From Escherichia phage BP32: a stretch of 64,000 nt of DNA. The DNA is taken from sequence record OR906198.1. One strand, given 5' to 3'. Shown piece after piece: positions 1 through 64,000 of this stretch. The notes beneath the pieces were generated by a model, which was not told where the DNA came from, ran no database searches, and worked only from the letters and a program-made list of their open reading frames with translations. A program made the position numbers and the translations under genes. Every line of letters starts with the position of its first letter. Within the stretch, counting starts at the first letter, position 1.

Positions 1-192
1 ATCTTCTTGTGAATTTATCGATGTCCATTTATTTAATTTCATCATGAAGTGTTCCTTTGATGCATACGTAATAGGAACACGTATAAACTTATCACCAGAT
101 TCTAACTGACGTTTGATTTGGATATTTGAAAACAAATCGCCCATCAAGGTAGCATATCGTCTAAAAGACGAATTATAAAAATAACCAAACAT
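1..192 (-). CDS. 15: gp15 tail sheath stabilizer/connector, N-terminal fragment (continues beyond window start)
   Basis: Minus-strand ATG at 192; translation MFGYFYNSSFRRYATLMGDLFSNIQIKRQLESGDKFIRVPITYA with no stop to position 1; follows 13 and 14 as in T4. Confidence 0.8.
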   Translation of the reverse strand, partial: MFGYFYNSSFRRYATLMGDLFSNIQIKRQLESGDKFIRVPITYASKEHFMMKLNKWTSINSQED

Positions 193-233
193 GATTTCTC
201 CTAATCTGGGCTTTAATTAGTTTATAATATTTA

Positions 234-1935
<1,702 letters not shown>

Positions 1936-1947
1936 TTAAAATCCTTT

Positions 1948-1963
1948 GGGGCCTTGCGGCCCC
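1948..1963 (-). other. GC-rich hairpin in wac-13 intergenic spacer
   Basis: GGGGCC-TTGC-GGCCCC perfect 6-bp stem (GNRA loop on transcribed strand); no U-run follows, so more likely a stability or processing element than a terminator. Confidence 0.35.
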
Positions 1964-1966
1964 ATG

Positions 1967-3424
1967 TTATGCTGGTGATAAAAAGGTAGAAAGTAATACC
2001 CATTCGCCGTCTTTACGAACGTAAGCTTGGCCATCTTTTGGAGCTTCAGGGATATAACCTGCTTCCTGTAAAGTCTGAACATCCCCCTGTAATGAAGATA
2101 CATTACTTTTAATACTACGCATTTCTTGATTAATAGAAGAAATGTTAGTTTCATTAGCTTTTATTGAATTAGTTAATCCGCGCTCTTCTACTGTTGAACC
2201 ATTTGGATTTGTGCCGCTTACTAGTTTATTTAGTGCAACAACTTGGCCTTTAATTCCAGTAGTGTTATTACCAATTTCAACTTGTAAGTTTTGAACATCA
2301 TTGTTCAGTCTATTAACTGAAGTTTCAACAGTTGAAACCCTATTTAAAAGAGACCCAGGAGGAGAAGGCTGACCTCCACTAGAATCAGTTCCAACGATTT
2401 GGTTTAGCCATGAAACGTTTGCTCGTAGTCCAGATGAAGTGTTTTCACCAACAATTCCATTTAAAAACTCAATTGATGTGGTATTATCTTTAATTTGACC
2501 TTTAATACTAGAAGGAATATCATCTGAGCCAATCGACGTTTCAATGACAGTCAATCGTTGTTTAATACCTCCGCTTTTATTTAGTTCATCATTTAAAGCT
2601 GAAATTTCTTGTGTATTAGTGTTAACATCTGTGATTATTGAAGTATTTCCTGGATATCCAATAGAAGTTTTGATAGATTTAATTTCGGAACTAAGATTAA
2701 TTTGAGATTGATCTAAATTATGCACACGTGAATATATGCTTTCACTGAATGAAGATGGTCTTTGTCCAAGTTCTTGTCTAAGATTTCCGACTTCAATTGT
2801 CAGTGAACCTACATCAGATTCAATAAATTTTTCTTCCAAATCACTTAGACGTATTCCTTGGGAAGTTATAGCATCTGTATTATTAATGATGCGGTGCTTC
2901 ATACCCGTGCTGCTATTTCCTACAACAGGAAGACCATTAATGTCTTGCCCAGCATATTGTCCTAATTCCCTTTTAATCCATAACAAATCATTTCTAATCG
3001 TTCTATAAACTGAATTTGCTTGCGAATTAAATGGACCAATATCAGAAAGAATATTATCAACCGTAGTATTTGTACCATTTAATATATCAGTATGTTCATT
3101 CGTGAGTGTCTTTAAATTTGATATATCATTTTTATTAACACTGATCTGTGATAGCGCTTCTATATCTCCTGATACATCTAAAATGCCTTGAATGGTTTTA
3201 ATATCTTCCTGAGATGTTTCAATGGCAGTTTTAAGAATTCCTACATTTTCGTCGAGAACCTCGACATTTTTAAACACAGAAACAGTTGGTCTATTCATTG
3301 ACCCATCGTTTCCATACTTAGTACTAGCTCCTAATATTTCTTCACCATTTTTAATCCATGAAATACGTTCCTGACCTTCGCCAGGAACGCTATCAACAAA
3401 AGGTAACTCTTTTAATTCAATCAT
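1967..3424 (-). CDS. wac: fibritin (whisker antigen control)
   Basis: 485 aa; C-terminus [30 protein letters not shown] is the fibritin foldon; long segmented coiled-coil body. Confidence 0.95.
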
Positions 3425-3433
3425 TTGTAATCC

Positions 3434-4984
3434 TTAGTAATGAATTTTAATAATATAGTTTAATGATATATTCCATGGTCTAGTTTCATAACCAATTAAT
3501 CCTTCACGATTAAGTGTACCAAGGGCATCTCTCGGTCCACCCAATTCAAATCCATCATTAGTGAAGTATGAAGCATTATCCCAGTCGGAATATTTTCTAG
3601 TTCCAAGATATCCTTGATAAACGGACGCGCCAAATGGAGCTTCATGTCTTTGGTATTCTCCCCAACCACCAGCGTGTTTATGGTATGACATTTGTTGTGC
3701 CTGAACACCACCAACATGCATTCCGTCACATCCTACGCCAAGTCTATCCTTCCCATAACCATCTTGTCCACGTTGATTTAAAATATGACCGCCCGTGCCA
3801 GCTCCTCTAACAAAAAGACCTCTCATATCAGGAATCCCTGGATTATTCCAATCACCACCAAATCTTGCTCCAACCGTGTTTCTATAATCAGGATATTGAT
3901 CTCCTGACACGGTTCCGCCGTGGCACATAACCCAACCCGGAGGTGCTGAATCACCTGCAAACATCATAATAGTTCCAACTGGAACTCTTTCGGACGCATA
4001 TCTTTCAGTGGCAACAGGTTGATCGCCATTTTTCCACATTCCGCCGCGCGACCAAATTCCGTTTGCTGTAAGATGGTCTAAATTTAAAGAACCATTAATA
4101 GTTTGTCCACCACGAGTATTAATTACATCTGCGTTCCATGCTAATGCACCAGAGCTATCACCTTCAGGGGCAATACCGGCTTGCGTCGTTAATTTAACTA
4201 CTCCGCGCATAGAACCAGTAGCTCCTCGACCATTTAGTGTTTCACCTGTTACTGCAACATCTCCCAAATTACTGTTAATTTCTGATTGTGTTCCTAAACG
4301 TATAACACCCTTATATTCTTGTGTTGCAACAGAATTCATAAAGGTATACGGAGAAATTGCATATCCTTCGCGGAGAGTTCCTTGACGAGTTTGCGCAACA
4401 GTAGATAATTGAACTACACCTCTCACAGATTCTGATGCAGTATCTTCGGAAGGAGCTATTTGTGAAATTAATTTTATTGCAAGTTTTTGTGTTTTTAATG
4501 GAGTCATTGCCGTAGTATCATCAACTCCAGCTAAAGCTGCAGGTGTAGATGATATTTTAATAACCCCGTTTGATGACTCAGACGAATATCTATTTTGGAA
4601 CACATCGTCAGTGTGGTATTTCAGTTTTTGCGGCGTTATTGATGAATTATTATCTGAACCTTCTAATGTTTCTTCATTTGTTGAATAACGCGTTAAACCA
4701 TATTTAGTTTCAGTAGCATTTGGATACAATAATCTTGTTGCTAATGTAGCTGGTGTAACGATTTTGGAATTATTAGTTCCATCTAAAACCTCTTGCTCTG
4801 ACGCAATCATTGCTATTCCTTTAACTTCCATAGTTGCATCAGGAATACCATTTACGCCGATATTACTTATTTTTGATAATGCAGACTGCACTGTCGTGAC
4901 AGTGTCAGGAAAATTCGATCCTGCAGGATCGAATTTAACATATTTTGATTCATTTGATACGTGCTGATATGTATTGTTACTCAT
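3434..4984 (-). CDS. 12: gp12 short tail fiber
   Basis: 516-aa ORF between wac and 11, T4 gene order; ATGA overlap with gene 11 stop. Confidence 0.9.
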
Positions 4985-5640
4985 GCTATTCTCTCAAAAT
5001 AATAAAATACCGTAGGTTGTGTGTGACTATCTAGCGTGACAGTTTGCGCACCTAATAATTGCCAAGTTCCGTATCCAGGTTTAGAAGGAGAAATTATTTC
5101 TTGTTTGAAAGTAATTCCTTTATCAGAGTATTGTTCTAAGATATGTTCTTGGTTATCTAAATACTTAACTTGTATTTTATTTCCTATGGTAGGATGGTCT
5201 TCAAATGAATCAATTGCAATAAATTTTGCAACCATTTCCTGCAGAGCTGTTCTAACGGCACTGGTAAATTCGATTGAAGTCATTCCGTTAGTAGCTTTAA
5301 CTGGAATACCAAACATGTTAACAATAACTGGGTCACCTGGTTTGGCTGAAGTATCATTGACAGTTCCTTCAAATGACCAATAGTCTGTTTGCTGCACGCC
5401 AGTAGGAGATACACCGCTTATATTAACTAATACAGCTCCAACTTGTTGCTCTGCCATATTTCTAACATCATTGATAGCAGATTCTACATTTGGGTCATAA
5501 AACCCTTTTGCTATTTGTGAAATTGTTACAGCGCCTACTGGCTGATTATTCATAACCGAAATATCATTTTTCTTAGTTCTAAAACCAAGAAAATCTGCTA
5601 AGCGGGAAATAACTCCCGCTTTATTATTAAGTAAACTCAT
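4981..5640 (-). CDS. 11: gp11 baseplate wedge / short tail fiber attachment
   Basis: ORF track gives 225 aa; start placed at internal ATG (MSLLNNK..., 219 aa) whose ATG overlaps the gene 10 stop (TAATG). Confidence 0.85.
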
Positions 5641-7445
5641 TATGCAATCCTTATCCAACGGTATACAGTAATAGACGGTTGAATATTACTAATATTAGCA
5701 GGAGGAGTATGTGAAGAGTTTGTTGTTGCGTAATCTTCACGGTATTTTGTATATATAGGACCAGTTTCATCTGGGTCATATTGGCAACCTCCAATAATAA
5801 CTGATCCGTTTTCGTCTTCAATTAAAACTCTTTCATCGGTTTTAGTCGCAGGAAGATTTGCGTTTTCAAGCGTTACTGATGTTGTTCCAACTGTTCCACC
5901 GGCAGTATGTGAAGGATTTCCGCTAGAATCTAAATCATTATTGTTTAAAGCAAAGTTTGGATCCGTAACATCATCATTCCATCCTACTAAAACTTGTCCT
6001 TTACCAAATAATTTCCATGAACCAAATCCCATATAAGTCACCGGATTATTTGGATTTATAGCATTTTCATAAATTGAACCAACAGGATAAATGCTGTCGA
6101 AAATAGATGATATTGAATTATACATTCTAGTATAAGAATCAACTTTTTCAACATTTGGCCAACCGATTTTATCAAAATCTGTTAAGGCTACATCACCAGT
6201 AACTTCGGTAGATGATCCTTTGCTAACATAACGGTCATCCGTTAATTCAATAATGTCATCTTTTTCTAAAAGAGTTCCTAAATCATTATTGAACCACGTT
6301 ATAACGATTATATCACCTGATTCAAATTTTCTATCAAATAAAAGACTGGTAGGTTTTCCATCTTCATATTCTATAGAATAATCTGTGTTTGATTCTTTCC
6401 ATTCACCACCAAGAGATATACAACCTTCTCGCGTATCTGAACTAGCGCCTTCACACAAAAACAGAGGATATCCAGCGGTTCCAGCCTGCTGCTGTAAAAT
6501 TCCATTAAAACGAACCTCAAGAGAATTAGGATTAATGGGTTCACCAGGAATTAATCCAAATGCAGAAAATGGAATTGATTTCATCGCCGATAAATCAGTA
6601 ACATAAATGCTTCCTTCTAAAGAAGTCTTTGATGTTAGTTTTGAATCTAGTACTTTTATTTGGCGTCTTGTATATGAACTTCTCCATTGTGATACACCAT
6701 CCATAAATGTTTCAATTTGAACGGTGTCACCAATATTACAAGGCTGTCTTAATCGAATATTAAATCCATCAAGAGGAACTAATTCGCCTTCATTTTCGCC
6801 CGGAGAGCCAAAGTCACTATTTTCGCTAAATACATCACCGTAATACAATTCGTTACCACGATGTTTTACTCTGATGTTATTGACATTATAACTAGTTCCA
6901 TTGAAAACATCTAAAAAGTCTGTTTGCCCTTGAACTTCGACTAAAAATTCTTTGCGAGCTACATTACTAATATCTGAACTAATAATTTTGTCAATTTGTT
7001 TATTTTTGACATATTCCCAACGTCCTGGAGCGCAATAAACGAGCTCTAAATCACTAAATTGAATATTAATTTCAACTGACGATGACGACCCTTTAATTGT
7101 ATCTCCGGAAGCAGCTACTAAAGTAACTGGATTGATGTTCCATGTAGCGAATACATCCCTGGCTCTAATTACCTTGTTGTAATCATTGACAGTTCCTTTA
7201 GGAAGTTGTAGAGTTACTCTTCCAGAAGAGGTATTAATAGCGTATGATTTTCCCCATTCTGCCGTTAGTGTTTGACCAGATGAAGCATCATAAGTTTTCC
7301 AGGCACCGGCTGAATATGGAACATCTCCATCACCAAGTTCATAATAAAGCTCATCAAAGTTTTCATTTATTTTTATACCACCTTTACGCAGGTAGTCACC
7401 GGTACCATCATCAACAACATTACCGATATTAATATTTTGTTTCAT
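5640..7445 (-). CDS. 10: gp10 baseplate wedge
   Basis: 601-aa ORF, T4 gp10 length and position. Confidence 0.9.
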
Positions 7446-8311
7446 TATTGAGCCACCCCGATTTTCTGCGTAGCGATAACTTTAACTGCTGCTCTCATAC
7501 CGACAGTTGAAGAACTTATAGTCGCCGTTACATAATTTTCTTTAATACTAAATGCAATATTAGCGATTTCGTCTTCTTCGGTTTCATTCCCAACCCGCAT
7601 GACAGCATATTCAGAAGAAATGACCGTTGAATTAACAGTATCTACAAGAATATTTATTTCTGCCGTTTTAATTTTTCTTCCATCTACCGATTGACAAGTA
7701 ACTAGCAATTTAGCCATGTTATATTCAGTACGATGAAATAATGGAATGTCAACTGACCCAGATGTAGAAATATTCCATGTACCTTCGACCGGTGATTCCT
7801 TTTGGCCAAACATACTTTCAATAGAATAATTCCAAACTGACGTAGAATTATCAGATGAAATACAACGTAAAGTAACTTTACTATATGGGCTAGTTATTAC
7901 CAAATTACCTGAAACACCTTTAATTGAATCAATGGCTTGAATTGTTAAAGGATTAGTAACTGATATCGATCCGTTAGAATTAATGAATTCAACACAGTCA
8001 CCGAGTTCTCCTCTTTCAATGATAACTTTAACACCAACAGTAGAGGTATCAATATCATGCCTAGTACCAACTTTCACCGGAGTTGCGTACTCTGTGATAG
8101 AATGCTTTTGATAATATCCAGTAGCATGGATAATTTGGCCGTCAGCACCAGTACCATTTGCTACTGCCATTTTACGCTGATCGCCAAACGCGTTATAAAT
8201 TGCATTAAAATCACTATTAATTTTATTACCACCGTCGAATAAGATATCACCAGTAGAAGCGTTACCAATTTCGCCGGTATCAATCAATTTCTTTGGTTCT
8301 TGAATGAACAT
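7445..8311 (-). CDS. 9: gp9 baseplate wedge (long tail fiber socket)
   Basis: 288-aa ORF, T4 gp9 length and position. Confidence 0.9.
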   Translation of the reverse strand: MFIQEPKKLIDTGEIGNASTGDILFDGGNKINSDFNAIYNAFGDQRKMAVANGTGADGQIIHATGYYQKHSITEYATPVKVGTRHDIDTSTVGVKVIIERGELGDCVEFINSNGSISVTNPLTIQAIDSIKGVSGNLVITSPYSKVTLRCISSDNSTSVWNYSIESMFGQKESPVEGTWNISTSGSVDIPLFHRTEYNMAKLLVTCQSVDGRKIKTAEINILVDTVNSTVISSEYAVMRVGNETEEDEIANIAFSIKENYVTATISSSTVGMRAAVKVIATQKIGVAQ

Positions 8312-8335
8312 AGCGGTTTCCTTATGAGTTTATAG

Positions 8336-8343
8336 TATTTATA
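8336..8343 (-). promoter_or_regulatory. late promoter (TATAAATA) for gene 9
   Basis: plus-strand tatttata = TATAAATA on minus strand, about 25 nt upstream of gene 9 ATG. Confidence 0.6.
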
Positions 8344-8351
8344 AAGAAAAA

Positions 8352-8369
8352 GGGAGCCCATGGGCTCCC
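8352..8369 (-). terminator. intrinsic terminator after gene 8
   Basis: perfect palindrome GGGAGCCCA/TGGGCTCCC followed on the minus strand by a U-rich run (UUUUUCUUUAU). Confidence 0.6.
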
Positions 8370-8374
8370 TTAAT

Positions 8375-9379
8375 TTAAAATGTAAACAGAATATTGATTT
8401 CTTCTGTTTGATCCATTGCCATAATAATAGGTGGCCTATTTTCCATATAAATCATTTCGCCCGAATGCCTCATTAAATCTTCCGGATCATAGTAATCCTT
8501 TTCAGCTTTAACGTTTGGGTCATTTGGATGAACTTTAGCTTCAAGAGGATTCGTGATTATCGATATTTGTCTAAATCCTTTATTTCCTGGCAATGCAGCT
8601 TCAGGAAAATAAACTGAATCTAAGTATGCTTTAAAACGAATAGTATTTGCCTTAACCCGGTAAATTAATCCAAAATCATCTTGCTGCCAAGTGAGGTTAT
8701 CTTCATACCCCCATCTAGTCGGATCTTCTTTTAATTCCTCAGGCCAAGGAACCACGATATATTCATTCGTGCACCTGTTTATAGATACATCAGGCGGAAT
8801 CTCAAAAAGATATTCCCATACATACCCGTCTCCAGGTTCAATTGTTCCTTCCGCGTCTCCTCGACCTTCAGGAGGAGTCATTGACCTAACAGAAGGAGTC
8901 CATTTTCCACCTAGCTTAAGGCATTCATCCTTATTAGTTAAAGACTCAATTGAGCACATTCCGGTATCAGGAACATCTAAACAACGATATACTAACCAGC
9001 CTGCGCCTGATTCGGTAGCGTTGTAAGGAGCTGAGTTACACACTACAATATCGTTAATTCTAAATGTGTATGGATCCGGATATCTAGTATCTCCCCAATC
9101 TCGACGAGGAATAACTGCATCAAGCATAGATGGAAGAACCTTCACGGTTCCCATCATATGAGTCCACATGTCAGTTACACCTAACACAGAATCAGTGGGA
9201 TAAGGTGGGGCAAATCCCACCTCATTTTCGTTTGATGACCACGGTTCTGATCTTCCAAATGTAATAAAGATAGTGTTTTTATCCGGACCACTTCCAATTG
9301 AATTATAAAAATTCAACATTTTTTCTGTTCTAAATTTTGAAGTAACTATCGCACGATAGATAACACTTGAATCATTCAT
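8375..9379 (-). CDS. 8: gp8 baseplate wedge
   Basis: 334-aa ORF, T4 gp8 length and position. Confidence 0.9.
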   Translation of the reverse strand: MNDSSVIYRAIVTSKFRTEKMLNFYNSIGSGPDKNTIFITFGRSEPWSSNENEVGFAPPYPTDSVLGVTDMWTHMMGTVKVLPSMLDAVIPRRDWGDTRYPDPYTFRINDIVVCNSAPYNATESGAGWLVYRCLDVPDTGMCSIESLTNKDECLKLGGKWTPSVRSMTPPEGRGDAEGTIEPGDGYVWEYLFEIPPDVSINRCTNEYIVVPWPEELKEDPTRWGYEDNLTWQQDDFGLIYRVKANTIRFKAYLDSVYFPEAALPGNKGFRQISIITNPLEAKVHPNDPNVKAEKDYYDPEDLMRHSGEMIYMENRPPIIMAMDQTEEINILFTF

Positions 9380-12300
9380 CTATTTTAACCTGTGTTGGAT
9401 TTTCAGGGTCTCTTGGATTTCCTATATTATCTTTTAGACGTTTATTAACTAAATCCCTAAATTGCGCAAATGTTGTTCCAGATGCATCAAATAGAGGACT
9501 CATTAATTTACGTCGTTCAGATGGCAATTGACCTTGAAATATTGAATTATTATTTTCAGCATTATAGTCATCAGGAAGAGGATATTCTACACCAGCCATT
9601 GGGCCAGGTTCATAAATTGCTTCGCCTGTTACTGAGTCATGCTCAATTTCACCGGTTGGAGTTAATTTAGCTACTCTATCAGCATATTCAGTAGGCAATC
9701 CAGAATCCCATTTATAGTTTTTGTATTTATTAATTATAGTCTCTGTATGTTTAAGAGTTAAACCGACATTAATAAACATTGTTAAAAGGGTAATTGCTAT
9801 AAATCCAAATCCTACTGGATGAACAAAACGAATAACGTCAGATTTCCAGCGGGAAGAAGGTAAATTGGATTTAATTTTCATTACATAATATGATCTACTT
9901 CTATTAATATAGTCTATATTATTTTGAAGCAAATCCTTTCCTTTAACCCCGCGAATAATTTCGCCTTCGAAACTAGGGAGTCTTTCTGCTTTAACTTCTT
10001 GACCGGCAATTAATCTTCCCAAAAGATTATGAATAGTTACGGTCCATTGCAATTTACCATTAGAATAGCTTCTTTCTATATAAGTAACATTACATCTTCC
10101 TGTAGCTGTATAAATCGTTTGTCCTACTAAGTCTTCGGTTAAAGAATCAGATTGAACGATTATATCATATTCAGTACCAGCTCCAGATTCAATTTCAATT
10201 TCAACTTCTTCATTATAAAGAACTTTAAAAAGAAATTTGTATGATGCTTCAATTCCTTTAGTAGAATAAAAATCATAGCTACGTGATTCAAAAAATCTTG
10301 CAACAGCATCACGTTTATCAGCATTTAAATAAATGTTTCTTTTATATATCTCTGACCACAAATATTCCCACGCGTGCTCTTCTCGCGGATATTGGTTACG
10401 AATTAAATTTCGTAAATTATTATACTGAGTTCCATATCCATCAGAAAGATACTGAATATATGCTTCGCAGAATGCCTCAAAATTAGAATCCTGTAGCAAA
10501 TAAGAATCAGGCATCATTGTGCCAATCAATGGTCTTAAATCAGGATCAGCTAATCCATGCTCTTCTTCCGGGGACCAAGGAGTTTCACGCTCTTGGTTTT
10601 GTAAAAATGCTTTTAAAAATATTCCAGTTGGCTTCCAAATTATTTCAACCGTGTCTCTCACTCGATAGTTAAAATCATAGTAAGAAATTATTTCACCAGA
10701 AGACTTATAAAAAAGCATCCCAGACGCGTATTTTTTAAATCCCGTGAATTTAACATTTGGCATTACTATCGTGCAATCACCATCATCCCAATATTCATGA
10801 ACTAATCTATCTGGCGATGTTTCCGGAATATTTTCTATAACTTTGGTGTATTTTAAATCAGCATAAACTACTACAGCTCTATCAGAGTTGTTTATCCAAC
10901 AGCGTGTGTTAGATTTTTTAGACCAGTTAAAGAATGGTTCTGCATAGTATTTCATCGGCTGAGGCGTAAAAGTTTCCCAATCAGATTTTTCATCTGCTAT
11001 AAATGCCATCATATGATAATGCTTATCAGCTAGCCATTCACGAGGAAATTCATATTTAACAGCACCGATTAACTGATATTTCGCTGCAGTTTCAGGGTCA
11101 TTAACAATGTTATCACTTAAAAATTTAAAATTACTCGAAGACAGAGAAACTAATTTACCGTCAGTTGACATATTCGCATATCCAGGTTGAATACGTCTTC
11201 TTTCTTCTTCAGTGTTGCCAAAAACTCTTTTCCATGTTTTCGTGCCATGATTTAAAACATATATTCCTTTATCAGCAGAATCAATTATTTTTGATGTTCT
11301 AGGATTAGCATTTAATGTTTCAACTTCTCCGATAATAAGAGCAAAAACTTTATCACCAATAGAATCCATTTTATAACATACTGCTTTAGGATTTCCGGTT
11401 ATAGTCATCGTATCAGGTTCAAATAGCCTTTCCGAATATGTTGGAGATAATGGGTCAGAATCTATAGGTGCATTACTCGTTTTTATGTATCTAACTTTGT
11501 CTCTGGCGACAACGTAAATGTAATCATCAGTGCAAGTAATAGCTTCTGCAATGCGGTATACATTAGCTGGCAAAGTCGCGTAAGTGGCAAAAATTTCTAC
11601 ATCAAATCCTAGATGTAATTGGTCGCCAAGTTTAGCAAATGTTATATCCTGCGAACTAAATCTGACATCATCAGCTGACCATCTAACATCAGTAGATTTG
11701 CGGCCGTAGAAAATCTTGTCGTATCCTAGAACGTATGTTGTGTTTGCAGATTGGTAATATACAGTCTTAGATAAAGGATATCCTACGCGGTCATTGAAGA
11801 GCTTTACAGCTTTCCAGGTTTGTCCTTTATCATTAGATACTTTAACTACAGGTTGATAACGCTCAAAAAGATATAGAATCCCTTCTGATTCCATCAAATA
11901 AACTCGGTTAATATCCTTACATACTTGCTGAATAGAACCTTGTATTTCATGATACTCATTTTCACCAATAATAAAATTACTTATTGATGAAACATCAACA
12001 TATGATGGGCTGAATTGAAACGATTCATTCATCAATGCAGCCATTATAGTGTCATTATTAAAATTAACATAGTCAGAATTATTAAGAGTAAATTTTTCTT
12101 GAATGAATTTATTAGCTAATTGCATTTCAATCATGTTTTGAAATGTATAAGCGTTTGTAGCAAAAGTTTCAAACTCTTCAGTATAAATCCAATCAGACTG
12201 CTCAAAATCCTGCGCAGCTGTAGCTACTCTAATAATGTACGATGTCAATGGATTAGCATTATCAAAAAAGAAGCTGTTATTTGCAGTATATCCTAAGTTA

Positions 12301-12470
12301 ATCCATCTGTATTGATTACTCGGGAGATTTTCCCCCGAGTTTGTTTTTGTCTCAGCGATTTCTACAAAATAGTAGAAATTAGCACCAACGTCATCCCAGC
12401 GTACTTGCACCTGATTTGCGGATAACTTGGAAATTCTGAGACTAGTGACTGAAGGTGCTTTTACTGTCAT
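9372..12470 (-). CDS. 7: gp7 baseplate wedge initiator
   Basis: 1032-aa ORF, T4 gp7 length and position. Confidence 0.9.
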   Translation of the reverse strand: MTVKAPSVTSLRISKLSANQVQVRWDDVGANFYYFVEIAETKTNSGENLPSNQYRWINLGYTANNSFFFDNANPLTSYIIRVATAAQDFEQSDWIYTEEFETFATNAYTFQNMIEMQLANKFIQEKFTLNNSDYVNFNNDTIMAALMNESFQFSPSYVDVSSISNFIIGENEYHEIQGSIQQVCKDINRVYLMESEGILYLFERYQPVVKVSNDKGQTWKAVKLFNDRVGYPLSKTVYYQSANTTYVLGYDKIFYGRKSTDVRWSADDVRFSSQDITFAKLGDQLHLGFDVEIFATYATLPANVYRIAEAITCTDDYIYVVARDKVRYIKTSNAPIDSDPLSPTYSERLFEPDTMTITGNPKAVCYKMDSIGDKVFALIIGEVETLNANPRTSKIIDSADKGIYVLNHGTKTWKRVFGNTEEERRRIQPGYANMSTDGKLVSLSSSNFKFLSDNIVNDPETAAKYQLIGAVKYEFPREWLADKHYHMMAFIADEKSDWETFTPQPMKYYAEPFFNWSKKSNTRCWINNSDRAVVVYADLKYTKVIENIPETSPDRLVHEYWDDGDCTIVMPNVKFTGFKKYASGMLFYKSSGEIISYYDFNYRVRDTVEIIWKPTGIFLKAFLQNQERETPWSPEEEHGLADPDLRPLIGTMMPDSYLLQDSNFEAFCEAYIQYLSDGYGTQYNNLRNLIRNQYPREEHAWEYLWSEIYKRNIYLNADKRDAVARFFESRSYDFYSTKGIEASYKFLFKVLYNEEVEIEIESGAGTEYDIIVQSDSLTEDLVGQTIYTATGRCNVTYIERSYSNGKLQWTVTIHNLLGRLIAGQEVKAERLPSFEGEIIRGVKGKDLLQNNIDYINRSRSYYVMKIKSNLPSSRWKSDVIRFVHPVGFGFIAITLLTMFINVGLTLKHTETIINKYKNYKWDSGLPTEYADRVAKLTPTGEIEHDSVTGEAIYEPGPMAGVEYPLPDDYNAENNNSIFQGQLPSERRKLMSPLFDASGTTFAQFRDLVNKRLKDNIGNPRDPENPTQVKIDE

Positions 12471-14449
12471 TGTGATATAGGCTCCAAATCGATAGTTAAG
12501 TATTGTGGACGTAAATCATTTTCAAATACAATCAGTGAACCATCGCGCGTGAAAATAACATCGTCTATTGGATCAGAATATAGCTCAATAGTCTGAACCT
12601 CAAATTTATCGGATGTTAAATTAATTTTAGCGATATTCCAATAAATCATGTCAGCTGGATAATTTATTTCACCGATAACGTAGTATTTGTCGCGTCCATC
12701 GGAACTTGCTAATTTATTAAAATCATTGCCTGTATATGGCTGAATGTTTTCATTTTCTGTAACATCACCCGAAGCAAATGGACCAATAATAACTTTACCA
12801 ATTCCTTTAGAATCTCGGTCTGTTGATACTATACGAACGTCATATAATACATCTTCTTCTAAGCCAGTATCAGGATTTACAACCTTTCGTCCGGAATTAA
12901 ATGAAAACGTATTAGATTCCATAGAACGATCTTTTATTTGATTATTGTATTTAATACCCGCTTCAGGCGTTTTATAGAAGTTTTGTACTTCACGAACCAT
13001 TTGAATTGTCGCGGATGAGCCAATGATAGAATGATCTGCATCATCTACGTATGTCAACATCTTAGATTTAGCAAAAGATGAGTTAAAAATTTCTACATCT
13101 TCGGTATAATAACGATCAATTTTATCAATTATTTGACCTTCTAGCCACTGTTCTGATTCTTGCAGCTTATTTAAAGCATATGTGACTTTTAAATTAGTCT
13201 TAACAAAAAGATAATTAGGAGAAATAATTGATGGTGTAATAGGAGCTAAATTATAATCTTTGAGATAATTTTTAATATCTTCACGTTGTACAGTAGTTAA
13301 ATATAGTCCTGATTTAGGTTTAGCAGCAATAAATGCATAACCAGGTTTAGTAGAATCAGTGAAAGTCTGAACCGCTTGAATAATAGAACCGAATCTTTCT
13401 GAAACGAATGTATCATAGTCGGTTGCAGTTACGCAGCGTTGCTGGGTTTCGCGTTTAATAGTGCCCAATTCGCGAATACGCTCAATATCTTCTGGATCGC
13501 CGCCGCCATCTGCCCCAACAAAATCTGGGTCATCGTTTGGGTTTTCGTTAATATTGATGACAGTTATATTTGTTAATGTATCTGCGTATGAAAATCCGAC
13601 TGCACCGTTCGCATCTGCACCGTTAGTACTGATATACTCAATAACAATCGTAGAGTTCTGAGTAGGTTTAAGACCTCCAATATAATTAGCGGTCAATGCT
13701 CCTTCTGCCGCGTTAACAGAAATCTCACCTTCACCAAAATAAAATTCAGTATTTCCATCAATAGTTTCACGCATGTAGTAAATTGTTGATGTAGAACCAG
13801 CATGAACCATTGACTTTCTTGTCCAGTTAATCCATTCTGCTCCATCAACGTATAGTTTAACTTGGTTTCTATCTATATTTTTGTCATAAATGATAATAGG
13901 TGTTAATTTATCATAAATGATTTCAGTTCTTACTATACGTCCTTGGGCCAATTTTAAACGTGGAAAATATTGGTTATTTTTATCACGAATAGCAATAACA
14001 TCTTCGGTAGAGACAAAGTTATAAGGATTAACAGAAGTATCCTTTGCATATGCTAAAAAGCGAGTACCGCGAGGAATAGTAATGTAATTTCTATTCAATG
14101 CATCTGTACAAGTTAGCATAATTTCAGTTTGAGCAGCTGATTTTGAAGTAGGTAAATATCCATTATCTTGTGCCGCTTGAACTACTGAACTACGTAAGTT
14201 AGCAGTACGCATAAAGCTTTCATATACGGCAGCATTACCAAACTGCTGAATGTATAATGTATTATAAGCTAAAAGGTCACACAGAACGTTTAATCTTGAG
14301 CCTTCAAAATCATAATCCAAAAATTCATTTTGGCCATTAAGCCATTCAATGAGGTTTTGTTTTATTTCAGCAAATGTACCCCCGACGAATATCTCGGGAA
14401 TAGCATTTGCTGTTCTTGTTAATTGATAATTTACAGGGGTATTTGCCAT
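12467..14449 (-). CDS. 6: gp6 baseplate wedge
   Basis: 660-aa ORF, T4 gp6 length and position. Confidence 0.9.
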   Translation of the reverse strand: MANTPVNYQLTRTANAIPEIFVGGTFAEIKQNLIEWLNGQNEFLDYDFEGSRLNVLCDLLAYNTLYIQQFGNAAVYESFMRTANLRSSVVQAAQDNGYLPTSKSAAQTEIMLTCTDALNRNYITIPRGTRFLAYAKDTSVNPYNFVSTEDVIAIRDKNNQYFPRLKLAQGRIVRTEIIYDKLTPIIIYDKNIDRNQVKLYVDGAEWINWTRKSMVHAGSTSTIYYMRETIDGNTEFYFGEGEISVNAAEGALTANYIGGLKPTQNSTIVIEYISTNGADANGAVGFSYADTLTNITVININENPNDDPDFVGADGGGDPEDIERIRELGTIKRETQQRCVTATDYDTFVSERFGSIIQAVQTFTDSTKPGYAFIAAKPKSGLYLTTVQREDIKNYLKDYNLAPITPSIISPNYLFVKTNLKVTYALNKLQESEQWLEGQIIDKIDRYYTEDVEIFNSSFAKSKMLTYVDDADHSIIGSSATIQMVREVQNFYKTPEAGIKYNNQIKDRSMESNTFSFNSGRKVVNPDTGLEEDVLYDVRIVSTDRDSKGIGKVIIGPFASGDVTENENIQPYTGNDFNKLASSDGRDKYYVIGEINYPADMIYWNIAKINLTSDKFEVQTIELYSDPIDDVIFTRDGSLIVFENDLRPQYLTIDLEPISQ

Positions 14450-14457
14450 TTTAAGTC

Positions 14458-14751
14458 CTATTTAATGAATACTTTAGATGATGCCTGAGCCACAGTATCA
14501 CCGCATGATATTGGATCAGCCATTTGAACAGCTTTCTTTCCAGTGACATATACCTTAGAAGTTCTAGGTTGTGTCACTCCGCCATGTGTTTCGTATGGCT
14601 TTTTAATTTCTGTATGTTCTGTAATTGGATCACCTGCTACGAGAACAGCAATTCCTCCAGTGAATACTTTACTTTGTGTAGCATTCACAACTGTTGGAGG
14701 CCATGCTTCATGGCCAGCAGTAACACACTTATCATAACTTAATCCTGACAT
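14458..14751 (-). CDS. 5.4: gp5.4 PAAR-repeat tip of the baseplate spike
   Basis: 97-aa ORF between 5 and 6, as T4 gp5.4. Confidence 0.85.
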
Positions 14752-15309
14752 TTATTTCCTCTCATACACGTAGCTTCTTAATTTATTAGCCCAACGACTC
14801 CAATTTCCAACTATAGTTTTTGTGTAATTTTTAACAAGGGTTTTTCTTATTGGAGCTGGAGGATCGGTTGGTTCAGTAGTATCAGAAGATGACCTAGAAT
14901 TACTGCCAGAACCTCCAGATTCACTTTGTTCTTGGTAGTCATATATTAATGTTACTTCGTAAGTGAATGTCTTCTGGAGGTTTTGAGGAGCTTTCCATAG
15001 ATATAACTGAGTATTAGAATCAGTTGGAAGGTCTTCCCATGAAGCAGCAGTTTTAAATTCATTATCTAAACGATATTTCAATGCGTCATTTCCAAATCCA
15101 AATACAGATTCATACGTTCCATATAAACGATTTTCTTCTACTAAAACCCCAGGAGTTTCTTCGTAACTAGTTATATTTATAGATACTAACGTTTCACCCG
15201 TTTCTAATTGAGCGGTAAAGGTGACGTCGATAGAAGAACCTTCCATGGATTCTCCTAAATCAGCGCTCATTGGAAGTATATTAGCCAATGTCAATCCTCG
15301 ATCCATCAA
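14752..15309 (-). CDS. 5.1: gp5.1-like protein
   Basis: 185-aa ORF immediately downstream of gene 5; assignment by position only. Confidence 0.6.
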
Positions 15310-17008
15310 TTGTGTATTGACCAGATGAAATAGAACTCATAGATGCCATTTTTTCTGTCCAATCACCACCAACGTCCCAATCAACTGTCCCAGCAACTTT
15401 CCAAGAAAGATTTCCATTTACTGTATTAGTCTGATTTCCTTCAACTAAAGTGGTAGCATCTCCTTTAACTGTAATGTCAGCATTACCTTCAACTACAATA
15501 GTAACATTACCTTTTACTAGGATAGTTCCATTACCTTCAACTGTCTTGGTTTCATCGCCACGCACAAATATTGTGTTGCTTCCATCTATTTGGTGAAGAC
15601 GATTATCCATGTTGTAATAAATTTCTGATCCACCGACGTTAGTCTTTTTATCGCCGGCTACCAAAAAATTACCATCAGCATTTGTTATATCATACAAATT
15701 ATCAACAGTTTTTCTTGTTCTTCTTCCTGATGGTGATACTTCCTCATACGTTCCAGTCGGATGAACTAATCTGTATCGCTCTTGCCCAGGGGTATCATCA
15801 AATTCCTGAATATGACCGCTTTCAGTTTCCATTGTGTGAACATACGGATACTCACCTTTATATGAAGAAACAGGTTCTTTGAATAAAATTCTCGAATCAT
15901 TCGGAATAGGAGGGTCAGCCGGGTCAGAAGACTTTGCTACAGTAGCAGCCATTGCAGACAAAGACCTAGCTGGCGTTTTCACTTCAATACCGTATGATTC
16001 CAAATTGCCTGTAAGAATAATCATGGTAACACGGGATGCACGGCCTTTTGTTTGTTGATACCACAATGAATCACGACCGGCTTTATATGCTTTTTCCCAA
16101 TCTCCGGCTAACATAGCAGTTAACATTGTGTTAAATTTAGCTACACCGCCAACACCCATCTGAAATGCCATATTTTCTAATGCCATTTGACGAGAACGAT
16201 TAACTGCTTTCCAAACTGGGCCAACTTTAGAATGTGATTTAATGTCACGTTGCATATCAGCTAAATCACGTTCAAATAAAGTTACCGCTTCTTCCATTGT
16301 AATAGAACCTGGATTTCCGGTAATTTCACGACCAACTTGTTTTGATAAAACTTTATTAATTTGGGCCATATCACGAACTGGCTGCTTCATGATAAGATGA
16401 CCAATACCAATTGTCGGATATCCTTCTGTATCCCAATAAACTTTTAGTCTTAATCCTTCATCACGGCGAAGCATTTCAGCCATTGACATATTTGGATTAT
16501 CATCAGTTGGAATTTCTGATAATGGTCTATCATCAGGATTTATCGCAGTGTCTAGATTGCTATCTTGGATAATATTAGAAGACGAATCATATCCTACTTC
16601 TCCGCCTTGGTTTAATACGTTAGTATCATTTCCTAGACGTCTAGGATACTGCCCAGTTGGGTCAGAAAATCCTTCAAGTCTATTAGGTTTTTCGCGAACT
16701 ATCCCACCATACGTGCCAAGGACAATTCCGTTAGTTTTCCATTTGTCTAAAAAATGACCATATACTCTAGTTCCTTCTACTGGCCCTGTAACAGAACCTC
16801 CAATTCCAGACATTGCTGCAGAAGTTATCGGTTGAATAACTGACATCCATGGCAATTTATCGGTTGGAATACCCATTACATCGCCTTGTGCTCTTTGGGG
16901 TGGATGCAGACCAACCACACGAACACGAACACGACCTAATTTTAATGGGTCCATTCTATCTTCAACAACACCAACAAACCAGTTGAGGTTATTACTTATC
17001 ATTTCCAT
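15281..17008 (-). CDS. 5: gp5 baseplate hub / tail lysozyme / cell-puncturing spike
   Basis: 575 aa; central lysozyme domain (LRLKVYWDTEGYPTIGIGHL) and C-terminal VEGN-type beta-helix repeats. Confidence 0.95.
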   Translation of the reverse strand: MEMISNNLNWFVGVVEDRMDPLKLGRVRVRVVGLHPPQRAQGDVMGIPTDKLPWMSVIQPITSAAMSGIGGSVTGPVEGTRVYGHFLDKWKTNGIVLGTYGGIVREKPNRLEGFSDPTGQYPRRLGNDTNVLNQGGEVGYDSSSNIIQDSNLDTAINPDDRPLSEIPTDDNPNMSMAEMLRRDEGLRLKVYWDTEGYPTIGIGHLIMKQPVRDMAQINKVLSKQVGREITGNPGSITMEEAVTLFERDLADMQRDIKSHSKVGPVWKAVNRSRQMALENMAFQMGVGGVAKFNTMLTAMLAGDWEKAYKAGRDSLWYQQTKGRASRVTMIILTGNLESYGIEVKTPARSLSAMAATVAKSSDPADPPIPNDSRILFKEPVSSYKGEYPYVHTMETESGHIQEFDDTPGQERYRLVHPTGTYEEVSPSGRRTRKTVDNLYDITNADGNFLVAGDKKTNVGGSEIYYNMDNRLHQIDGSNTIFVRGDETKTVEGNGTILVKGNVTIVVEGNADITVKGDATTLVEGNQTNTVNGNLSWKVAGTVDWDVGGDWTEKMASMSSISSGQYTIDGSRIDIG

Positions 17009-17582
17009 AAGATTTCTCCATTATACGTATAAGGTCGTTCATAAATGAATTGATGTCTGATTTTGCTATTATTTTTATTTGACGAAGTTTTTCATTTTCA
17101 AGAACAGCAGCTTCATACGTATCGACCGCAGCAAGTGCTCCTTCGTATTGAGGATATTTTCTAGCTTTATCGCCTTTATCATACCAAACATATGGATTAT
17201 CATCGTATGATATTAAATTATAAAATTTTTCACCATTCTCATTCACGTGATATACTATTTGGTCTCCACCTACATTTTTGTATTTTTGTATAGATGCTTG
17301 ATAAGCAGCTTCTTGCGAAGTAATCCATCCATAATACGGATCATAATTATCATTACACATCAATAAAACCCAATACAACTGTGGATTTCCATATATAGCA
17401 TTTGCTAATTCTTCCGGGCGTGGTGAACCTTTAATATAATAAGTACGTAAACGGTATCCCGCAAGAGCGCGTTTGAAATAGTCTTTATAGTTTCTAAAAA
17501 TATCTGTCATAGGAATAGTCGGCGCGTTTTTATTCACCGTTTTGGCCGCATATTCAATCGGATCAAAAAATGTAAAGAGCAT
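16992..17582 (-). CDS. 53: gp53 baseplate wedge
   Basis: 196-aa ORF upstream of gene 5, T4 length and order. Confidence 0.9.
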   Translation of the reverse strand: MLFTFFDPIEYAAKTVNKNAPTIPMTDIFRNYKDYFKRALAGYRLRTYYIKGSPRPEELANAIYGNPQLYWVLLMCNDNYDPYYGWITSQEAAYQASIQKYKNVGGDQIVYHVNENGEKFYNLISYDDNPYVWYDKGDKARKYPQYEGALAAVDTYEAAVLENEKLRQIKIIAKSDINSFMNDLIRIMEKSYGNDK

Positions 17583-17595
17583 GGGCCCTCCTGTT

Positions 17596-17603
17596 TATAA
17601 ATA
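17596..17603 (+). promoter_or_regulatory. late promoter (TATAAATA) for genes 4-2-3
   Basis: exact TATAAATA 27 nt upstream of gene 4 ATG. Confidence 0.55.
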
Positions 17604-17610
17604 TATTATC

Positions 17611-17618
17611 TATTTATA
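17611..17618 (-). promoter_or_regulatory. late promoter (TATAAATA) for gene 53
   Basis: TATAAATA on minus strand about 30 nt upstream of gene 53 ATG; divergent partner of the plus-strand box. Confidence 0.55.
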
Positions 17619-17629
17619 AGGAGAATCCA

Positions 17630-18082
17630 ATGGCATATTCTGGAAAATGGGTTCCTAAAAATATATCAAAATATAGAGGTGACCCTAAAAAAATTACGTA
17701 TAGATCAAATTGGGAAAAATTCTTTTTTGAATGGTTAGATAAAAATCCAGAAATTATTGCATGGGGTAGTGAAACAGCAGTAATTCCTTATTTTTGTAAT
17801 GCAGAAGGGAAAAAACGTAGATACTTCATGGATATTTGGATGAAAGATTCTTCTGGACAAGAATTTTTTATTGAAATAAAACCTAAAAAAGAAACACAAC
17901 CGCCGGTTAAACCAGCACATCTAACAACCGCAGCGAAGAAAAGATTTATGAATGAAATTTATACATATTCCGTTAATACCGACAAATGGAAAGCAGCACA
18001 ATCGTTAGCTGAAAAGCGTGGAATAAAATTTAGAATTCTAACAGAAGATGGATTACGAGCTCTTGGCTTTAAGGGGGCATAA
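17630..18082 (+). CDS. 4: gp4 head completion protein
   Basis: 150-aa ORF divergent from 53, T4 length and position. Confidence 0.85.
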
Positions 18083-18906
18083 TGGCTATTTTTCAAATAA
18101 TTAATGAAAGCACTCCCCAAGTTCCAAAGGTTAAACAATCATTAAACGAAAAGAAATGGATTCAGATAGGTCTTGAATACAAAAAGGCCAAAGCAAAAGG
18201 AATGACAGGAAAGCAATTTGCTGAAGAAAGAGGAATCAAATACTCTACGTTTACTTCGGCAATGTCAAAATATGCTTCAGGAATTAAAACAGCTGAAAAG
18301 ATTCAAAAGCTTGAATCAAAACCAATGAATAAACTCAATAAGCAAGAAAGACAACTGCTTATGATAAATTCATTCAGACAAACATTGCGTGATAAAATTC
18401 GTAATGAAGGTGCAGCAATTAATAATAAAACCAGAAAGTGGTTTGCTGAAACTATTAAACAGGTAAAAGGACATAAAGTTGTTCGCCCGCAGCCGGGACG
18501 AATATATGCTTTTGCTTATGATGCTAAACACAAAGAAACTCTTCCTTATTGGGATAAATTTCCTTTGATAATTTATCTTGGTTTAGGTAAACATAATTTA
18601 ATGTACGGATTGAACTTGCACTATATTCCACCTAAAGCTCGTCAGCAATTTCTAGAAGAGCTTTTAAAGCAATATTCAAATACACCTACTATTACTAATA
18701 AAACGAAATTGAAAATTGATTGGAGTCAAGTGAAAGGATTTAGGGGTGCAGATCAAATGATTAAGGCATATATACCTGGTAATATTATGGGTAGCCTTGT
18801 TGAAATCGCCCCGAAAGACTGGGCGAACGTTGTGTTAATGCCACTTCAGCAGTTCGTTTCAAAAGGAAAACGTTTCTCTGCAAACAAAGTCTGGTCAAAT
18901 ATCTAA
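18082..18906 (+). CDS. 2: gp2 DNA end protector
   Basis: 274-aa ORF, ATGA-coupled to gene 4, T4 length and order. Confidence 0.85.
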
Positions 18907-19012
18907 TTCTATTATCTTCCATTCTTTTCTATTGTTTGTTCTAATTGGAATTGAATGGAAGGGACTTAGACCCATTATACCACCAACATTTATAAAGCAT
19001 TATGAGGAATAT

Positions 19013-19543
19013 ATGTCGCAAGCACTACAGCAAATTTTTAACCAAGCAAATACAACTAACTTTGTAGTATCAATACCACATAGTAATACTACATCTGCTT
19101 TTACTTTAAATGCTCAGTCAGTTCCTATTCCGGGAATTAGGATACCTGTTACTGATACCGTGACTGGGCCGTTTGGACTAGGCCGAGCACAACGTCCAGG
19201 TGTTACATTTGAGTACGATCCACTCATCGTGAGATTTATAGTTGATGAAGAACTTAAGTCGTGGATAGGAATGTATGAATGGATGCTAGGAACTAGTAAC
19301 TATCTTACAGGCGAAAATACTGCCCAAAAAACAGGTCCTGAATACATTACGCTTTACATTTTAGATAATAGTAAAACTGAAATCGTGATGTCAATAAATT
19401 TTTATAAGCCTTGGGTTTCTGACTTGTCTGAAGTAGAATTTAGCTACACGGAAGATTCAGACCCAGCTTTAGTATGTACAGCAACGATTCCTTATACGTA
19501 TTTTCAAGTAGAAAAAGATGGTAAAATTATAGCAGAAGTTTAA
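19013..19543 (+). CDS. 3: gp3 tail completion / sheath stabilizer
   Basis: ORF 18932-19543; start placed at ATG 19013 (MSQALQQ...) behind GAGGAA RBS, giving the T4-like 176 aa. Confidence 0.8.
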   Translation: MSQALQQIFNQANTTNFVVSIPHSNTTSAFTLNAQSVPIPGIRIPVTDTVTGPFGLGRAQRPGVTFEYDPLIVRFIVDEELKSWIGMYEWMLGTSNYLTGENTAQKTGPEYITLYILDNSKTEIVMSINFYKPWVSDLSEVEFSYTEDSDPALVCTATIPYTYFQVEKDGKIIAEV

Positions 19544-19567
19544 TGCTTCAGTTTCATGTGTTATAAT
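19541..19567 (+). promoter_or_regulatory. candidate MotA-dependent middle promoter for gene 1
   Basis: MotA box taaTGCTTcA at 19541-19550, then TATAAT at 19562-19567 after 11 nt. Confidence 0.4.
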
Positions 19568-19592
19568 CTTAACTAAATTTGAGGAGAAACAT

Positions 19593-20317
19593 ATGAAACT
19601 AATCTTTTTAAGTGGTGTAAAGCGTAGTGGAAAAGATACTACTGCAGATTTTATCATGAATAATTATTCTGCAGTTAAATATCAACTTGCTGGTCCTATT
19701 AAGGATGCATTGGCTTATGCGTGGGGTGTATTTGCAGCAAACACTGACTATCCTTGCTTAACTCGCAAAGAGTTTGAAGGAATTGACTATGATCGTGAGA
19801 CTAATTTAAATCTGACTAAATCAGAAGTAATCACGATTATGGAACAAGCATTTTGCTATCTTAACGGTAAAAGCCCAATTAAGGGTGTGTGTGTTTTTGA
19901 GGACGAAGGACAAGAATCAGTTGATTCCGTAGCATGTAACAAGATTATTGACGTTATAAATAATATTGAAGATCAATGGTCAGTCCGTCGTCTGATGCAA
20001 GCCCTAGGTACGGATTTGATTGTTAATAACTTCGACCGCATGTATTGGGTAAAATTATTTGCTTTAGATTATCTTGATAAATTTAATTCAGGTTATGATT
20101 ATTATATCGTTCCTGATACTCGTCAAGATCATGAAATGGATGCGGCTAGGGCGATGGGTGCTACAGTAATTCATGTAGTTCGTCCTGGTCAAAAATCCAA
20201 TGATACTCATATTACAGAAGCTGGATTGCCAATTCGTGATGGCGATTTAGTAATTACAAACGATGGTTCTCTTGAAGAACTTTTTTCTAAAATTAAAAAT
20301 ACACTAAAGGTACTATA

Positions 20318-20318
<1 letters not shown>
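19593..20318 (+). CDS. 1: gp1 deoxynucleoside monophosphate kinase
   Basis: 241 aa; N-terminal P-loop GVKRSGKDT; T4 length and position. Confidence 0.9.
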
Positions 20319-21016
<698 letters not shown>

Positions 21017-21023
<7 letters not shown>

Positions 21024-21045
21024 GTTGATGAGGTAGTGATACTAT
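21017..21045 (+). promoter_or_regulatory. T4-type early promoter
   Basis: -35 TTTACA (21017-22), 17-bp spacer, -10 TACTAT (21040-45). Confidence 0.65.
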
Positions 21046-21075
21046 TATCTCATCAAAATTAATTAGGAAAATAAA

Positions 21076-21333
21076 ATGAAAACTTTCAAAGAGTTTGCTA
21101 CAAAAACTACTATCACTGAATCTTCTCACGGTATGGAAGTAAAGCTTGGAATGGCTTTAGCTGAAGCTGAGCGTCTTTTCTCTCGTATTAAAGAACTTGC
21201 TGCTGCAGTCGATCCTTCATCTTTTAAAGGAGACCAAACTAAAGTTAAAGCGCTTTTAGCATTATGCTCTGATGCAGGCGAAATCGCTAAGAACGGTTCT
21301 AAGATGAAGAAACGATTAGAAGATTTAAAATAA
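21076..21333 (+). CDS. internal-protein-like ORF at ipI locus
   Basis: 85 aa; N-terminus MKTFKEFATKTTITE resembles the capsid-targeting leader of T4 internal proteins with an I-x-E prohead-protease site; located after 57B. Confidence 0.6.
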   Translation: MKTFKEFATKTTITESSHGMEVKLGMALAEAERLFSRIKELAAAVDPSSFKGDQTKVKALLALCSDAGEIAKNGSKMKKRLEDLK

Positions 21334-21353
21334 TTTCACAAAGTTGTTTACAT
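21318..21353 (+). repeat. direct repeat copy B
   Basis: second copy of the 36-bp element, spanning the stop of the ip-like gene and the next early promoter. Confidence 0.7.
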
Positions 21354-21375
21354 AGGGTTTTAGTTGTGATACTAT
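21347..21375 (+). promoter_or_regulatory. T4-type early promoter
   Basis: -35 TTTACA (21347-52), 17-bp spacer, -10 TACTAT (21370-75). Confidence 0.65.
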
Positions 21376-21403
21376 TACCCTATCAACTACTGAGGAGAAT
21401 AAA

Positions 21404-21589
21404 ATGAAACGTTGTGAATTAATTCGAAATGTTGCTATTGCAATTTCTGCTTCTGCTTTTAGTTTTTCAATGTTTGTTGGATTTATATGCGGATTATTGA
21501 CTACAGCAGAAAATGTGTTTTCACTTGTAGTAGCATTTTTAATTGGTTTAATCGCTATTGTTATGGATAAAATTTCTAAAGGTGAATAA
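21404..21589 (+). CDS. small hydrophobic (membrane) protein
   Basis: 61-aa ORF behind GAGGAGAAT RBS; two predicted TM stretches. Confidence 0.55.
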   Translation: MKRCELIRNVAIAISASAFSFSMFVGFICGLLTTAENVFSLVVAFLIGLIAIVMDKISKGE

Positions 21590-22000
21590 ATGAGTATTAA
21601 CGAATATTATGTTTATGCTGGGGATTATGCAAATCCTTCTCATTTTGAAGGTAATTTAATACCTGATAAAGTTTTTAATACTCCTTTTGAAGCGTGGAGT
21701 TGGATTGAAAGCAAAAATGGATTTTCTTACCGTTATGTTGAAGTAACTGATTGGAGAGGAACTAAATATCCTAAAGACCGTTATTACGTAAATCCATCTA
21801 AGGTAAATTTTCTTTTATTCGCAGGTGATAATTATTATCCTTGTGGTGGATATGATGATTTAATTGCGTATGCTGAAACAGAAGATAAACTGCGTGATAT
21901 CATTAAAGAAAATGAAAATAAACCAGAGTATGGTTCCAATCGTTTCGACTGGTGGCAAATCGTAAATGCTCATACTCATGCTATTGTTGATAGAGGTTAA
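21590..22000 (+). CDS. hypothetical early protein
   Basis: 136-aa ORF, ATGA-coupled to the preceding gene. Confidence 0.6.
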   Translation: MSINEYYVYAGDYANPSHFEGNLIPDKVFNTPFEAWSWIESKNGFSYRYVEVTDWRGTKYPKDRYYVNPSKVNFLLFAGDNYYPCGGYDDLIAYAETEDKLRDIIKENENKPEYGSNRFDWWQIVNAHTHAIVDRG

Positions 22001-22002
22001 TA

Positions 22003-22290
22003 GTGATTCTTTATGCGAAAGTATCGTCCATTGAAAATGGATATAAATATGATCAAGAAGCAGTTAAAGCCTTGATTGATGATTATGGCATTTTAACGTG
22101 TTTTGAAGTTGAAAAGGTTTACATTGACCGTTCATCTTCTCAGGTTAAATTAGTAAAGGAAGACCGTAAATTTAACACAGTTAACTTTGATTTCTTTATT
22201 GAAACAGAAAAAGGTCCTCTTGAATATGATATTTTCAAGAATCCTTTGGGTCTTGAATGCATCGTAAATATGTATCATCATAAATGGTAA
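22003..22290 (+). CDS. hypothetical early protein
   Basis: 95-aa ORF, tightly packed after previous gene. Confidence 0.6.
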   Translation: MILYAKVSSIENGYKYDQEAVKALIDDYGILTCFEVEKVYIDRSSSQVKLVKEDRKFNTVNFDFFIETEKGPLEYDIFKNPLGLECIVNMYHHKW

Positions 22291-22318
22291 ATATGCTTTA
22301 AGAATTATTTGTTATTAT
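22291..22318 (+). promoter_or_regulatory. candidate MotA-dependent middle promoter
   Basis: MotA box ataTGCTTtA (22291-22300), TATTAT 12 nt downstream. Confidence 0.35.
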
Positions 22319-22400
22319 TAACTCATATCGCACTGATTAATACCCTCTATCATCAAGGGTTCTTGTTAGAGAGCCTTTGTTAATAATTGGGAATTATATT

Positions 22401-23009
22401 ATGGATACTAAATTAGCTGAAATTTTTGAAGGAAAACATCCAAATTTTAGTACAGGAAAGCTGAAAGACAAAATAATAAAAGAAAATATTTTTCCATATG
22501 AGTGTGCAATTTGTAAAATTTCAAAATGGCAAAATAAGCATATTGTTCTGCAATTAGACCATATTGATGGAAATAACAAAAATCATCTTAAATCAAATTT
22601 AAGATTATTATGTCCAAATTGCCATTCGCAAACTGATACTTTTGCTGGTAAAAATATTAAAAATAATAAAAAGCGTTATAATGTTAGTGATGAAGAAATT
22701 TTAAACGCACTATTAAATTCGGCTACTATATCATCTGCAATTACTTCATTAGGTTTAAGTAAAGGCGGAAACTATAAAAGATTCATTAAAATTGCTAATG
22801 ATAATAAATTATATCATTTACTGGTAAATATTAATGAAAAGATTTTAACTGATGAAATTTACGAAGAATTAGTTAAAATCGATTATTCTAAATTTGGATG
22901 GGTTAGTAAAGCTGCTAAAATAATAGGTATAAGCCCACAAAAAGCTAGAAAATGGATAGAACGAAAGTGCCCAGAATTGATAGAACAATCTTTTTCACGT
23001 AATAAATAA
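22401..23009 (+). CDS. HNH homing endonuclease-like protein
   Basis: HNH motif LDHIDGNNKNHLKSNLRLLCPNCH; ORF track starts at TTG 22377, first ATG at 22401; ends 7 nt before tRNA-Leu. Confidence 0.75.
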   Translation: MDTKLAEIFEGKHPNFSTGKLKDKIIKENIFPYECAICKISKWQNKHIVLQLDHIDGNNKNHLKSNLRLLCPNCHSQTDTFAGKNIKNNKKRYNVSDEEILNALLNSATISSAITSLGLSKGGNYKRFIKIANDNKLYHLLVNINEKILTDEIYEELVKIDYSKFGWVSKAAKIIGISPQKARKWIERKCPELIEQSFSRNK

Positions 23010-23015
23010 TATAGA

Positions 23016-23102
23016 GCGAGAATGGTCAAATTGGTAAAGGCACAGCACTTAAAATGCTGCGGAATGATTTCCTTGTGGGTTCGAGTCCCACTTCTCGCAC
23101 CA
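23016..23102 (+). tRNA. tRNA-Leu (anticodon UAA)
   Basis: 7-bp acceptor GCGAGAA/TTCTCGC, anticodon loop cuUAAaa, long variable arm, T-arm GGTTCGAGTCC, encoded CCA. Confidence 0.85.
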
Positions 23103-23107
23103 AATTT

Positions 23108-23181
<74 letters not shown>

Positions 23182-23191
23182 ATTTAATTTA

Positions 23192-23265
23192 CTCCGTGTA
23201 GCTCAGTTTGGTAGAGCGCCTGATTTGGGATCAGGAGGTCCAAGGTTCAAATCCTTGTATGGAGA
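23192..23265 (+). tRNA. tRNA-Pro (anticodon UGG), no encoded CCA
   Basis: anticodon loop uuUGGga, T-arm AAGGTTCAAATCCTT; 3' end lacks CCA; 2-nt spacer to tRNA-Ser. Confidence 0.8.
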
Positions 23266-23267
23266 CT

Positions 23268-23354
23268 GGAGGCGTGGCAGAGTGGTTTAATGCACCGGTC
23301 TTGAAAACCGGCAGTCGCTCCGGCGACTCATAGGTTCAAATCCTATCGCCTCCG
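23268..23354 (+). tRNA. tRNA-Ser (anticodon UGA), no encoded CCA
   Basis: acceptor GGAGGCG/CGCCTCC, anticodon loop cuUGAaa, long variable arm, no CCA. Confidence 0.8.
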
Positions 23355-23361
23355 TAATTTC

Positions 23362-23437
23362 GCTGATTTAGCTCAGTAGGTAGAGCAACTCACTTGTAAT
23401 GAGAAGGTCGGCGGTTCGATTCCGTCAATCAGCACCA
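23362..23437 (+). tRNA. tRNA-Thr (anticodon UGU)
   Basis: acceptor GCTGATT/AATCAGC, anticodon loop cuUGUaa, T-arm GGTTCGATTCC, encoded CCA. Confidence 0.85.
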
Positions 23438-23438
23438 A

Positions 23439-23515
23439 GGCCCTGTAGCTCAATGGTTAGCAGCAGTCCCCTCATAAGGGAAAGGTTACCAGTTCAAATC
23501 TGGTCTGGGTCACCA
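23439..23515 (+). tRNA. tRNA-Ile (anticodon CAU; Met alternative)
   Basis: anticodon loop cuCAUaa, T-arm CAGTTCAAATCTG, encoded CCA; one U-U mismatch in acceptor stem. Confidence 0.7.
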
Positions 23516-23524
23516 AATTAATTA

Positions 23525-23611
23525 GGGGAGTTATCCCGTAGAGGTAGCGGTGTGGACTGTAAATCCATTGTCATTGCGACTCGGGTGGTTCGACTCCACC
23601 ACTCCCCACCA
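23525..23611 (+). tRNA. tRNA-Tyr (anticodon GUA)
   Basis: acceptor GGGGAGT/ACTCCCC, anticodon loop ACTGTAAAT as in bacterial tRNA-Tyr, long variable arm, encoded CCA. Confidence 0.8.
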
Positions 23612-23657
23612 ATTTATGACTCGTCGTGAGACGCTCAGTTCTTTATTAGGGACTGAT

Positions 23658-24323
23658 ATGCATTTTTATCTTTATAAAATAACAAATAAAATTAATAATA
23701 AAATTTATATTGGTGTGCATTCTACCGAAAATTTAGATGATGGATATATGGGTTCTGGTAAATTATTAAAAAGAGCCCAAGATAAGTATGGTATAGAAAA
23801 TTTTTCTAAAGAAATATTAGAGTATTTTGATGATAAAGAATCTATGCTTGAAGCCGAGAAAAATATTGTCACAGAAGAGTTTTTAAATAGACCAGATGTG
23901 TATAATTTAAAACTTGGCGGTGAAGGTGGATGGGACCATATAAATATTCCTGGGATGCTAAACCAGAAGAAAGATGCTAGCTTAAAAGGAGCTAAATCGT
24001 TTAAATCACGTTTTGAAAATGATATTTTACTTCAAGAAAAATATCGTAAAATTGGTTCAAATGTATTTAAACGTTTGTGGTCAACTCCTGAATACAAGGA
24101 AAAATTTTTAAATAATAGCAGATTTTTAAATAAGCATCATACTCCTGAAACTATTAATAAAATGAAAGAAATTCACGCTAAAAATAATCATCAGAAAGGA
24201 GAAAAGAATTCCCAATTTGGTATGATGTGGATTCATTCATTAGATGAAAAAGTTTCTAAACGTATTAAGAAAACTGACCCAATTCCAGAAGGATGGTTTA
24301 AAGGTCGAAAAATGAAATTTTAA
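23658..24323 (+). CDS. segB: GIY-YIG homing endonuclease SegB
   Basis: 221 aa from ATG 23658 (ORF track start 23550 would overlap tRNA-Tyr); GIY-YIG motif YLYKITNKINNKIYIGVHS; embedded in tRNA cluster. Confidence 0.8.
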   Translation: MHFYLYKITNKINNKIYIGVHSTENLDDGYMGSGKLLKRAQDKYGIENFSKEILEYFDDKESMLEAEKNIVTEEFLNRPDVYNLKLGGEGGWDHINIPGMLNQKKDASLKGAKSFKSRFENDILLQEKYRKIGSNVFKRLWSTPEYKEKFLNNSRFLNKHHTPETINKMKEIHAKNNHQKGEKNSQFGMMWIHSLDEKVSKRIKKTDPIPEGWFKGRKMKF

Positions 24324-24326
24324 TTA

Positions 24327-24402
24327 CGGGGCATAGCTCAGAAGGAAGAGCAAGGACCTTCTAAGTCCTAGGTCGTAGGTTCGATCCCTACTGCCTCGAC
24401 CA
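24327..24402 (+). tRNA. tRNA-Arg (anticodon UCU)
   Basis: acceptor CGGGGCA/TGCCTCG, anticodon loop cuUCUaa, T-arm GTAGGTTCGATCCCTAC, encoded CCA. Confidence 0.85.
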
Positions 24403-24418
24403 ATTAAGTGAGGAAAAT

Positions 24419-24769
24419 ATGAAAGGTAATGTTTATTTAGTAGTTCATGATTTAACATTCTATTTTAATCACAATGATACTGTTATTTCTGAACGTGTAA
24501 TTAATTTACTTTATCAGCATGCAGATTATGTTTATGTCGAAAACGAATACGGTCATTGGCAATTTCTCAAAAATCGTTCATTTGGTTTAGATGGTTACGA
24601 ATATTTTGAACGTAAAGACCTTTTAGATAAAATTCCGTTATCTACACAATATCAAAATCATAAGTCTTTATATAAATGCCGTCCAATTCGAAATGCTGAA
24701 TCTGCGTATGAAGCAATTGATTTATGGCGTAAACGCCGTGAACAGATTGATGCATTAAAAGAATATTAA
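24419..24769 (+). CDS. hypothetical protein
   Basis: 116-aa ORF with GAGGAAAA RBS directly after tRNA-Arg. Confidence 0.6.
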   Translation: MKGNVYLVVHDLTFYFNHNDTVISERVINLLYQHADYVYVENEYGHWQFLKNRSFGLDGYEYFERKDLLDKIPLSTQYQNHKSLYKCRPIRNAESAYEAIDLWRKRREQIDALKEY

Positions 24770-25107
24770 GAAGCCGGGTCGCTACCGGTAAGTCGTCGGA
24801 CTGATGTTCCCTGGGTAAGGACTGGCATTAACAAATCTTTACGATCTGTTAATGTCCCCTTACATCACAGCAGAAACGGCGCACCGAATTATCGATTCGA
24901 GGAAATATCTTTGCCGTAAGCCGAGTAGCGTTTTTGACGGAACGTTCGGATATGGTCGAGATATGGCCTTTTAAAATATTGAGTAGCGTCAACTGCTTAA
25001 TAACCGGGTTCGAATCCCGGCGTTTCGTACAAACACTTGCCTTAGCAGGTGGAACCCCGACAAGGTTGCCGCAAGGCTTAGCCCCAGCCGAAAGGTTGGG
25101 GCTTTTT
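24770..25107 (+). ncRNA. structured non-coding region; candidate stable small RNA(s) (T4 rnaC/rnaD-like position)
   Basis: about 340 nt, GC-richer than surroundings, no credible ORF; tRNA-like T-arm CCGGGTTCGAATCCCGG at 25004-25020; ends in GNRA-loop terminator. Confidence 0.35.
25081..25107 (+). terminator. intrinsic terminator
   Basis: GCCCCAGCC-GAAA-GGTTGGGGC stem-loop followed by TTTTT. Confidence 0.6.
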
Positions 25108-25241
25108 GATATCTAGGCCTTTCTGGACCTCTCTAGGCATCATTTAGTTTATACCCTTTATAATATATTATCCTATCCTTTAATTGCCCATCCCTGCCCT
25201 AGAATTCCCTAAAACTTTTTAAAAATTTTTTCACAAAACTG

Positions 25242-25270
25242 TTTACACCCTTGTCATTCCATGGTACTAT
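25242..25270 (+). promoter_or_regulatory. T4-type early promoter
   Basis: -35 TTTACA, 17-bp spacer, -10 TACTAT; shares identical 21-nt GGTACTATACAACTATCAACT with promoters at 40499 and 41938. Confidence 0.65.
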
Positions 25271-25312
25271 ACAACTATCAACTACTGATACAAAAACAAC
25301 TTGGAGAATGAA

Positions 25313-25576
25313 ATGGATAATTACGGCGAACTGTTCAACTTCTTTATGAAATGCGTTTCAGAAGATTTCGGTCGTACAGTGAATGATATTAAAGTTATCG
25401 GTCCTGATCATCCGATGTTTGAAACTTACGCAGTAATGGGTAATGAAGATGGTCAGTGGTATACTGTAAAGGTTGTGATTAACATGTTCACTGCTGAAGG
25501 TTATGTTAAACTGTCTTCTAAAGTTTACCATGATAACGACGAAATCGCAGAAGAATATTTTAATAATATGAAATAA
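25313..25576 (+). CDS. hypothetical early protein
   Basis: ORF track starts at TTG 25301; ATG 25313 behind GGAGA RBS gives 87 aa. Confidence 0.6.
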   Translation: MDNYGELFNFFMKCVSEDFGRTVNDIKVIGPDHPMFETYAVMGNEDGQWYTVKVVINMFTAEGYVKLSSKVYHDNDEIAEEYFNNMK

Positions 25577-25577
25577 G

Positions 25578-25612
25578 TTTACATAGGCTCATGATTGAGA
25601 TATTATGAGCCT
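25578..25612 (+). promoter_or_regulatory. T4-type early promoter with overlapping hairpin (PeSL-like)
   Basis: -35 TTTACA (25578-83), 17-bp spacer, -10 TATTAT (25601-06); 8-bp inverted repeat AGGCTCAT/ATGAGCCT (25585-92, 25605-12). Confidence 0.55.
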
Positions 25613-25631
25613 ATAATTTGAGGAAACTGTT

Positions 25632-26162
25632 ATGTCTCTTTATACCGAACTGAATGAAACTTCCGAAAAATCTTTTGATGGTATCTTATCAATAATGCAA
25701 AAGCAGGTATTAGAACAGCTTAGTGAAGCCGCAAGCAACGGACATAAGGCTTGTCGAATCCCAAGCCCACATCGTCGCCTGTATGAACGCCCTCTTATTA
25801 ATTGGCTAGAAAGCGAAGGTCTTACGGTTAAGATTTGTCCTGCCAAATTTGATATCCCACGTATTCTTAATATTTACTGGGATAAACCGATTGAGAAACC
25901 GATTGAGAAAAGTGACCCTTGGGTTGTTAATGTAAAAACATATGATAATGGATGCTCACTTGAGGTGTCTGCTGTAATTAAAGGCACTCACGGTGAAAAA
26001 TCGTGGGGTTGGCCTGGTAAAGATAAAGAAATCGTGTTAAGTGTAAAAGCTACTAGTATTAGTACTCCTATAGCTAAAAGCATTATCGCCGCCGCTGTTG
26101 AAGAAGCTGAACGAATTTGTAAAATTAAAAATAGTTTACATCTCTTAAATAGCATGATATAA
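25632..26162 (+). CDS. hypothetical protein
   Basis: 176-aa ORF; contains 12-bp tandem duplication (PIEKPIEK) at 25887-25910. Confidence 0.65.
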   Translation: MSLYTELNETSEKSFDGILSIMQKQVLEQLSEAASNGHKACRIPSPHRRLYERPLINWLESEGLTVKICPAKFDIPRILNIYWDKPIEKPIEKSDPWVVNVKTYDNGCSLEVSAVIKGTHGEKSWGWPGKDKEIVLSVKATSISTPIAKSIIAAAVEEAERICKIKNSLHLLNSMI

Positions 26163-26205
26163 TTCTTCCACAGATTTTAATTTTTAATCAACCTAAGGAA
26201 ATACT

Positions 26206-26799
26206 ATGAACACACTGAAGAAAATTGTTGAGTTTATTCGCACTAAACTTGGTTCTGCTATGGCTAAAAATCTATCTGTTGAAGAACAGTATACTGCTGC
26301 AGCAGCAAAACTACTTGATAAAATTAAAGATCTAAAAACTGCTTCTGTTAAATCTATTAATGAAGAAAAACGTATTCGTGAACTTGTTATCGAAAAGAAT
26401 CGACAGGCCGAATCAAAAGAGCGTGAAATTCGTAAACTTCTTTCCGAAGGTCAAGATGTAACAATGCATGCTAAACTCGGTTTGCTATATCGTCGAACAG
26501 CTGAGCAGTTGACTACTAAAGCTGATGGTTATGCTGAAATGCGAATTGAAATCGCCAAGAAAGTAGTTGAGTTAGATGATGCTCGTCAAGAACTTGCGGT
26601 TAAATTGGAATATATCCGTGAAACTCGTGCGGCAAATGCCCTTGGAATTAGTACTGCCGATGATGTAGTTGAAATCGCAGCACTGACTAAAGTTGATATT
26701 GAAGATACTCTTGCTCGAGTTGAAACCTTTAACGGTAATATTTCTGGGGTTGAAACTACCTCTGCCGATGTTCAGGAATACATTAATTCTCTGAAATAA
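26206..26799 (+). CDS. coiled-coil protein (possible PspA/IM30-like)
   Basis: 197 aa, amphipathic N-terminus then heptad-rich helices; similarity to PspA is impression only. Confidence 0.6.
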
Positions 26800-26803
26800 T
26801 GAT

Positions 26804-26821
26804 AAGGGGCTTCGGCCCCTT
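26804..26821 (+). terminator. UUCG-tetraloop stem-loop (weak terminator or stability element)
   Basis: AAGGGGC-TTCG-GCCCCTT directly after stop codon; no strong U-run. Confidence 0.4.
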
Positions 26822-26840
26822 ATACTTGGAGTAAATAGGA

Positions 26841-27455
26841 ATGAAAATGAAAATGCAAAGTGATTTCAATTCAATGTTTGAAGAGTTCCAAAGACAGGTT
26901 GATGTTCCAGACCAATTACTAAATGCTCTTAAACGTATGGCAGAAGGACGTAATTACTATTGGGGGTCTTCATATGAAACTGATGAAAGTCTTTCTGGAA
27001 GATTTTCTAGAGGTAAAAAGTCTTTAATACGTCCTGGAATACTCATTAACAGTATTGAATCAATTCATTCATTGACGTGTGATTTTGATGTTGAATTTAC
27101 TGATTTCATTTCTCCTGAATGGACAGTTTGTTATTTAAATGACGATTATGATTATCTTGGCGTTTATAGTTTAAGTGACGCATGGTTTAAACGTAATTTA
27201 CAAAAGTCAAATTTATTTTATATTGATACTACGGTAAAATTTCAGGGAAAGAAATATTTCTTTACTCTTATAGTTGACTCTGAAACAAAATATGAAAATA
27301 AGCGTATTCTTAATAAAAGGAATATCTTGACTATTATTGATGATCTTTTTGATAAATTCGTGGAAAATCCCAATTTTGAAAGCGATTTATTACTAGAAAA
27401 ATTTGTTAAGGAATGTAGAGAATATGTCAAAGCCATCACTATACCTTCCAAGTAA
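26841..27455 (+). CDS. hypothetical protein
   Basis: 204-aa ORF; C-terminus EKFVKECREY encodes the RBS of the next gene. Confidence 0.65.
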   Translation: MKMKMQSDFNSMFEEFQRQVDVPDQLLNALKRMAEGRNYYWGSSYETDESLSGRFSRGKKSLIRPGILINSIESIHSLTCDFDVEFTDFISPEWTVCYLNDDYDYLGVYSLSDAWFKRNLQKSNLFYIDTTVKFQGKKYFFTLIVDSETKYENKRILNKRNILTIIDDLFDKFVENPNFESDLLLEKFVKECREYVKAITIPSK

Positions 27456-27804
27456 ACCTTTGAAGTATGAACCAAAGCACCAGATAATTTCTACCGATGT
27501 ATTAATGGGTCCTGTTGTAGTTGTATCATTTATAGCTGGAATGGTTATAGACGTTATGACTGCTAATAAATTTGATGTAATATTTGTGTCAACACTAATT
27601 CTTCCAATGATAGTTCCATTTTTATTAGTACCTGTAAATTGGGTAGGATACTGGTATCAAGGAAGACATTATCGTAAACGCGTACGTGAATGGAAAGCTC
27701 AGTGTAAAAAGATTAAAAAGGAACACCAGCTTAAACTAGATATGTATGAATTTAACGAAATTATGAAATTTGTTAAGGAATCACGATGCAAAAGCCAAAA
27801 CTAA
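27424..27804 (+). CDS. small membrane protein, paralog family member A
   Basis: ORF track starts at TTG 27403; ATG 27424 gives 126 aa; two hydrophobic helices; C-terminal FVKESRCK. Confidence 0.6.
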   Translation: MSKPSLYLPSKPLKYEPKHQIISTDVLMGPVVVVSFIAGMVIDVMTANKFDVIFVSTLILPMIVPFLLVPVNWVGYWYQGRHYRKRVREWKAQCKKIKKEHQLKLDMYEFNEIMKFVKESRCKSQN

Positions 27805-28148
27805 ATAAAGTCAAATATTCGTTTCCTGAGGTATTATTAATTCTTGCCGTATCAGTATTTGCAGCTCTTGCGGGTAGTCTTATTGGATTAATGATTGATT
27901 GTATTATTTTAAACATCGATGGTTCAGCAATTATAACAGAGGTTTGGAGTGAACTTCGTTTTACTATAGCGATTTCATTATTTTCATTCTTTGGCACTAT
28001 ACTATATTTTCATTATGATAATTTTAACATAAATTGGCAAAGAAAAAAGGATTACAAAATACAATTAAAAGAATACAATAGCTACATGTCTTATATTGAA
28101 AATGAATCAATGAAAGAGTTTGTGAGCGATTGCAGGAAAATTAAATGA
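27786..28148 (+). CDS. small membrane protein, paralog family member B
   Basis: 120 aa; two TM helices; C-terminal EFVSDCRKIK; overlaps upstream and downstream genes. Confidence 0.6.
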   Translation: MQKPKLNKVKYSFPEVLLILAVSVFAALAGSLIGLMIDCIILNIDGSAIITEVWSELRFTIAISLFSFFGTILYFHYDNFNINWQRKKDYKIQLKEYNSYMSYIENESMKEFVSDCRKIK

Positions 28149-28633
28149 TTTTAAAAACTCGCTGGTATGATTTAGATGATGGGGATGATGGCATTTCAGT
28201 TGATAGAGTTGACTGGAATGGCTGTTCCGAAGATATGAAAAATTTGTTGATTAGGGAGTTTAGAATGGGATATCAACCAGTTAAGCCATCTACTGCAACA
28301 GATGATAAATTCGTGTGTATTTATAATGGTCGCGCTAAGTTAACGAACGCTGATTGGTTCACAGATAAGATTATGATTCTGTGGTATATTATTAGTCTTC
28401 CTGTGACATCATTCGTATTTTACTTTTTTATAAAAAATCCAATGGACAGAATAGGAGATTGGATTCTTTTAACCATACTTGTTAATATTTTTACAGCAGC
28501 AATATTATCTGGGATATGGTACACGTTCATTGAAATGCCATGGCGGCTACGCAGACAACAAAAGATTTTTGATGAAAAGAAATATACTCAAAATTTAAAT
28601 AACTTTATCACTGAATGCAGGAAATTAAAATGA
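28145..28633 (+). CDS. small membrane protein, paralog family member C
   Basis: 162 aa; two TM helices; C-terminal NFITECRKLK; ATGA overlaps at both ends. Confidence 0.6.
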   Translation: MILKTRWYDLDDGDDGISVDRVDWNGCSEDMKNLLIREFRMGYQPVKPSTATDDKFVCIYNGRAKLTNADWFTDKIMILWYIISLPVTSFVFYFFIKNPMDRIGDWILLTILVNIFTAAILSGIWYTFIEMPWRLRRQQKIFDEKKYTQNLNNFITECRKLK

Positions 28634-29070
28634 AAACATTATCGGCTGGTATTATCTTTATGACAGAAGATAAAGATTTATTTATGGGTCGGGTTACTGG
28701 TTCTCGTAAGCCTGGAATGATGGCACATCGCTGGGATATCCCAAAGGGCCGCGTAGAAAATTCTGATTTAAACGCACTAGATGCAGCACGAAGAGAATGT
28801 TTAGAAGAGACTGGTTTTAGCAATTATAATCCAGACCTTCTAGAAGACCTAGGTGTATTTAAATATTCTAGTAATAAAGACTTACAGTTATTTTATTATA
28901 CGATTCCAGTAGAGCATGAGATGTTTAGAAATTGCCATTGCGAGTCTTATTTTGAAAATAAAGATGGCGTTATGATTCCAGAGATGGATGCTTTTGCTCT
29001 TATTCCTCGTACTCAGTGGCAATATGTGATGGGTCCTTCACTTTACCGAATAATGAACAGCCTCTTTTAA
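28630..29070 (+). CDS. nudE: Nudix hydrolase NudE (e.1)
   Basis: Nudix box GRVENSDLNALDAARRECLEETGF; ORF track start 28615, but ATG 28630 has AGGAAA RBS and ATGA coupling (146 aa). Confidence 0.8.
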   Translation: MKTLSAGIIFMTEDKDLFMGRVTGSRKPGMMAHRWDIPKGRVENSDLNALDAARRECLEETGFSNYNPDLLEDLGVFKYSSNKDLQLFYYTIPVEHEMFRNCHCESYFENKDGVMIPEMDAFALIPRTQWQYVMGPSLYRIMNSLF

Positions 29071-29601
<531 letters not shown>

Positions 29602-29606
29602 AGTGG

Positions 29607-29635
29607 TTTACTTTCTCCTAGAATTGTGATAGTAT
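29607..29635 (+). promoter_or_regulatory. T4-type early promoter
   Basis: -35 TTTACT, 17-bp spacer, -10 TAGTAT, upstream of denV. Confidence 0.6.
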
Positions 29636-29660
29636 ATTCACAGTTACTTGGAGGGATAAA

Positions 29661-30077
29661 ATGACTCGTATTAATTTGACTTTAGTATCTGAACTTGCTG
29701 ATCAACATTTAATCGCAGAATACCGTGAATTGCCACGCGTTTTTGGTATAGTTCGTAAACACGTGGCAAATGGTAAGCGGGTTAAAGATTTTAAAATATC
29801 TTCCGAGTTTATTTTAGGTTCTGGTCATGTTACGTTCTTTTACGACAAGTTAGAATTTTTGCGAAAGCGTCAATCAGACATTATAATGGAATGCTTAAAA
29901 CGTGGGTTTAGTATAAAAGATACTGAAGTTCCTGACATCAGCGATATTCCAGCAGAATGGAAAAATGATTATAATCCATGCAAATCAGCTATTAAATTGA
30001 GTCAACAACGACTCGATAAAAAAATTTTAATGAAGCCACACTGGTACAAGTATTACGGCAAAAATATTTACATTTAA
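29661..30077 (+). CDS. denV: endonuclease V (pyrimidine dimer glycosylase)
   Basis: 138 aa, N-terminus [29 protein letters not shown] as T4 DenV. Confidence 0.9.
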
Positions 30078-30086
30078 AGGAAACAT

Positions 30087-30560
30087 ATGAAAACATATCA
30101 AGAATTTATCACTGAAGCAGCTATTAATTCTCAAATTATTGCTGAATCTTTTACTGATCTTTTGAAATTTAAAAAAGGTCAAAAAATCACTGCTGTATTG
30201 GATGATGGTACAGAAGTTGAGATGGATGTACAGGGATATAATTATGCAGTAGATGGAAAACTGTATAATAAATCCCATGCTAAATTTGATTCATTTGACG
30301 ACTTTGTTAATACAGTTGAAGATGAAAAAACTCGTAGATCAATTTCAACTGGTGATGCTAAGGTTCTTATGGCACACGGTCATGAACGTATTCGCGCTAA
30401 ACAGAATAAAATGGGTGAAGATAATTTCGCATTAGTTGGTTATCAATCTGGTAAACAAACTTATGGCTATCAGCGTACTGCTACCATGTATAATAAAAAT
30501 GGTAAAATCGCTTTCGTGAATAGTAAAGGTTCTATTCAGTACGTCAAATCATTCAAATAA
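30087..30560 (+). CDS. internal-protein-like ORF with capsid-targeting leader
   Basis: 157 aa; N-terminus MKTYQEFITEA matches the T4 internal-protein targeting consensus with I-x-E cleavage site; body does not match ipII/ipIII as I recall them. Confidence 0.65.
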   Translation: MKTYQEFITEAAINSQIIAESFTDLLKFKKGQKITAVLDDGTEVEMDVQGYNYAVDGKLYNKSHAKFDSFDDFVNTVEDEKTRRSISTGDAKVLMAHGHERIRAKQNKMGEDNFALVGYQSGKQTYGYQRTATMYNKNGKIAFVNSKGSIQYVKSFK

Positions 30561-30713
30561 GCAAATAAGAAATATGGGAACAAGCTGGACCTCATGATTC
30601 TATGAGGGATTCCCGCCAACCTGTAATAAGGTCGAGCCCAAGTGCGGTAATGGGTAAATACAGAAATGGACAATTCACGCGCCATGGAATGGCCCAAATT
30701 TAGAGAGAATAAA

Positions 30714-31256
30714 ATGAGAACATTTTTAACTGGTCCTTATCTATCCCTGATGAATGCTTTTACACACCATTCTGATGCTAGAGTAGAAGAAATTTGTAAT
30801 AGTGGATTTTATGTACCTGATTCGCCACATTTATTTAAAGAATACTGCACACTTCGACTAGATGGTGGACGTCAATCCGGTAAATCAACTGCAGTAACTA
30901 ATTTTGCCGCTAATTGGTTGTATGACGGTGGAACAGTTATTGTTCTTTCTAATACTTCAGCTTACGCTAAAATTTCTGCGGGCCACATTAAAAAAGAATT
31001 TTCACGCTATTCTAATGATGATATTCGATTCCGTTTATTTACTGATTCTGTCCGTAGTTTTGTTGGTAATAGAGGTAGCAAGTTCAGAGGTTTATCGCTT
31101 TCGCGGATTTTGTATATAATCGATGAGCCTGTTAAATCTCCTGATATGGATAAAATTTACGATATTCATATTGAAACTGTGCACCACTGTTGCAATAGTA
31201 AATGCTGCATTGGTGGTATTACTCGTCCACAGTTTTTCATAATCGGAATGCAATGA
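30714..31256 (+). CDS. small P-loop NTPase
   Basis: Walker A GGRQSGKST and Walker B ILYIIDEP; ORF track start 30666, ATG 30714 has AGAGAGAAT RBS (180 aa). Confidence 0.6.
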   Translation: MRTFLTGPYLSLMNAFTHHSDARVEEICNSGFYVPDSPHLFKEYCTLRLDGGRQSGKSTAVTNFAANWLYDGGTVIVLSNTSAYAKISAGHIKKEFSRYSNDDIRFRLFTDSVRSFVGNRGSKFRGLSLSRILYIIDEPVKSPDMDKIYDIHIETVHHCCNSKCCIGGITRPQFFIIGMQ

Positions 31257-31582
31257 TGACAGACACGCAACTTTTCGAATATCTTTATTTTTCGCCAAAA
31301 ACTATTAAAAATAAATTGGTGAATCATTTTGAAATTTTGGCAAATAACAACGTCTTGAGCGAATTTTATCCTAAGCAATACAAATTACAAAAAGGCGTAT
31401 TCAAAGGATGCAGAGTTTTGTGCACTGCTCCTAATGCAAGATTAATGAATAAAATTCCATATTTTACCATGGAATTTATTGATGGACCTTTTAAAGGACT
31501 AATCACCCAAAGTTTAATGGCATATGATTCTGAGCCATTTTTAATTAAAGAGCAATCTTGGATAAATTTATTTTCTAATTGA
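31253..31582 (+). CDS. hypothetical protein
   Basis: 109 aa from ATG 31253, overlapping previous stop. Confidence 0.55.
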
Positions 31583-31590
31583 GAGGTTAT

Positions 31591-31953
31591 ATGAAAGCAT
31601 ATCAAATTCTTGAAGGCACGCATAAAGGTACTATTTATTTTGAAGACGGTATTCAAGCACGAATTATTGTCTCTAAAACTTTTAAAGAGGACTCTTTTGT
31701 AGACCCAGAAATTTTCTATGGTTTGCATGCCCGTGAAATTGAAATTGAAACACAGCCTACAGTTAAAATTGAGGGTGGTCAACACCTGAACGTAAACGTT
31801 CTGCGTCGTGAAACTCTGGAAGATGCAGTTAAGCATCCGGAAAAATATCCGCAGCTGACCATCCGTGTATCCGGTTATGCAGTTCGCTTTAACTCTCTGA
31901 CTCCGGAACAGCAGCGCGACGTTATCGCTCGTACCTTTACTGAGAGTCTATAA
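31591..31953 (+). CDS. autonomous glycyl radical cofactor (GrcA/YfiD-like)
   Basis: C-terminal glycyl-radical motif [27 protein letters not shown]; start at ATG 31591 (120 aa); I recall a T4 GrcA homolog (Y06I). Confidence 0.8.
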
Positions 31954-32174
31954 TGGCAAAGATAATTATTGAAGGTTCTAAAGATGTGCTAAATGCTTTC
32001 GCCGAGTGGTTTAGTAATTCAGGCGAACAGCAATTTAATGAAGCGTGGAACATGGGTGATATTAGTGGAATTTATCCTACAACAGAAATTTCTGTTCAGG
32101 GATATGGCATTCATGAACCTATTCGTTTAGTTGAATATGATTTATGTACTGGTGAGGAAGTCAAATATGATTGA
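31953..32174 (+). CDS. hypothetical protein
   Basis: 73-aa ORF, TAATG-coupled to upstream gene. Confidence 0.5.
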   Translation: MAKIIIEGSKDVLNAFAEWFSNSGEQQFNEAWNMGDISGIYPTTEISVQGYGIHEPIRLVEYDLCTGEEVKYD

Positions 32175-32433
32175 AGACATTAAGGGTTATAAGCCACATA
32201 CTGAAGAGAAAATCGGTAAAGTGAATGCTATCAAAGACGCTGAAGTTCGTTTAGGACTTATCTTTGATGCTTTATATGATGAATTCTGGGAAGCACTAGA
32301 TAATTGTGAAGACTGCGAACTCACAAAGAATTATGCTGAAAGCCTCGATCAGTTAACTATTGCTAAAACGAAACTCAAAGAAGCCAGTATGTGGGCTTGT
32401 CGTGCTGTGTTCCAACCAGAGGAAAAATATTAA
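32167..32433 (+). CDS. hypothetical protein
   Basis: 88 aa from ATG 32167 behind GAGGAAG RBS. Confidence 0.5.
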
Positions 32434-32711
32434 TGGCTCAATTAAGCGCAGGGTTTGGTTATGAGTATTATACTGCCCCTCGTCGTGTATCTGTCGCTCC
32501 TAAGAAAATTCAAAGTCTTGATGACTTCCAAGAAGTAGTCCGTAAAGCTTTCCAGGACTACGCACGTTATCTTAAAGAAGATTCACAGGACTGTCTCGAA
32601 GAAGATGAAATTGCTTACTATGAGCAGCGTCTTGAACAGCTTAAAAACCTACATGAGGTTCGTGCAGAAGTTTCAAAGTCTATGAATAAATTGATTAGAT
32701 TTAAAGAATAA
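32433..32711 (+). CDS. hypothetical acidic protein
   Basis: 92 aa from ATG 32433 behind AGAGGAAAA RBS, TAATG coupling. Confidence 0.55.
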
Positions 32712-32714
32712 CTG

Positions 32715-32743
32715 TTTACTTTTCCTCTTGACTGTGGTATAAT
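32715..32743 (+). promoter_or_regulatory. T4-type early promoter
   Basis: -35 TTTACT, 17-bp spacer, -10 TATAAT with TGG extension; upstream of regB. Confidence 0.65.
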
Positions 32744-32770
32744 TTTTCTATCAGTTAAGAGGAGAATAAC

Positions 32771-33232
32771 ATGACTATCAACACAGAAGTTTTTATCCGT
32801 CGAAATAAGCTCCGTCGTCACTTTGAGTCGGAGTTTCGTCAAATTAACAATGAGATTCGTGAGGCATCAAAAGCAGCAGGGGTCTCATCGTTTCATCTAA
32901 AATATTCTCAGCATCTTCTTGATCGTGCAATTCAACGGGAGATTGATGAGACATATGTTTTTGAATTATTCCATAAAATAAAAGACCATGTTTTAGAAGT
33001 TAATGAATTTCTGAGTATGCCTCCGCGTCCTGACATTGATGAGGATTTTATTGATGGGGTTGAATATCGTCCTGGACGTTTAGAAATCACAGATGGAAAT
33101 CTTTGGCTTGGATTTACAGTTTGTAAACCTAATGAGAAGTTCAAAGACCCGTCACTTCAGTGCAGGATGGCAATCATCAACAGTCGTCGTTTACCAGGAA
33201 AGGCTTCTAAAGCAGTAATTAAAACTCAATGA
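32771..33232 (+). CDS. regB: RegB endoribonuclease
   Basis: 153-aa ORF at T4 regB length behind GGAGAAT RBS. Confidence 0.8.
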   Translation: MTINTEVFIRRNKLRRHFESEFRQINNEIREASKAAGVSSFHLKYSQHLLDRAIQREIDETYVFELFHKIKDHVLEVNEFLSMPPRPDIDEDFIDGVEYRPGRLEITDGNLWLGFTVCKPNEKFKDPSLQCRMAIINSRRLPGKASKAVIKTQ

Positions 33233-33239
33233 GGTAAGC

Positions 33240-33785
33240 ATGAGAAAAGCACTACTCGCTGGTCTATTGGCCATTTCTATGATGGCACATAGCTCCGAGC
33301 ATACTTTCAGTAATGTCCAACTCGATAACATGCGTTACGCGTATCAATTCGGGGAACAATTTTCTAAGGATGGAAAATATAAAACACACAAAAATATCCA
33401 CAAGAGCGGATTGGGTCATATAATGGCTGCTATTTTATGGCAAGAAAGCTCTGCCGGAGTTAATTTAAAATCTAAACCAAAGCATCATGCCTATGGAATG
33501 TTCCAAAATTATTTGCCTACTATGCGAGCAAGAGTTAAGGAACTTGGTTATAATATGACCGATGCTGAAATAAAAAGAATGTTGAATAAACGGTCCAATT
33601 CAGCTTCCTGGGCGTACATTGAACTTTCTTATTGGTTAAATATACATAAGGGCGATATAAGAAAGGCGATATCCTCTTATAATTCGGGATGGAATGTTAA
33701 AGCAGGTTCTAAATATGCTTCTGAAGTCCTAGAAAAGGCTAATTACCTTAAAAATAATAAACTTTTGGAAATAGTAAATGACTAA
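33240..33785 (+). CDS. secreted lytic transglycosylase (SLT domain)
   Basis: signal peptide MRKALLAGLLAISMMAHS; SLT motifs WQESS, YGMFQ, SYNSGW. Confidence 0.7.
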   Translation: MRKALLAGLLAISMMAHSSEHTFSNVQLDNMRYAYQFGEQFSKDGKYKTHKNIHKSGLGHIMAAILWQESSAGVNLKSKPKHHAYGMFQNYLPTMRARVKELGYNMTDAEIKRMLNKRSNSASWAYIELSYWLNIHKGDIRKAISSYNSGWNVKAGSKYASEVLEKANYLKNNKLLEIVND

Positions 33786-34119
33786 AATTTTGGTTTTATG
33801 TATAGGATTAATTTCATTTTCTGCGTTAGCAAATACATCATACACTGAAATTAGAGAGTATGTAAACCGTACTGCCGCGGATTATTGTGGGAAAAATAAA
33901 GCATGTCAAGCCGAATTTGCGCAGAAATTAATATATGCATATAAAGATGGAGAAAGAGATAAATCAAGTAGATACAAAAATGATACATTGTTAAAACGAT
34001 ATGCTAAAAAGTGGAATACCTTAGAATGTTCAGTTGCGGAGGAGAAAGATAAAGCCGCCTGTCATTCAATGGTTGACCGTTTGGTAGATTCTTATAATCG
34101 AGGATTGAGTACTAGATGA
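33778..34119 (+). CDS. small secreted protein
   Basis: 113 aa with signal peptide MTKILVLCIGLISFSALA and four Cys; overlaps SLT gene end. Confidence 0.6.
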   Translation: MTKILVLCIGLISFSALANTSYTEIREYVNRTAADYCGKNKACQAEFAQKLIYAYKDGERDKSSRYKNDTLLKRYAKKWNTLECSVAEEKDKAACHSMVDRLVDSYNRGLSTR

Positions 34120-34595
34120 TTGTAAAATATATCAAGGGCGATATTGTCGCCCTATTTCTTCAAGGTAATATTATTGCGCACGGGTGCAATTGTTTTCATA
34201 CAATGGGCTCTGGCGTAGCAGGTCAATTAGCAAGAGCCTATCCCAAAATTTTAGAAATAGATAAAACCACTACTGAGTACGGTTCTCGTGATAAATTAGG
34301 CGATATGTCTATTGTTTTTAAACATAATCCTACGGGATTTGGTATATGCTATAACTTGTATACGCAATACGAACCGGGTCCTAATCTTGATTATGGTGCT
34401 TTAGTAAACTGCATGATAGAATTAAATCTACAGGCAGAGACCCTTTTGTTTAAACCAGTAATTTATATTCCACGCATAGGTTGTGGTATTGCTGGTGGTG
34501 ATTGGGATAAGGTTTCTAAATTAATCGACATGTTTACTCCTGATATTGATTTAATAGTGGTGGATTATGAAAGTACATTACCCGCATCCGTTTGA
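34116..34595 (+). CDS. macro-domain protein (ADP-ribose binding/processing)
   Basis: 159 aa; N-terminus IKGDIVALFLQGNIIAHGCNCFHTMGSGVAGQL matches macro-domain glycine-rich pattern. Confidence 0.7.
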   Translation: MIVKYIKGDIVALFLQGNIIAHGCNCFHTMGSGVAGQLARAYPKILEIDKTTTEYGSRDKLGDMSIVFKHNPTGFGICYNLYTQYEPGPNLDYGALVNCMIELNLQAETLLFKPVIYIPRIGCGIAGGDWDKVSKLIDMFTPDIDLIVVDYESTLPASV

Positions 34596-34779
34596 TCCTA
34601 AAAACAAAGTGGAAATTATTCGTCAATGGGAACGCATTTGCCGTACTAAATGTCCAATTAATAGTCCTCATGATGTAGATAAAGACTATATAGGAACATT
34701 CGTTGAATATACCTTTATTGATAAGAAAGGTCGTAAACAGCACGTAGAAGAATATTGCTTAAAGGTTACATGGTTATGA
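34567..34779 (+). CDS. hypothetical small protein
   Basis: 70-aa ORF overlapping neighbours. Confidence 0.45.
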   Translation: MKVHYPHPFDPKNKVEIIRQWERICRTKCPINSPHDVDKDYIGTFVEYTFIDKKGRKQHVEEYCLKVTWL

Positions 34780-34982
34780 GCCAAACTAGTATTCTTAAAA
34801 ATGCTCATTGTGAAAAGTGTAAATGGCCGGTTGTTTTTGCTTTATGTAATGATGAAATGGCTTGTGATTTCGATTATTGGTGCTATTGTTCTAATAAAGG
34901 ATGCATCAATCATAAAGGTGAAGGATTTTATTCAGGATTTTATCCTTATCCTGATTTCGTTAAAGAAGGTAAACCAAAATGA
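34770..34982 (+). CDS. Cys-rich small protein (zinc-ribbon-like)
   Basis: about 71 aa with CEKC...C...CYC...C pattern; start uncertain (ATG 34755/34770/34776). Confidence 0.45.
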   Translation: MVMSQTSILKNAHCEKCKWPVVFALCNDEMACDFDYWCYCSNKGCINHKGEGFYSGFYPYPDFVKEGKPK

Positions 34983-35155
34983 ATGATGATTTAAAATATC
35001 AATTATTACGTGAACTTGATGTTTTGATTGAACTTTCTGCACAAAAAGGATTTATAATTGGATCGGGTCAAAAAGACCCCAACGGTCATTCAATCGTAGC
35101 GGTTATGAATCAGAAACGAGTCATTTTAAAACTTTTGGGGATTGACATACTGTGA
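34979..35155 (+). CDS. hypothetical small protein
   Basis: 58-aa ORF (below ORF-track cutoff), ATGA-coupled. Confidence 0.35.
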   Translation: MNDDLKYQLLRELDVLIELSAQKGFIIGSGQKDPNGHSIVAVMNQKRVILKLLGIDIL

Positions 35156-35337
35156 GCCTAAGCAAAGAACAAAAAGATAAATTGTTTGAGCTTATCCATG
35201 AACTTCTAGATGAGCATACAGAAGCAAACACCTTTTATGATGAATACGGCCCGCTATCTCCCGAACAGCAGGAAGAATTTGCTGATCGGTTTGATAAGAA
35301 AGAAAATGAATTAATAGCTTATGTGAATACGCTTTAA
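35152..35337 (+). CDS. hypothetical acidic small protein
   Basis: 61-aa ORF with GTG start overlapping previous stop. Confidence 0.4.
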   Translation: MSLSKEQKDKLFELIHELLDEHTEANTFYDEYGPLSPEQQEEFADRFDKKENELIAYVNTL

Positions 35338-35346
35338 GAAGGTGAT

Positions 35347-35928
35347 ATGGCGAGTTTAATTTTTACTTATGCAGCAATGAATGCTGGAAAATCTGCTTCT
35401 CTTTTGACTGCTGCGCATAATTATAAAGAACGTGGAATGAGTGTATTAGTTCTTAAGCCTGCTATTGATACTCGCGATTCTGTCTGTGAAGTCGTTTCTC
35501 GCATTGGAATTAAGCAGGAAGCGAATATTATTACGGATGATATGGATATTTTTGAGTTTTATAAATGGGCTGAAGCACAAAAAGATATTCATTGCGTATT
35601 TGTAGATGAAGCTCAGTTTTTAAAAACTGAACAGGTGCATCAATTAAGCCGAATTGTCGATACATATAATGTTCCTGTTATGGCTTATGGACTAAGGACT
35701 GATTTCGCTGGAAAATTATTTGAAGGTTCTAAAGAACTTTTGGCGATTGCAGATAAACTTATTGAACTAAAGGCAGTTTGTCATTGTGGTAAAAAAGCGA
35801 TTATGACAGCTCGATTAATGGAAGATGGAACACCAGTTAAAGAAGGTAATCAAATTTGTATTGGTGATGAAATTTATGTTTCTTTGTGTAGAAAACATTG
35901 GAATGAATTAACTAAAAAGCTCGGTTAG
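35347..35928 (+). CDS. tk: thymidine kinase
   Basis: 193 aa; P-loop NAGKSASLL; T4 Tk length. Confidence 0.9.
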   Translation: MASLIFTYAAMNAGKSASLLTAAHNYKERGMSVLVLKPAIDTRDSVCEVVSRIGIKQEANIITDDMDIFEFYKWAEAQKDIHCVFVDEAQFLKTEQVHQLSRIVDTYNVPVMAYGLRTDFAGKLFEGSKELLAIADKLIELKAVCHCGKKAIMTARLMEDGTPVKEGNQICIGDEIYVSLCRKHWNELTKKLG

Positions 35929-35937
35929 TGCAAAAGT

Positions 35938-35945
35938 TATAAATA
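35938..35945 (+). promoter_or_regulatory. late promoter (TATAAATA)
   Basis: exact TATAAATA 25 nt upstream of ORF 35971, ahead of rI. Confidence 0.45.
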
Positions 35946-35970
35946 GGTTTATCTAACTAAAGGGGTATAT

Positions 35971-36183
35971 ATGCTACAATTAACTGAAAAGCAACTTCGC
36001 AATCTTACTGTTCTTCAATTAGATGAAATTCGTAGGGAAGTTGGAAATATCATTTCAGCTTTGCGTCGAGAAGTATCACTCAACCAATCTCCGGCAGACT
36101 ATACTAGATTGCGAAATTTTGAAAAATACCTTGATAAAGTTAAGGCCGTGCATCGGCATAAAGTAAATACAGGACAAAAATGA
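35971..36183 (+). CDS. hypothetical protein
   Basis: 70-aa ORF behind AAGGGG RBS. Confidence 0.55.
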
Positions 36184-36195
36184 TAGGAGGCCTTT

Positions 36196-36489
36196 ATGGC
36201 CTTAAAAGCAACGGCACTATTTGCCATGCTAGGATTAGCGTTTGCTTTATCTCCACCAATTGAAGCGAATGTCGATCCTCATTTTGATAAATTTATGGAA
36301 TCTGGTATTAGACATGTTTATATGCTTTTTGAAAATAAAAGCGTAGAATCATCTGAACAGTTCTATAGTTTTATGCGAACGACCTATAAAAATGACCCGT
36401 GCTCTTCCGATTTTGAATGTATAGAACGAGGCGCGGAGATGGCACAATCATACGCTAGAATTATGAACATTAAATTGGAGACTGAATGA
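36196..36489 (+). CDS. rI: lysis inhibition regulator RI
   Basis: 97 aa with N-terminal signal-anchor (MALKATALFAMLGLAFALSPPIEA); T4 RI length and position near tk. Confidence 0.8.
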   Translation: MALKATALFAMLGLAFALSPPIEANVDPHFDKFMESGIRHVYMLFENKSVESSEQFYSFMRTTYKNDPCSSDFECIERGAEMAQSYARIMNIKLETE

Positions 36490-36872
36490 AATTCAGCGAC
36501 TTTTCACAAAGTGGAAAACCTTCAAAGGCAGATGAATATTTAGGTTTATTAATGGCTGCGCAAGCTTATTTTCATTCTGCGCATTTTGAAACTAAAAGTT
36601 ATGCTAGACACAAAGCATACGATTTTATTTTCTCTGAGTTGCCAGATTTGATTGACAAATTTGGTGAGCAGTATTTGGGGTATTCTGGTAGAAAATACAC
36701 ACCTTCAATTCCAGATGCTAGTAAACTTCCTACCGACACAATTAAAATGATTGATCGTATACTAGACCAATCTAACAGCATTTATAAAGAAATGCCTCCA
36801 GCCATTCAAAGCACGATAGATGATATTACTGGGATGTTTTACCAGAGTAAATATCTTCTTTCCCTCGAATAA
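36486..36872 (+). CDS. hypothetical protein (rI-adjacent)
   Basis: 128-aa ORF, ATGA-coupled to rI. Confidence 0.6.
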
Positions 36873-36876
36873 CATT

Positions 36877-36899
36877 AGTCTCCTTCGGGAGACTTTTTT
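36877..36899 (+). terminator. intrinsic terminator
   Basis: AGTCTCC-TTCG-GGAGACT stem-loop followed by TTTTTT. Confidence 0.7.
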
Positions 36900-36910
36900 C
36901 ATTTTACCGG

Positions 36911-36939
36911 TTTACTTTCCATTTGAGCTGTGATACTAT
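36911..36939 (+). promoter_or_regulatory. T4-type early promoter
   Basis: -35 TTTACT, 17-bp spacer, -10 TACTAT. Confidence 0.65.
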
Positions 36940-36967
36940 ACAACCATCGGATAAAGAGGAGAACATC

Positions 36968-37156
36968 ATGAAAATTGAAGCACTCAATCAAGAAGGAAAT
37001 ATCTACGTCATCATTAATGGTGATTTTTTCGTCGACATGGATGAAGTTACTAGTGAAGAACTTGTAGAACTTCTTAAGAAACGTTATGATATGTGTGATG
37101 AAGCTGCAACTCACATGGCGTGTGCAATATTCTCTCTTTCATATGTGGTGGAATAA
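36968..37156 (+). CDS. hypothetical small acidic protein
   Basis: 62 aa from ATG 36968 behind AAAGAGGAGAA RBS. Confidence 0.5.
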
Positions 37157-37359
37157 TGATTAGTATTGAACAAGCAGATAAAATTAAAGAATTGGTAGCT
37201 TTAATTCGCAAAGCAGATGAGGAACTTAGTGACTTTGCTTGGTTTTCGTCAGGCATTGCAAATAAAGGTATTGAAGAATTTGAAGCTAAAGTTGATAATG
37301 CTGTAGAAGCTTTAGATATGTTTCTTGATGAAATTATCGATCACAATACGAGAGTTTAA
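37156..37359 (+). CDS. hypothetical small protein
   Basis: 68 aa from ATG 37156, TAATG coupling. Confidence 0.5.
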   Translation: MISIEQADKIKELVALIRKADEELSDFAWFSSGIANKGIEEFEAKVDNAVEALDMFLDEIIDHNTRV

Positions 37360-37361
37360 GT

Positions 37362-37556
37362 ATGCTGACACACGAACAGTTTGAAAAAATCATTAAATTA
37401 GCACGTGATGTTGAAATAGATTCATATCAATTAGCAGTTGAGCACTGTGAAGGATATTCATACGAAGGTATAGCAGCAGCTAAAAAGGATTTGGATAAAT
37501 CTAAAGCTAAGTTAGTTCAATATCTTGAAATGATTAGGTGGAATAATGAAAACTGA
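37362..37556 (+). CDS. hypothetical small protein
   Basis: 64-aa ORF. Confidence 0.5.
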   Translation: MLTHEQFEKIIKLARDVEIDSYQLAVEHCEGYSYEGIAAAKKDLDKSKAKLVQYLEMIRWNNEN

Positions 37557-37719
37557 AAAGCAGATGTTTTTAATGAAGCTAATTGAAGAATATGCTAATG
37601 CAGTTTCTGACTATGAGTATTCTGCTCGGGAAAGAGGTACAGCTTTCGCAAAGGAAGAAATGAAAATCATGGTTGATGCTCACACAAAACTCCAGAATTT
37701 TATTGAAAACGTCATTTAA
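37546..37719 (+). CDS. hypothetical small protein
   Basis: 57-aa ORF (below ORF-track cutoff) overlapping previous stop. Confidence 0.4.
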   Translation: MKTEKQMFLMKLIEEYANAVSDYEYSARERGTAFAKEEMKIMVDAHTKLQNFIENVI

Positions 37720-37722
37720 TGG

Positions 37723-37751
37723 TTTACAAGTTGGCAAGGTTATGGTATAGT
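37723..37751 (+). promoter_or_regulatory. T4-type early promoter
   Basis: -35 TTTACA, 17-bp spacer, -10 TATAGT with TGG extension. Confidence 0.6.
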
Positions 37752-37779
37752 AATCTTGTCAACTGTCAAGGAGAAGAGA

Positions 37780-37884
37780 ATGAAAGTTTTGTTTGTTGTG
37801 TATGTGATGATTCAATATAATTACCCAATGTTTACTTATAATCTGGTGAACAACATTATTGATATTATTCAAAGGAGTATGTAA
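37780..37884 (+). CDS. candidate 34-aa hydrophobic leader peptide
   Basis: ATG 37780 behind AAGGAGAAGAGA RBS; MKVLFVVYVMIQYNYPMFTYNLVNNIIDIIQRSM; its 3' end carries the RBS of the next gene. Confidence 0.35.
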   Translation: MKVLFVVYVMIQYNYPMFTYNLVNNIIDIIQRSM

Positions 37885-37886
37885 TT

Positions 37887-38441
37887 GTGAGTGAGTCGAA
37901 GAGAATCAATATGAAACGATTAGTATTAGAAGTTAGTCCGCTTTTTGGTGAATTGGCTATAGAAAAAGTAAATAACATGTATCGTTTGACGCAAGAAGAC
38001 GATATGCTATATTTTACGCCTAGTGAAATCATTCATTTAACCCAAATTGAATATCCTTATACCGATAAAATAGTAAGCATCAATGATGAGCATAAAATTC
38101 ATTTTTGTTCTTTATGCTCGGGATTTAGTATTAAAAGTGAGTCAATATGCTTATCAATTGATAATTGGGATAATTTTATAACTAAGATTAAATATTTTTA
38201 TTATTCTAATGAAAGGAAACATAGTTTAAAATGGTTTAAAAAATGTAATGCTATTATTACTAACACTTGCAATCAGAACGGTGAAACTATTTTAAACGTA
38301 TCAAAATGTTATGAAGATGGAGATGTCTTAACTATTCGTCAATCGGTAAATGATGTTAATGTTGTTGTATTAAACAAAGAAGAAGCTGTTTTATTAAAGA
38401 CTTATCTTGATTCTGTCATTCCAACTATGATTTCAAAGTGA
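37887..38441 (+). CDS. hypothetical protein, paralog of 38448 product
   Basis: 184 aa (GTG start 9 nt after AAAGGAG; alternative ATG 37911); C-terminal region aligns with the next ORF. Confidence 0.6.
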   Translation: MSESKRINMKRLVLEVSPLFGELAIEKVNNMYRLTQEDDMLYFTPSEIIHLTQIEYPYTDKIVSINDEHKIHFCSLCSGFSIKSESICLSIDNWDNFITKIKYFYYSNERKHSLKWFKKCNAIITNTCNQNGETILNVSKCYEDGDVLTIRQSVNDVNVVVLNKEEAVLLKTYLDSVIPTMISK

Positions 38442-38447
38442 GGAAAT

Positions 38448-38969
38448 ATGTTTATTTCAAGTGGAAGTGGTTTAATTCGTGTTGAATTTAAAAATGACAT
38501 CTTCCTTATTCAAGGAGATGATATTATTAAAATGAGTTATGACGAAATCAAGAAAATTTGTCACGCTCTTGAAAGTCATGGAAAGGAAAATGCTACTATC
38601 GATATAGGTGATTTATGGGTAACGCTTTATGAAGTATCCGAAGGATTTAACATTGAAGATGAAAATAACATTTTAGCTATTGATAAAAGGACCGATTTGT
38701 TTGATGTGTTAAAAGTTTATGAACAGTCAAACGGTGGAAGAAAAGCCGTATTGATTTATCAAAAACCGCATTCATGTGGAACTGCTTCAATCATTTCAAA
38801 TATTGAAGATGAAACTGATACCTATATGTGTGTTTTGAAAGCTGGTGGTGACCGTCATCCGGATTTTATTTCTATTCGTCAAAACAATGGAGAAATTTCA
38901 TTATCAAAATCAGAAGCTGAAGCTATGATTAAGTATTTAACAACTGTTACACCTTCAATGAAAGGATAA
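38448..38969 (+). CDS. hypothetical protein, paralog of 37887 product
   Basis: 173 aa behind GAGGAAAT RBS; shares C-terminal pattern with upstream ORF. Confidence 0.65.
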   Translation: MFISSGSGLIRVEFKNDIFLIQGDDIIKMSYDEIKKICHALESHGKENATIDIGDLWVTLYEVSEGFNIEDENNILAIDKRTDLFDVLKVYEQSNGGRKAVLIYQKPHSCGTASIISNIEDETDTYMCVLKAGGDRHPDFISIRQNNGEISLSKSEAEAMIKYLTTVTPSMKG

Positions 38970-38971
38970 TT

Positions 38972-39418
38972 ATGATTATTAATGAAAACTCTTGGCACGT
39001 TCGTATGCATGATTTCTTTTACTGGCAGCGTCCGAATTCTTTGTGTAAATATTTCTGGAAAATGGCGTGGACGTTCTTAGTTATCGGTGTTATTTGCACA
39101 TCGGGGCTATTAGGTAGTTGGGTGGTAGGACAAGCTATTTTAAGTCAATTTGGTGTTACAGGATTCTGGCTTCTACATGCAGGCGGAACCGTATTTGGTG
39201 TACTGATATTTGCTACGATTGTCATTATTGCAGTAGGTATAGCATATATTGTAGCTAAGATTTCAGGTTTATGGGAAGGAGTCAGGTATGATAGAGCGTG
39301 GAAGCGTCAACAAGACGAAGAAAACGGTATTGAACATCCTAAGAGTGTAATCGTTGAATACCTTAAAGCTAGTAAATCTAAAATCTGCCCTATGATAGAA
39401 TTTAAGGATGTTAAATGA
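38972..39418 (+). CDS. small membrane protein
   Basis: 148 aa with 2-3 predicted TM helices; ATGA-coupled to next gene. Confidence 0.65.
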   Translation: MIINENSWHVRMHDFFYWQRPNSLCKYFWKMAWTFLVIGVICTSGLLGSWVVGQAILSQFGVTGFWLLHAGGTVFGVLIFATIVIIAVGIAYIVAKISGLWEGVRYDRAWKRQQDEENGIEHPKSVIVEYLKASKSKICPMIEFKDVK

Positions 39419-40425
39419 AAACAGTAATGAAAAGCTATTTTGGTAGTCATCTTTATGGAACTTCTACTCCAGAATCTGATGTAGATTTCAAAGAAATCTT
39501 TGTTCCTCCTGCTCGCGACATTCTTATCGGAAATGTTAAAGAGCATATGAGTAAAAACACTAACAACACATCATCTAAAAACACTAAAGATGATATTGAC
39601 CATGAACTATACAGTCTTAAGTATTTCTTTAAATTAGCAGCAGATGGTGAAACTGTAGCATTGGATATGCTCCATACTCCACCTGAACTGGTAGTTAAAT
39701 CTGATTTGCCTGATGTATGGAAGTTTATTCAAGACAATCGTTCTCGTTTTTATACGACTAACATGAAATCCTATTTAGGATATGTCCGCAAGCAAGCTTC
39801 TAAATACGGTGTCAAGGGTTCTCGTTTGGCTGCATTGCGTGATGTATTGAAAGTAGTTAATCAAATCCCTGATCAGTGGGTTGATTATCAAGAAGACGGT
39901 TCCATTAAGCAACGTCGTACTAAAGTTGAAGATATTAAGCATCGTCTTCCAGAGAACGAGTTCTGTGAATGGGTGTTCCATAATCACGAGAAAACAGGCC
40001 CGCAAACGTTCTATACTGTGTTGGGTCGTAAATATCAGACAACGCTTTCTCTTATTGAGCTTAAGCAGTCACTGAACAAATTAGATGCTGAATACGGCGA
40101 ACGTGCTCGTAAGGCTGAAGCGAATGAGGGCATTGACTGGAAAGCTCTTAGTCATGCTTGCCGTGGTGGACTCCAACTATTGGAAATTTACAAAACTGGT
40201 GATTTGGTTTATCCACTCCAAGATGCTCCATTTATTCTCGACGTGAAGTTGGGTAAACATCCATTTAAAACTGTTCAAGAGTTTTTGGAAGATGTGGTCG
40301 ATCAAGTAGAAGCAGCATCCATTGAAGCTTCTAAGAACGGTATGCAGCAAAAAGTAGACATGAGTTTCTGGGATGACTTCCTTGAGAGGGTTTATCTTGA
40401 AAACCACCGAAGTTATTATAAATGA
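39415..40425 (+). CDS. predicted nucleotidyltransferase-fold protein (Pol-beta superfamily)
   Basis: 336 aa; N-terminal G-S-x9-S-D-V-D (FGSHLYGTSTPESDVDF) fits hG[GS]x9-13Dh[DE]h; candidate third acidic residue in VALDML. Confidence 0.6.
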   Translation: MKTVMKSYFGSHLYGTSTPESDVDFKEIFVPPARDILIGNVKEHMSKNTNNTSSKNTKDDIDHELYSLKYFFKLAADGETVALDMLHTPPELVVKSDLPDVWKFIQDNRSRFYTTNMKSYLGYVRKQASKYGVKGSRLAALRDVLKVVNQIPDQWVDYQEDGSIKQRRTKVEDIKHRLPENEFCEWVFHNHEKTGPQTFYTVLGRKYQTTLSLIELKQSLNKLDAEYGERARKAEANEGIDWKALSHACRGGLQLLEIYKTGDLVYPLQDAPFILDVKLGKHPFKTVQEFLEDVVDQVEAASIEASKNGMQQKVDMSFWDDFLERVYLENHRSYYK

Positions 40426-40428
40426 TAA

Positions 40429-40452
40429 GGGAGCCTTCGGGCTCCCTTTTTT
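40429..40452 (+). terminator. intrinsic terminator
   Basis: GGGAGCC-TTCG-GGCTCCC stem-loop followed by TTTTTT. Confidence 0.7.
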
Positions 40453-40477
40453 ATTTCAAAAATTTTTCATAAAACTG

Positions 40478-40506
40478 TTTACAAGCATAAAGCTTTATGG
40501 TACTAT
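40478..40506 (+). promoter_or_regulatory. T4-type early promoter
   Basis: -35 TTTACA, 17-bp spacer, -10 TACTAT; conserved GGTACTATACAACTATCAACT leader. Confidence 0.7.
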
Positions 40507-40540
40507 ACAACTATCAACTGATACGGATTTGGAGAATAAA

Positions 40541-41509
40541 ATGAAAACTGTAACTATCAATAAAGGTATCTACTTCGGTAAAGAAATCTCTGGAACTTTT
40601 GAGCTCTTAGGCGAATGGTTCCCAGATAATGCTCCGGTAGATGCACAAGGAGATGGTAAAGTTTTTGTTGAAATTGACGGTAAACGTCGCGGTGTTTGGG
40701 TTTACAAATCAGATATTTCATATGATGGTGTAAAAGTTGAAGAAGTTAAAGAATCATATGAAGATATGAAAACCCGCATTAATAAAAGATTTAATGTTAT
40801 GGGAATGATGACGAATGGTATTATTAATGGAAATATTCGTTCATTAATTATCTCTGGCGCAGCAGGTATTGGTAAAACGTATTCTTTAGATAAAGCTTTA
40901 AATAAAGCAAATGATATTGGATACATTGAATATAAAAGCATTAATGGTAAAATCTCTGGTATTGGTCTTTATGAGCAGCTTTGGAATAATCGTGAAGAGA
41001 ACTCTGTCCTTTTGATTGATGATGTGGATGTTTTCTCTGATATGGACATTCTTAATCTTCTGAAAGCTGCTCTGGACACTGGAGAGACCCGTAAAGTCTG
41101 CTGGAGCACTGCATCTTCTTACTTAGAAGAAAAAGGCATTGACCGTGAGTTTGAATTTAAAGGAACGATTGTTTTTATCACAAACGTTGATATTGACCGC
41201 GAATTAGACCGTGGTACTAAACTTGCCCCACACTTACAAGCATTAGTGTCCCGCTCAGTTTATTTAGATTTGGGTGTTCACACTAATGAAGAAATTATGG
41301 TCAGGGTTGAAGATGTTATTCTTTCAACCGACATGATGCAAAAGCGCGGTCTTTCTGATGAAGAAACTTATAAAGCATTATCATGGATGAAAGTTAATGT
41401 TAATCGTTTACGCAATGTTTCACTGCGTACTGCTCTTTATCTTGCTGACTTTATTATGACCGACAAAAACGGTTGGGAAGAAATTGCTGAGGTTACTCTT
41501 CTGAAATAA
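40541..41509 (+). CDS. P-loop ATPase (AAA-like)
   Basis: 322 aa from ATG 40541 behind GGAGAAT RBS; Walker A ISGAAGIGKTYS, Walker B VLLIDDVD, sensor-1-like FITN. Confidence 0.7.
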   Translation: MKTVTINKGIYFGKEISGTFELLGEWFPDNAPVDAQGDGKVFVEIDGKRRGVWVYKSDISYDGVKVEEVKESYEDMKTRINKRFNVMGMMTNGIINGNIRSLIISGAAGIGKTYSLDKALNKANDIGYIEYKSINGKISGIGLYEQLWNNREENSVLLIDDVDVFSDMDILNLLKAALDTGETRKVCWSTASSYLEEKGIDREFEFKGTIVFITNVDIDRELDRGTKLAPHLQALVSRSVYLDLGVHTNEEIMVRVEDVILSTDMMQKRGLSDEETYKALSWMKVNVNRLRNVSLRTALYLADFIMTDKNGWEEIAEVTLLK

Positions 41510-41610
41510 TTCATAAGAGGACTTCTATGACAAAAAGGCAGTTCAGAAATAGATTATATGGACTGCCATTAAAAAGATGACTAGAATTAAACTGGTGAAT
41601 GGAGGTAGTG

Positions 41611-41913
41611 ATGTTATACTCAAAGGCTCGTGAAATTTACGAAACTAAAATTAAAGAAGCAGTATTTCAATTCGCAACGACAATGCGATGGACAAATGAC
41701 TGGGAGTATTCAAAAAATCATAAGAAGCCCATGGTGACAAGAAAGGCTCATATGTTAGTGTTAATAGACCGTGAGCAGATTAAAGCCCGAGAAGCCCTCC
41801 AGAATCATAAAAAGGCTGCCTTTGAATGGTTTATGGATAATACTGCTCCTGAGACTAAGAAAGCGGTAAGTGCATGGTTCAGTGGAAAAAATTGTGAAAG
41901 AAGTTTCTTTTAG
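41611..41913 (+). CDS. hypothetical protein
   Basis: 100 aa from ATG 41611 behind GGAGG RBS (ORF track start 41599). Confidence 0.5.
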   Translation: MLYSKAREIYETKIKEAVFQFATTMRWTNDWEYSKNHKKPMVTRKAHMLVLIDREQIKAREALQNHKKAAFEWFMDNTAPETKKAVSAWFSGKNCERSFF

Positions 41914-41916
41914 TTG

Positions 41917-41945
41917 TTTACAAGACTGTTCCTCTGTGGTACTAT
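41917..41945 (+). promoter_or_regulatory. T4-type early promoter
   Basis: -35 TTTACA, 17-bp spacer, -10 TACTAT; same conserved leader. Confidence 0.7.
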
Positions 41946-41973
41946 ACAACTATCAACTACGGAGGAACAGAAA

Positions 41974-42501
41974 ATGAACGCTAAAGATATTTTCAACTTG
42001 GTAAATTACAACGATGGTAAATTTAAATCTGAAGCACAAAGCAAGTTCTTTAACGACATCTCAATCGGAGGTGAAATCACTGTTGATGGAGGACAAATTT
42101 ACAAATCCCGTTGGAATTGGATCGTTATTATTGATGAGATCGGTATTGTAGAAATTTACAAGAATACGAATAAAAATAGTACATTACACTGGTCTCGTGA
42201 TACTAACGAACAGTACAAAAAGGATAAAGCATCTAAATTATCTCGTGTAACTCAAGAAGATATTGAGTTCATCAAGAAAGATATTTTAATGTATGATAAC
42301 TTAATTGCTGAAGAGCAAGCTGTTATTGATAAATTTGACGAGATTAAAGCTTCTCGTGAAATTCCTGATTTTATGAAAGAATCAGTAAATGAACGATACA
42401 CTCTCATTTCAGAGCGTATTGAAACTTACAAAAAGCAAAGAGCTGAACGCCAAAATACTCTTCGGAAGTTTGAAGAACGGTTAAAGACGGTACTCGCATA
42501 A
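41974..42501 (+). CDS. hypothetical protein with C-terminal coiled coil
   Basis: 175 aa from ATG 41974 behind GGAGGAACAG RBS. Confidence 0.6.
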   Translation: MNAKDIFNLVNYNDGKFKSEAQSKFFNDISIGGEITVDGGQIYKSRWNWIVIIDEIGIVEIYKNTNKNSTLHWSRDTNEQYKKDKASKLSRVTQEDIEFIKKDILMYDNLIAEEQAVIDKFDEIKASREIPDFMKESVNERYTLISERIETYKKQRAERQNTLRKFEERLKTVLA

Positions 42502-42556
42502 CCGCTTTATACCAAGGATGGTATAATGGTTCTAAGCCCTTTTAATTGAGATTATT

Positions 42557-42964
42557 ATGAAACAGCTGATAATTAAAAGATTGAATTTATTGATATGTTG
42601 TTTATGTGTAGTAGTTGCATATGGTTATTACGCAATTAATGATTATATGCATTATAAAGATTATGATGTTACTGTAGTTAATACCATTACAGGAACACAA
42701 GGAAAAGGGTCTAGTTTATCGTTTATTGCCGTATATGAACTCAAAGACGGTTATAGATTTAGTGAATATATTTCACCAGAGATGTATTCGTCAATAGAAA
42801 AAGGTGATAATATTACTGTAAGTTTACGTCCTTTCGACGTAAAACAGACATTGTTTGATAATATTGTTTGGTTCTTTGGAATGGTATTAGTTCAATCTGT
42901 GTGTGGTGCTTATATAGTCTTTTCCATCATATTCTGTGTATTTAGTAAAATTGAAATTGAGTGA
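42557..42964 (+). CDS. membrane protein (N- and C-terminal TM helices)
   Basis: 135-aa ORF; hydrophobic segments LLICCLCVVVAYGYYAI and IVWFFGMVLVQSVCGAYIVFSIIFCVF. Confidence 0.6.
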   Translation: MKQLIIKRLNLLICCLCVVVAYGYYAINDYMHYKDYDVTVVNTITGTQGKGSSLSFIAVYELKDGYRFSEYISPEMYSSIEKGDNITVSLRPFDVKQTLFDNIVWFFGMVLVQSVCGAYIVFSIIFCVFSKIEIE

Positions 42965-42971
42965 GGAAAAT

Positions 42972-43859
42972 ATGTCAGTCGTAATTAATAATGTCAATGC
43001 AGTAATTAAATCTTTAGTTAATAAAAAATCAAATGAATGGACTGTACTTCAACACGACGAGTCAGATAAATTTTTTCATAAATTTAACCCAGTACTAAAT
43101 TTAAATGTTATTGATAAAGATGTTCACGCCGAAATTTTAGATAAGTTTAAAGTTGATATTGGATTTGGATTAGAAAAACATTTACAACGAACAAACGGGT
43201 CTGGAATGCTTTTATCTAATCGCATCATGAAAGCCCTTAATAAAATTGGAGCGTTGTCTCGCATTAACGCGAGTGAAATTCTTCGCAATTATAATAAAGG
43301 ATATGACCTTTATGGTCGACTAATGCCGAAATTATCATTTGACCAAATGATCGCAGATTTGTGGGAAAATCAACGACGATTATTAGCATTAGGCGCTCGA
43401 TTAGCTAAAGGTCTAGATAAACAAATGATTTTTAAAACTAATAATACAGAAGACCTTAAATGCTTTAAATTTAGTACTCGTGGAGATGATTATTACGTCA
43501 GAGCTCGCTCTACAGATTATGTTAATATGGGGCATCATCTCTGTTTAGCTTTTGAAATTTTAAAAGAAGCTGGAACATTAGAATATGTGTCTGGTGCTAA
43601 ATGTCCGATTGGTTCAAGTTGTATTTTAATTTATCGCCCGGATGAATCCAGTTCAACTAAATTGCCTACAAAACCTGTACCAGTTCATAGTAATGAAAAA
43701 CATTCTGAACAAATTGATTATTTTAATAAGCAAATTGAAGAGCTGAATATTTCTATTCAACAATATGACGATGAAATCTTTAGACTATCCGGATTGAGTA
43801 GTAAAGCTAAATCTGAACGTGAAAAATTAATTAAAATTGTTGATTTACTTAAATCTTAA
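42972..43859 (+). CDS. paralog family protein 1 (C-terminal coiled coil)
   Basis: 295 aa from ATG 42972 behind GTGAGGAAAA RBS; shares central motif and C-terminal coiled coil with next three ORFs. Confidence 0.65.
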   Translation: MSVVINNVNAVIKSLVNKKSNEWTVLQHDESDKFFHKFNPVLNLNVIDKDVHAEILDKFKVDIGFGLEKHLQRTNGSGMLLSNRIMKALNKIGALSRINASEILRNYNKGYDLYGRLMPKLSFDQMIADLWENQRRLLALGARLAKGLDKQMIFKTNNTEDLKCFKFSTRGDDYYVRARSTDYVNMGHHLCLAFEILKEAGTLEYVSGAKCPIGSSCILIYRPDESSSTKLPTKPVPVHSNEKHSEQIDYFNKQIEELNISIQQYDDEIFRLSGLSSKAKSEREKLIKIVDLLKS

Positions 43860-43867
43860 GGAACACC

Positions 43868-44896
43868 ATGAAAACTCGTTCTCAAATTGAAGATATGGTT
43901 CGTAATGCCAGTTATACTCGTGATGTTATGACATTTTTGTGTGAAAATAATTTAGACCTTAATAAAGTTAATTGTTCCATTCACGCCTTTAAACATCTGA
44001 ATAGCAGTGAATGGGTGCGTAATTTTAGCGAAGCAGGGTATATTACACAAATGACGGCTCGTGAGCAGCTCACTGATTTCTGTAAAACTATCGATTATAA
44101 AAATCCTCTATTTGTTCAAGGCGTTGGTCAAAGTAAGGTCGATTTATCATCTGGATTTTTTAATCCAAATCATTATCGTATTGAATGGAGATTTATTGCT
44201 CTGTTCCGCAAGCAACTAAAACAAATTTTATCAACTGCGAGTCGATTAAAAGGTTCTGATATTAACTTAAAGAATCTGAAATTTGATGGTTATACTCTTC
44301 AGATGGAAGTAAGACCATTAAAAGAAAATAATAGAACTGCACGAATTAGCTTTAAACCTAATACAAAAAATTCTCTTTCAATTTGTGAATGCCTTAAATC
44401 GCAGTTGACAGAAGCATTTAAGTATATGGATGTTGTTGCTGCTGTCCAGTCTAAGATTTCACAGCGTTTCGAACTATTTAAATTAGACACAACAACATAT
44501 AAACTTGATATGATCGTTTCATTTAAATACGATTTTTTGAGAAAGGACGAAGTCACACAAGAGAAAAAGCAGGAAGTGCAAGATAACTTAAATTTAAATT
44601 TATCCAATTACTCATCAAACGATCCTAAATTTTGGATGTATAGTTCAGGTAATAAAGATGCATGGAAATTCAATAAAGTGAATTTTCTTCCTATTGAAAA
44701 TCCGAGTCTTAAACCTGTTGAAAAATGGCATGCAGATGCGATTGAAAAGTCTATCAAGGCAGTAGATGATGAACTCGTTAAAGCAACTAATGAAGTGTTA
44801 GAAGCTGAAAAGATGCTAGAAAAAGCTCAAGAAAAAGTCAAAAATCTCACGAAGCAACGTTCTAAACTGAACAATGCACTAAATGCACTGAACTAG
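43868..44896 (+). CDS. paralog family protein 2
   Basis: 342-aa ORF; RFIALFRKQLKQILSTASRL motif and C-terminal heptad-repeat helix. Confidence 0.7.
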   Translation: MKTRSQIEDMVRNASYTRDVMTFLCENNLDLNKVNCSIHAFKHLNSSEWVRNFSEAGYITQMTAREQLTDFCKTIDYKNPLFVQGVGQSKVDLSSGFFNPNHYRIEWRFIALFRKQLKQILSTASRLKGSDINLKNLKFDGYTLQMEVRPLKENNRTARISFKPNTKNSLSICECLKSQLTEAFKYMDVVAAVQSKISQRFELFKLDTTTYKLDMIVSFKYDFLRKDEVTQEKKQEVQDNLNLNLSNYSSNDPKFWMYSSGNKDAWKFNKVNFLPIENPSLKPVEKWHADAIEKSIKAVDDELVKATNEVLEAEKMLEKAQEKVKNLTKQRSKLNNALNALN

Positions 44897-44925
44897 TTTA
44901 CTTTACCACAGGGATGTGGTATAAT
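44897..44925 (+). promoter_or_regulatory. T4-type early promoter
   Basis: -35 TTTACT, 17-bp spacer, -10 TATAAT with TGG extension. Confidence 0.65.
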
Positions 44926-44953
44926 GTTCTTACTTTCTACTGAGGAGATTAAT

Positions 44954-45955
44954 ATGACTCGTAACGAATATATCAAATCATTCAATAGCGTTATTGATGA
45001 TAAAGCTATACCGATGTTTGGCCAAAATAGCGTTCTTTCTATTATCAATCAATGGCTCAATAGTGTTGATGCAGGTATTGTTTCTTCTACTAAATTTATT
45101 CATGAAATTCGTAAAATTTCTAGTCGTGTAGATAAAGATGTTATCAAGAAAACCTTTAAAGAGTCTCGTCTTCTTTCATATTTGGTTAATCGGGATATTC
45201 TTGGTAATTTTGGGAAAGAAATTAAACGAACCAAAGATGTAGTAGGATATAATTGGTTCGGTGATGTTAATACTTATCATCTTAATACTAAAGAAGACCC
45301 TGAGAATATTTTTACTCGTCGTTGGGTTAGTGAATTTAGGAGTTTTACGAAGCAAATTCTAAAATCAGCTTCTAAATTATGTTATGGCGATTATCGTCAA
45401 ATTCATCCCTTAGCTGATGATATGATTATAGCAGAAGAATATGAGCTTGATAAAAACAAAGTAGCTATTTTTATTAATTACAGATTTTTTACACCAGAAA
45501 CTAACCAAAGGAATATTAATAAATTTTTCTCAATTGCTAGCACTATAACTCGTCAATTAGAGACTGCACTACTTTGTATGGAAACGGTAGAAAATATTCA
45601 TACTTATCCTTTTAAGAATATGTGCGGCTGGGAAGGATATAAAATTGTAGTTAGTCTTCGTGAAGTGAAATGTGCTTATTCACCGACTGATAAAGAAATT
45701 TACCAACAAAAATGCGAAGAAATTGTGAATACTCCTAAAGAAGAAACTACCCTTGAGGAACTAATGGAATGTCTTGATGATTCGCCTGAACCGGTAGAAA
45801 TTCGTCCAGAAGTTATTGCATTAGAAAAAGCTTATAAAGAAGTTTTAGAAATTTCTAATAAAGCGCAGAAAGAATATGAGAAGGCTAAAAGGATTTGGGA
45901 AGAATCTGTTAATCGCTTGGATCGTCTTGAACAAGCTTTACAGTTAATTAAGTAA
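44954..45955 (+). CDS. paralog family protein 3
   Basis: 333 aa from ATG 44954 behind GAGGAG RBS; same architecture. Confidence 0.7.
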   Translation: MTRNEYIKSFNSVIDDKAIPMFGQNSVLSIINQWLNSVDAGIVSSTKFIHEIRKISSRVDKDVIKKTFKESRLLSYLVNRDILGNFGKEIKRTKDVVGYNWFGDVNTYHLNTKEDPENIFTRRWVSEFRSFTKQILKSASKLCYGDYRQIHPLADDMIIAEEYELDKNKVAIFINYRFFTPETNQRNINKFFSIASTITRQLETALLCMETVENIHTYPFKNMCGWEGYKIVVSLREVKCAYSPTDKEIYQQKCEEIVNTPKEETTLEELMECLDDSPEPVEIRPEVIALEKAYKEVLEISNKAQKEYEKAKRIWEESVNRLDRLEQALQLIK

Positions 45956-46007
45956 TTTAAAGCCAAGGATGGCTCGGAGTATAAATCATTAACTAAGTGA
46001 GAAGAAC

Positions 46008-46937
46008 ATGAAAACTCGTAAACATTATATTGATTATTTTGACAGTCTTATTACTAAACATCGTAATTATCAGATCGGGCACAGAGCAGTAATCAATAAT
46101 ATTCTTCGTGATTTCCTTCAATATGTTGGCCAGGAAAATCATATCTGTAAAGATACTCAAAACGCTTATTCTCATTCGTTGGGCAATTTGCTTCAATGGT
46201 TTAAACGTTCTCGTCTGTTATCTTCTACTGTAGCTAGTGATAACATTAAAAACTTTATGAAGCCGAGCTTCATTAAATCTGCGACATCTATAACCGATTT
46301 GGTTGAATTTACTATTGTTAACGATGTTAAAAAGACCCATTTGGCTGATTGGTTATCTACCATTCCTGAAACTAAATTTGCTGATAAATTCGCTTGTCAA
46401 TTCAATGACCAAGTGAATATGCTTTTTAAGCATGCTCGTAAACTATTTACCGCGGGTGATGACCGTACAAATACAGTTCATGTTAAGGACTGGGTTATTG
46501 CTGATGAAGTAACACACAAGCCAGGTGGTTCATCAGTATTAATTAATATCCAGGTTCCTTATTATTACTCACGTAATCTCGGCACCATGACAGCTAGAGA
46601 AATTAATAAGCATAACAAAACTATTCGTTCGTTGTCTTATAAACTCTGCACGATGGTGGAGATGATGGACGTAGTGGAAATGTATGACGAAACCGAAGAT
46701 AATGGTTCAATGTTATACAGTTCACGCATTCTAATTAAACTGAAGAACCCTAATACGTATAAGCCAGTTGTAAAAGAACCTAAAATAGAAAAGGTTGATA
46801 ACTTGAGCGAAGAACGTGAATACCTCAAATCTCGACTAGTTGAAGTTGAAGCTCAGATTGCCGAACACACTAAATTGTTAAAAGCTCTTAATGCAAAAGC
46901 AAATGGTTTACGTAATGCTATTGAGGTATTGAAATGA
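46008..46937 (+). CDS. paralog family protein 4
   Basis: 309-aa ORF; same architecture. Confidence 0.7.
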   Translation: MKTRKHYIDYFDSLITKHRNYQIGHRAVINNILRDFLQYVGQENHICKDTQNAYSHSLGNLLQWFKRSRLLSSTVASDNIKNFMKPSFIKSATSITDLVEFTIVNDVKKTHLADWLSTIPETKFADKFACQFNDQVNMLFKHARKLFTAGDDRTNTVHVKDWVIADEVTHKPGGSSVLINIQVPYYYSRNLGTMTAREINKHNKTIRSLSYKLCTMVEMMDVVEMYDETEDNGSMLYSSRILIKLKNPNTYKPVVKEPKIEKVDNLSEEREYLKSRLVEVEAQIAEHTKLLKALNAKANGLRNAIEVLK

Positions 46938-47251
46938 AAAAGCGTCTATTAGAAGATATTGCAGCTTCAAGTAATTCCAGTCTAATTAAAATTATTATGG
47001 CTGGTGAAGAAGACGATTTAGAAATGCGTGGAAAGATTCATGGTTGTGACGATCTAGACTTTAAACCTCCTGCTTGGGATGCCATTATGGCTATGGTTGA
47101 ACGCCGCGAAAGGGCTTCTAAGAATGTTCCGAACTGCCCAAAATGTGGTACTAAACAGGTCCAATTGGTCAATTGGCATAAACCAGAACTTGAATATAAA
47201 TGTCGTCATTGCAAACACCGATTTAACCGAGAAGAAAATGCCCAAGCGTAA
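46934..47251 (+). CDS. zinc-ribbon protein
   Basis: 105 aa; CPKCG...CRHCKH four-Cys motif; ATGA-coupled. Confidence 0.6.
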
Positions 47252-47480
47252 AGAATATATGGAGATTGCTGAAAAAGCAGTCCGTGAATTAGCAATAGCT
47301 TATTATAATGAACACGGTAAATTTCCTGATAGATATAGCGTTCTTAAATCTGCTTTAACTCGTTCATATAAAAATATGCTATCAGAAGTAAGTGATATTA
47401 TATACAAACATAAAGAACAAACGGGCCAAAGTCTTGATTATGACGAGACTTTTAAACAAGTACTAGGAATTAAGGAATAA
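47238..47480 (+). CDS. hypothetical small protein
   Basis: 80 aa from ATG 47238 behind GAGAAGAAA RBS (ORF track 47079). Confidence 0.45.
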
Positions 47481-47481
47481 T

Positions 47482-47745
47482 ATGTTTAAAGTATATGGTT
47501 ATGATAGCAACATCCACAAATGTGTGTATTGCGATAATGCAAAACGTCTTTTGACTGTGAAGAAACAGCCGTTTGAATTTATCAACATTATGCCGGAAAA
47601 AGGTGTTTTTGATGATGAGAAAATTGCTGAACTTCTGACTAAACTAGGTCGTGACACTCAAATCGGATTGACGATGCCTCAGGTATTTGCTCCTGATGGA
47701 AGTCATATTGGTGGATTTGACCAATTGCGGGAATACTTTAAATGA
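47482..47745 (+). CDS. nrdC: glutaredoxin/thioredoxin NrdC
   Basis: 87 aa with CVYC active-site motif; T4 NrdC length. Confidence 0.85.
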   Translation: MFKVYGYDSNIHKCVYCDNAKRLLTVKKQPFEFINIMPEKGVFDDEKIAELLTKLGRDTQIGLTMPQVFAPDGSHIGGFDQLREYFK

Positions 47746-47957
47746 TGCTCGAAGGAACTGATTATATCCATGACTACCGCGGAAGCGCGGTATATGTGGG
47801 TGATGAGGTTGCAGTTTATTATGGGTATGGAACTTTGATGACAGCAAAGGTTATTCAAATTAAAAATGGCCGTGCTAAACTCGAAGTTTATTATTCTAAT
47901 GGTGAAAAGTCTATTTCTAAATGGAAATACGGCGATTGTATGGTCAAATTGGGGTAA
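47742..47957 (+). CDS. hypothetical small protein
   Basis: 71-aa ORF, ATGA-coupled to nrdC. Confidence 0.5.
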   Translation: MMLEGTDYIHDYRGSAVYVGDEVAVYYGYGTLMTAKVIQIKNGRAKLEVYYSNGEKSISKWKYGDCMVKLG

Positions 47958-47959
47958 AT

Positions 47960-48130
47960 ATGATTTACGATATTAGTGTATCAAGAACTCCGTCAATGGT
48001 TACTATTCCAGCTGAAGAATTAGATCGTCTTCAGAAAATTGAAGAACTTCTTTGGGAAATTGAATCTGATTTGCCATCAGGATTAGAATCCTGGATTGAT
48101 TATGAAGAACTTAATAAATTGCGAAATTAA
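47960..48130 (+). CDS. hypothetical small protein
   Basis: 56 aa from ATG 47960 behind GGGGTAAAT RBS. Confidence 0.4.
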   Translation: MIYDISVSRTPSMVTIPAEELDRLQKIEELLWEIESDLPSGLESWIDYEELNKLRN

Positions 48131-48140
48131 GTGGTGACAA

Positions 48141-48461
48141 ATGACTATTGAAAATAAATTAGATGTTGATGCAGTTCTGAGTGAAATCATCGAAGACCAT
48201 GATGCATTTTCAGAAAACTATGATTTCGATTTTTCGGATTATCTTAAACCTGTCGAAATAGAAGACTGGGTACAAGATGGCAAATGCCAATATCGGCAGT
48301 GTGTTTATTTTAGCCCAAAACATAATGTACATGTTTCCGTAAATGAATGCCGTTCAGGTTCTTACCATTCTGACTGGTATTATGCAGTTCCGACTGTTGA
48401 ATTAGTCGAGCCCCGTGAACGTGTAGTAACTCAGACAATACGAGAATGGATTACGCTATAA
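48141..48461 (+). CDS. hypothetical acidic protein
   Basis: 106-aa ORF. Confidence 0.55.
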   Translation: MTIENKLDVDAVLSEIIEDHDAFSENYDFDFSDYLKPVEIEDWVQDGKCQYRQCVYFSPKHNVHVSVNECRSGSYHSDWYYAVPTVELVEPRERVVTQTIREWITL

Positions 48462-48584
48462 AACCTTGGTGGGCGGCTAGATGGGAAACAGTAGAGCCAG
48501 AGCCGGAAGAACCGGTTTACACTGATGAAGAAACAGTATATAATGAACCAACGATAAATGACTTAATTGATATGGAGATGGGAC

Positions 48585-49031
48585 ATGATTACAGTAGATA
48601 AGTGGTTTAGAATTAATCGTGCTGATAAAGGGCTGTGTAATTACTGGCCGGAACTTAGTGCAGGTACTGTCTTTAAAGTTCGTGAACTCGCAAAAGAATG
48701 CGAAGATGATATAGAACCTGATACTGGAATTATTGAAATTGAACTTTCTGATGGAAAGATTATTAACATCTATGATAAGCCAATTACGTATTGGTGCTTA
48801 TGGAATACTGAATCAGTAGAAAATGGCGAAATTGAAGAAGTTGTAGAACGAGCTGATCAAGCTCTTCATAAACCTAAAGCTGGATTTCAGGGTGAACGCA
48901 TTTCATATGCATTATCTAAATCGGCGTTGAAAAAAGATATTGATGATTATGAAGGAAATTTGATGCAAGCTGCGGCAGAATATATTGAATGGCTTGAAAC
49001 TCAAATTTCTTTTTCTGACCGAGCGTTTTAA
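48585..49031 (+). CDS. hypothetical protein upstream of gene 49 (position of T4 pin/49.x)
   Basis: 148 aa from ATG 48585 behind GGAGATGGG RBS; identity as Pin not verifiable. Confidence 0.55.
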   Translation: MITVDKWFRINRADKGLCNYWPELSAGTVFKVRELAKECEDDIEPDTGIIEIELSDGKIINIYDKPITYWCLWNTESVENGEIEEVVERADQALHKPKAGFQGERISYALSKSALKKDIDDYEGNLMQAAAEYIEWLETQISFSDRAF

Positions 49032-49049
49032 TACTTGAAAATAATAAAT

Positions 49050-49074
49050 ACCCTTATCTATTTAAGGTAAGGGT
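49050..49074 (+). promoter_or_regulatory. hairpin spanning the gene 49 ribosome-binding region
   Basis: ACCCTTA/TAAGGGT stem flanks loop containing AAGG just upstream of gene 49 ATG; resembles the RBS-sequestering structure I recall for T4 gene 49; near-consensus AATAAATA at 49043-49050. Confidence 0.45.
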
Positions 49075-49080
49075 TTTATT

Positions 49081-49554
49081 ATGTTATTGACTGGCAAATT
49101 ATACAAAGAAGAAAAACAAAAATTTTATAATGCGCAAAATGGTAAATGCTTAATTTGCCAACGAGAACTAAATCCTGATGTTCAAGCTAATCACCTCGAC
49201 CATGACCATGAATTAAATGGACCAAAAGCAGGAAAGGTACGTGGATTGCTCTGTAATCTCTGCAATGCTGCGGAAGGTCAAATGAAGCATAAATTTAATC
49301 GTTCTGGCTTAAAGGGACAAGGTGTTGATTATCTTGAATGGTTAGAAAATTTACTTACTTATTTAAAATCCGATTACACCCAAAATAATATTCACCCTAA
49401 CTTCGTTGGAGATAAATCAAAGGAATTTTCTCGTTTAGGAAAAGAGGAAATGATGGCTGAGATGCTTCAAAGAGGATTTGAATATAATGAATCTGACACT
49501 AAAACACAATTAATAGCTTCATTTAAGAAGCAGCTTAGAAAGAGTTTAAAATGA
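49081..49554 (+). CDS. 49: endonuclease VII (Holliday junction resolvase)
   Basis: 157 aa, MLLTGKLYKEEKQKFYNAQNGKCLICQREL..., matches T4 gp49. Confidence 0.9.
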   Translation: MLLTGKLYKEEKQKFYNAQNGKCLICQRELNPDVQANHLDHDHELNGPKAGKVRGLLCNLCNAAEGQMKHKFNRSGLKGQGVDYLEWLENLLTYLKSDYTQNNIHPNFVGDKSKEFSRLGKEEMMAEMLQRGFEYNESDTKTQLIASFKKQLRKSLK

Positions 49555-51368
49555 CAATTGAAAAAGAAATTGAAGGATTAATTCATAAAACTAATAAAGA
49601 CCTTTTGAACGAGAATGCTAATAAAGATTCTCGTGTTTTTCCAACTCAACGGGACCTTATGGCTGGTATTGTGTCTAAACACATTGCCAAAAATATGGTC
49701 CCGTCTTTTATTATGAAAGCGCATGAAAGCGGAATTATTCATTTCCATGATATTGATTATTCCCCTGCTCTTCCATTTACTAATTGCTGTTTAGTAGATT
49801 TAAAAGGAATGCTTGAGAACGGATTTAAGCTCGGTAATGCACAGATTGAAACTCCTAAATCAATCGGCGTTGCTACTGCAATTATGGCGCAAATTACTGC
49901 ACAGGTTGCTTCCCATCAATATGGTGGAACGACTTTTGCGAATGTAGACAAAGTACTTTCTCCTTATGTTAAACGCACCTATGCAAAACATATTGAAGAT
50001 GCAGAAAAATGGCAAATCGCTGATGCGCTGAATTACGCCCAGTCTAAAACAGAAAAAGACGTATACGATGCATTCCAAGCTTATGAATATGAAGTAAATA
50101 CTCTCTTTAGTTCAAACGGACAAACGCCCTTTGTAACAATTACATTTGGCACGGGAACTGACTGGACTGAACGAATGATTCAGAAAGCAATTCTGAAAAA
50201 TCGTATCAAAGGTCTTGGTCGTGATGGGATAACTCCTATTTTCCCTAAGCTTGTTATGTTCGTTGAAGAGGGTGTTAATCTTTATAAAGACGATCCGAAC
50301 TATGATATTAAGCAGCTTGCTCTAGAGTGTGCAAGTAAAAGAATGTATCCTGACATCATTTCGGCTAAGAACAATAAAGCTATCACAGGTTCATCTATTC
50401 CTGTTTCTCCAATGGGTTGCCGCAGTTTCTTAAGTGTATGGAAAGATTCGACTGGTAATGAAATTCTTGATGGACGTAATAATCTTGGCGTTGTAACACT
50501 GAATCTTCCTCGTATTGCGTTAGATTCTTATATTGGAACACAGTTCAATGAACAGAAATTTGCCGAATTGTTCAATGAACGAATGGATTTATGTTTTGAA
50601 GCTTTGATGTGTAGAATCAGTTCCTTAAAAGGAGTTAAAGCTACTGTTGCTCCTATTCTTTACCAAGAAGGTGCATTCGGGGTTCGTCTTAAACCTGATG
50701 ACGATATAATTGAGTTATTTAAAAACGGTAGAAGTTCAGTGTCCCTAGGATACATTGGTATTCACGAATTGAATATTCTTGTCGGTCGTGATATTGGACA
50801 AGAAATTTTAACTAAAATGAATACTCATCTTAAACAATGGACTGAAAGAACCGGATTTGCTTTTAGTTTATATTCTACTCCTGCTGAAAACCTGTGCTAT
50901 CGCTTCTGTAAACTTGATACCGAAAAATATGGAAGTGTAAAAGATGTTACCGATAAAGGCTGGTACACTAACAGTTTCCACGTTTCAGTAGAAGAAAATA
51001 TTACTCCGTTTGAAAAGATTTCTCGCGAAGCACCGTATCATTTCATTGCGACAGGTGGTCACATTTCTTATGTTGAACTTCCTGATATGAAAAATAACCT
51101 AAAAGGTCTTGAGGCTGTATGGGATTATGCTGCACAACATTTAGATTATTTTGGTGTTAATATGCCAGTAGATAAATGTTTTACATGCGGAAGTACCCAT
51201 GAAATGACTCCTACTGAAAACGGATTTGTTTGTTCTATTTGTGGAGAAACTGATCCTAAAAAGATGAACACAATAAGAAGAACATGTGGCTATTTGGGAA
51301 ATCCGAATGAACGCGGATTTAATCTTGGCAAAAATAAAGAAATCATGCATAGGGTTAAACACCAATGA
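49551..51368 (+). CDS. nrdD: anaerobic ribonucleoside-triphosphate reductase NrdD
   Basis: 605 aa uninterrupted; C-terminal zinc ribbon and glycyl-radical motif RRTCGYLG. Confidence 0.9.
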   Translation: MTIEKEIEGLIHKTNKDLLNENANKDSRVFPTQRDLMAGIVSKHIAKNMVPSFIMKAHESGIIHFHDIDYSPALPFTNCCLVDLKGMLENGFKLGNAQIETPKSIGVATAIMAQITAQVASHQYGGTTFANVDKVLSPYVKRTYAKHIEDAEKWQIADALNYAQSKTEKDVYDAFQAYEYEVNTLFSSNGQTPFVTITFGTGTDWTERMIQKAILKNRIKGLGRDGITPIFPKLVMFVEEGVNLYKDDPNYDIKQLALECASKRMYPDIISAKNNKAITGSSIPVSPMGCRSFLSVWKDSTGNEILDGRNNLGVVTLNLPRIALDSYIGTQFNEQKFAELFNERMDLCFEALMCRISSLKGVKATVAPILYQEGAFGVRLKPDDDIIELFKNGRSSVSLGYIGIHELNILVGRDIGQEILTKMNTHLKQWTERTGFAFSLYSTPAENLCYRFCKLDTEKYGSVKDVTDKGWYTNSFHVSVEENITPFEKISREAPYHFIATGGHISYVELPDMKNNLKGLEAVWDYAAQHLDYFGVNMPVDKCFTCGSTHEMTPTENGFVCSICGETDPKKMNTIRRTCGYLGNPNERGFNLGKNKEIMHRVKHQ

Positions 51369-51835
51369 ATTATGATAGATTTTATCCTTGCGATTTTGTG
51401 AATGGCCCTGGATGCAGGGTCGTTCTTTTCGTTACAGGTTGTTTGCATAAATGCGAAGGGTGTTATAATAAATCAACGTGGAATGCTAGAAATGGCGTTC
51501 CATTCACTGGTGAAACACTGGAACAATTAATTGAATGTTTGAATAATGATTATATAGAAGGATTAACTATAACTGGAGGAGACCCTCTTTATCCTGATAA
51601 TCGAGATGTTGTTCATTGCATTGTTCAAACAGTAAAAAATCTTTATCCAAATAAAAGCATTTGGTTGTGGACAGGATATAAATTTGAAGATATTAAACAA
51701 CTAGAAATGCTTAAATATGTTGATGTTATTATTGATGGGAAGTATGAGAAAAATCTTCCGACCAAAAAGCTGTGGCGAGGTTCAGATAATCAGCGACTTT
51801 GGTCAAATACCGATGGGGTGTGGAAACATGATTAA
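51365..51835 (+). CDS. nrdG: anaerobic NTP reductase activase NrdG (radical SAM)
   Basis: 156 aa; CxxxCxxC cluster GCLHKCEGCYN; ATGA-coupled to nrdD. Confidence 0.9.
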   Translation: MNYDRFYPCDFVNGPGCRVVLFVTGCLHKCEGCYNKSTWNARNGVPFTGETLEQLIECLNNDYIEGLTITGGDPLYPDNRDVVHCIVQTVKNLYPNKSIWLWTGYKFEDIKQLEMLKYVDVIIDGKYEKNLPTKKLWRGSDNQRLWSNTDGVWKHD

Positions 51836-51949
51836 ATTGAATTATATTATGGACACTATAAATGATATGATTTTTCATTTTGGTCCAGAATTTTATTCGC
51901 AGTATAGTTTAGTACTTATCAATGCTTGGTTAATCAATTAAGGGTAAAT

Positions 51950-52162
51950 ATGTATAAATTTCGTAAAGGTTTAGCTGATTTTCTTACAACCGTAACGTTC
52001 TTTTTGTTTATGGCAGTTGGAGCTATTTTCCTTATTCCTTTTATTGCTATATTTTTCGTGATTAGTTTGATTTCTCCAGAAAAAGGACTATCTTCTAGCG
52101 AATTCAATGAGCGTCTGGATAAAATTACTAACAAGCTGAATGCTGCTCTTAGTAAGGAATAG
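51950..52162 (+). CDS. small membrane protein
   Basis: 70 aa from ATG 51950 behind AAGGG RBS; hydrophobic core FFLFMAVGAIFLIPFIAIFFVISLI. Confidence 0.5.
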   Translation: MYKFRKGLADFLTTVTFFLFMAVGAIFLIPFIAIFFVISLISPEKGLSSSEFNERLDKITNKLNAALSKE

Positions 52163-52164
52163 TT

Positions 52165-52473
52165 GTGAAACAAAACAAGATTGAAGTCTATGGAATTCCA
52201 GATGAAGTAGGTCGTTGTCCTGGATGTCAATCAGTTACAAAACTTCTAAAGGAGCTCAATGCTCCTTTTACTTTCTATAAAGTTCTTACAAATAATGGTA
52301 AGATTGAGTATGATCGTCCACTGATTGTATCTCTTGCTAAACGAGCTGGATTCACATCTCTTAACATTCGTTATCCAGTCATTTTCATCAATGATTCTAG
52401 ACAAAAGAACATTAAACACTTCAAAGAAACTCTCATTTCACTTGGATATGATAGAGATATCATAGAAGATTAA
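52165..52473 (+). CDS. nrdH: glutaredoxin-like protein (NrdH-like)
   Basis: 102 aa with CPGC redox motif. Confidence 0.7.
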   Translation: MKQNKIEVYGIPDEVGRCPGCQSVTKLLKELNAPFTFYKVLTNNGKIEYDRPLIVSLAKRAGFTSLNIRYPVIFINDSRQKNIKHFKETLISLGYDRDIIED

Positions 52474-52476
52474 GAT

Positions 52477-52497
52477 GGGCCCTCTGGGCCTTTCTTT
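52477..52497 (+). terminator. intrinsic terminator (short stem)
   Basis: GGGCC-CTCT-GGGCC stem-loop followed by TTTCTTT. Confidence 0.5.
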
Positions 52498-52572
52498 CTC
52501 ACATTCTGTATATTACCATTCTAAGCTATCGTTCCCTTCTTATCATTCCCTAAAATAATTTTCACAAAGTTG

Positions 52573-52601
52573 TTTACAAGAAGTTTAAACTGTGGTATTA
52601 T
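52573..52601 (+). promoter_or_regulatory. T4-type early promoter
   Basis: -35 TTTACA, 17-bp spacer, -10 TATTAT; upstream flank AAAATAATTTTCACAAAGTTG resembles the 21001/21331 cassette. Confidence 0.65.
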
Positions 52602-52631
52602 TAACATATGAATTGCCTTTGAGGATTTGAT

Positions 52632-52814
52632 ATGGTTGTGGTTGATAAAGAAATTAAAAAGGGACAATATTATTTTATTAATGGTAATGTTGTTCGTGTT
52701 ACTTATGTAAACGGTTTTGAAGTTTATTATCTTATACTCAAGTTACATAAACAGATGATTTGTGATCGTGCTGTATTTAGTTCAGTTGCTAAGGAAATTA
52801 AACTCCATGGGTAA
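52632..52814 (+). CDS. hypothetical small protein
   Basis: 60-aa ORF. Confidence 0.5.
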   Translation: MVVVDKEIKKGQYYFINGNVVRVTYVNGFEVYYLILKLHKQMICDRAVFSSVAKEIKLHG

Positions 52815-53100
52815 AACGTATCGTCGTAAAGATTTAAAAGTACGTGATTATGACTATTTCGGAAAGCGTAAAGCTCCTGATGGTGTAAGTCATAAAGATA
52901 TGGTTGAAAACATTTTTCGCTCTGATAAATGGCGTAGAATGAAAGGCATTGATTCAGAAGTTAAAGATGAGTTAAATCGTCAATTGCGTGGTGAAGTAAG
53001 AAAGTTGAAAAAATCAGTTTACATTGACGATGATTTTGATTACAATACTTCTCAACGAGTTGCTAAGCGTAAATCAAACGAGTGCTATCGTTACAGCTGA
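52807..53100 (+). CDS. hypothetical basic protein
   Basis: 97 aa from ATG 52807 behind AAGGAAA RBS (ORF track 52762). Confidence 0.5.
   Translation: MGKTYRRKDLKVRDYDYFGKRKAPDGVSHKDMVENIFRSDKWRRMKGIDSEVKDELNRQLRGEVRKLKKSVYIDDDFDYNTSQRVAKRKSNECYRYS
53018..53046 (+). promoter_or_regulatory. candidate internal early promoter
   Basis: -35 TTTACA, 17-bp spacer, -10 TACAAT inside the preceding ORF. Confidence 0.3.
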
Positions 53101-53107
53101 GGAAAAT

Positions 53108-53239
53108 ATGAATATCAAACGCATGCTTTTTAAACAAGGATTATACACTTTAAATATTGCTCCAAAAGGCGATACGACCAAGTGGTCAGTAAATGACTGG
53201 ATTAAATTCATTGATGAAAACGGTAACTGGAAAATTTAA
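53108..53239 (+). CDS. hypothetical small protein
   Basis: 43 aa from ATG 53108 behind TGAGGAAAA RBS. Confidence 0.35.
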   Translation: MNIKRMLFKQGLYTLNIAPKGDTTKWSVNDWIKFIDENGNWKI

Positions 53240-53440
53240 ATGAATCCTGAATCTAAATTATCACAACGAATTGCCGAAGCTCGTCGTCAGTTCTTTGAAA
53301 ATATGATAGCCCAAGGTATTGATGACGAAGTTTTTCTGAACTGGTTTTGGAATCACAAATATTCAAGCTGTTCAGGGGCAATATTAATATCAGCCGCAAT
53401 GATGTATGAAGGCTGGAAAGGTGCCAAACAGTTTAGCTAA
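53240..53440 (+). CDS. hypothetical small protein
   Basis: 66-aa ORF. Confidence 0.5.
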   Translation: MNPESKLSQRIAEARRQFFENMIAQGIDDEVFLNWFWNHKYSSCSGAILISAAMMYEGWKGAKQFS

Positions 53441-53457
53441 GGGCTTCGGCCCTTTTT
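53439..53457 (+). terminator. intrinsic terminator
   Basis: AGGGC-TTCG-GCCCT stem-loop followed by TTTTT. Confidence 0.65.
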
Positions 53458-53492
53458 GGATAATAAAATTTTAACGCAATTGAGGATAATGT

Positions 53493-53819
53493 ATGACTAT
53501 TCAAATTAAAAACGCCATCAATTCTTATGCATATGATAAAGTAGTTTCTCTGCTAGAAAAAGGCGATATTGTAACTCCTCAAATTTTGGATAAATGGGAA
53601 AAAGAGCTTCATCAGACGATGAAACAGAATGATCAGAAGATTGGACGAAATACTGTCCGTGAATTGATGGTTCAATATATCTTGTCAGAATTTGATGTTA
53701 AAGCTTTTGGTGTAGAATCTAAAGCTTATCAAAAGCATGAAATTTCTGATAAAACTATTCGTCGTATGAAAAATCAACGCAAGAAAAAATTTGCTGATCT
53801 GAAAATTACTAAGGTATGA
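53493..53819 (+). CDS. hypothetical protein
   Basis: 108-aa ORF behind GAGGATAAT RBS. Confidence 0.6.
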   Translation: MTIQIKNAINSYAYDKVVSLLEKGDIVTPQILDKWEKELHQTMKQNDQKIGRNTVRELMVQYILSEFDVKAFGVESKAYQKHEISDKTIRRMKNQRKKKFADLKITKV

Positions 53820-54037
53820 ATATGAATGAAGCTCTTATTAACGATTTGCGTCTTGCCGGATATGAAGTAAATACTAATGGCATTGGTTTAACTCAAATTG
53901 AAGGAAACGGATTCATCCTTGAGTATGAATTTAGCCAATGGTGGTTATATGCTAATTATGGCGAATTAATTGAATATGTCGATCAATTTGATTCACTAGA
54001 TGCAGCTCTTGAAGCGGCTAAGTTGATGAATACATGA
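53816..54037 (+). CDS. hypothetical small acidic protein
   Basis: 73-aa ORF, ATGA-coupled. Confidence 0.55.
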   Translation: MNMNEALINDLRLAGYEVNTNGIGLTQIEGNGFILEYEFSQWWLYANYGELIEYVDQFDSLDAALEAAKLMNT

Positions 54038-54303
54038 AATTTATTAATATTTCTATTACTATTGAAAATTATGGAATTTTCTATGTTGACCAATATATGA
54101 AAATTTCATTTTTCCCAAATAAGACTGGTGTTGGATATTGGGAAAGCCATGTTTCTGAATTAAATGAAAGTGAATATGTTAGCACACATGAAAAGTTTTT
54201 AGACTTTTTATATCATGCTGATTTAACTAGTCATTACATAGATATTCATGAATTTAAAAAGATGATGGAGAAAGTGTTCCAAGCATACTGTTTACTTAGA
54301 TAA
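54034..54303 (+). CDS. hypothetical small protein
   Basis: 89-aa ORF, ATGA-coupled. Confidence 0.55.
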   Translation: MKFINISITIENYGIFYVDQYMKISFFPNKTGVGYWESHVSELNESEYVSTHEKFLDFLYHADLTSHYIDIHEFKKMMEKVFQAYCLLR

Positions 54304-54314
54304 CTGATATCCTC

Positions 54315-54344
54315 TATGCTTTAAGATAGATCTTCAAATATTAT
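54315..54344 (+). promoter_or_regulatory. candidate MotA-dependent middle promoter for gene 55
   Basis: MotA box taTGCTTtA (54315-23), TATTAT at 54339-44; overlaps inverted repeat GATAGATCT/AGATCTATG. Confidence 0.4.
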
Positions 54345-54381
54345 GATATAATAGATCTATGAATTGAGCTAAGAGGTGAAA

Positions 54382-54939
54382 ATGTCAGAAACTAAGCCTA
54401 AATATAATTACGTAAACAATAAAGAGCTTTTACAAGCTATTATTGATTGGAAAACAGAATTAGCAAATAATAAAGACCCAAATAAAGTAGTTCGTCAGAA
54501 TGATACTATCGGATTAGCCATTATGCTTATTGCAGAAGGCTTATCTAAACGTTTCAACTTTTCAGGATACACCCAGTCTTGGAAACAAGAAATGATTGCA
54601 GATGGTATAGAAGCTTCTATTAAGGGGCTTCATAATTTTGACGAAACGAAATATAAAAACCCACATGCATATATAACTCAAGCTTGTTTTAATGCATTCG
54701 TCCAACGTATTAAAAAAGAACGTAAGGAAGTTGCAAAGAAATATAGTTACTTCGTTCACAATGTCTATGACAGTCGTGACGACGATATGGTTGCGTTAGT
54801 AGATGAAACTTTTATTCAAGACATTTACGATAAAATGACGCATTACGAAGAATCAACCTATAGAACACTAGGGGCTGAAAAGAAAAGTGTTGTAGACGAT
54901 TCTCCTAGTTTGGATTTTTTATATGAGGCTAACGATTAA
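54382..54939 (+). CDS. 55: gp55 late sigma factor
   Basis: 185 aa from ATG 54382 ([23 protein letters not shown]...) behind AAGAGG RBS. Confidence 0.9.
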
Positions 54940-55141
54940 CCTCTCCGGATTCTTGGAAGAAATACCCGAAGTTGAAGCTATTCCCTATTTACTTAAAATG
55001 TATCTCAGGGAAGTTTTAGCTCTTGACATTGATATTGATCCAGAAAATCCGTATGATACCGCTTTTAAATCTAATGGTGTAGAATTAAACTATCGGTATC
55101 ATTTAACAGATGATGATTTTTATTTTATATTAGAGAAATAA
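54923..55141 (+). CDS. hypothetical small protein
   Basis: 72-aa ORF overlapping end of gene 55. Confidence 0.5.
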
Positions 55142-55142
55142 T

Positions 55143-55460
55143 ATGACTGATAAACCCGAAATTAATGATGAAGTGGAAAAGCTTATTTCTTCTATTGAAG
55201 AAAAGAACCGTCTTGAAGCAGAAAGAAAAGCAAATAAGTTATTGTCTAAAAATAAACGCGAACTGAACCGTCTTTATAAACACGCTCAAATTGCAGCTGA
55301 AAACAATAATTTTGCTCAATACGAATATGCTATCAAGAAAAGTCGGGATATTCTAAAACAGCCATATAATGATGAACTCATTAGTATTCTTTGGAAGACT
55401 ACTAGATCACAGATTGAGGATATGATTGATGCTTACACACGTAAAATTCAAGCGTCTTAA
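55143..55460 (+). CDS. hypothetical coiled-coil protein
   Basis: 105-aa ORF. Confidence 0.6.
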   Translation: MTDKPEINDEVEKLISSIEEKNRLEAERKANKLLSKNKRELNRLYKHAQIAAENNNFAQYEYAIKKSRDILKQPYNDELISILWKTTRSQIEDMIDAYTRKIQAS

Positions 55461-55632
55461 AATTAATGCAGGATTTACTGAATCTTTGAATGGTCATCTT
55501 TGTGTGAAAATTTCTGAAAAAGAATACCATGATAGTTCAATTAAAGAAGTTAATCCTCCTATTGTAAGAGCAGACCCTAATATGAAAGTGTGGGTTGATT
55601 CTTATCAAGTCAAAAAATGGTGGCAACTGTGA
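55429..55632 (+). CDS. hypothetical small protein
   Basis: 67 aa from ATG 55429 behind GAGGA RBS; overlaps previous ORF by 32 nt. Confidence 0.4.
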   Translation: MLTHVKFKRLKINAGFTESLNGHLCVKISEKEYHDSSIKEVNPPIVRADPNMKVWVDSYQVKKWWQL

Positions 55633-55635
55633 AAG

Positions 55636-55809
55636 ATGAACACCCAGACTTCTGAAATAGATTATAATAAAATTCGTTCCTCTAAAGTAGAAATGATGAG
55701 ACGTTTTAAAGAGTCTCATGATAAAGCTAAAGCAGAAGGAACTATAACATATAAGCGTATAAAATTTAGAAGCTCTAATGAGCCTCTGTATGGCGTATTA
55801 TGTGGATAG
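55636..55809 (+). CDS. hypothetical small protein
   Basis: 57-aa ORF (below ORF-track cutoff) followed by stem-loop. Confidence 0.4.
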   Translation: MNTQTSEIDYNKIRSSKVEMMRRFKESHDKAKAEGTITYKRIKFRSSNEPLYGVLCG

Positions 55810-55824
55810 GAGCCTCGGCTCCTA

Positions 55825-55851
55825 TATTGCTTTATAAATTTTTGGTAAAAT
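55825..55851 (+). promoter_or_regulatory. candidate MotA-dependent middle promoter for agt
   Basis: MotA box tatTGCTTtA (55825-34), TAAAAT 11 nt downstream. Confidence 0.35.
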
Positions 55852-55875
55852 AAACCAAAACAATGAGGATATTAA

Positions 55876-57078
55876 ATGAAAGTATGCATTTTTATGGCTC
55901 GAGGTCTTGAAGGTTGTGGTGTAACTAAATTTTCTCTTGAGCAACGTGATTGGTTTATTAAAAATGGTCATGAAGTAACTTTGGTTTATGCTAAAGATAA
56001 ATCATTTACTCGTAATTGCGCGCATGATTATAAGTCATTTTCAATTCCAGTTTTATTGGCAAAAGAATACGATAAAACACTTAAGCTGGTAAATGATTGT
56101 GATATTCTAATTATCAATTCAGTTCCTGCTACTTCAGTAGAAGAAGACACTATTAATAACTATAAAAAAATTATTGATAACATTAAACCTTCGGTTCGTG
56201 TTGTAGTTTATCAGCATGACCATTCTTCTCTTTCTTTGCGCCGAAATTTGGGATTAGAAGAAACTGTTCGTCGAGCTGATGTTATTTTTAGCCATTCTGA
56301 TAATGGTGATTTTAATAAAGTTCTGATGAAAGAATGGTATCCGGAAACTGTTTCTCTGTTTGATGATATTGAAGAAGCACCGACCGTATATAACTTTCAG
56401 CCTCCTATGGATATTGCGAAGGTTCGATCAACCTACTGGAAAGATGTTTCTGAAATTAACATGAATATCAACCGTTGGATTGGTCGTACTACTACATGGA
56501 AAGGCTTTTATCAGATGTTTGATTTTCACGAAAAACATCTTAAACCTGCAGGACTAAGTACTATTATGGAAGGTCTGGAACGTTCTCCAGCTTTCATTCC
56601 TATTAAAGAAAAAGGAATTCCATACGAGTATTATCGTCTTCATCAAGTAGACCAAATTAAAATTGCTCCTAATTTGCCGACGCAAATTCTCGACCGTTAT
56701 GTAAATAGCGAAATGCTTGAACGCATGAGTAAATCCGGATTTGGTTATCAGCTGAGTAAGTTGGACAAAAAATATCTACAACGTTCTTTAGAATATACTC
56801 ATCTCGAGCTTGGTGCATGTGGAACAATTCCGGTATTTTGGAAATCTACGGGCGAAAATTTAAAATTCCGTGTTGATAACACTCCGTTAATTTCTCATGA
56901 TAGCGGTATCGTTTGGTTTGATGAAAATGACATGGAATCAACATTTGAACGTATTAAAGAACTGTCATCTGACCGAGCTCTTTATGACCGCGAACGTGAA
57001 AAAGCTTATGAATTTTTGTATCAGCATCAAGATTCAAGCTTCTGCTTTAAAGAACAGTTTGACATTATTACAAAATAA
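55876..57078 (+). CDS. agt: DNA alpha-glucosyltransferase
   Basis: 400 aa, MKVCIFMARGLEGCGVTKFSLEQRDWFIKNGHEVTLVYAKDK..., matches T4 alpha-gt. Confidence 0.9.
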   Translation: MKVCIFMARGLEGCGVTKFSLEQRDWFIKNGHEVTLVYAKDKSFTRNCAHDYKSFSIPVLLAKEYDKTLKLVNDCDILIINSVPATSVEEDTINNYKKIIDNIKPSVRVVVYQHDHSSLSLRRNLGLEETVRRADVIFSHSDNGDFNKVLMKEWYPETVSLFDDIEEAPTVYNFQPPMDIAKVRSTYWKDVSEINMNINRWIGRTTTWKGFYQMFDFHEKHLKPAGLSTIMEGLERSPAFIPIKEKGIPYEYYRLHQVDQIKIAPNLPTQILDRYVNSEMLERMSKSGFGYQLSKLDKKYLQRSLEYTHLELGACGTIPVFWKSTGENLKFRVDNTPLISHDSGIVWFDENDMESTFERIKELSSDRALYDREREKAYEFLYQHQDSSFCFKEQFDIITK

Positions 57079-57094
57079 AGGGCTTCGGCCCTTT
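57079..57094 (+). terminator. intrinsic terminator
   Basis: AGGGC-TTCG-GCCCT stem-loop followed by TTT, right after agt stop. Confidence 0.6.
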
Positions 57095-57117
57095 AGCTTT
57101 ATACGGAGTTTGATATA

Positions 57118-57258
57118 ATGATATTCCTTGGATATGTGATACTTTTTCTAGCGTTTTATCTATTCACTAGAGCATGTTGGATTGGGTTCTTTAGCACCCC
57201 AGATGGATTTATTTCAATAATTTTATTTTGCATTTCAATGACGGTTCTTGATATATGA
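57118..57258 (+). CDS. candidate 46-aa hydrophobic micro-protein
   Basis: ATG 57118 behind ACGGAG RBS; MIFLGYVILFLAFYLFTRACWIGFF...; stop overlaps next ATG (ATGA). Confidence 0.4.
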   Translation: MIFLGYVILFLAFYLFTRACWIGFFSTPDGFISIILFCISMTVLDI

Positions 57259-57878
57259 AAAAATATATAACTTATTTAACAATATATAGTGGAGATAAAC
57301 TTCCTCCTTTTTATATTGGATCTACATCTTTAGATAGGCATTTAGCCGGATATCATGGATCAGTTTTATCTAAAAAGTATAAGAAAATTTATAATGAAGA
57401 ACTTTCAAATAACCCACATTTATTTGATTCATGCATTTTAGATGAATTTGATACGCGCGAAGAAGCTATTAAATGCGAGCTATATTATCAACGTTTGCAT
57501 GATGCGGTTAAAAATCCATTATTCTTTAATATGTCATATGCTGCTCCAAAAGGTTCATTTGGAAGAGATATTAAAGGACAAAATCATCCATTATATGGTT
57601 CTCATAATTGTAAAGGAAACATACATTCACATGACCCATTAACAGGAAAATCTGCCTTTTTACCGTATATTCCAGAAGGTTATGTAAAAGGAAGGTCAAA
57701 TAAATTTAAAGCTTCATCACATAATAAAGGTAAAAAATGGTATAATAACGGAGTTAAGCAAATGTTATGTCATGAACCTCCTGGTCCTGAATGGACAAAG
57801 GGAAAAATTAAAGAACTAGTTTCAAAAGCAGCTAAATTAGGATGGAAAAGACACCATGAAAATACTAAACTTGGGTGA
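57255..57878 (+). CDS. GIY-YIG homing endonuclease-like protein (Seg-like, possibly degenerate)
   Basis: 207 aa; N-terminus YITYLTIYSGDKLPPFYIGSTS...R...E resembles GIY-YIG core; basic Gly/His-rich C-terminus. Confidence 0.55.
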   Translation: MKKYITYLTIYSGDKLPPFYIGSTSLDRHLAGYHGSVLSKKYKKIYNEELSNNPHLFDSCILDEFDTREEAIKCELYYQRLHDAVKNPLFFNMSYAAPKGSFGRDIKGQNHPLYGSHNCKGNIHSHDPLTGKSAFLPYIPEGYVKGRSNKFKASSHNKGKKWYNNGVKQMLCHEPPGPEWTKGKIKELVSKAAKLGWKRHHENTKLG

Positions 57879-58875
57879 TTGGCATTTAGGCGTTAAAGCT
57901 GATGATGAGTGGATTCGCGGTATTCAAATTGATGGAATTAAGCAAGCGATAGAATATTCTAAGAAAAATGGAATTACGGTATGGATTCAATACGGTGATA
58001 TTTTTGATGTACGAAAAGCGATCACGCATAAAACTATGGAGTTTGCTCGTGAAATAGTTCAAATGCTTGATGGCGCTGGAATCACATTACATACTATTGT
58101 AGGAAATCACGATCTCCACTATAAAAATGTAATGCATCCAAACGCTTCTACTGAGCTTTTGGCTAAATATCCTAATGTTAAAGTATATGATAAGCCTACT
58201 ACAGTAGATTTTGACGGATGTTTGATTGATTTAATTCCTTGGATGTGTGAAGAAAATACTGGTGAAATTCTTGAACACATCAAAACTTCATCTGCTTCTT
58301 TTTGTGTTGGTCACTGGGAGCTGAATGGATTTTATTTTTATAAAGGAATGAAATCTCACGGTCTTGAACCTGATTTCCTTAAGACTTATAAAGAGGTTTG
58401 GTCTGGTCACTTCCATACTATCTCTGAGGCTGCTAACGTCAAATATATTGGGACACCATGGACACTAACTGCAGGTGACGAGAATGACCCTCGCGGGTTC
58501 TGGATGTTTGATACAGAAACAGAACGAATGGAATTTATTCCAAACAACACTACCTGGCATCGTCGAATTCAATATCCATTTAAGGGAAAAATTGACTATA
58601 AAGATTTTACAAATCTATCAGTACGTGTTATAGTAACTGAGGTAGACAAAAATCTGACGAAGTTCGAATCTGAACTAGAAAAAGTTGTGCATTCATTACG
58701 AGTTGTGTCAAAGATTGATAACTCTGTTGAGTCAGATGATAGTGAAGAAGTTGAAGTTCAATCTCTTCAGACGTTGATGGAAGAATATATTAATGCAATT
58801 CCAGACATCACTGATTCTGATCGCGAAGCACTTATTCAATATGCAAATCAGTTATATGTAGAGGCAACACAATGA
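57856..58875 (+). CDS. 47: gp47 recombination endonuclease subunit (Mre11-like)
   Basis: 339 aa; phosphoesterase motifs DWHLG, GDIFD, GNHD. Confidence 0.9.
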   Translation: MKILNLGDWHLGVKADDEWIRGIQIDGIKQAIEYSKKNGITVWIQYGDIFDVRKAITHKTMEFAREIVQMLDGAGITLHTIVGNHDLHYKNVMHPNASTELLAKYPNVKVYDKPTTVDFDGCLIDLIPWMCEENTGEILEHIKTSSASFCVGHWELNGFYFYKGMKSHGLEPDFLKTYKEVWSGHFHTISEAANVKYIGTPWTLTAGDENDPRGFWMFDTETERMEFIPNNTTWHRRIQYPFKGKIDYKDFTNLSVRVIVTEVDKNLTKFESELEKVVHSLRVVSKIDNSVESDDSEEVEVQSLQTLMEEYINAIPDITDSDREALIQYANQLYVEATQ

Positions 58876-59135
58876 CTTTTGATGAATTTAAAAATGTTAT
58901 GATGAGTCAGCATTTTGAATGCGAAGTAAAAGATGATATTGGGCATAAAGAAATTATTGAATATTGGTTTGAACCGTTAGAGGTTGAAGATAATTGTATT
59001 AAAAAGGTTACGGTCTGCACTGACTGGGCTGTATCTTTTAACTTCAACATTTTAGATAATGACACACCTAAATCATTACAAGATATGGCTGTATCTTGTA
59101 TTAAGGATGCATACTGTGAAGTTTTCGACATTTGA
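58872..59135 (+). CDS. hypothetical protein (46.x position)
   Basis: 87-aa ORF, ATGA-coupled to gene 47. Confidence 0.55.
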   Translation: MTFDEFKNVMMSQHFECEVKDDIGHKEIIEYWFEPLEVEDNCIKKVTVCTDWAVSFNFNILDNDTPKSLQDMAVSCIKDAYCEVFDI

Positions 59136-59322
59136 CATTAACGATGAATTCATAGCAAATATTGATTACACCGAAGAAGATTCTAGATATGTTGGAATAA
59201 TTTATATCACATCAAAAGCAGCACAAGGTGTTGTTTGCATGGCTGAATTTGATGAATACTTTTTAGATTATGATGATATGATAGAATGGTCTAAAAGATA
59301 CATTAAAAGGAATCTTTTGTGA
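59107..59322 (+). CDS. hypothetical protein (46.x position)
   Basis: 71 aa from ATG 59107 behind TAAGG RBS (ORF track 59059). Confidence 0.45.
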   Translation: MHTVKFSTFDINDEFIANIDYTEEDSRYVGIIYITSKAAQGVVCMAEFDEYFLDYDDMIEWSKRYIKRNLL

Positions 59323-61001
59323 AGAATTTTAAACTAAACCGAGTTAGGTATCAAAATATAATGTCAGTAGGTGGAAATCCTATTGACATTCAATTAGATA
59401 AGGTTCAAAAAACTCTTATTACTGGACGAAATGGTGGTGGTAAGTCTACTATGTTAGAAGCCATCACATTTGGGCTTTTTGGCAAGCCATTTCGTGATGT
59501 AAAGAAAGGTCAATTAATAAACAGCACAAATAAGAAAGAGCTTTTAGTTGAACTGTGGATGGAATATGATGAGAAAAAGTACTATATCAAAAGAGGACAA
59601 AAACCAAATGTTTTCGAAATCACCGTTAACGGTACACGTCTTAATGAATCTGCCAGCAGTAAAGATTTCCAAGCAGAATTTGAACAGCTTATCGGAATGT
59701 CATACGCCAGTTTCAAACAGATCGTCGTACTCGGCACGGCTGGATATACCCCTTTTATGGGCCTATCCACTCCTGCAAGAAGAAAACTCGTCGAAGACCT
59801 GCTCGAGGTAGGAACATTAGCTGAAATGGATAAGCTTAATAAAGCACTAATACGTGAATTAAATTCACAAAACCAAGTGCTTGATGTTAAAAAAGATAGT
59901 ATTATCCAACAAATTAAAATATATAATGATAATGTTGAACGCCAGAAAAAATTGTCTGGTGACAATCTTACTCGTCTGCAGAATATGTATGATGATTTGG
60001 CAAAGGAAGCTAGAACGCTAAAATCGGAAATAGAAGAAGCTAATGAAAGATTAGTTAATATTGTTTTAGATGAAGACCCGACTGATGCATTTAATAAAAT
60101 CGGTCAAGAAGCATTTTTAATTAAATCAAAAATTGACTCGTATAATAAAGTCATTAATATGTATCACGAAGGTGGATTATGTCCAACCTGTTTGTCACAA
60201 TTAAGTTCCGGTGATAAAGTTGTTTCTAAAATTAAAGATAAAGTTTCTGAATGCACCCATTCGTTTGAACAGCTTTCAACACATCGTGATAATTTAAAAG
60301 TTCTTGTTGATGAATACCGAGATAATATTAAAACCCAGCAGACGTTGGCGAATGATATTCGCAATAAAAAGCAATCCTTAATCACGACAGTAGATAAAGC
60401 TAAAAAGGTTAAAGCGGCTATAGAAAAAGCATCATCCGAGTTTATTGACCATGCTGATGAAATAGCACTGCTTCAAGAAGAACTTGATAAAATTGTTAAG
60501 ACAAAAACTAATTTAGTAATGGAAAAATACCATAGAGGAATTTTGACTGATATGCTCAAAGATTCTGGTATTAAAGGTGCTATTATTAAAAAGTACATTC
60601 CATTATTTAATAAGCAAATTAACCATTATCTTAAAATAATGGAAGCGGATTATGTGTTTACATTAGATGAAGAATTTAATGAGACAATTAAATCCCGTGG
60701 TCGTGAAGATTTTAGTTATGCTTCATTTAGTGAAGGTGAAAAAGCACGAATTGATATTGCTCTTTTATTTACTTGGCGTGATATTGCTTCTATCGTATCT
60801 GGGGTTAGTATTAGTACATTAATTCTTGATGAAGTGTTTGACGGGTCATTTGATGCCGAAGGTATTAAAGGTGTAGCTAATATTATAAATTCAATGAAAA
60901 ATACTAATGTTTTTATAATTTCGCATAAAGACCATGACCCGCAAGAATATGGTCAACATCTTCAAATGAAGAAAGTTGGTCGATTTACTGTAATGGTTTA
61001 A
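59319..61001 (+). CDS. 46: gp46 recombination endonuclease subunit (Rad50-like)
   Basis: 560 aa; Walker A TGRNGGGKST, central coiled coil with CPTC zinc hook, C-terminal Walker B ILDEVFD. Confidence 0.9.
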   Translation: MKNFKLNRVRYQNIMSVGGNPIDIQLDKVQKTLITGRNGGGKSTMLEAITFGLFGKPFRDVKKGQLINSTNKKELLVELWMEYDEKKYYIKRGQKPNVFEITVNGTRLNESASSKDFQAEFEQLIGMSYASFKQIVVLGTAGYTPFMGLSTPARRKLVEDLLEVGTLAEMDKLNKALIRELNSQNQVLDVKKDSIIQQIKIYNDNVERQKKLSGDNLTRLQNMYDDLAKEARTLKSEIEEANERLVNIVLDEDPTDAFNKIGQEAFLIKSKIDSYNKVINMYHEGGLCPTCLSQLSSGDKVVSKIKDKVSECTHSFEQLSTHRDNLKVLVDEYRDNIKTQQTLANDIRNKKQSLITTVDKAKKVKAAIEKASSEFIDHADEIALLQEELDKIVKTKTNLVMEKYHRGILTDMLKDSGIKGAIIKKYIPLFNKQINHYLKIMEADYVFTLDEEFNETIKSRGREDFSYASFSEGEKARIDIALLFTWRDIASIVSGVSISTLILDEVFDGSFDAEGIKGVANIINSMKNTNVFIISHKDHDPQEYGQHLQMKKVGRFTVMV

Positions 61002-61012
61002 TTTATAAGAGA

Positions 61013-61039
61013 TTATGCTTTAATTTATTAGAGTATAAT
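61013..61039 (+). promoter_or_regulatory. MotA-dependent middle promoter upstream of rpbA/45
   Basis: consensus MotA box ttaTGCTTtA (61013-22), TATAAT at 61034-39 after 11 nt. Confidence 0.45.
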
Positions 61040-61056
61040 CTCTATGGAGGAAAAAC

Positions 61057-61245
61057 ATGGAATATTCAACTGGACAGCATCTATTAACTATTCCTGAAAT
61101 AAAACGATATATTCTGAGAAATAATTTTTCTAATGAAGAGCATATAGTTACTGAATCTATGCTTAAGAATGCATTTAAAGCAGAATATACGAAAATAATG
61201 TCCAACAGAAATGAAGCTTGGACTGTTACTGATTATTATGACTAA
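61057..61245 (+). CDS. hypothetical small protein (45.2 position)
   Basis: 62-aa ORF behind GGAGGAAAAA RBS. Confidence 0.55.
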   Translation: MEYSTGQHLLTIPEIKRYILRNNFSNEEHIVTESMLKNAFKAEYTKIMSNRNEAWTVTDYYD

Positions 61246-61254
61246 AGGTGTATT

Positions 61255-61644
61255 ATGACTAAAATTACTGTGAATTATACTGTTGATGTAAAAGATATTC
61301 AGCCAAAACACGTGCGTTCTGAATCAAATCCACAAAACCAAAATAAAATTCGTCGAGCATGGGTTTTGTCTCTTTCTGATAACGCGATGGAAGTTATTCA
61401 GAACAAAATTAAATCTGCACCTGCTCGTCATGCGTATTATGAAGCTATCGATCGTGAAGTGAGTGATAAATGGATTGAACTGATGCGCAAACATACGACA
61501 GAATCTCTAAACGCTGGTGCTAAATTTATTATGACTTCATGTGGTGAACGCCTTGAAGATGATTATTGCGGTAATGCAGATGAACGTCTAATTGTTGCTG
61601 CTCAAATTGTTGCGGAAACAATTGCTGCTGATTTTAATCGTTAA
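61255..61644 (+). CDS. rpbA: RNA polymerase-binding protein RpbA
   Basis: 129-aa ORF immediately upstream of gene 45, T4 length and position. Confidence 0.8.
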
Positions 61645-61699
61645 TTGCTTTATTAAATTAGTTATAAAATTAAATCTCATTTGAATTGAAGGAAATTAC

Positions 61700-62386
61700 A
61701 TGAAACTGTCTAAAGATACTACTGCTCTGCTTAAAAATTTCGCTACTATTAACTCTGGTATTATGCTTAAATCCGGTCAATTTATTATGACTCGCGCGGT
61801 TAATGGTACAACTTATGCGGAAGCAAATATTTCTGACACTATTGATTTTGATGTAGCAATTTACGATTTGAACGGTTTTCTCGGTATTCTGTCTCTAGTT
61901 AATGATGATGCAGAAATTTCCCAGTCAGAAGATGGTAATATTAAAATTGCTGATGCCCGTTCAACAATTTTTTGGCCAGCAGCCGATCCGAGTACAGTAG
62001 TTGCTCCTAATAAACCAATTCCATTCCCGGTAGCATCTGTTGTTACTGAAATTAAAGCTGAAGACCTTCAACAGCTATTGCGTGTATCTCGTGGTCTGCA
62101 GATTGATACAATTGCTATCACAGTAAAAGAAGGTAAAATCGTAATTAACGGTTTTAATAAAGTAGAAGATTCTGCTTTGACTCGTGTTAAATATTCTTTG
62201 ACTCTTGGTGATTATGATGGTGAAAATACATTTAATTTCATTATCAATATGGCAAATATGAAAATGCAACCAGGAAATTATAAACTGCTGCTCTGGGCAA
62301 AAGGTAAACAAGGCGCTGCTAAATTTGAAGGTGAACATGCGAATTATGTAGTAGCTCTTGAAGCTGATTCTACCCACGACTTTTAA
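61700..62386 (+). CDS. 45: gp45 sliding clamp
   Basis: 228-aa ORF, T4 length and position. Confidence 0.9.
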   Translation: MKLSKDTTALLKNFATINSGIMLKSGQFIMTRAVNGTTYAEANISDTIDFDVAIYDLNGFLGILSLVNDDAEISQSEDGNIKIADARSTIFWPAADPSTVVAPNKPIPFPVASVVTEIKAEDLQQLLRVSRGLQIDTIAITVKEGKIVINGFNKVEDSALTRVKYSLTLGDYDGENTFNFIINMANMKMQPGNYKLLLWAKGKQGAAKFEGEHANYVVALEADSTHDF

Positions 62387-62387
62387 T

Positions 62388-62405
62388 AAAGGGCTTCGGC
62401 CCTTT
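62388..62405 (+). terminator. intrinsic terminator after gene 45
   Basis: AAAGGGC-TTCG-GCCCTTT stem-loop. Confidence 0.65.
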
Positions 62406-62437
62406 ATAATTTACACTAAAACTTGAATGAGGAAATT

Positions 62438-63397
62438 ATGATTACTGTAAATGAAAAAGAACACATTCTTGAACAGAAATATCGTCCATCTACTATCGAT
62501 GAATGTATTCTTCCCGCCTTTGATAAAGAAACCTTTAAATCTATTACAAGTAAAGGTAAGATTCCACATATTATTCTTCATTCTCCTTCTCCAGGAACAG
62601 GTAAAACAACCGTAGCAAAAGCATTGTGTCATGATGTAAATGCTGATATGATGTTTGTGAATGGCTCAGATTGTAAAATTGATTTCGTTCGCGGTCCTTT
62701 GACCAATTTTGCTAGCGCAGCTTCATTTGATGGTCGTCAAAAAGTAATCGTTATTGATGAATTTGACCGTTCAGGGTTAGCAGAGTCTCAGCGACATCTT
62801 CGTTCCTTTATGGAAGCTTATAGTTCAAACTGTAGTATTATTATTACTGCTAACAATATTGATGGTATTATTAAACCACTTCAGTCACGCTGTCGAGTTA
62901 TTACATTCGGTCAACCGACCGATGAAGATAAAATTGAAATGATGAAGCAGATGATTCGTCGATTGACTGAAATCTGTAAGCATGAAGGAATTGCTATAGC
63001 TGATATGAAAGTTGTAGCAGCTTTGGTTAAAAAGAATTTTCCTGATTTTCGTAAAACTATTGGTGAGCTCGATAGTTATTCATCTAAAGGTGTTTTGGAT
63101 GCTGGTATTTTATCACTGGTTACTAACGATCGTGGTGCTATTGATGATGTTCTTGAATCTCTCAAAAATAAAGATGTTAAACAGCTCAGAGCTTTAGCAC
63201 CAAAATATGCAGCTGATTATTCGTGGTTCGTAGGTAAACTTGCCGAAGAAATCTATACACGTGTAACTCCACAGAGTATTATTCGTATGTATGAAATTGT
63301 TGGTGAAAATAACCAGTATCATGGAATTGCGGCTAATACGGAATTACATTTAGCATATCTTTTCATTCAATTGGCATGCGAAATGCAGTGGAAGTGA
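62438..63397 (+). CDS. 44: gp44 clamp loader large subunit
   Basis: 319 aa from ATG 62438 behind GAGGAAA RBS (ORF track starts at TTG 62423); Walker [11 protein letters not shown], Walker B VIVIDEFD. Confidence 0.9.
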
Positions 63398-63398
63398 T

Positions 63399-63962
63399 AT
63401 GAGCTTATTTGAAGATGATATTCAATTAAACGAGCATCAAGTTGCTTGGTATTCAAAAGATTGGACAGCTGTCCAATCTGCTGCTGATTCTTTTAAAGAA
63501 AAAGTTGAAAATGAATTTTTTGAAATAATTGGAGCTATCAATAATAAAATTAAATGCTCTATTGCTCAAAAAGATTATTCAAAATACATGGTTGAGAATG
63601 CATTATCACAATTTCCGGAGTGCATGCCAGCTGTATATGCTATGAATTTAATTGGATCAGGTTTAAGCGATGAAGCCCATTTTAATTATCTGATGGCTGC
63701 TGTTCCTCGGGGTAAAAGATATGGTAAATGGGCAAAACTGGTTGAAGATTCTACCGAAGTATTGATTATTAAGTTACTTGCTAAGCGGTATCAAGTTAAT
63801 ACAAATGATGCAATTAACTATAAATCAATTCTTACTAAAAATGGAAAACTTCCTTTAGTATTAAAAGAACTAAAAGGTTTAGTCACGGATGATTTTTTGA
63901 AAGAAGTGACTAAGAATGTAAAAGAACAGAAACAACTCAAAAAACTAGCATTGGAATGGTAA
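63399..63962 (+). CDS. 62: gp62 clamp loader small subunit
   Basis: 187-aa ORF after gene 44, T4 length and position. Confidence 0.9.
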
Positions 63963-63963
63963 A

Positions 63964-64000
63964 ATGATTGAAATTACTCTTAAAAAACCTGAAGATTTTC
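63964..64000 (+). CDS. regA: translational repressor RegA, N-terminal fragment (runs off window end)
   Basis: ATG 63964, MIEITLKKPEDF..., overlaps gene 62 stop; truncated by window. Confidence 0.8.
   Translation, partial: MIEITLKKPEDF

Follow-up and report, generated by a model that had tools for sequence, protein, structure and literature searches.

The gene vs.6 in the 64,000-nucleotide stretch of Escherichia phage BP32 DNA analysed here (sequence record OR906198.1; hereafter the window) is a mosaic, composed of a phage-type 5′ half and a host-derived 3′ tract. We are confident that the ORF and T4 vs.6, which encodes Y06I, are orthologs, and that the protein made from the ORF is a phage-encoded autonomous glycyl-radical cofactor for pyruvate formate-lyase (PFL). 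The gene is of an already known kind, the T4 ortholog having been characterised in 2001. By itself it brings nothing new; the mosaic is a modest addition. On balance, we favour the reading that the 3′ half of vs.6 evolves in concert with host grcA by recurrent host-to-phage conversion, which would have occurred at least twice in T-even-type phages.

Organization of the vs.6 region

The vs.6 ORF begins with an ATG codon and runs for 120 codons to a TAA stop (Table 1). The stop codon of vs.7 (31580-31582) lies just upstream of the vs.6 Shine-Dalgarno sequence, and the ATG of vs.5 overlaps the vs.6 TAA at 31953, indicating that vs.6 is part of a tightly packed array of genes on the same strand. 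When the proteins of T4 are located on the window by tblastn and compared with the T4 annotation, the neighbours of vs.6 are found in the same order and on the same strand in both phages (vs.8-vs.7-vs.6-vs.5-vs.4-vs.3-regB). The 1.5 kb around vs.6 match 806 phage records, mostly of Escherichia/Shigella Tequatrovirus, at identities of up to 97.9%, and the window is assigned to a T4-type phage. Phage HY01 is 100% identical to the window in the 5′ half of vs.6 and in NrdD. A promoter and terminator scan finds nothing informative directly upstream of vs.6, and its 16 sigma-70-like sites between 29500 and 33500 are no excess over shuffled sequences (14.2 ± 3.0).

Table 1 Positions of vs.6, its parts and the nrdD and nrdG genes in the window.
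Feature	Position	Strand	Basis or remark
Shine-Dalgarno sequence GAGG, 4 nt 5′ of the vs.6 ATG	31583..31586	+	Read from the sequence
vs.6 / Y06I ortholog (very probable), GrcA-like autonomous glycyl-radical cofactor	31591..31953	+	ORF, 120 aa, stop included
Phage-type 5′ half of vs.6, codons 1-61	31591..31773	+	AT-rich; distant homology to the GrcA N-terminal region
Host-derived tract of vs.6	31774..31943	+	170 nt, zero mismatch to E. coli grcA
Gly95 codon GGT, predicted radical site	31873..31875	+	Sequence and alignments
Last three sense codons and stop of vs.6	31944..31953	+	Differ from E. coli grcA at three synonymous sites
nrdD, class III (anaerobic) ribonucleotide reductase	49551..51368	+	Single 605-aa ORF; loop RRTCGYLG
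nrdG, NrdD activase	51365..51835	+	156-aa ORF; annotations of phage tblastn matches

Vs.6 and the GrcA-like proteins

The initial annotation described the product of this gene as a 120-aa protein with the glycyl-radical signature RVSGYAVRF and as a stand-alone GrcA/YfiD-like cofactor homologous to T4 Y06I. Both descriptions agree with our results. The protein carries the PFL-type loop RVSGYAVRF, and its sole Pfam domain is Gly_radical (PF01228), whose last 42 profile positions align with residues 60-101 (E = 2.2e-18); a catalytic barrel is absent. In the PDB, residues 22-120 match E. coli GrcA/YfiD (6OWR; E = 4.6e-42), and the protein matches residues 697-759 of PFL (E = 4.8e-26). The full length of the protein is covered by phrog_1209, the T4 Vs.6/Y06I group (positions 1-120 of 121, E = 5.4e-63). 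Homologs are present in 1591 phage records from T4-like, T5-like, Aeromonas and Vibrio phage groups, and both RefSeq T4 and hundreds of phage records label the gene GrcA.

T4 Vs.6/Y06I (UniProt P13316; NP_049730; T4 63557-63919) is the closest characterised relative in this comparison. Both proteins have 120 residues, 118 of which are identical (98.3%), and the two genes are identical at 96.7% of nucleotides. Residue 54 is Thr in the window protein and Pro in T4 Vs.6; residue 73 is Arg in the window protein, as in E. coli GrcA, and His in T4 Vs.6. The Y06I of the biochemical literature is this same T4 protein, which appears under accession P13316 in T4 infection-omics tables (PMC9697503 supplement).

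E. coli GrcA/YfiD (P68066; 6OWR) is, like the window protein, a small stand-alone protein (~14 kDa), and is seven residues longer. The C-terminal 59 residues of the two proteins are identical (59/59). In the N-terminal half, 17 of 60 aligned residues are identical (about 28%), and the motifs Q5, ARxIVxK, ED, and RE are common to both (alignment from residue 22). Alignment with GrcA and with Y06I had been proposed in the initial annotation, and both alignments bear out the homology. On TIGR04365, the NCBIfam equivalog model for GrcA (spare_glycyl), the window protein scores 154.6 bits over profile positions 25-126 of 126, which is below the cutoff of 170 bits because the N-terminal half has diverged. 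By that threshold the protein is therefore filed as a member of a phage GrcA-like subfamily and not as a strict equivalog, with functional equivalence published for its T4 ortholog. GrcA is a host protein, whereas Vs.6 of the window is that of a lytic phage, and the transcript of its T4 ortholog belongs to the early class.

PflB is a 759-residue chain with a catalytic barrel, which Vs.6 does not have. The match is confined to the C-terminal glycyl-radical domain of PflB (residues 697-759; PDB 1H16, 2PFL), where 49 of 63 residues are identical to Vs.6, the whole loop included. This domain is the part thought to be replaced by the spare protein. Gly95 of Vs.6 aligns with Gly102 of GrcA and, judged from its place within the RVSGYAV loop, corresponds to Gly734 of PFL, the site at which oxygen cleaves the enzyme (PMC8683613). 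Conservation of the motif glycine had been named beforehand as critical for the assignment; Gly95 and the loop are invariant in 19/19 aligned phage and host homologs.

The function of such proteins is documented for E. coli YfiD and T4 Y06I. Both restore O2-cleaved PFL after radical installation by the PFL-activating enzyme (PFL-AE), and they are the sole validated spare-part proteins according to Andorfer et al. 2021 (PMC8683613). A 2026 review concurs that Y06I and YfiD restore O2-cleaved PFL (PMC13450708). Activation of Y06I by PFL-AE and rescue of PFL are traced to Wagner et al. 2001 (PMID 11444864) in the account given in PMC8683613. The experiment on a T4 homolog that the initial annotation had cited does exist, as summarised in PMC8683613 and PMC13450708. 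It was done in vitro with a T4 protein that is 98% identical to the window protein, and by this similarity the window protein would be expected to behave in the same way.

The last ~60 residues of YfiD are a duplicate of the PFL glycyl-radical domain, and its disordered N-terminal 60 residues aid binding to cleaved PFL and radical installation (PMC8683613). The N-terminal half, a key region in YfiD, has diverged in the phage protein, which could therefore differ in kinetics or in partner. A decoy or modulator that binds PFL-AE or PflB, and that diverts or blocks fermentation or radical chemistry, might look much like this: the region governing binding and installation is strongly diverged, and the protein falls short of the GrcA equivalog cutoff. 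However, the reported effect of T4 Y06I on PFL is reconstitution of activity and not inhibition (PMC8683613, PMC13450708), the C-terminal domain is 100% identical to that of the functional GrcA of the host, and the N-terminal motifs are kept. A decoy function is thus very improbable, and we retain the assignment of Vs.6 as a cofactor for PFL.

In a time course of T4 infection, vs.6 (T4p117) falls into the early class as RNA and into the middle class as protein (PMC9697503 supplement), which answers, for the T4 ortholog, the question of expression raised in the initial annotation. In addition, vs.6 is among the few ORFs that are kept in all of the T4-like genomes compared by Nolan et al. 2006 (6/6; PMC1524935).

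A host-derived tract in the 3′ half of vs.6

Inside the vs.6 ORF, GC content climbs from about 0.31 to about 0.50. The 5′ half has a GC content of 0.34 and a GC3 of 0.21 (codons 1-61), and the GC3 of neighbouring phage genes is 0.23-0.28. Codons 62-120 have a GC3 of 0.42; that of E. coli grcA is 0.43-0.44. With a GC content of 0.50 (z = 3.3), the tract ranks among the highest 0.5% of 170-nt windows. Elsewhere in the window, tRNA genes underlie the highest GC peak and several others, and two further peaks lie in a glycine-rich ORF (3434-4984) that is presumably the short tail fibre gene.

The tract encodes the glycyl-radical domain, from GGQHLNVNV to RTFT plus two bases of the next Glu codon, and over its whole length the DNA of vs.6 and E. 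coli grcA is identical. A BLASTN search with positions 31769-31953 finds grcA in 5426/5426 complete E. coli genomes, at 96.8-97.8% identity. Other matches in the E. coli genome are far weaker (for example, 75% for a sampled tdcE), indicating that grcA (97-98%) is the source of the tract DNA. Similarity to grcA stops at the stop codon of vs.6, and the last three codons differ from grcA by synonymous changes only. Upstream of the tract, the DNA of vs.6 and that of grcA show only loose similarity.

The same mosaic build, with an E. coli-like 3′ block, is present in T4 vs.6, and Escherichia-type blocks occur in Tequatrovirus, Mosigvirus, and Carettavirus with 0-3 differences from E. coli grcA in 168 nt (Table 2). 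Distances of the same block between the grcA genes of different hosts are 14-36 mismatches in 168 nt. The grcA gene of K. aerogenes (LR134122.1) is frameshifted, so its ungapped counts of 80-100 mismatches were disregarded and its BLAST identity of 90.8% was used. Compared with the window, the 5′ half differs at 21 of 183 nt in Mosigvirus and at 19 in Carettavirus. In 90-nt sliding windows against Mosigvirus, identity is 98-100% within the tract and 41-90% elsewhere in the aligned 1.6-kb region. Phages phiE142 and PBM-1 (121-kb records) were considered as members of an unrelated family with a separate event; both belong to Straboviridae and are not counted as independent.

Table 2 Mismatches between the 3′ block of phage vs.6 and host grcA, counted without gaps over the first 168 nt of the C-block (31774-31941 in the window).
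Phage	E. coli	Citrobacter	K. pneumoniae	Salmonella
Window phage	0	14	22	28
T4	2	14	22	30
Carettavirus phiE142	1	13	21	29
Mosigvirus G2469	3	15	23	31

Two observations on other phages bear on the origin of this identity. Enterobacter phage CYPEBC003 encodes an identical C-terminal domain with only 83% nucleotide identity, indicating that constraint on the protein alone is insufficient for the nucleotide match. The copies of Karamvirus, Slopekvirus, Pseudotevenvirus, Krischvirus, T5-like phages, and Aeromonas phages differ from every host by 24-58 nt.

The identity could in principle date from one ancient capture followed by extreme purifying selection on nucleotides, acting through codon usage, RNA structure, or a regulatory RNA. 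In favour of an old event, the protein domain hardly varies among phages and hosts, and grcA has diverged only moderately between the host species compared. However, an identical or almost identical C-terminal domain is encoded in other phages with 24-58 differences in 168 nt; the phage tract is 0-3 nt from E. coli, whereas E. coli is at least 14 nt from any other genus; Klebsiella phages match Klebsiella instead; and the tract has the GC3 of the host gene, double the value for genes of the phage itself. A cause at the RNA level finds no support in two results, a search of Rfam that returns no match and a predicted fold that is not unusual (z = -1.1). We therefore regard a single ancient capture as highly unlikely and prefer a recent origin of the tract from host DNA.

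Since half of vs.6 is essentially host sequence, the ORF might also be taken for a passenger piece of host DNA without function in the phage. We give this reading a negligible probability. The reading frame is intact, with its own Shine-Dalgarno sequence and translational coupling to its neighbours, the 5′ half is phage-specific and conserved, and homologs are found across several phage groups in the 1591 records. In accordance, infection omics assign the T4 gene to classes for both RNA and protein (PMC9697503 supplement), and the T4 protein is reported to be active in vitro (PMC8683613).

Proposed gene conversion in Escherichia and Klebsiella phages

A corresponding mosaic is found in Jiaodavirus phages of Klebsiella hosts (Mineola, Shinkou). 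In the 5′ half, they differ from the window at 49-52 of 183 nt. Their 3′ block has a GC content of 0.56 and, over the 168 nt of the C-block, is 7-9 mismatches away from K. pneumoniae grcA, compared with 23-24 for the E. coli gene. When K. pneumoniae grcA is compared with all phages by BLAST, 77 records match at 95-99% and 61 at 90-95%, and all 15 of the matches listed are Klebsiella phages of ~167 kb. The match extends from nucleotide 199 to 374 of the 384-nt query and from nucleotide 181 to 353 of the 363-nt phage gene, so the limits of the tract in Klebsiella phages are nearly those in E. coli phages. By contrast with these hosts, a BLAST search of phages with Salmonella grcA finds no copy at 95% or above, indicating that exchange is episodic and that tracking of the host is not universal.

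Transfer is read as running from host to phage, because the E. coli block lies at normal enteric distances from other grcA genes and has the GC3 of the rest of grcA, and because the discontinuity sits in the phage gene. Escherichia and Klebsiella must have been the sources of two separate events. The E. coli-type blocks may stem from several independent events or from one acquisition that spread among co-infecting T-even phages.

The simplest account of the tract is gene conversion limited by homology. Vs.6 would be an old phage homolog of grcA, of which positions 31774-31943 would have been overwritten recently by conversion from the chromosomal grcA of E. coli; an independent event of the same kind would have occurred in Jiaodavirus from Klebsiella grcA. 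The conserved glycyl-radical domain may keep enough nucleotide similarity between phage and host for recombination, and the limits of the tract would mark the points at which similarity falls off, which are the domain boundary at the 5′ end and a site just short of the stop codon at the 3′ end. T4 degrades host DNA.

Cyanophage psbA, which encodes D1, is a conceptual analogue, since there too a phage carries a replacement for a host part that is destroyed in normal operation. The protein, the pathway, and the phage group are different. The damage is photodamage in the case of D1 and oxygen cleavage of PFL in the case of Vs.6, and D1 is a whole subunit, whereas Vs.6 supplies only a ~60-residue domain and needs the activase of the host. 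Patches within cyanophage psbA are reportedly exchanged with the host copy by intragenic recombination (Lindell 2004; Zeidner 2005; Sullivan 2006). A search of the searchable literature finds no mention of the vs.6/grcA mosaic; key older papers lie outside that scope, and priority is uncertain.

If the mosaic holds, T4-type phages would repeatedly copy short stretches of the host chromosome in nature. If conversion is the true explanation, vs.6 would serve in nature to mark homologous recombination of strictly lytic phages with the host chromosome, and the exchange might be an adaptive matching of the spare part to the host, analogous to that of cyanophage psbA. In practice, the 3′ half of vs.6 yields peptides and reads that are indistinguishable from those of host GrcA and can mislead proteomics, transcriptomics, and metagenomic binning.

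Predicted role of Vs.6 in the infected cell

T4-type phages shut off host gene expression. Therefore, PflB and GrcA would not be replenished after infection, and a cell in which oxygen has cut PflB at Gly734 could make neither a new 85-kDa PflB subunit nor more GrcA of its own. In the mechanism that we propose, the host PFL-activating enzyme (PflA, a radical-SAM enzyme) would take a hydrogen from Gly95 in the RVSGYAV loop of Vs.6, and the C-terminal ~60 residues would dock into the cleaved PflB. The PFL reaction (pyruvate + CoA -> acetyl-CoA + formate) would thereby be restored. We infer that the early phage copy may keep fermentative acetyl-CoA/ATP and formate going during infection under micro-oxic conditions. 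The gene is a good example of a phage-borne repair part for a damage-prone host enzyme.

Relation of Vs.6 to NrdD and NrdG

The window also encodes NrdD and NrdG, at the places and with the lengths listed in Table 1, as the initial annotation had noted. It had proposed two targets for the spare part, host PFL and phage NrdD. The first is supported by the evidence above; direct rescue of NrdD is disfavoured by the loop, by BLASTP, and by the specificity of the activase.

For Vs.6 to be a spare domain that is activated by NrdG and replaces an oxygen-cleaved C-terminus of NrdD, the two proteins should share their glycyl-radical region. The glycine loops are unlike, RVSGYAV of the PFL type in Vs.6 and RRTCGYLG in NrdD of the window, and a BLASTP comparison gives E = 6.1 and leaves the Gly loops unaligned. 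Among the 33 PDB matches of Vs.6 there are PFL and PFL-like enzymes and 0 NrdD chains. The RNR-type loop is thus absent from Vs.6, and BLASTP and the PDB search detect no similarity to the C-terminus of NrdD. The C-terminal cysteine pairs of NrdD (CFTC...CSIC), which we take to be a Zn-binding motif, are missing from Vs.6. In accordance, the specificity of activases reportedly follows the sequence of the loop, the PFL activase acts on the peptide RVSGYAV, not on the RNR peptide RVCGYLG, and spare parts are known for formate lyases only (PMC13450708).

Some observations do connect the two systems. Besides the presence of both in one window, a homolog of vs.6 in Aeromonas phage Ah1 directly follows nrdG and overlaps its end, in the order nrdA-nrdB-x-nrdD-nrdG-vs.6-nrdC-nrdH. 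NrdD has a glycyl radical, which Young et al. 1996 place at position 580 in their title, and susceptibility to this kind of oxidative damage is ascribed to every glycyl-radical enzyme (PMC8683613). However, the Ah1 homolog itself retains the PFL-type loop RVSGYAVRF. Taken with the differences in sequence and activase specificity, we find the replacement of the NrdD domain by Vs.6 barely credible.

Most likely, the link between Vs.6 and NrdD/NrdG is indirect, in that PFL would make the formate that NrdD would consume. Formate is the reductant of the formate-dependent class III ribonucleotide reductases. Because some class III reductases use formate, this link is the most economical one; its basis is one case of synteny (Ah1) together with general biochemistry. 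A review also suggests that formate derived from PFL may feed class III reductases (PMC13450708). In the tblastn search against phages, NrdD homologs occur in both the T4-like and the T5-like groups that carry vs.6 homologs.

Homologs of vs.6 in other phages

In Aeromonas phage Ah1 (NC_055733.1; locus L102, 2367-5947), the vs.6 homolog lies inside the gene order nrdD-nrdG-vs.6-nrdC-nrdH. It overlaps the end of nrdG, and its glycine loop is still of the pyruvate formate-lyase type. Of the genomic hints that vs.6 has a functional link to anaerobic nucleotide reduction, the strongest is the embedding of the Ah1 homolog among nrd genes. The annotation of Morganella phage vB_Mm5 (locus L009, 137-1187) gives the vs.6 homolog a longer CDS (137-790). 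An HNH endonuclease gene directly follows it, and this endonuclease may drive gene conversion locally in the Morganella phage.

nrdD in the window

The nrdD gene of the window (region 49081-51368) is a single unbroken ORF of 605 aa, whereas in some relatives a homing endonuclease separates nrdD into two parts. Therefore, the homing endonuclease insertion of those relatives is absent from the window phage. The ORF that precedes nrdD occupies the same place as an endonuclease VII annotation in related records.

Host GrcA

Entries in supplementary file 5 of PMC9697503 show that the intensity of GRCA_ECOLI rises about twofold through a T4 infection series (from about 4.3e8 to 8-9e8), and that a neighbouring host protein is flat across the same series. 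Over its last 59 residues, Vs.6 is identical to GrcA. Therefore, we speculate that peptides common to the phage protein and GrcA may underlie the rise.

Host grcA sequences were drawn in part from PLSDB records (CP125156.1, LR134122.1, and others). PLSDB contains multi-megabase chromosomes and chromosome fragments under a plasmid label, for example K. pneumoniae 'plasmid unnamed2' of 5.37 Mb. The grcA of K. aerogenes NCTC10006 carries a frameshift, which is probably an assembly error.

Genes flanking vs.6

When the T4 Vs.8 protein is aligned to the window, its homolog is spread over two reading frames. The split could represent a frameshift, a pseudogene, or another gene organisation in the window phage. 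The ORF between the denV homolog and vs.8 gives a full-length match to phrog_3155, an internal virion protein family (E 1e-101), and its identity to T4 IPII is only 33%. T4 has no gene at this place.

Downstream of vs.6, the vs.5 homolog is 73 aa long in the window and 73-74 aa long in phiE142, G2469, and PBM-1, whereas the T4 annotation gives 58 aa. The C-terminal part of the T4 vs.5 product aligns to the window in a different frame, and the frameshifted variant may be T4's own rather than that of the window phage. In some related phage records, anti-CBASS protein 2 (Acb2) is annotated within the 1.5-kb vs.6 region; the gene so annotated is taken to be vs.4.

Features of the window around vs.6, nrdD, and the tRNA genes
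Feature	Window position	T4 counterpart	Remarks
tRNA-Lys(ttt)	24937-25030		Last of nine calls; 94 nt, unusually long
denV homolog	29661-30071	77% to T4	
157-aa ORF	30087-30560		Start MKTYQEFI; between denV homolog and vs.8
vs.8, part 1	30602-30697	Residues 1-32	One frame
vs.8, part 2	30666-31253	Residues 26-219	Another frame
vs.5 homolog	31953-32174		
vs.4 homolog	32167-32430	97.7% identity to T4 Vs.4	Two genes 3' of vs.6
157-aa ORF	49081-49554		Precedes nrdD

tRNA cluster

Nine tRNA calls are clustered at window positions 23016-25030. The highest GC peak in the window, and several of the others, are due to this cluster.

Follow-up and report, generated by a model that had tools for sequence, protein, structure and literature searches.

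Two overlapping genes of Escherichia phage BP32, vs.1 and vs, encode proteins that both carry Sec-type leaders, and the pair is best read as a periplasmic module of a peptidoglycan-cleaving enzyme and its partner. We hold this reading tentatively, at slightly less than even confidence. Databases uniformly name Vs a modifier of the host valyl-tRNA synthetase, a cytoplasmic enzyme. Since modification of the synthetase is a cytoplasmic role, this annotation conflicts with the signal peptide of Vs. Both genes have long been catalogued in T4; they are already known, not new, and the pair is therefore ordinary as a find. Only the topology of Vs, set against this annotation, stands out as a notable lead at the locus.

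The window, that is, the whole stretch of 64,000 nt analyzed from sequence record OR906198.1, belongs to a Tequatrovirus that shares ~98% identity with phages Sf21 and PP01. An earlier note, made from the letters alone, had placed two ORFs on the + strand at 33240-33785 and 33778-34119 with an overlap of 8 nt, and both are found exactly there (Table 1). They are virtually certain to be the orthologues of vs.1 and vs, two early genes of T4. Hundreds of GenBank phages share the pair at 98-100% conservation, and the products match phrog_600 (Vs.1, 5.6e-69) and phrog_1256 (Vs, 6.5e-40), which excludes a chance pair of ORFs. The genes are the same as in T4, where Vs.1 is 99% and Vs ~97% identical and where the gene order, the 8-nt overlap, and the neighbors are shared. 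The T4 Vs has 115 aa instead of 113 aa, and the sole difference is a two-residue indel in the signal peptide (ASASA in T4, ALA here). The locus reads regB, vs.1, vs, and tk.4, a macro-domain gene, all on the + strand. The vs stop codon overlaps the tk.4 start codon in the ATGA at 34116-34119. The product of T4 tk.4 has been named AdfM, an anti-DarT2 factor (HIDEN-SEQ preprint).

Table 1. Features of the vs.1/vs locus and its context (positions in the window)
Feature	Position	Strand	Basis
Promoter-like site TTTACT-17-TATAAT, extended -10 TG, 28 nt upstream of regB	32715..32743	+	Consensus scan, 10/12 matches
regB, T4 site-specific endoribonuclease; upstream context, outside the module	32771..33232	+	Pfam REGB_T4 E=8.1e-69; regB in syntenic PP01 record
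vs.1, predicted secreted single-domain GH23/SLT enzyme cleaving peptidoglycan glycan strands	33240..33785	+	ORF, phrog_600, Pfam SLT, AF2/Foldseek
Vs.1 predicted Sec signal peptide, residues 1-18, cleavage between AHS and SE	33240..33293	+	n/h/c rules; low pLDDT in AF2 model
SLT domain core, Vs.1 residues 61-154	33420..33701	+	Pfam match extent; invariant motif columns
Catalytic-candidate Glu69 codon of vs.1	33444-33446	+	Invariant column
vs.1 motif II, G86-M-F-Q89	33495-33506	+	Invariant columns
vs.1 motif III, S146-Y-N-S-G150	33675-33689	+	Invariant columns
vs.1/vs overlap, 8 nt, ATGACTAA	33778..33785	+	Direct sequence reading
vs, annotated 'valyl-tRNA synthetase modifier'; reads as a predicted exported four-helix, four-Cys protein	33778..34119	+	ORF, phrog_1256, PF26829, AF2
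Vs predicted Sec signal peptide, residues 1-18, cleavage between ALA and NT	33778..33831	+	n/h/c rules; pLDDT <50 over residues 1-18
Cys-codon span of mature Vs, two candidate disulfide bonds	33886..34062	+	Invariant Cys columns
Vs codon of C37	33886-33888	+	Alignment
Vs codon of C43	33904-33906	+	Alignment
Vs codon of C84	34027-34029	+	Alignment
Vs codon of C95	34060-34062	+	Alignment
tk.4, macro-domain protein; downstream context only	34116..34595	+	Pfam Macro E=5.8e-8

The promoter-like site upstream of regB is likely to be the early promoter of regB, vs.1, vs, and tk.4, on evidence that is weak because it is a pattern match and because shuffled sequence gave more such sites in the scan than the region did. 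Promoter-like sites on the minus strand within vs (e.g., 33909-33881, 11/12 matches) were taken as chance, since such sites are rarer in the region than in shuffled sequence.

Vs.1 is a precursor of 181 aa with a predicted mature form of 163 aa (18.8 kDa, pI 9.7). The three SLT motifs that the earlier note had read in this ORF are present as W67-Q-E69-S-S, Y85-G-M-F-Q89, and S146-Y-N-S-G-W151. The SLT-profile search proposed there was run and gave PF01464 over residues 61-154 (E=4.8e-5). This match clears the curated cut-off by a narrow margin (23.4 vs 21.3 bits), and precomputed PF01464 matches are present in only some Vs.1 orthologues. The putative catalytic Glu, whose conservation had been named as the other point to check, is invariant. 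In alignments of 17 and of 42 orthologues, reaching down to ~41% identity, E69, G86/F88/Q89/N90, and Y147/N148/G150 are all invariant, and S70 is nearly so. The E-S motif is kept even in distant Vs.1-like proteins as WRES, LQES, WIES, LTES, or WEES. The spacing of motifs II and III appears to be the usual one in comparison with Slt70.

The AF2 model of Vs.1 has a pLDDT of 88.9 and a pTM of 0.83. Its top Foldseek matches are MltD 8rhi (E=9.6e-3), g-type lysozyme 3gxk, GH23 chitinase 3w6e, Slt 5ohu/6fpn, and the phi6 lysin, with probabilities of 0.97-1.0, TM scores of 0.44-0.54, and modest E-values. The predicted lysozyme-like helical fold thus matches solved transglycosylases. With family 1 lytic transglycosylases such as Slt70, MltD, and MltE, Vs.1 shares the three motifs and the single conserved catalytic Glu, and its predicted fold matches those of MltD and Slt. 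The sequence similarity to this family is, however, marginal (23.4 bits in Pfam and nothing significant among PDB sequences), and Vs.1 has a conserved N-terminal segment, residues 23-58, outside the Pfam SLT match. A Sec leader followed by one SLT domain in a mature protein of ~160 aa is a layout like that of the specialized enzymes VirB1, IpgF, IagB, and P19. In contrast to these, Vs.1 has no secretion or transport machine encoded alongside. We regard it as highly probable that Vs.1 is a GH23/SLT enzyme. The claim of the earlier note that this ORF encodes a murein-cleaving enzyme of the SLT/GH23 type with a Sec-type leader thus agrees with sequence, conservation, and predicted fold. Besides Vs.1, T4 makes two further murein hydrolases, the endolysin e and the gp5 tail lysozyme. 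The Vs.1 gene is separate from the e lysozyme gene, as had been proposed; e lies several genes upstream in the syntenic PP01 record. A paper of 2006 already described the similarity of vs.1 to SLT domains and lytic transglycosylases (PMC1524935). No functional study of Vs.1 was found in the literature search.

Vs.1 might instead be a hydrolytic g-type muramidase, an auxiliary lysis enzyme, or an inert wall-binding protein, all of which we consider improbable. GH23 holds both chemistries, Foldseek ranks a cod g-type lysozyme and a GH23 chitinase beside the transglycosylases, and searches of PDB sequences with single-sequence and profile queries returned only g-type lysozymes, all weakly (E = 0.38-3.7). 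However, no acidic residues other than E69 and E128 reach 90% conservation, and no Asp is conserved in the stretch that follows the catalytic Glu. In GH23, the absence of a conserved Asp after the catalytic Glu is the pattern of transglycosylases, and the motifs E-S, G-x-x-Q, and A/S-Y-N-x-G are those of family 1 lytic transglycosylases. Since a second conserved catalytic acid is absent, action as a lytic transglycosylase is most likely for Vs.1. An inert protein is hard to reconcile with how strongly E69 is conserved. A holin-dependent endolysin does not fit the Sec leader or the position in the early regB block, an early timing suggested by the promoter match and by the general biology of T4.

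Signal peptides were judged by a script applying n/h/c rules: a positive n-region, a hydrophobic h-region, and small residues at -3/-1 or a lipobox. The N-terminus of Vs.1, MRKALLAGLLAISMMAHS followed by SEHTF, carries two positive charges and a hydrophobic core of 13 residues, and its A-x-S site follows residue 18. That of Vs, MTKILVLCIGLISFSALA followed by NTSYT, has an A-x-A site after residue 18. The signal peptides that the earlier note had seen on both ORFs are recovered by the script. They are kept in 48/48 distinct Vs.1 sequences, and among the 52 distinct sequences of Vs their character is conserved in 51; the median length of the h-run is 13 residues. Secretion signals are independently marked on both genes in the GenBank record of Acinetobacter phage Lazarus. 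At six Vs loci, all in a Karamvirus-like clade, a lipobox, ALSGC, takes the place of the cleavage site. A lipoprotein was rejected for the Vs of this window, where LVLC is unfit as a lipobox. The leaders suggest, with good probability, that both Vs.1 and Vs are exported. The literature search found no paper treating a Vs signal peptide.

Vs is a precursor of 113 aa, with a predicted mature form of 95 aa (11.0 kDa, pI 9.0). It has five Cys residues. C8 lies in the leader, and C37, C43, C84, and C95 lie in the mature part, where all four are invariant in the alignment and present in every full-length member of both subfamilies. They may form two disulfide bonds. Alternatively, the four clustered Cys could be zinc ligands in a cytoplasmic protein. 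The AF2 model of Vs has four helices and a pLDDT of 74.8. Precomputed annotation assigns the family to PF26829, which all homologues carry, and our searches of NCBIfam and Pfam gave no real match for Vs. By tblastn, Vs was found in 795 phage records. The T4-type and a second type of Vs are homologous (hhalign 98.3%, E=1e-14), although pairwise identity is low across the family, at 0.33 in the leader and 0.37 in the mature part. The family appears isolated in each of the collections searched. PDB sequences gave no match to Vs, and the best PDB hit of the Vs model in Foldseek had an E of 1.7, with no known inhibitor of lysozymes or transglycosylases among the matches. In BFVD the model found only members of the Vs family, and an HMM search for remote relatives among 1.84 billion representatives gave eight matches, all from the same family. 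A profile search with the whole family in 5.8 billion proteins returned 29 proteins of 45-119 aa, all stand-alone, with no Vs-SLT fusion among them, a point against joint action of Vs and Vs.1.

The current name of Vs implies another view, which we find doubtful: Vs would be the cytoplasmic 'tau' peptide that binds valyl-tRNA synthetase, its N-terminus would be unused for export or its pool only partly exported, and its Cys residues would bind metal. The pairing with vs.1 would then be incidental in a tightly packed, syntenic early region, and Vs.1 alone would act as a periplasmic transglycosylase. Vs bears the name of the classical tau factor. We take tau to have been roughly 10 kDa, which is close to the 11.0 kDa of predicted mature Vs. 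In the work of Neidhardt and Marchin (1966-1980), modification of valyl-tRNA synthetase reportedly takes place in vivo, a point in favor of a cytoplasmic Vs. In addition to its universal naming as a synthetase modifier, this view has on its side the classical genetics and biochemistry, which are cited in PMC8076793 and HIDEN-SEQ. However, no sequence tie of the classical vs mutations or of the tau peptide to the vs ORF was found in the accessible literature.

Several properties of Vs also do not fit a cytoplasmic binder, which should lack a conserved Sec leader or lipobox. The leader is kept in nearly all distinct orthologues despite the low identity of the family, and the true lipobox at six loci is sensible only outside the cytoplasm. 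A leaderless Vs cannot be made, because M98 is the sole later Met and the one further start-type codon seen on reading, a TTG at codon 5, lies within the leader. Cytoplasmic Vs from alternative initiation was therefore rejected. Vs also evolves rapidly (mean p-distance 0.60), whereas the enzyme proposed as its target is highly conserved. Full-length His-tagged Vs made in the cytoplasm was insoluble (PMC8076793). From the leader, the lipobox variants, the four Cys, and the lack of a leaderless start, Vs is predicted to reside outside the cytoplasm. On the reading of the pair as a periplasmic module, the label 'valyl-tRNA synthetase modifier' would be a historical mis-assignment or would describe a secondary or in-vitro property.

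Gene arrangement bears on whether Vs works together with Vs.1, which we think nearly as probable as its opposite. In 60 of the 61 loci, the Vs-family ORF begins at an offset of -8 to +7 nt relative to the vs.1 stop codon, and the overlapping or adjacent genes are kept across many genera of Straboviridae. The 8-nt overlap implies translational coupling, by which vs may be translated after vs.1. tk.4 directly follows vs in 35/61 loci. The pair persists in Acinetobacter phages that have neither regB nor tk.4; this survival of the junction after loss of both flanking genes counts against an incidental pairing. However, RegB also almost always adjoins vs.1, as constantly as Vs does, and T4-like genomes are highly syntenic. 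Adjacency alone is therefore weak evidence. Furthermore, Vs is absent next to the Vs.1-like enzymes of Kuttervirus, Agtrevirus, Felixounavirus, Slopekvirus, Chrysonvirus, and Biquartavirus, so that such enzymes work without Vs in several phage groups. In a mirror-tree comparison of 51 taxa, the distance matrices of Vs.1 and Vs correlated with r=0.74 versus r=0.92 for Vs.1 and RegB. A specific Vs.1-Vs coevolution signal was absent in these taxa (partial r given RegB, 0.15). These points are in favor of an incidental pairing with a cytoplasmic Vs. Saturation of the Vs sequences probably makes them unfit for the mirror-tree test.

Published fitness screens in T4 indicate a cost for either gene. 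In HIDEN-SEQ, comparing LB with M9, insertions in vs are depleted more strongly in minimal medium than those in any other gene (log2FC -2.19, adjusted p = 0), and vs.1 has a log2FC of -0.87 (p = 0.0055, adjusted p 0.155). Read densities of vs.1 and vs in LB are several-fold to ~30-fold below those of adjacent non-essential genes. In CRISPRi-ART, vs.1 is 'Semi-Fit', one of only five such genes of purely unknown function. These fitness data could come from polarity or insertion bias. The minimal-medium defect of vs would be explained just as well by a role in tRNA charging, as amino-acid supply limits growth in this medium, and it thereby also speaks for a Vs acting on the synthetase in the cytoplasm.

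The same screens bear on the kind of partner that Vs may be. Vs could be an inhibitor or immunity-type antidote of Vs.1 that restrains the wall-degrading enzyme until late infection, so that loss of Vs would be worse than loss of Vs.1; we consider this unlikely. Such a role has a precedent in the T4 protein Spackle (sp), which is likewise small, helical, and exported by Sec and which inhibits the gp5 lysozyme, a phage murein hydrolase, in the periplasm. The sp product is listed as 'spackle periplasmic protein' in the HIDEN-SEQ data. Spackle is the nearest functional analogy to the role proposed for Vs, but it has no detectable similarity to Vs in sequence or fold, and sp lies apart from its target gene, whereas vs overlaps vs.1. 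Ivy, MliC/PliC, and PliG are periplasmic inhibitors, the compartment that is predicted for Vs too. Ivy inhibits a lytic transglycosylase. These inhibitors consist mostly of beta structure, in contrast to the all-helical fold predicted for Vs, and none of them was among the Foldseek matches. The stronger depletion of vs than of vs.1 in M9 is what an antidote would give, and vs.1 insertions probably reduce the expression of the coupled vs too. The position of vs downstream of the enzyme gene with putative translational coupling, its fast evolution, and the shared predicted compartment are also consistent with an antidote. However, insertions and knock-downs in vs.1 are costly, which indicates that Vs.1 is useful and not merely toxic. 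Many Vs.1-like enzymes have no Vs at all, and the screen values come from one experiment in which vs.1 is not significant after correction.

The earlier note had suggested a periplasmic partner or inhibitor. The partner is favored by coupled adjacency, a common predicted compartment, and parallel fitness effects in T4, whereas the inhibitor is disfavored by a model unlike known inhibitors. Superinfection control, lysis timing, and wall remodeling, which the note had listed as roles, are guesses.

In the periplasmic module that we favor, vs.1 and vs would be transcribed early together with regB from a sigma-70-type promoter. Sec would export both precursors, and cleavage would follow S18 in Vs.1 and A18 in Vs. 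Once in the periplasm, Vs.1 would cut the glycan strands of peptidoglycan by means of Glu69. Mature Vs would form a four-helix bundle with two disulfides and, as the partner of Vs.1, would restrain, target, or stabilize it. The module would add fitness most clearly in minimal medium and would be dispensable in rich medium. A more far-reaching version, which we rate as possible but not probable, holds that Vs is not a synthetase modifier but an exported, disulfide-bonded partner of Vs.1 that is lipid-anchored in one clade. It further holds that a third secreted protein joins the pair in many genera and that an envelope module explains the depletion of vs in minimal medium.

By itself the finding adds little, since vs.1 and vs are known T4 genes and the transglycosylase similarity of vs.1 is long published. 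Its weight lies in Vs. At present the screen result for vs is interpreted on the basis of an old annotation, with which the topology read from the sequence disagrees. Should Vs be periplasmic and act together with Vs.1, the pair would be a third early envelope-acting system of T4, beside Imm/Spackle and RI. Another gene, or another explanation, would in that case have to be found for the role of the phage's modification of valyl-tRNA synthetase, which has lacked an explanation since the 1960s.

The two overlapping ORFs that the earlier note had described are present on the + strand where it placed them. They share 8 nt, and the stop codon of the second forms an ATGA overlap with the start codon of the gene that follows. 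The region 32700-34700 matches 728 phage records by megablast, the top matches being 98% identical (Shigella phage Sf21 and E. coli phage PP01). Wherever genes are named in these records, the ORFs are vs.1 and vs, and the PP01 and T4T records have the common order vs.3, regB, vs.1, vs, tk.4, tk.3 ... tk, rI. From this naming and gene order, the window is therefore Tequatrovirus, and the ORFs are the T4 vs.1-vs pair. Identity to the T4 proteins is 99% for Vs.1 and about 97% for Vs, and in length they differ only by an indel of two residues in the leader of Vs. The indel sits in the signal-peptide c-region (SALA/N in the window, SASASA/D in T4; slash, predicted cleavage site), and the A-x-A cleavage site is kept in both. 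The macro-domain gene tk.4, which carries a G+C-rich hairpin of 8 pairs just within its 5' end, has been named AdfM, anti-DarT2 factor (HIDEN-SEQ preprint, bioRxiv 10.1101/2025.11.20.689424). The same early gene block includes vs.6; in related phages, its counterpart bears the annotation autonomous glycyl-radical cofactor (GrcA-like), and its Gly_radical match was also reported by Nolan et al. 2006 (PMC1524935).

Table. Features of the vs.1-vs region in the window and in comparison loci (L0xx, phage records or contigs with local coordinates)
Feature	Coordinates	Strand	Remark
vs.6	window 31579-31953		
Promoter-like site	window 32715-32743		regB promoter region
vs.1 ORF	window 33240-33785	+	181 aa
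vs ORF	window 33778-34119	+	113 aa
Vs leader segments	window 33778-33831; L002:1501-1560		window; T4
tk.4	window 34116-34595		after vs
Hairpin	window 34135-34153		
Vs with ALSGC leader	L011:2049-2375; also L042, L043, L045, L046, L059		Karamvirus-like
Truncated Vs	L025:3041-3298; L045:3049-3246		85 aa (phage vB_EcoM_005); 65 aa
Vs-less Vs.1-like SLT genes	L062:1953-2570; L065:1935-2549; L063:2001-2549; L064:1809-2450; L067:1980-2504		Kuttervirus, Agtrevirus, Felixounavirus, Slopekvirus, Chrysonvirus; no Vs downstream
Third secreted protein	L008:2363-2761; L011:2372-2791; L010:2288-2713; 20 more loci		directly 3' of Vs
Five-gene run	L010:1441-3287		Acinetobacter phage Lazarus

By profile, motifs and model, Vs.1 is a divergent yet convincing member of the SLT/GH23 family; the earlier note had proposed a lytic transglycosylase. 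Pfam SLT matches residues 61-154 (E=4.8e-5, 23.4 bits, cut-off 21.3). The PHROG family of Vs.1 is itself without annotation, and the next PHROG matches are weak ones to lytic tail proteins and endolysin domains. The candidate catalytic glutamate, E69, is invariant in alignments of 17 and 42 orthologues reaching down to about 41% identity, together with G86/F88/Q89/N90 and Y147/N148/G150. Among acidic positions, only E69 and E128 reach 90% conservation. In GH23, lytic transglycosylases work with a single acid, and the acid pattern of Vs.1 would fit this mechanism better than that of g-type lysozyme. The best PDB structural matches of the AF2 model (42 sequences, pLDDT 88.9, pTM 0.83) are all GH23, namely P. 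aeruginosa MltD and Slt enzymes, cod g-type lysozyme, a GH23 chitinase from Ralstonia, and the P5 lysin of phi6. Their probability is ~1.0, but E-values are modest (~1e-2; TM 0.44-0.54), and PDB sequences give only weak g-type lysozyme matches. Nolan et al. reported a marginal SLT match of vs.1 in all six T4-like phages examined, citing earlier PSI-BLAST results (PMC1524935), and some GenBank records carry the label 'transglycosylase SLT domain-containing protein'. Neither the genes nor their SLT assignment is new.

Signal peptides claimed for both ORFs also hold, and the two proteins appear to be exported. The Vs.1 precursor starts with MRKALLAGLLAISMMAHS/SE, that of Vs with MTKILVLCIGLISFSALA/NT. 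A rule script asked for a positive n-region, 9 or more consecutive uncharged residues, and either a -3/-1 site or a lipobox; 48/48 distinct Vs.1 and 51/52 distinct Vs sequences passed it, and the single failing Vs is leader-like on inspection. Leader sequence drifts among orthologues; leader character stays. The Acinetobacter phage Lazarus annotation independently places a 'putative periplasmic secretion signal' on both genes. M98 is the sole Met of Vs beyond the start codon, and reading the ORF gave just one further start-type codon, a TTG at codon 5, within the leader; a leaderless form cannot be made. The lipobox ALSGC closes the Vs leader in six Karamvirus-like loci, and Vs of this clade is a predicted lipoprotein rather than a soluble periplasmic protein. 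The four Cys of mature Vs are found in every full-length member of both subfamilies. The AF2 model of Vs (pLDDT 74.8) has helices 19-37, 41-60, 67-84, and 89-111 and a disordered leader. The Cys flank helix turns 1-2 and 3-4, which makes two disulfides plausible. In a structural-genomics survey, His-tagged full-length Vs formed inclusion bodies (PMC8076793).

The pair forms a conserved unit. We searched 61 Vs.1 loci (the window, 10 GenBank records, and 50 IMG/VR contigs), picked by patterns specific to close Vs.1 relatives, with family HMMs; in 60 of them, the start of a Vs-family ORF lies between -8 and +7 nt relative to the vs.1 stop. As a synteny control, tk.4 directly follows vs in only 35/61. 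There are two Vs subfamilies, the T4 type, ending ...SMVDRLVDSYNRGL, and a second in Jiaodavirus-, Karamvirus-, Krischvirus-, and Lazarusvirus-like phages. The two are homologous by hhalign (98.3%, E=1e-14), and their four Cys align. RegB, an unrelated RNase, is nearly as constant a vs.1 neighbour as Vs; it lies upstream in most loci and is missing from the four Acinetobacter phage loci, which retain vs.1-vs. By tblastn, Vs.1 is found in 2013 phage records and T4-type Vs in 795. No Vs stands beside more distant secreted Vs.1-like enzymes of Kuttervirus, Agtrevirus, Felixounavirus, Slopekvirus, Chrysonvirus, and Biquartavirus. In the examples read from the first five of these genera, the mature part of the enzymes holds 2-4 Cys; Vs-paired enzymes have none in most loci and a single Cys in some Acinetobacter-type loci. 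Two Vs are naturally truncated, one by an internal deletion that takes out the first two conserved Cys, the other stopping short after the second. Phages that are otherwise intact can evidently carry a damaged Vs or lose it.

A third secreted protein (132-146 aa, signal peptide, two conserved Cys, mature N-terminus like WEKLPGYP) lies directly downstream of Vs in 23 loci, those whose Vs has second-subfamily Cys spacing, and is missing from T4-type loci and the window. In many genera, the secreted block therefore comprises three genes. In Lazarus, vs.1, vs, the gene of the third secreted protein, one for a small membrane protein, and rI follow one another, all five with predicted signals for secretion or the membrane, a contiguous cluster of predicted early envelope-acting genes.

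The earlier interpretation is thus supported in part. A partner role for Vs is plausible; inhibition of Vs.1 by Vs, and the roles that the earlier note had put forward (superinfection control, lysis timing or cell-wall remodelling), would be candidates. Distance matrices correlate less for Vs.1-Vs (r=0.74) than for Vs.1-RegB (0.92). No Vs-SLT fusion occurs among 29 Vs family members found in 5.8 billion proteins, and 1.84 billion representatives, searched exhaustively by HMM, yielded only eight Vs proteins. The Vs model has no match beyond its own family in PDB or BFVD, and none to Spackle, Ivy, or MliC-type inhibitors. In T4, HIDEN-SEQ finds both genes non-essential (TA sites inserted: vs 30/32, vs.1 46/52), and vs is the most depleted gene in M9-glucose, as a clean deletion confirms. 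From LB to M9, vs falls from 26.6 to 5.0 (log2FC -2.19, adjusted p = 0) and vs.1 from 22.6 to 11.9 (log2FC -0.87, p = 0.0055, adjusted p 0.155), while neighbours remain high (regB 179 to 403, tk.4 290 to 275, vs.3 652 to 626) (bioRxiv 10.1101/2025.11.20.689424). Read densities of vs.1 and vs in LB are therefore already several-fold to about 30-fold lower than those of the neighbours. In CRISPRi-ART, five T4 genes whose function is purely unknown rank as 'Semi-Fit', vs.1 being one of them, and vs has a lower score (0.35, 'Not Fit') (PMC11879866). These screens fit a shared function; polarity on the coupled vs, insertion bias, or a tRNA-charging role could also account for them.

All sources label Vs as modifying the valyl-tRNA synthetase of the host, a cytoplasmic enzyme. 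Biochemical and genetic work of 1966-1980 defined this modification, with a peptide of ~10 kDa, tau, and vs mutations mapped between e and rI. The main rival reading, which we consider rather unlikely, is that Vs truly is this cytoplasmic modifier and its pairing with vs.1 incidental. Cytoplasmic action is favoured by the historical in-vivo evidence, whereas sequence evidence favours export; the predicted mature Vs of 11.0 kDa would fit either. We are aware of no published sequence, whether of a peptide or of a mutant, linking tau with the vs ORF, and we found no discussion of the Vs leader in the open-access literature. Our best explanation, held tentatively, is that Vs.1 and Vs would be an enzyme and its partner in one periplasmic module, its early expression driven by the regB promoter region. 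The locus has a single point of interest, the conflict between the leader of Vs and its annotation.

Follow-up and report, generated by a model that had tools for sequence, protein, structure and literature searches.

A divergent tk.4 (adfM) allele of a T4-like phage encodes a macro-domain protein, most likely an antitoxin-like DNA ADP-ribosylglycohydrolase

Introduction

What is the function of the small macro-domain gene that lies between vs and tk.3 in Escherichia phage BP32, and which chemistry does its product use? The question was raised by a preliminary description of a 64,000-nucleotide stretch of DNA from this phage (record OR906198.1; the whole stretch is called the window below). 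In that description, an open reading frame (ORF) of 159 amino acids was read as a macro-domain protein of the tk-proximal early cluster, to be checked by an HMM search against the Macro family and by inspection of the binding residues. It was proposed to be a counter-defence or regulatory enzyme, with Thoeris, DarT-type toxins and the phage ADP-ribosylating proteins Alt, ModA and ModB as possible counterparts. The macro-domain gene and the anti-DarTG2 role of its T4 orthologue were already known before this analysis. The recognition of T4 tk.4 as a macro/A1pp gene goes back to the annotation of the T4 genome, and the T4 record describes it as “phosphatase; contains A1pp phosphatase motif”.

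T4 without adfA and adfN (gene 30.3) was reported to be still resistant to DarTG2, and a further factor was predicted (PMC11825919). When a T4 transposon library was put on a DarTG2 host (HIDEN-SEQ), only tk.4 stood out as a significant hit, and T4 became sensitive to DarTG2 once tk.4 had been cleanly knocked out; the gene was named adfM (anti-DarT factor Macrodomain), and the similarity of its product to M. tuberculosis DarG was noted (bioRxiv 10.1101/2025.11.20.689424). Enzymatic removal of ADP-ribose by T4 AdfM “seems likely” according to the same authors, who drew this from structural similarity alone, and the only phenotype reported for tk.4 is on DarTG2 (bioRxiv 10.1101/2025.11.20.689424). 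The PhiKZ protein gp104, independently named AdfM, also counters DarTG2; it removes the ADP-ribose of DarT2 from DNA in vitro, and its N23A variant showed reduced activity (Cell Rep 2026, PMC13309987).

Results and Discussion

The macro gene and its neighbourhood

The ORF was recovered as described, at 34116..34595 on the plus strand with the stop codon included. It begins with ATG and encodes a single-domain protein of 159 amino acids, and its residues 6-38, IKGDIVALFLQGNIIAHGCNCFHTMGSGVAGQL, agreed letter for letter with the macro pattern quoted in the preliminary description. Pfam Macro (PF01661) matched residues 22-136 over profile positions 2-117/118 (116 of the 118 positions covered; E=5.8e-8). 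The score of 33.1 bits was above the gathering score of 22, so that the profile search upheld the macro-domain call, as did the predicted fold and the family matches discussed below. The protein also matched PHROG 335 (E=1.6e-71), the same PHROG that holds T4 Tk.4, and of 50,697 phage records searched with tblastn, 2,777 contained homologues. The PF01661 and PHROG matches and the homologues in phage records together indicated that this is a real gene and not a chance ORF. Close relatives annotate identical or nearly identical copies of the ORF as “macro domain protein” or “phosphatase”, and the labels “Poa1p-like” and “A1pp” also occur. From the ORF, the Pfam match, 58% identity, T4 synteny and an AlphaFold2 model, the gene was identified as the positional orthologue of T4 tk.4 (AdfM); its product belongs both to the Macro family and to the Tk.4/AdfM group of orthologues.

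The window is from a Tequatrovirus: over the 3 kb around the macro gene, its identity to other phages of this genus, among them Salmonella phage pSe_SNUABM_01 and Escherichia phage teqdroes, was 98%. Its gene order, regB, vs.1, vs, macro gene, tk.3 ... tk, was that of T4, which puts the ORF in the T4 tk.4 slot and agrees with the tk-proximal location given earlier; the early timing of this cluster is presumed from what is known of T4. All neighbouring genes were on the plus strand, in a same-strand run from regB to tk. The upstream neighbour vs (valyl-tRNA synthetase modifier; 33778..34119, +) ends in an ATGA overlap, in which the vs stop and the macro gene start share 34116..34119 (+). T4 is arranged likewise at this junction (vs end 61386, tk.4 start 61389), and the overlap suggests that the two genes could be translationally coupled within one transcription unit. 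The downstream neighbour tk.3 (DUF7202; 34567..34779, +) overlaps the end of the macro gene by 29 nt. A promoter scan gave no excess of promoter-like sites: 18 were found, where shuffled sequence predicted 20.5.

Two further loci upstream of the macro gene were noted. Residues 1-17 of T4 Vs.5 matched 31953-32003 and residues 17-58 matched 32002-32127 (+), in different frames; the split match at 31953-32127 indicates a probable frameshift or indel relative to T4, and in teqdroes, a close relative, a product of 73 aa is annotated at this site. The vs.1 homologue (33240-33785, +) encodes 181 amino acids with a signal-peptide-like N-terminus and matched the Pfam SLT lytic transglycosylase family at 23.4 bits (cut-off 21.3). 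In several relatives this gene carries the mistaken label “RegB domain-containing”.

Fold and relatives

An AlphaFold2 model of the window protein, built on a 93-sequence alignment, had a mean pLDDT of 93.6 and a pTM of 0.89. The predicted model showed the three-layer alpha/beta macro fold with Gly-rich ADP-ribose-binding loops. When the model was compared with known folds, the highest score was for BT1257 (2afc; 18.4), followed by the M. tuberculosis DarG macro domain (17.7), Poa1p (17.3), TARG1 (16.8) and Thermosipho DarTG (16.6), while coronavirus and MacroD-type domains scored below 14; Foldseek, run with the predicted model, returned the same top group. Family profile matches were 7e-19 for BT1257, 3e-16 for TARG1, 5e-15 for SCO6735, 4e-14 for Poa1p and 2e-11 for DarG. 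The fold comparison and the profile matches together place the window protein in the TARG1/DarG/Poa1p/SCO6735 macro sub-class.

The nearest solved relatives are the pair formed by SCO6735 of S. coelicolor (5e3b) and its close homologue BT1257 (2afc, 2fg1; E=1e-53 between the two). Like the window protein, both are stand-alone macro domains, and they share with it the H-x-x-N motif, the Gln of N-x-x-x-Q (ANMIGQ in the pair, NLYTQ in the window protein) and the PRIGCG[IL]AGGxW loop. Identity to the pair is about 25-29%, and the loop after the Gln is longer in SCO6735 and BT1257 than in the window protein. SCO6735 is, moreover, the product of a bacterial, DNA-damage-inducible gene, whereas the window gene is a phage gene. 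Poa1p (6lfq-6lfu) and TARG1 (4j5q-4j5s) have the same ALC1/TARG1-like macro class and overall fold as the window protein, which lacks a long insertion found in Poa1p.

The PADLOC DarG model gave a weak match to the macro part only. Membership in DarG, for which the T. aquaticus (5m31) and M. tuberculosis (5m3i) structures served as references, was rejected, as the match to NCBIfam NF048014 reached 27.8 bits against a 250-bit cut-off, again in the macro part only. DarG Lys80 is replaced by Gln84, the C-terminal DarT-binding domain is absent, and the neighbours are vs and tk.3, with no adjacent darT.

Active site

Conservation was counted over 93 homologues, with identity down to ~38%. Twelve positions were invariant (H22, G23, N25, C26, G33, A35, D49, N80, Y82, Q84, P119 and W130), and both Gly-rich loops were nearly so. 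The H-x-x-N active-site motif, H22-G23-C24-N25-C26 (34179..34193, +), varies among these homologues only at C24. The first Gly-rich ADP-ribose-binding loop, which carries the macro GxG motif, is M30-Q37 (MGSGVAGQ; 34203..34226, +), where M30 and G31 are nearly invariant beside the invariant G33 and A35; in a 12-sequence alignment, G31 and G33 were invariant across all reference macro domains. The segment N80-L81-Y82-T83-Q84 (34353..34367, +) places the invariant Q84 in the column of the catalytic Lys of other macro domains. The second Gly-rich, diphosphate-binding loop, P119-W130 (PRIGCGIAGGDW; 34470..34505, +), runs between two invariant residues, with I121, G122, G124, G127 and G128 conserved in at least 94% of the homologues. 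The ADP-ribose pocket motifs that the preliminary description had left to be inspected were intact, and their residues are invariant in the family.

When reference proteins were aligned, H22-G23-C24-N25 of the window protein corresponded to H24-V25-C26-N27 of SCO6735, H22 and N25 to H23 and N26 of Poa1p, and N25 to N23 of PhiKZ AdfM (gp104). The Q84 column held K84 of TARG1, K80 of T. aquaticus DarG (in the FPTK motif), a Lys in PhiKZ gp104 and, by way of BT1257, Q85 of SCO6735. This column was taken from the 12-sequence alignment and from HMMER profile alignments to TARG1 and BT1257, which were mutually consistent; a 7-sequence MAFFT alignment, in which the SCO6735/BT1257 “ANMIGQ” segment was misplaced, was set aside. 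The SCO6735 sequence was obtained through its relative BT1257, which gave the correspondence between the two, and the TARG1 sequence used agreed with PDB 2lgr over all 151 aligned residues.

The Lys of DarG and TARG1 is catalytic, and the K80A or K84A substitution inactivates the enzyme (PMC9967889; PMC8883491). SCO6735, by comparison, removes ADP-ribose linked to thymidine in DNA and gives protection from DarT, and all activity is lost in its Q85A and Q85E variants (PMC9411070). A water-mediated mechanism was proposed, in which the Gln positions the distal ribose and the backbone of V25 positions the catalytic water, and the roles of H24 and N27 were examined with mutants (PMC9411070); activity on synthetic T-ADPr oligonucleotides was also reported (PMC12879935). 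Because SCO6735 works with Gln85, the missing Lys is no argument against DNA de-ADP-ribosylation by the window protein, and the invariant Gln at the catalytic-Lys position suggests that its chemistry is probably SCO6735-like rather than DarG/TARG1-like. Judged by sequence, the Tk.4 family belongs with the Gln-type enzymes.

PhiKZ gp104 resembles the window protein in being a phage-encoded single macro domain with the conserved Asn. It is, however, closely related to DarG (E=9e-25 to the M. tuberculosis protein), keeps the FPTK Lys and is about 21% identical to the window protein. The name AdfM was given to phage macro proteins by two groups (PMC13309987; bioRxiv 10.1101/2025.11.20.689424); with ~21% identity, and Lys in one against Gln in the other, it covers two separate macro lineages.

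Proposed function and its alternatives

The window ORF is the T4 tk.4 (AdfM) counterpart, and we consider that it most likely encodes an orphan, antitoxin-like DNA ADP-ribosylglycohydrolase. By this mechanism, host DarT2 would attach ADP-ribose to thymidines in single-stranded phage DNA, and the window protein would bind that ADP-ribose in a macro pocket made up of H22-x-x-N25, the two Gly-rich loops and N80...Q84. It would then cut the ribose-thymine bond by a Gln84-dependent, Lys-independent cleavage, with Q84 in the role that Gln85 has in SCO6735, and the phage DNA would be replicable again. The gene, its predicted fold, its orthology and its active-site conservation having been established for the window protein, the function was assigned to the window allele by the last two. 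The 58%-identical allele would accordingly be expected to give the same DarTG2 resistance as the T4 allele, and its product probably acts like an orphan antitoxin.

Several observations count against a hydrolase. The T4/T2 allele differs from the window allele at 42% of positions, with the second Gly-rich loop among them, and the window protein lacks the Lys on which catalysis by DarG and TARG1 depends. In our reading of the alignments, SCO6735 K34 and K89, which contribute to its activity on DNA, are not kept and correspond to S32 and G88 of the window protein. The sequence is also about equally close to DarG and to Poa1p, an ADP-ribose-1''-phosphate phosphatase.

This last closeness raises the possibility of a Poa1p-type small-molecule phosphatase or esterase, which would act on ADP-ribose-1''-phosphate, O-acetyl-ADP-ribose or a similar NAD-derived metabolite or immune signal, and not on DNA. 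The HxCNC motif is common to both proteins (HGCNC in the window protein, HSCNC in Poa1p), and Poa1p H23 and S30, for which H23A and S30A mutant structures are in the PDB, align with H22 and T29. The historical annotation (“A1pp phosphatase”, “phosphatase”, “Poa1p-like”) was of this type, and a comparative-genomics argument points the same way (PMC9503650). Such an activity would, however, leave the DarTG2 phenotype of the T4 orthologue unexplained, since DarTG2 modifies DNA. Poa1p F152, like TARG1 Asp125, corresponds to Ala126 of the window protein, and the best-scoring Poa1p variant in a PDB search with the window protein was F152A. At position 84, Poa1p has Ser and TARG1 has Lys, where the Tk.4 family has its invariant Gln. 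In addition, T4 tRNA repair (Pnk, Rnl1) should not yield ADP-ribose-1''-phosphate. We regard the small-molecule enzyme as quite unlikely, and the two activities are in any case not mutually exclusive, as TARG1 and SCO6735 use several substrates.

Protection might also be mainly non-catalytic, with DarT2 bound and inhibited, or with the modified or target DNA masked. The dead variants SCO6735 Q85A, DarG K80A and TARG1 K84A all lowered DarT activity in vitro, SCO6735 most strongly (PMC9411070), and a Lys-type nucleophile is absent from the window protein. The DarT-binding domain at the DarG C-terminus is absent as well, however, and the match of the window protein to the DarG model was confined to positions 2-142 of 338. 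The ADP-ribose pocket is lined by the residues that stay invariant even in distant homologues from phages and bacteria, a pattern that fits selection for catalysis or ligand binding and not for recognition of one toxin. A Gln-type DarG was also sought, and no darT adjoined the one stand-alone bacterial homologue examined. We therefore consider mainly non-catalytic protection distinctly improbable, although inhibition of DarT without catalysis may possibly contribute, given the result with SCO6735 Q85A.

Tequatroviruses encode the transferases Alt, ModA and ModB, whose genes are not in the window, and the macro protein might regulate this ADP-ribosylation by removing their marks from host proteins or RNA-protein conjugates, or might reverse ADP-ribosylation of RNA bases; reversible U-ADPr on RNA has reportedly been observed. 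Relatives in the macro class of the window protein do act on several linkages. Alt and Mod, however, modify arginine. Enzymes of the TARG1/DarG/SCO6735 class that have been characterised use acidic-residue esters and thymidine as substrates (PMC8883491; PMC9967889), no genetic link of tk.4 to the alt or mod genes was seen, and its phenotype was reported only on DarTG2. Reversal of the phage's own marks or of RNA base marks is thus very improbable. Among the counter-defence and regulatory roles first proposed for this ORF, the DarT-type one is backed by T4 tk.4 genetics (bioRxiv 10.1101/2025.11.20.689424), whereas no evidence was found for links to Thoeris or to Alt, ModA and ModB.

A divergent tk.4 allele in conserved flanks

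The window protein and T4 Tk.4 (NP_049723) are single-domain proteins of 159 and 155 amino acids in the same slot between vs and tk.3. They share HGCNC, NLYTQ and PRIG...W as well as an identical stretch of 14 residues at the N-terminus, while the window protein has four extra C-terminal residues, which overlap tk.3. Over the whole alignment, identity was 58% (90/155 residues, no gaps, E=1e-70), against protein identities to T4 of 100% for regB, 99.4% for vs.1, 96.5% for vs, 92.9% for tk.3 and 99.5% for tk. Nucleotide identity to T4 was 100% at the vs/tk.4 junction and ~80-90% over the first ~35 codons. It fell to 37-68% (60-base windows) in a strongly diverged core at about 34230..34600 (+), and it was back above 88% inside tk.3, past ~34600; the flanks of the core were at about 90-100%.

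A hairpin, AGGGCGATATTGTCGCCCT, followed by a T-rich tail lies in codons 7-13 of the macro gene (34135..34153, +) and gave a terminator-like match. It has 8 bp, is G+C-rich, has a predicted energy of -12.9 kcal/mol and is base-for-base identical in T4 tk.4, in an otherwise highly diverged gene. Possible roles are those of an attenuator or of an RNA-stability or processing element, or the hairpin may just belong to a conserved 5' recombination flank.

The divergent allele is adjoined by a second variable patch. The stretch from tk.3 to tk (34776-35340, +) was not collinear with T4 and contained a 68-aa “Phage zinc binding domain” gene (PF23895; 34776-34982, +) that is absent from T4 and present in T2, a 58-aa ORF (34979-35155, +) with no Pfam match, and a 61-aa DUF7438 ORF (35152-35337, +) only 52% identical to T4 Tk.2. 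T4 tk.1 was without a counterpart in this stretch.

The tblastn search returned 312 records with the window-type allele at 90% identity or more; the T4-type allele was present in 224 records at 90% or more and in a further 159 at 80-90%. In sequenced phages, the window allele thus appears about as common as the T4 type, and with both classes common, the window copy is best regarded as a second major tk.4 allele and not as a decaying copy. T2 was considered as a carrier of the window-type allele; this was ruled out, as T2 Tk.4 is identical to T4 Tk.4, and no tested phage carries the window-type allele.

The two alleles differ in the second Gly-rich loop, which reads GCGIAGGDW in the window allele and GAGIGKGNW in T4 and T2 (motif PRIGAGIGKGNW). 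The window loop is nearer the family and SCO6735 consensus than the T4/T2 loop, so that the window allele is unlikely to have lost its function. The Tk.4 alleles that depart from the loop consensus are those of T4 (locus extract 4923-5390) and T2 (locus extract 18424-18891), which have Gly126 and Lys127, while Ala126 and Gly127 are found in 89-94% of the family, the window allele included.

It is conceivable, though unlikely, that these two diverged Tk.4 alleles, carried in near-identical Tequatrovirus backbones, are non-equivalent and differ in substrate or defence specificity. Such specificity may concern different DarT2 clades, sequence contexts, uracil-ADPr on RNA, or another ADP-ribosylating toxin.

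Conclusions

The findings in this study mainly confirmed an existing annotation and a recently published function. What they add is the divergent tk.4 allele and the invariant Gln that stands in place of the catalytic Lys across the Tk.4 family. Whether the two alleles are equivalent against DarT toxins bears on the prediction of host range for therapeutic T4-like phages on DarTG strains. If the alleles were non-equivalent, the cassette-like replacement at the tk.4 locus would record an arms race, and the Tk.4 family would represent a Gln-type, Lys-independent form of DarT2 resistance that is separate from the DarG-derived AdfM of PhiKZ.

Follow-up and report, generated by a model that had tools for sequence, protein, structure and literature searches.

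Bacterial RlaP nucleotidyltransferases add one or two NMPs to the 3′ ends of damaged RNA, as described for two Pseudomonas enzymes, and the NrdC.11 protein of bacteriophage T4 has been assigned to the same family, where it forms part of a distinct sequence cluster (cluster 5) and is uncharacterised (bioRxiv 10.64898/2025.12.29.696909). T4 tolerates the deletion of the stretch between nrdC.11 and mobD.3, these genes included (PMC9825161). The literature offers no functional treatment of mobD.1, of mobD.2 or of the membrane protein described below.

This work describes the nrdC.11 locus of Escherichia phage BP32 (record OR906198.1), as found in a stretch of 64,000 nucleotides that will be called the window. 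All five gene families present at the locus are already catalogued in Pfam and PHROGs and yet remain uncharacterised, standing as hypothetical proteins in hundreds of T-even genomes.

Organization of the operon

At the level of sequence comparison, the module is confirmed as a real five-gene early operon of a Tequatrovirus (T4-like) phage, and the same arrangement is present in approximately 430 sequenced phages. The order on the + strand is mobD.2, mobD.1, mobD.1 paralog, phrog_944 membrane gene and nrdC.11. All the elements named in the first-pass annotation are present, at coordinates that were exact or off by one base (the promoter starts at 37722, not 37723):

37722–37751, + strand: predicted early-type promoter (sigma-70, extended −10), GTTTACAAGTTGGCAAGGTTATGGTATAGT, from a consensus scan
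37780–37884, + strand: mobD.2 homolog, putative small protein of 34 aa, MKVLFVVYVMIQYNYPMFTYNLVNNIIDIIQRSM (phrog_3515, E = 6.5e-22)
37887–38441, + strand: MobD.1 (T4 Y05I) ortholog, 184 aa, GTG start (phrog_1502, E = 1.4e-70)
38448–38969, + strand: second y05I-family paralog, 173 aa, pI 4.8 (Pfam and BLASTP)
38972–39418, + strand: predicted inner-membrane protein, 148 aa (phrog_944, E = 3.4e-43)
39415–40425, + strand: NrdC.11, RlaP-family (Pol-beta superfamily) nucleotidyltransferase (NTase), 336 aa (phrog_388, E = 1e-136)
40427–40455, + strand: intrinsic terminator with a 9-bp GC-rich stem, AAGGGAGCC-TTCG-GGCTCCCTT, and a T run, from a terminator scan
40477–40506, + strand: next early-type promoter, upstream of nrdC.10, from a consensus scan

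The promoter (GTTTAC-N18-TGgTATAGT) agrees with the sigma-70 consensus at 10 of 12 positions and has, in addition, the extended −10 TG. It is kept in T4, AR1 and other Tequatroviruses, and the Moon-like phages carry a GTTTAC...TGaTACTAT version of it 5′ of the micro-ORF. Of this extended −10 early-type motif, the window has 12 copies on its + strand and none on the − strand. The terminator lies directly 3′ of the NTase stop, where the annotation of phage JB75 also places one, and a motif scan of the five-gene unit found neither late nor MotA motifs. A single transcription unit from the promoter at 37722 to the terminator at 40427–40448 is thus supported, with predicted transcription by the host RNA polymerase from one early promoter to one closing terminator. 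Rfam and repeat scans of the module region gave nothing relevant.

The idea that the genes form one functional unit was first put forward partly on the grounds of translational coupling. The single predicted transcription unit speaks for it, but the coupling argument was overstated: the stop of the membrane gene and the start of nrdC.11 overlap as ATGA (39415–39418), and in the AR1 annotation of this region overlaps of 4 nt are found at 5 of 18 same-strand junctions, so that little can be concluded about a functional link from the ATGA by itself.

The first gene encodes a hydrophobic or amphipathic product that shares 31 of its 34 residues with T4 MobD.2, and it is preceded by an AGGAG ribosome-binding site (RBS) located 6 nt upstream of the start. 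Moon-like phages and Jiaodavirus encode versions of 31 aa and 32 aa, respectively, and the core of the peptide, QY(N/Q)xP(M/L)FT(Y/R)N, is kept in the three genera with synonymous codon changes. What lies downstream varies: in Jiaodavirus the homolog is 5′ of a gene for an unrelated zf-DksA/TraR protein, and in the Moon-like phages it is approximately 1 kb away from the y05I_C genes. MobD.2 would then be an independent small protein whose translation is coupled to that of whichever gene comes next.

The notion of the module as a five-gene unit has to take into account T4 itself, which lacks two of the genes. In T4, the HNH homing-endonuclease gene mobD stands in place of window positions 38467–39413, where the second paralog and the membrane gene would be; the paralog ORF is kept over its first 19 nt only and is replaced from codon 7 onwards, and homology resumes at the start of nrdC.11. 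Phages of the RB32/AR1 type have counterparts of the 173-aa and 148-aa ORFs (AR1_101 and AR1_100 in AR1), and on one contig (L010) a mobD homolog lies between an intact membrane gene and nrdC.11. From these comparisons, the five-gene arrangement is the ancestral and usual state in Tequatrovirus, and T4 a derived form produced by mobD replacement. Given that T4 is without the two genes and that the region is deletable, the module must be non-essential under laboratory conditions, and neither the paralog nor the membrane protein is a strict requirement for NrdC.11. It also follows that T4 is the wrong model: with two genes replaced, work on this phage cannot reveal the function of the module, for which phages such as AR1, RB32 or T6 are suited.

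The NTase and the two y05I-family proteins

NrdC.11 matches the RlaP family PF10127 with 43.9 bits (cutoff 23), has an intact Pol-beta GS...DVD motif at residues 10–24, within FGSHLYGTSTPESDVDF (residues 9–25), and aligns as near-identical to its T4 counterpart. By analogy with the bacterial enzymes, its role is likely to be the addition of nucleotides to damaged RNA 3′ ends. The RlaP family takes its name from neighbourhoods that contain an RNA ligase, but family searches over the operon and about 3 kb of flanking sequence in each direction found no such gene here. A sequence search of the PDB with NrdC.11 gave 0 matches. T4-like phages encode the ligases RnlA and RnlB elsewhere in the genome.

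The two soluble proteins had been considered paralogs on the basis of a 25-residue match at their C-termini, and the relationship turned out to be stronger: it extends over the full length, with 25% identity over 174 residues (BLASTP, E = 1e-8). The 184-aa protein, orthologous to T4 MobD.1 by synteny and alignment, has a pI of 5.8 and a C-terminus that represents a minority variant (SVNDVNVVVLNKEEAVLL); an alternative ATG start at 37911 would give 176 aa. Both proteins exceed the Pfam gathering cutoffs for T4_y05I_N (PF24449, 24.9 bits; 184-aa protein 128.8 bits, E = 1.3e-37; 173-aa protein 113.1 bits, E = 1e-32) and for T4_y05I_C (PF24448, 27 bits; 61.1 bits, E = 1.4e-16, and 82.9 bits, E = 2e-23, respectively), in N-then-C order. 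They are tandem duplicates from a single phage-restricted family. The family is tiny, accounting for 30 clusters in a set of 1.84 billion representatives, and is found only in T4-like phages.

The structure of a y05I protein is predicted to comprise three ββββα repeats as in Pur-alpha, and the model displays the paired ββββα repeats that define the PUR or PC4-like (Whirly-like) fold. Repeats I and II are predicted to form one PC4/Whirly-like domain and repeat III a half-domain in need of a partner, the C-domain part of the model being of moderate confidence (pLDDT 57–79). Homology between the repeats is weak at the sequence level, with E = 0.003 for the first against the third and no signal for the other pairs. 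Apart from members of the family, the BFVD viral fold library yielded just a few phage proteins with weak PC4-like matches, and the 173-aa paralog had 0 matches in a PDB sequence search. Single-repeat C domains also exist on their own, sometimes two in tandem; the Moon-like phages, Jiaodavirus and other genera have a stand-alone PF24448 domain of 68–87 aa (E about 1e-24).

The charge of the family is uniform. All of the 23 members are acidic, with pI values of 4.1–5.8 (4.0–5.6 for the N domain), and no conserved basic motif is found among the invariant residues. The nucleic-acid binders Pur-alpha, Whirly and MRP are basic. The acidic charge argues against the y05I protein itself binding RNA.

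The membrane protein and its neighbours

The assignment of the 148-aa ORF to the membrane was borne out by a Kyte-Doolittle analysis, which places hydrophobic segments at about 30–52 and about 62–98. Approximately two transmembrane (TM) helices are favoured, since the basic N and C tails would fit two helices with both ends in the cytoplasm, and three are possible. The family has a conserved cytosolic N end (M.IN.NSWH...LC.YFW), a variable hydrophobic core and a conserved basic C tail ([YF][IL]KA[RK]K.K.CP.I.F; tail pI 8.9–10.1), and the BP32 protein shows the profile match, the core and the N and C motifs. In the phrog_944 alignment M1, I3, A133, K135, K137, C139 and P140 are invariant, and W8, H9, L24, C25, Y27, F28 and W29 nearly so.

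Homologs were found by tblastn in 1071 phage records, of which only 7 exceed 95% identity, so the allele present here is rare. Compared with the AR1 allele, the membrane protein is 32% identical while the flanking genes are 97–100% identical, and several highly divergent core alleles coexist within one genus. The gene is an allelic hot spot, and such a drop amid nearly identical flanks requires more than relaxed constraint. Distant relatives were recovered by tblastn on phage records and by pattern scans of IMG/VR; a word-indexed search found 2 near-identical proteins only. Neither Pfam, NCBIfam nor PADLOC has a family for the protein, and sub-threshold Pfam/NCBIfam hits of this protein and its relatives to Oleosin and holin families were rejected as composition matches. 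The PADLOC models, which cover host defence only and have little bearing on counter-defence, gave 0 matches for six proteins. The predicted structure, obtained from 3 input sequences, is one long helix with a pLDDT of 55 and is uninformative, as are the neighbours at the one bacterial locus found by a genome scan, in a Saccharibacteria MAG.

The comparison of gene neighbourhoods proposed in the first-pass annotation showed that the gene order is kept in relatives of several genera. Across the Tevenvirinae-like genera, the y05I C-domain gene is always located directly upstream of the membrane gene while the surrounding genes vary, also in those phages in which no more than this domain is left of the protein (68–87 aa), and in the y05I-carrying genera examined no gene was ever seen inserted between the two. 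This constant adjacency makes the suggestion of a membrane-associated unit plausible. The position of the NTase gene is less strict: in the T4-like phages RlaP is downstream of the membrane gene, in the Moon-like phages and Jiaodavirus 0.4–1.2 kb of other genes separate them, and on a 159.8-kb contig (L041) RlaP is flanked by two membrane-protein paralogs. The Aeromonas T4-likes have an unrelated gene 5′ of the membrane gene and lack an RlaP gene within 4 kb of it; the possibility that this upstream neighbour is a distant y05I_C was rejected (hhalign probability 0.1%).

In more distant phages, the membrane gene has other partners. The Pseudomonas Pakpunaviruses have the order Metallophos_2, one further gene (x), HTH_37, membrane gene, RNA_lig_T4_1 and AAA_33 kinase. 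On contig L054 a HAD_PNKP phosphatase gene (E = 3e-25) directly follows the membrane gene, and on contig L053 the gene that follows encodes a Pol-beta-like protein (phrog_24943), for which a PDB sequence search gave 0 matches; on contigs L044 and L046 the membrane gene comes after a gene for a GmrSD_N protein. The presence of this membrane protein beside three classes of RNA-end-healing or RNA-end-sealing enzymes in unrelated phages suggests that phage RNA repair or counter-defence includes a step linked to the membrane.

Proposed role of the module

In the reading that we favour, with a probability of roughly 0.35, the module would serve RlaP RNA-end repair as an accessory anchored in the membrane. 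The acidic y05I proteins would pair through repeat III, either as homodimers or as a heterodimer of both paralogs, a pairing to which the free-standing single-repeat C domains lend indirect support. Their C-terminal domain would bind the basic tails that the two-TM membrane protein exposes to the cytosol, a step for which the complementary charges (y05I pI 4.1–5.8, membrane C tails pI 8.9–10.1) were counted as evidence. The resulting inner-membrane complex would work with NrdC.11, expected to add one or two nucleotides at damaged RNA 3′ ends, and would provide, early in infection, an auxiliary function in the repair of RNA (probably tRNA) or in counter-defence against ribotoxins. The variable membrane core could come from an arms race or from frequent allele exchange. 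Several observations weigh against this reading: the dispensability that T4 reveals, the collinearity of T4-like genomes, the frequency of ATGA overlaps, the other neighbours of the membrane gene in the Aeromonas T4-likes and on contigs L044 and L046, the acidity of y05I, the moderate confidence of the C-domain model and the absence of PADLOC and PDB sequence matches.

A wider form of this proposal is rather unlikely. It holds that y05I_C, phrog_944 and RlaP constitute an unrecognised membrane-anchored module for RNA-damage repair or anti-ribotoxin activity in large lytic phages, that the variable core is the mark of an arms race, and that the membrane component has been recruited independently beside the Rnl1 ligase, the PNKP phosphatase and the Pol-beta NTases.

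If this wider form is right, a type I PC4-like domain and a type II half-domain would occur together in y05I, as they otherwise do in Pur-alpha alone. NrdC.11 has candidate conserved partners that could explain its substrate targeting or its localisation, and, should the role of the module be counter-defence, a new class of component would be added to the phage–host conflict over RNA damage.

Among the alternatives, the one that survives best, and that we regard as possible though doubtful, is that these are five unrelated accessory genes without joint function, which share an early transcript in a compact, collinear genome. The frequency of ATGA overlaps nearby agrees with it, as do the absence of two genes from T4, the deletability of the region and the heterogeneous contexts of the membrane gene outside the Tevenvirinae. 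The whole tk-rI-mobD-nrdC region is moreover collinear across relatives, and since T4-like genomes are broadly collinear, synteny within the Tevenvirinae may reflect inheritance and not function. This explanation is harder to reconcile with the pair formed by y05I_C and the membrane gene, which stays together across genera as its neighbours turn over, and with the three or four families of RNA-end-processing enzymes that the membrane gene adjoins in unrelated phages; such enzymes are rare in phage genomes, which makes their repeated adjacency unlikely to be due to chance. It attributes the variability of the membrane protein to a tolerant hydrophobic core and frequent recombination, against which stands the 32% identity within a 97–100% identical background.

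It has also been considered, as an unlikely option, that y05I and the membrane protein have the host envelope or other proteins, and not RNA, as their target, NrdC.11 being a mere neighbour; superinfection exclusion, the blocking of a membrane-bound abortive-infection effector and interference with cell division are the candidate roles. The uniform acidity of the family, so different from the basic Pur-alpha, Whirly and MRP binders, fits this explanation, and the Whirly-like SsgA/SsgB proteins, which work via protein contacts and a membrane partner, provide a precedent, although SsgA is a much weaker match than Pur-alpha. The divergent core alleles within one genus resemble the pattern of immunity and exclusion genes, and PHROGs places phrog_944 in the category ‘moron, auxiliary metabolic gene and host takeover’, but no homology connects the protein with known families of exclusion, immunity or holin proteins, and its recurrence beside RNA ligase, PNKP phosphatase and RlaP genes would be left unexplained.

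It is improbable that the y05I proteins bind DNA as transcription factors and change the transcription programme of host or phage at an early stage, with the membrane protein and the NTase functionally separate. Pfam describes the family as ‘y05I-like putative transcription factor’, the fold is common to Pur-alpha, PBF-2 p24 and PC4-like factors, and the Pakpunavirus gene upstream of the membrane gene encodes a DNA-binding protein (HTH_37). The label is doubtful, however, because the name is based on fold similarity alone and the family is strongly acidic, above all in the N-terminal PUR-like domain; the lack of a conserved basic motif among the invariant residues and the restriction of this tiny family to T4-like phages also count against it.

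Finally, the first-pass view of the micro-ORF as a leader peptide is hardly tenable, if this means a regulatory peptide whose translation controls the downstream genes by attenuation or stalling. The ORF is short, lies right behind the promoter with a strong RBS, ends 2 nt before the mobD.1 start with the mobD.1 RBS within its last codons, and may hold a conserved nascent-peptide arrest motif. In T4, however, it is annotated as the gene mobD.2, the peptide is conserved over three genera with synonymous changes, the genes downstream are unrelated in other genera, and the surrounding mRNA folds at the level of shuffled controls (MFE −28.8 kcal/mol, the mean of the shuffled sequences being −30.7; z = 0.60), with no attenuator-like fold.

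Comparison with known systems

The locus in the window is like those of T4 and AR1 in gene order, promoter and terminator, T4 differing by mobD. As regards the y05I proteins, the closest counterpart is Pur-alpha (PDB 3k44), which has the same PUR repeats and PC4-like/Whirly-like fold in the predicted model, at 11% sequence identity; Pur-alpha is basic, whereas the phage proteins are acidic. The structural match to SsgA/SsgB, the Whirly-like cell-division proteins of actinomycetes, is far weaker, there is no sequence similarity, and nothing in this analysis links y05I to cell division.

The bacterial RlaP operons (RtcB-RlaP-RtcA, or RlaP with 5′-phosphate RNA ligases) share the NTase family PF10127 with the phage operon. 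An RNA ligase, RtcA and RtcR are all absent from the phage operon, in which RlaP is accompanied by PUR-like proteins, a membrane protein and a micro-protein. The RNA-repair cassette of the Pakpunaviruses belongs to another lineage and another host, and has HTH_37 in place of y05I upstream and an Rnl1-type ligase in place of RlaP. It nevertheless shares with the module described here the membrane family, with the motifs conserved at its N and C ends, as well as a small gene that overlaps the start of the membrane gene and, downstream in both, an RNA-end-processing enzyme.

Organization of the early module

The segment 37700-39500 is matched at 90-95% identity by 501 phage records (megablast), almost all of them Tequatroviruses of Escherichia, Shigella or Yersinia. 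In the annotated relatives SholemSchwarzbard, AR1 and T4 the early region reads tk, rI, rI.-1, mobD.5 to mobD.2a, the module, nrdC.11 and nrdC.10, and early transcription follows the + strand. The anatomy of the operon is plain, and each element named by the first-pass annotation (early promoter, micro-ORF, two soluble ORFs, 148-aa ORF and ATGA overlap) is present in the sequence:

37722-37751, + strand: promoter GTTTAC-N18-TGgTATAGT, the top sigma-70 match within 36400-42000 (10/12, TG present)
37780-37884, + strand: mobD.2 micro-ORF, 34 aa, AGGAG 6 nt upstream
37887 (GTG start, 2 nt past the micro-ORF stop), + strand: 184-aa ORF; alternative ATG at 37911 in some annotations
38448-38969, + strand: 173-aa ORF
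38972-39418, + strand: 148-aa membrane ORF, its TGA overlapping the ATG of the nucleotidyltransferase (NTase) gene
39415-40425, + strand: NTase gene nrdC.11, 336 aa
40427-40448 plus T run, + strand: intrinsic terminator, directly after the NTase stop
40477, + strand: next early-type promoter, downstream of the terminator
21016, 21346, 25241, 26134, 29606, 32714, 36910, 37722, 40477, 41916, 44896 and 52572, + strand: matches to the early-type promoter pattern

The five ORFs are predicted to form one early transcription unit, based on the promoter at 37722, the terminator, the promoter that follows it, and a motif scan that found neither the late motif TATAAATA nor a MotA box inside the unit. 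T4 and further Tequatroviruses keep the promoter, and Moon-like phages have a similar one ahead of the micro-ORF. Of the 12 matches to GTTTAC-N13-18-TGnTAnnnT in the window, every one is on the + strand, the distribution that T4 early promoters should show, and together they seem to chart the window's early-type promoters.

Several neighboring features were also recorded. Four small ORFs (57-79 aa) at 36923-37719 are by position mobD.5, mobD.4, mobD.3 and mobD.2a; Pfam DUF7189 is hit by the mobD.3 counterpart in Jiaodavirus and, below threshold, by residues 16-38 of the 173-aa protein. The mechanically called nrdC.10 ORF (40373-41509, 378 aa) traverses the terminator and promoter; the gene almost certainly begins, like its AR1 counterpart, at ATG 40541 and encodes 322 aa, and the protein gives weak AAA/STAND-type P-loop matches. 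Eight tRNA genes cluster at 23016-24399 on the + strand (Rfam), which corresponds to the T4-type tRNA region.

The micro-ORF, which is T4 mobD.2, had been described as a leader peptide, a role that now seems very improbable: the peptide is conserved across three genera (Tequatrovirus MKVLFVVYVMIQYNYPMFTYNLVNNIIDIIQRSM; Jiaodavirus MRNVLLIIYIVVQYQHPMFTYNLVQMILESLK; Moon-like MKSLVVVAYLYVQYNNPLFTRNVIDFIWSQL) with synonymous codon differences at conserved residues, other genes follow it in Jiaodavirus (a zf-DksA/TraR protein gene comes next) and in Moon-like phages, and the RNA 37755-37930 folds no better than shuffled sequences (z=0.60). We conclude from these comparisons that it is most probably a small protein gene and not an attenuator leader. 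Where checked, in loci of Tequatrovirus and Jiaodavirus, its stop overlaps or abuts the following start.

Synteny and the mobD replacement

NrdC.11 matches PF10127 (RlaP) with 43.9 bits (cutoff 23) and has the GS...DVD motif. T4 NrdC.11 has been assigned to the RlaP family (SSN cluster 5); two members from Pseudomonas extend the 3'-OH of damaged RNA by one or two NMPs, and Pseudomonas RlaP helps restore the function of tRNA missing a nucleotide (bioRxiv 10.64898/2025.12.29.696909).

Loci were sampled through the y05I profile (13) and the membrane-protein profile (38) and annotated with custom HMMs. The Tequatrovirus order is mobD.2, y05I, y05I, membrane gene, RlaP and nrdC.10, and about 433 phage records contain the 173-aa paralog at no less than 80% identity. 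A second T4-like group (approximately 170 kb) has a single y05I (184-186 aa), the membrane gene and RlaP, with the ATGA overlap kept. Moon-like phages, Jiaodavirus and others have stand-alone PF24448 domains (y05I_C; 68-87 aa, E about 1e-24), singly or in pairs, ahead of the membrane gene, and 0.4-1.2 kb of other genes separates the latter from RlaP. The constant feature of the T4-like groups is the y05I C domain directly upstream of the membrane gene. The exceptions are L041 (IMG/VR 651703001, 159.8 kb), where two phrog_944 paralogs flank RlaP (1596-4399) and no y05I domain was detected, and the Aeromonas phages, in which the upstream gene is unrelated to y05I and RlaP was not found near the membrane gene.

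The membrane gene recurs beside RNA-end-processing enzymes. The Pakpunavirus cassette runs Metallophos_2 phosphoesterase, one further gene, HTH_37, membrane gene, RNA_lig_T4_1, AAA_33 kinase, PRPP synthase and NAMPT. In L054 a HAD_PNKP phosphatase (E=3e-25) comes directly after the gene, in L053 a Pol-beta-like protein (phrog_24943) follows it, and in L058 a NAPRTase-family gene is one ORF downstream. In Pseudomonas phage vB_VIPPAEUMC02a (L017, 1443-5264) it lies within a Metallophos_2, Rnl1-type ligase and AAA_33 kinase set that seems to make up a full RNA healing-and-sealing cassette, adjoined by NAD-salvage genes (PRPP synthase, NAMPT). The Aeromonas phages are counter-examples, as are L044 and L046, where a GmrSD_N protein precedes the membrane gene.

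T4 lacks both the 173-aa paralog and the membrane gene, and its mobD.1 and nrdC.11 are separated by mobD, an HNH homing-endonuclease gene. Homology to T4 extends up to 38466 and restarts at 39414, the nrdC.11 start (blastn), so that 38467-39413 has been replaced by a mobD cassette of approximately 0.8 kb. T4 still has the opening 19 nt of the paralog ORF (ATGTTTATTTCAAGTGGAA, window 38448-38466) just past mobD.1 (about 57283-57208, T4 reverse strand), a scar of this replacement. In the IMG/VR locus L010 a mobD homolog (79% identical) follows a membrane gene that is intact and precedes nrdC.11, so the insertion site is seen there with no deletion. Judged by this locus and the remnant, the window arrangement is ancestral and T4 the derived exception. 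T4 survives loss of the nrdC.11-to-mobD.3 segment (PMC9825161).

The membrane protein

The 148-aa protein matches phrog_944 (E=3.4e-43) and no model in Pfam, NCBIfam or PADLOC. An alignment of 11 sequences displays a variable hydrophobic core set between a conserved N end (M.IN.NSWH ... LC.YFW) and a basic C tail that is also conserved ([YF][IL]KA[RK]K.K.CP.I.F). Both tails are positively charged and the loop joining the hydrophobic segments is uncharged, which favors two of the two to three transmembrane helices first proposed, with both ends cytoplasmic, over three.

Homologs occur in 1071 phage records (tblastn), from T4-likes of Escherichia, Klebsiella, Aeromonas, Citrobacter and Enterobacter to the ~90-kb Pseudomonas Pakpunaviruses; seven records exceed 95% identity to the window protein and every other one is below 60%. 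Compared with AR1, the membrane protein is 32% identical, beside rI.-1 and MobD.2 (100% each), the 184-aa (82%) and 173-aa (97%) proteins, NrdC.11 (98.8%) and NrdC.10 (99%); the pairing of 38972-39418 with L002 4276-4737 sets 32% protein identity against flanking genes at 97-100%. Allele replacement or diversification is therefore sharply concentrated in this gene. Recombination might use its conserved ends as arms, and at least three Tequatrovirus allele classes (~148, 150-153 and 154 aa) seem to circulate.

The search of bacterial genomes returned a single locus, a Candidatus Saccharibacteria MAG contig (L060, 4983-5399) with uninformative neighbors. This homolog keeps the SWH...LC and KAKKEKYCP motifs and adjoins murB and lipoprotein genes, and no phage genes were seen within the 4.5 kb inspected.

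The y05I paralogs and a possible joint mechanism

The duplication noticed first in the C-terminal 25 residues extends much further: the 184-aa protein, ortholog of T4 MobD.1 (Y05I), and the 173-aa protein are 25% identical along 174 residues (BLASTP, E=1e-8), and both match PF24449 (T4_y05I_N) and PF24448 (T4_y05I_C) far above threshold, as well as phrog_1502. The two ORFs (37887-38966) share a reading frame, separated only by TGA GGA AAT. Among metagenomic proteins, P0011 joins a MobD.1-type N domain to a 173-aa-type C domain, a natural hybrid that points to recombination between the tandem paralogs, and P0053, with the MobD.1 N terminus fused to the C-terminal part of NrdC.11, is a deletion variant without the rest of the module. 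When 1.84 billion representative proteins were searched exhaustively with HMMER, just 30 y05I clusters emerged, which restricts the family to T4-like phages; full-length proteins account for about six of the clusters and stand-alone C domains (65-87 aa) for many.

All five genes belong to catalogued families present in hundreds of sequenced phages, to which the window adds a membrane allele that is rare and a C-terminal variant of MobD.1 that is in the minority. Useful new leads are the mobD replacement, the link between the membrane protein and RNA repair, and a Pur-alpha-like architecture with the "wrong" charge.

A joint mechanism may be proposed, at a probability of roughly 0.35, in which y05I repeat III would pair between proteins, the membrane protein would offer its basic tails as a docking site for the acidic C domain, and the assembly would cooperate with RlaP in RNA repair or counter-defence. 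The main rival, that these are functionally unlinked accessory genes, is a serious though doubtful alternative, and a protein-directed role in the envelope or in exclusion is rather unlikely. The transcription-factor role implied by the Pfam label is more unlikely still, given that all 23 aligned y05I members are acidic (pI 4.1-5.8; N domain 4.0-5.6).

The AF2 model of y05I (23-sequence alignment; mean pLDDT 77, N domain mostly 85-91, C domain 57-79) contains three ββββα units, and a PUR-like, three-repeat fold is predicted. Compared by sequence, the repeats show weak evidence of common origin: R1 vs R3 reaches E=0.003, and no other pair gave a signal. Nucleic-acid-binding members of the PUR/PC4-like fold are basic, in contrast to the acidic y05I proteins, and the SsgA/SsgB branch works via protein contacts. 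According to a review of this class (PMC7549692), no known protein other than Pur-alpha combines a type I domain, which is intramolecular, with a third repeat that builds a type II domain between molecules. The y05I model shares this layout, in agreement with the Pfam N/C split.
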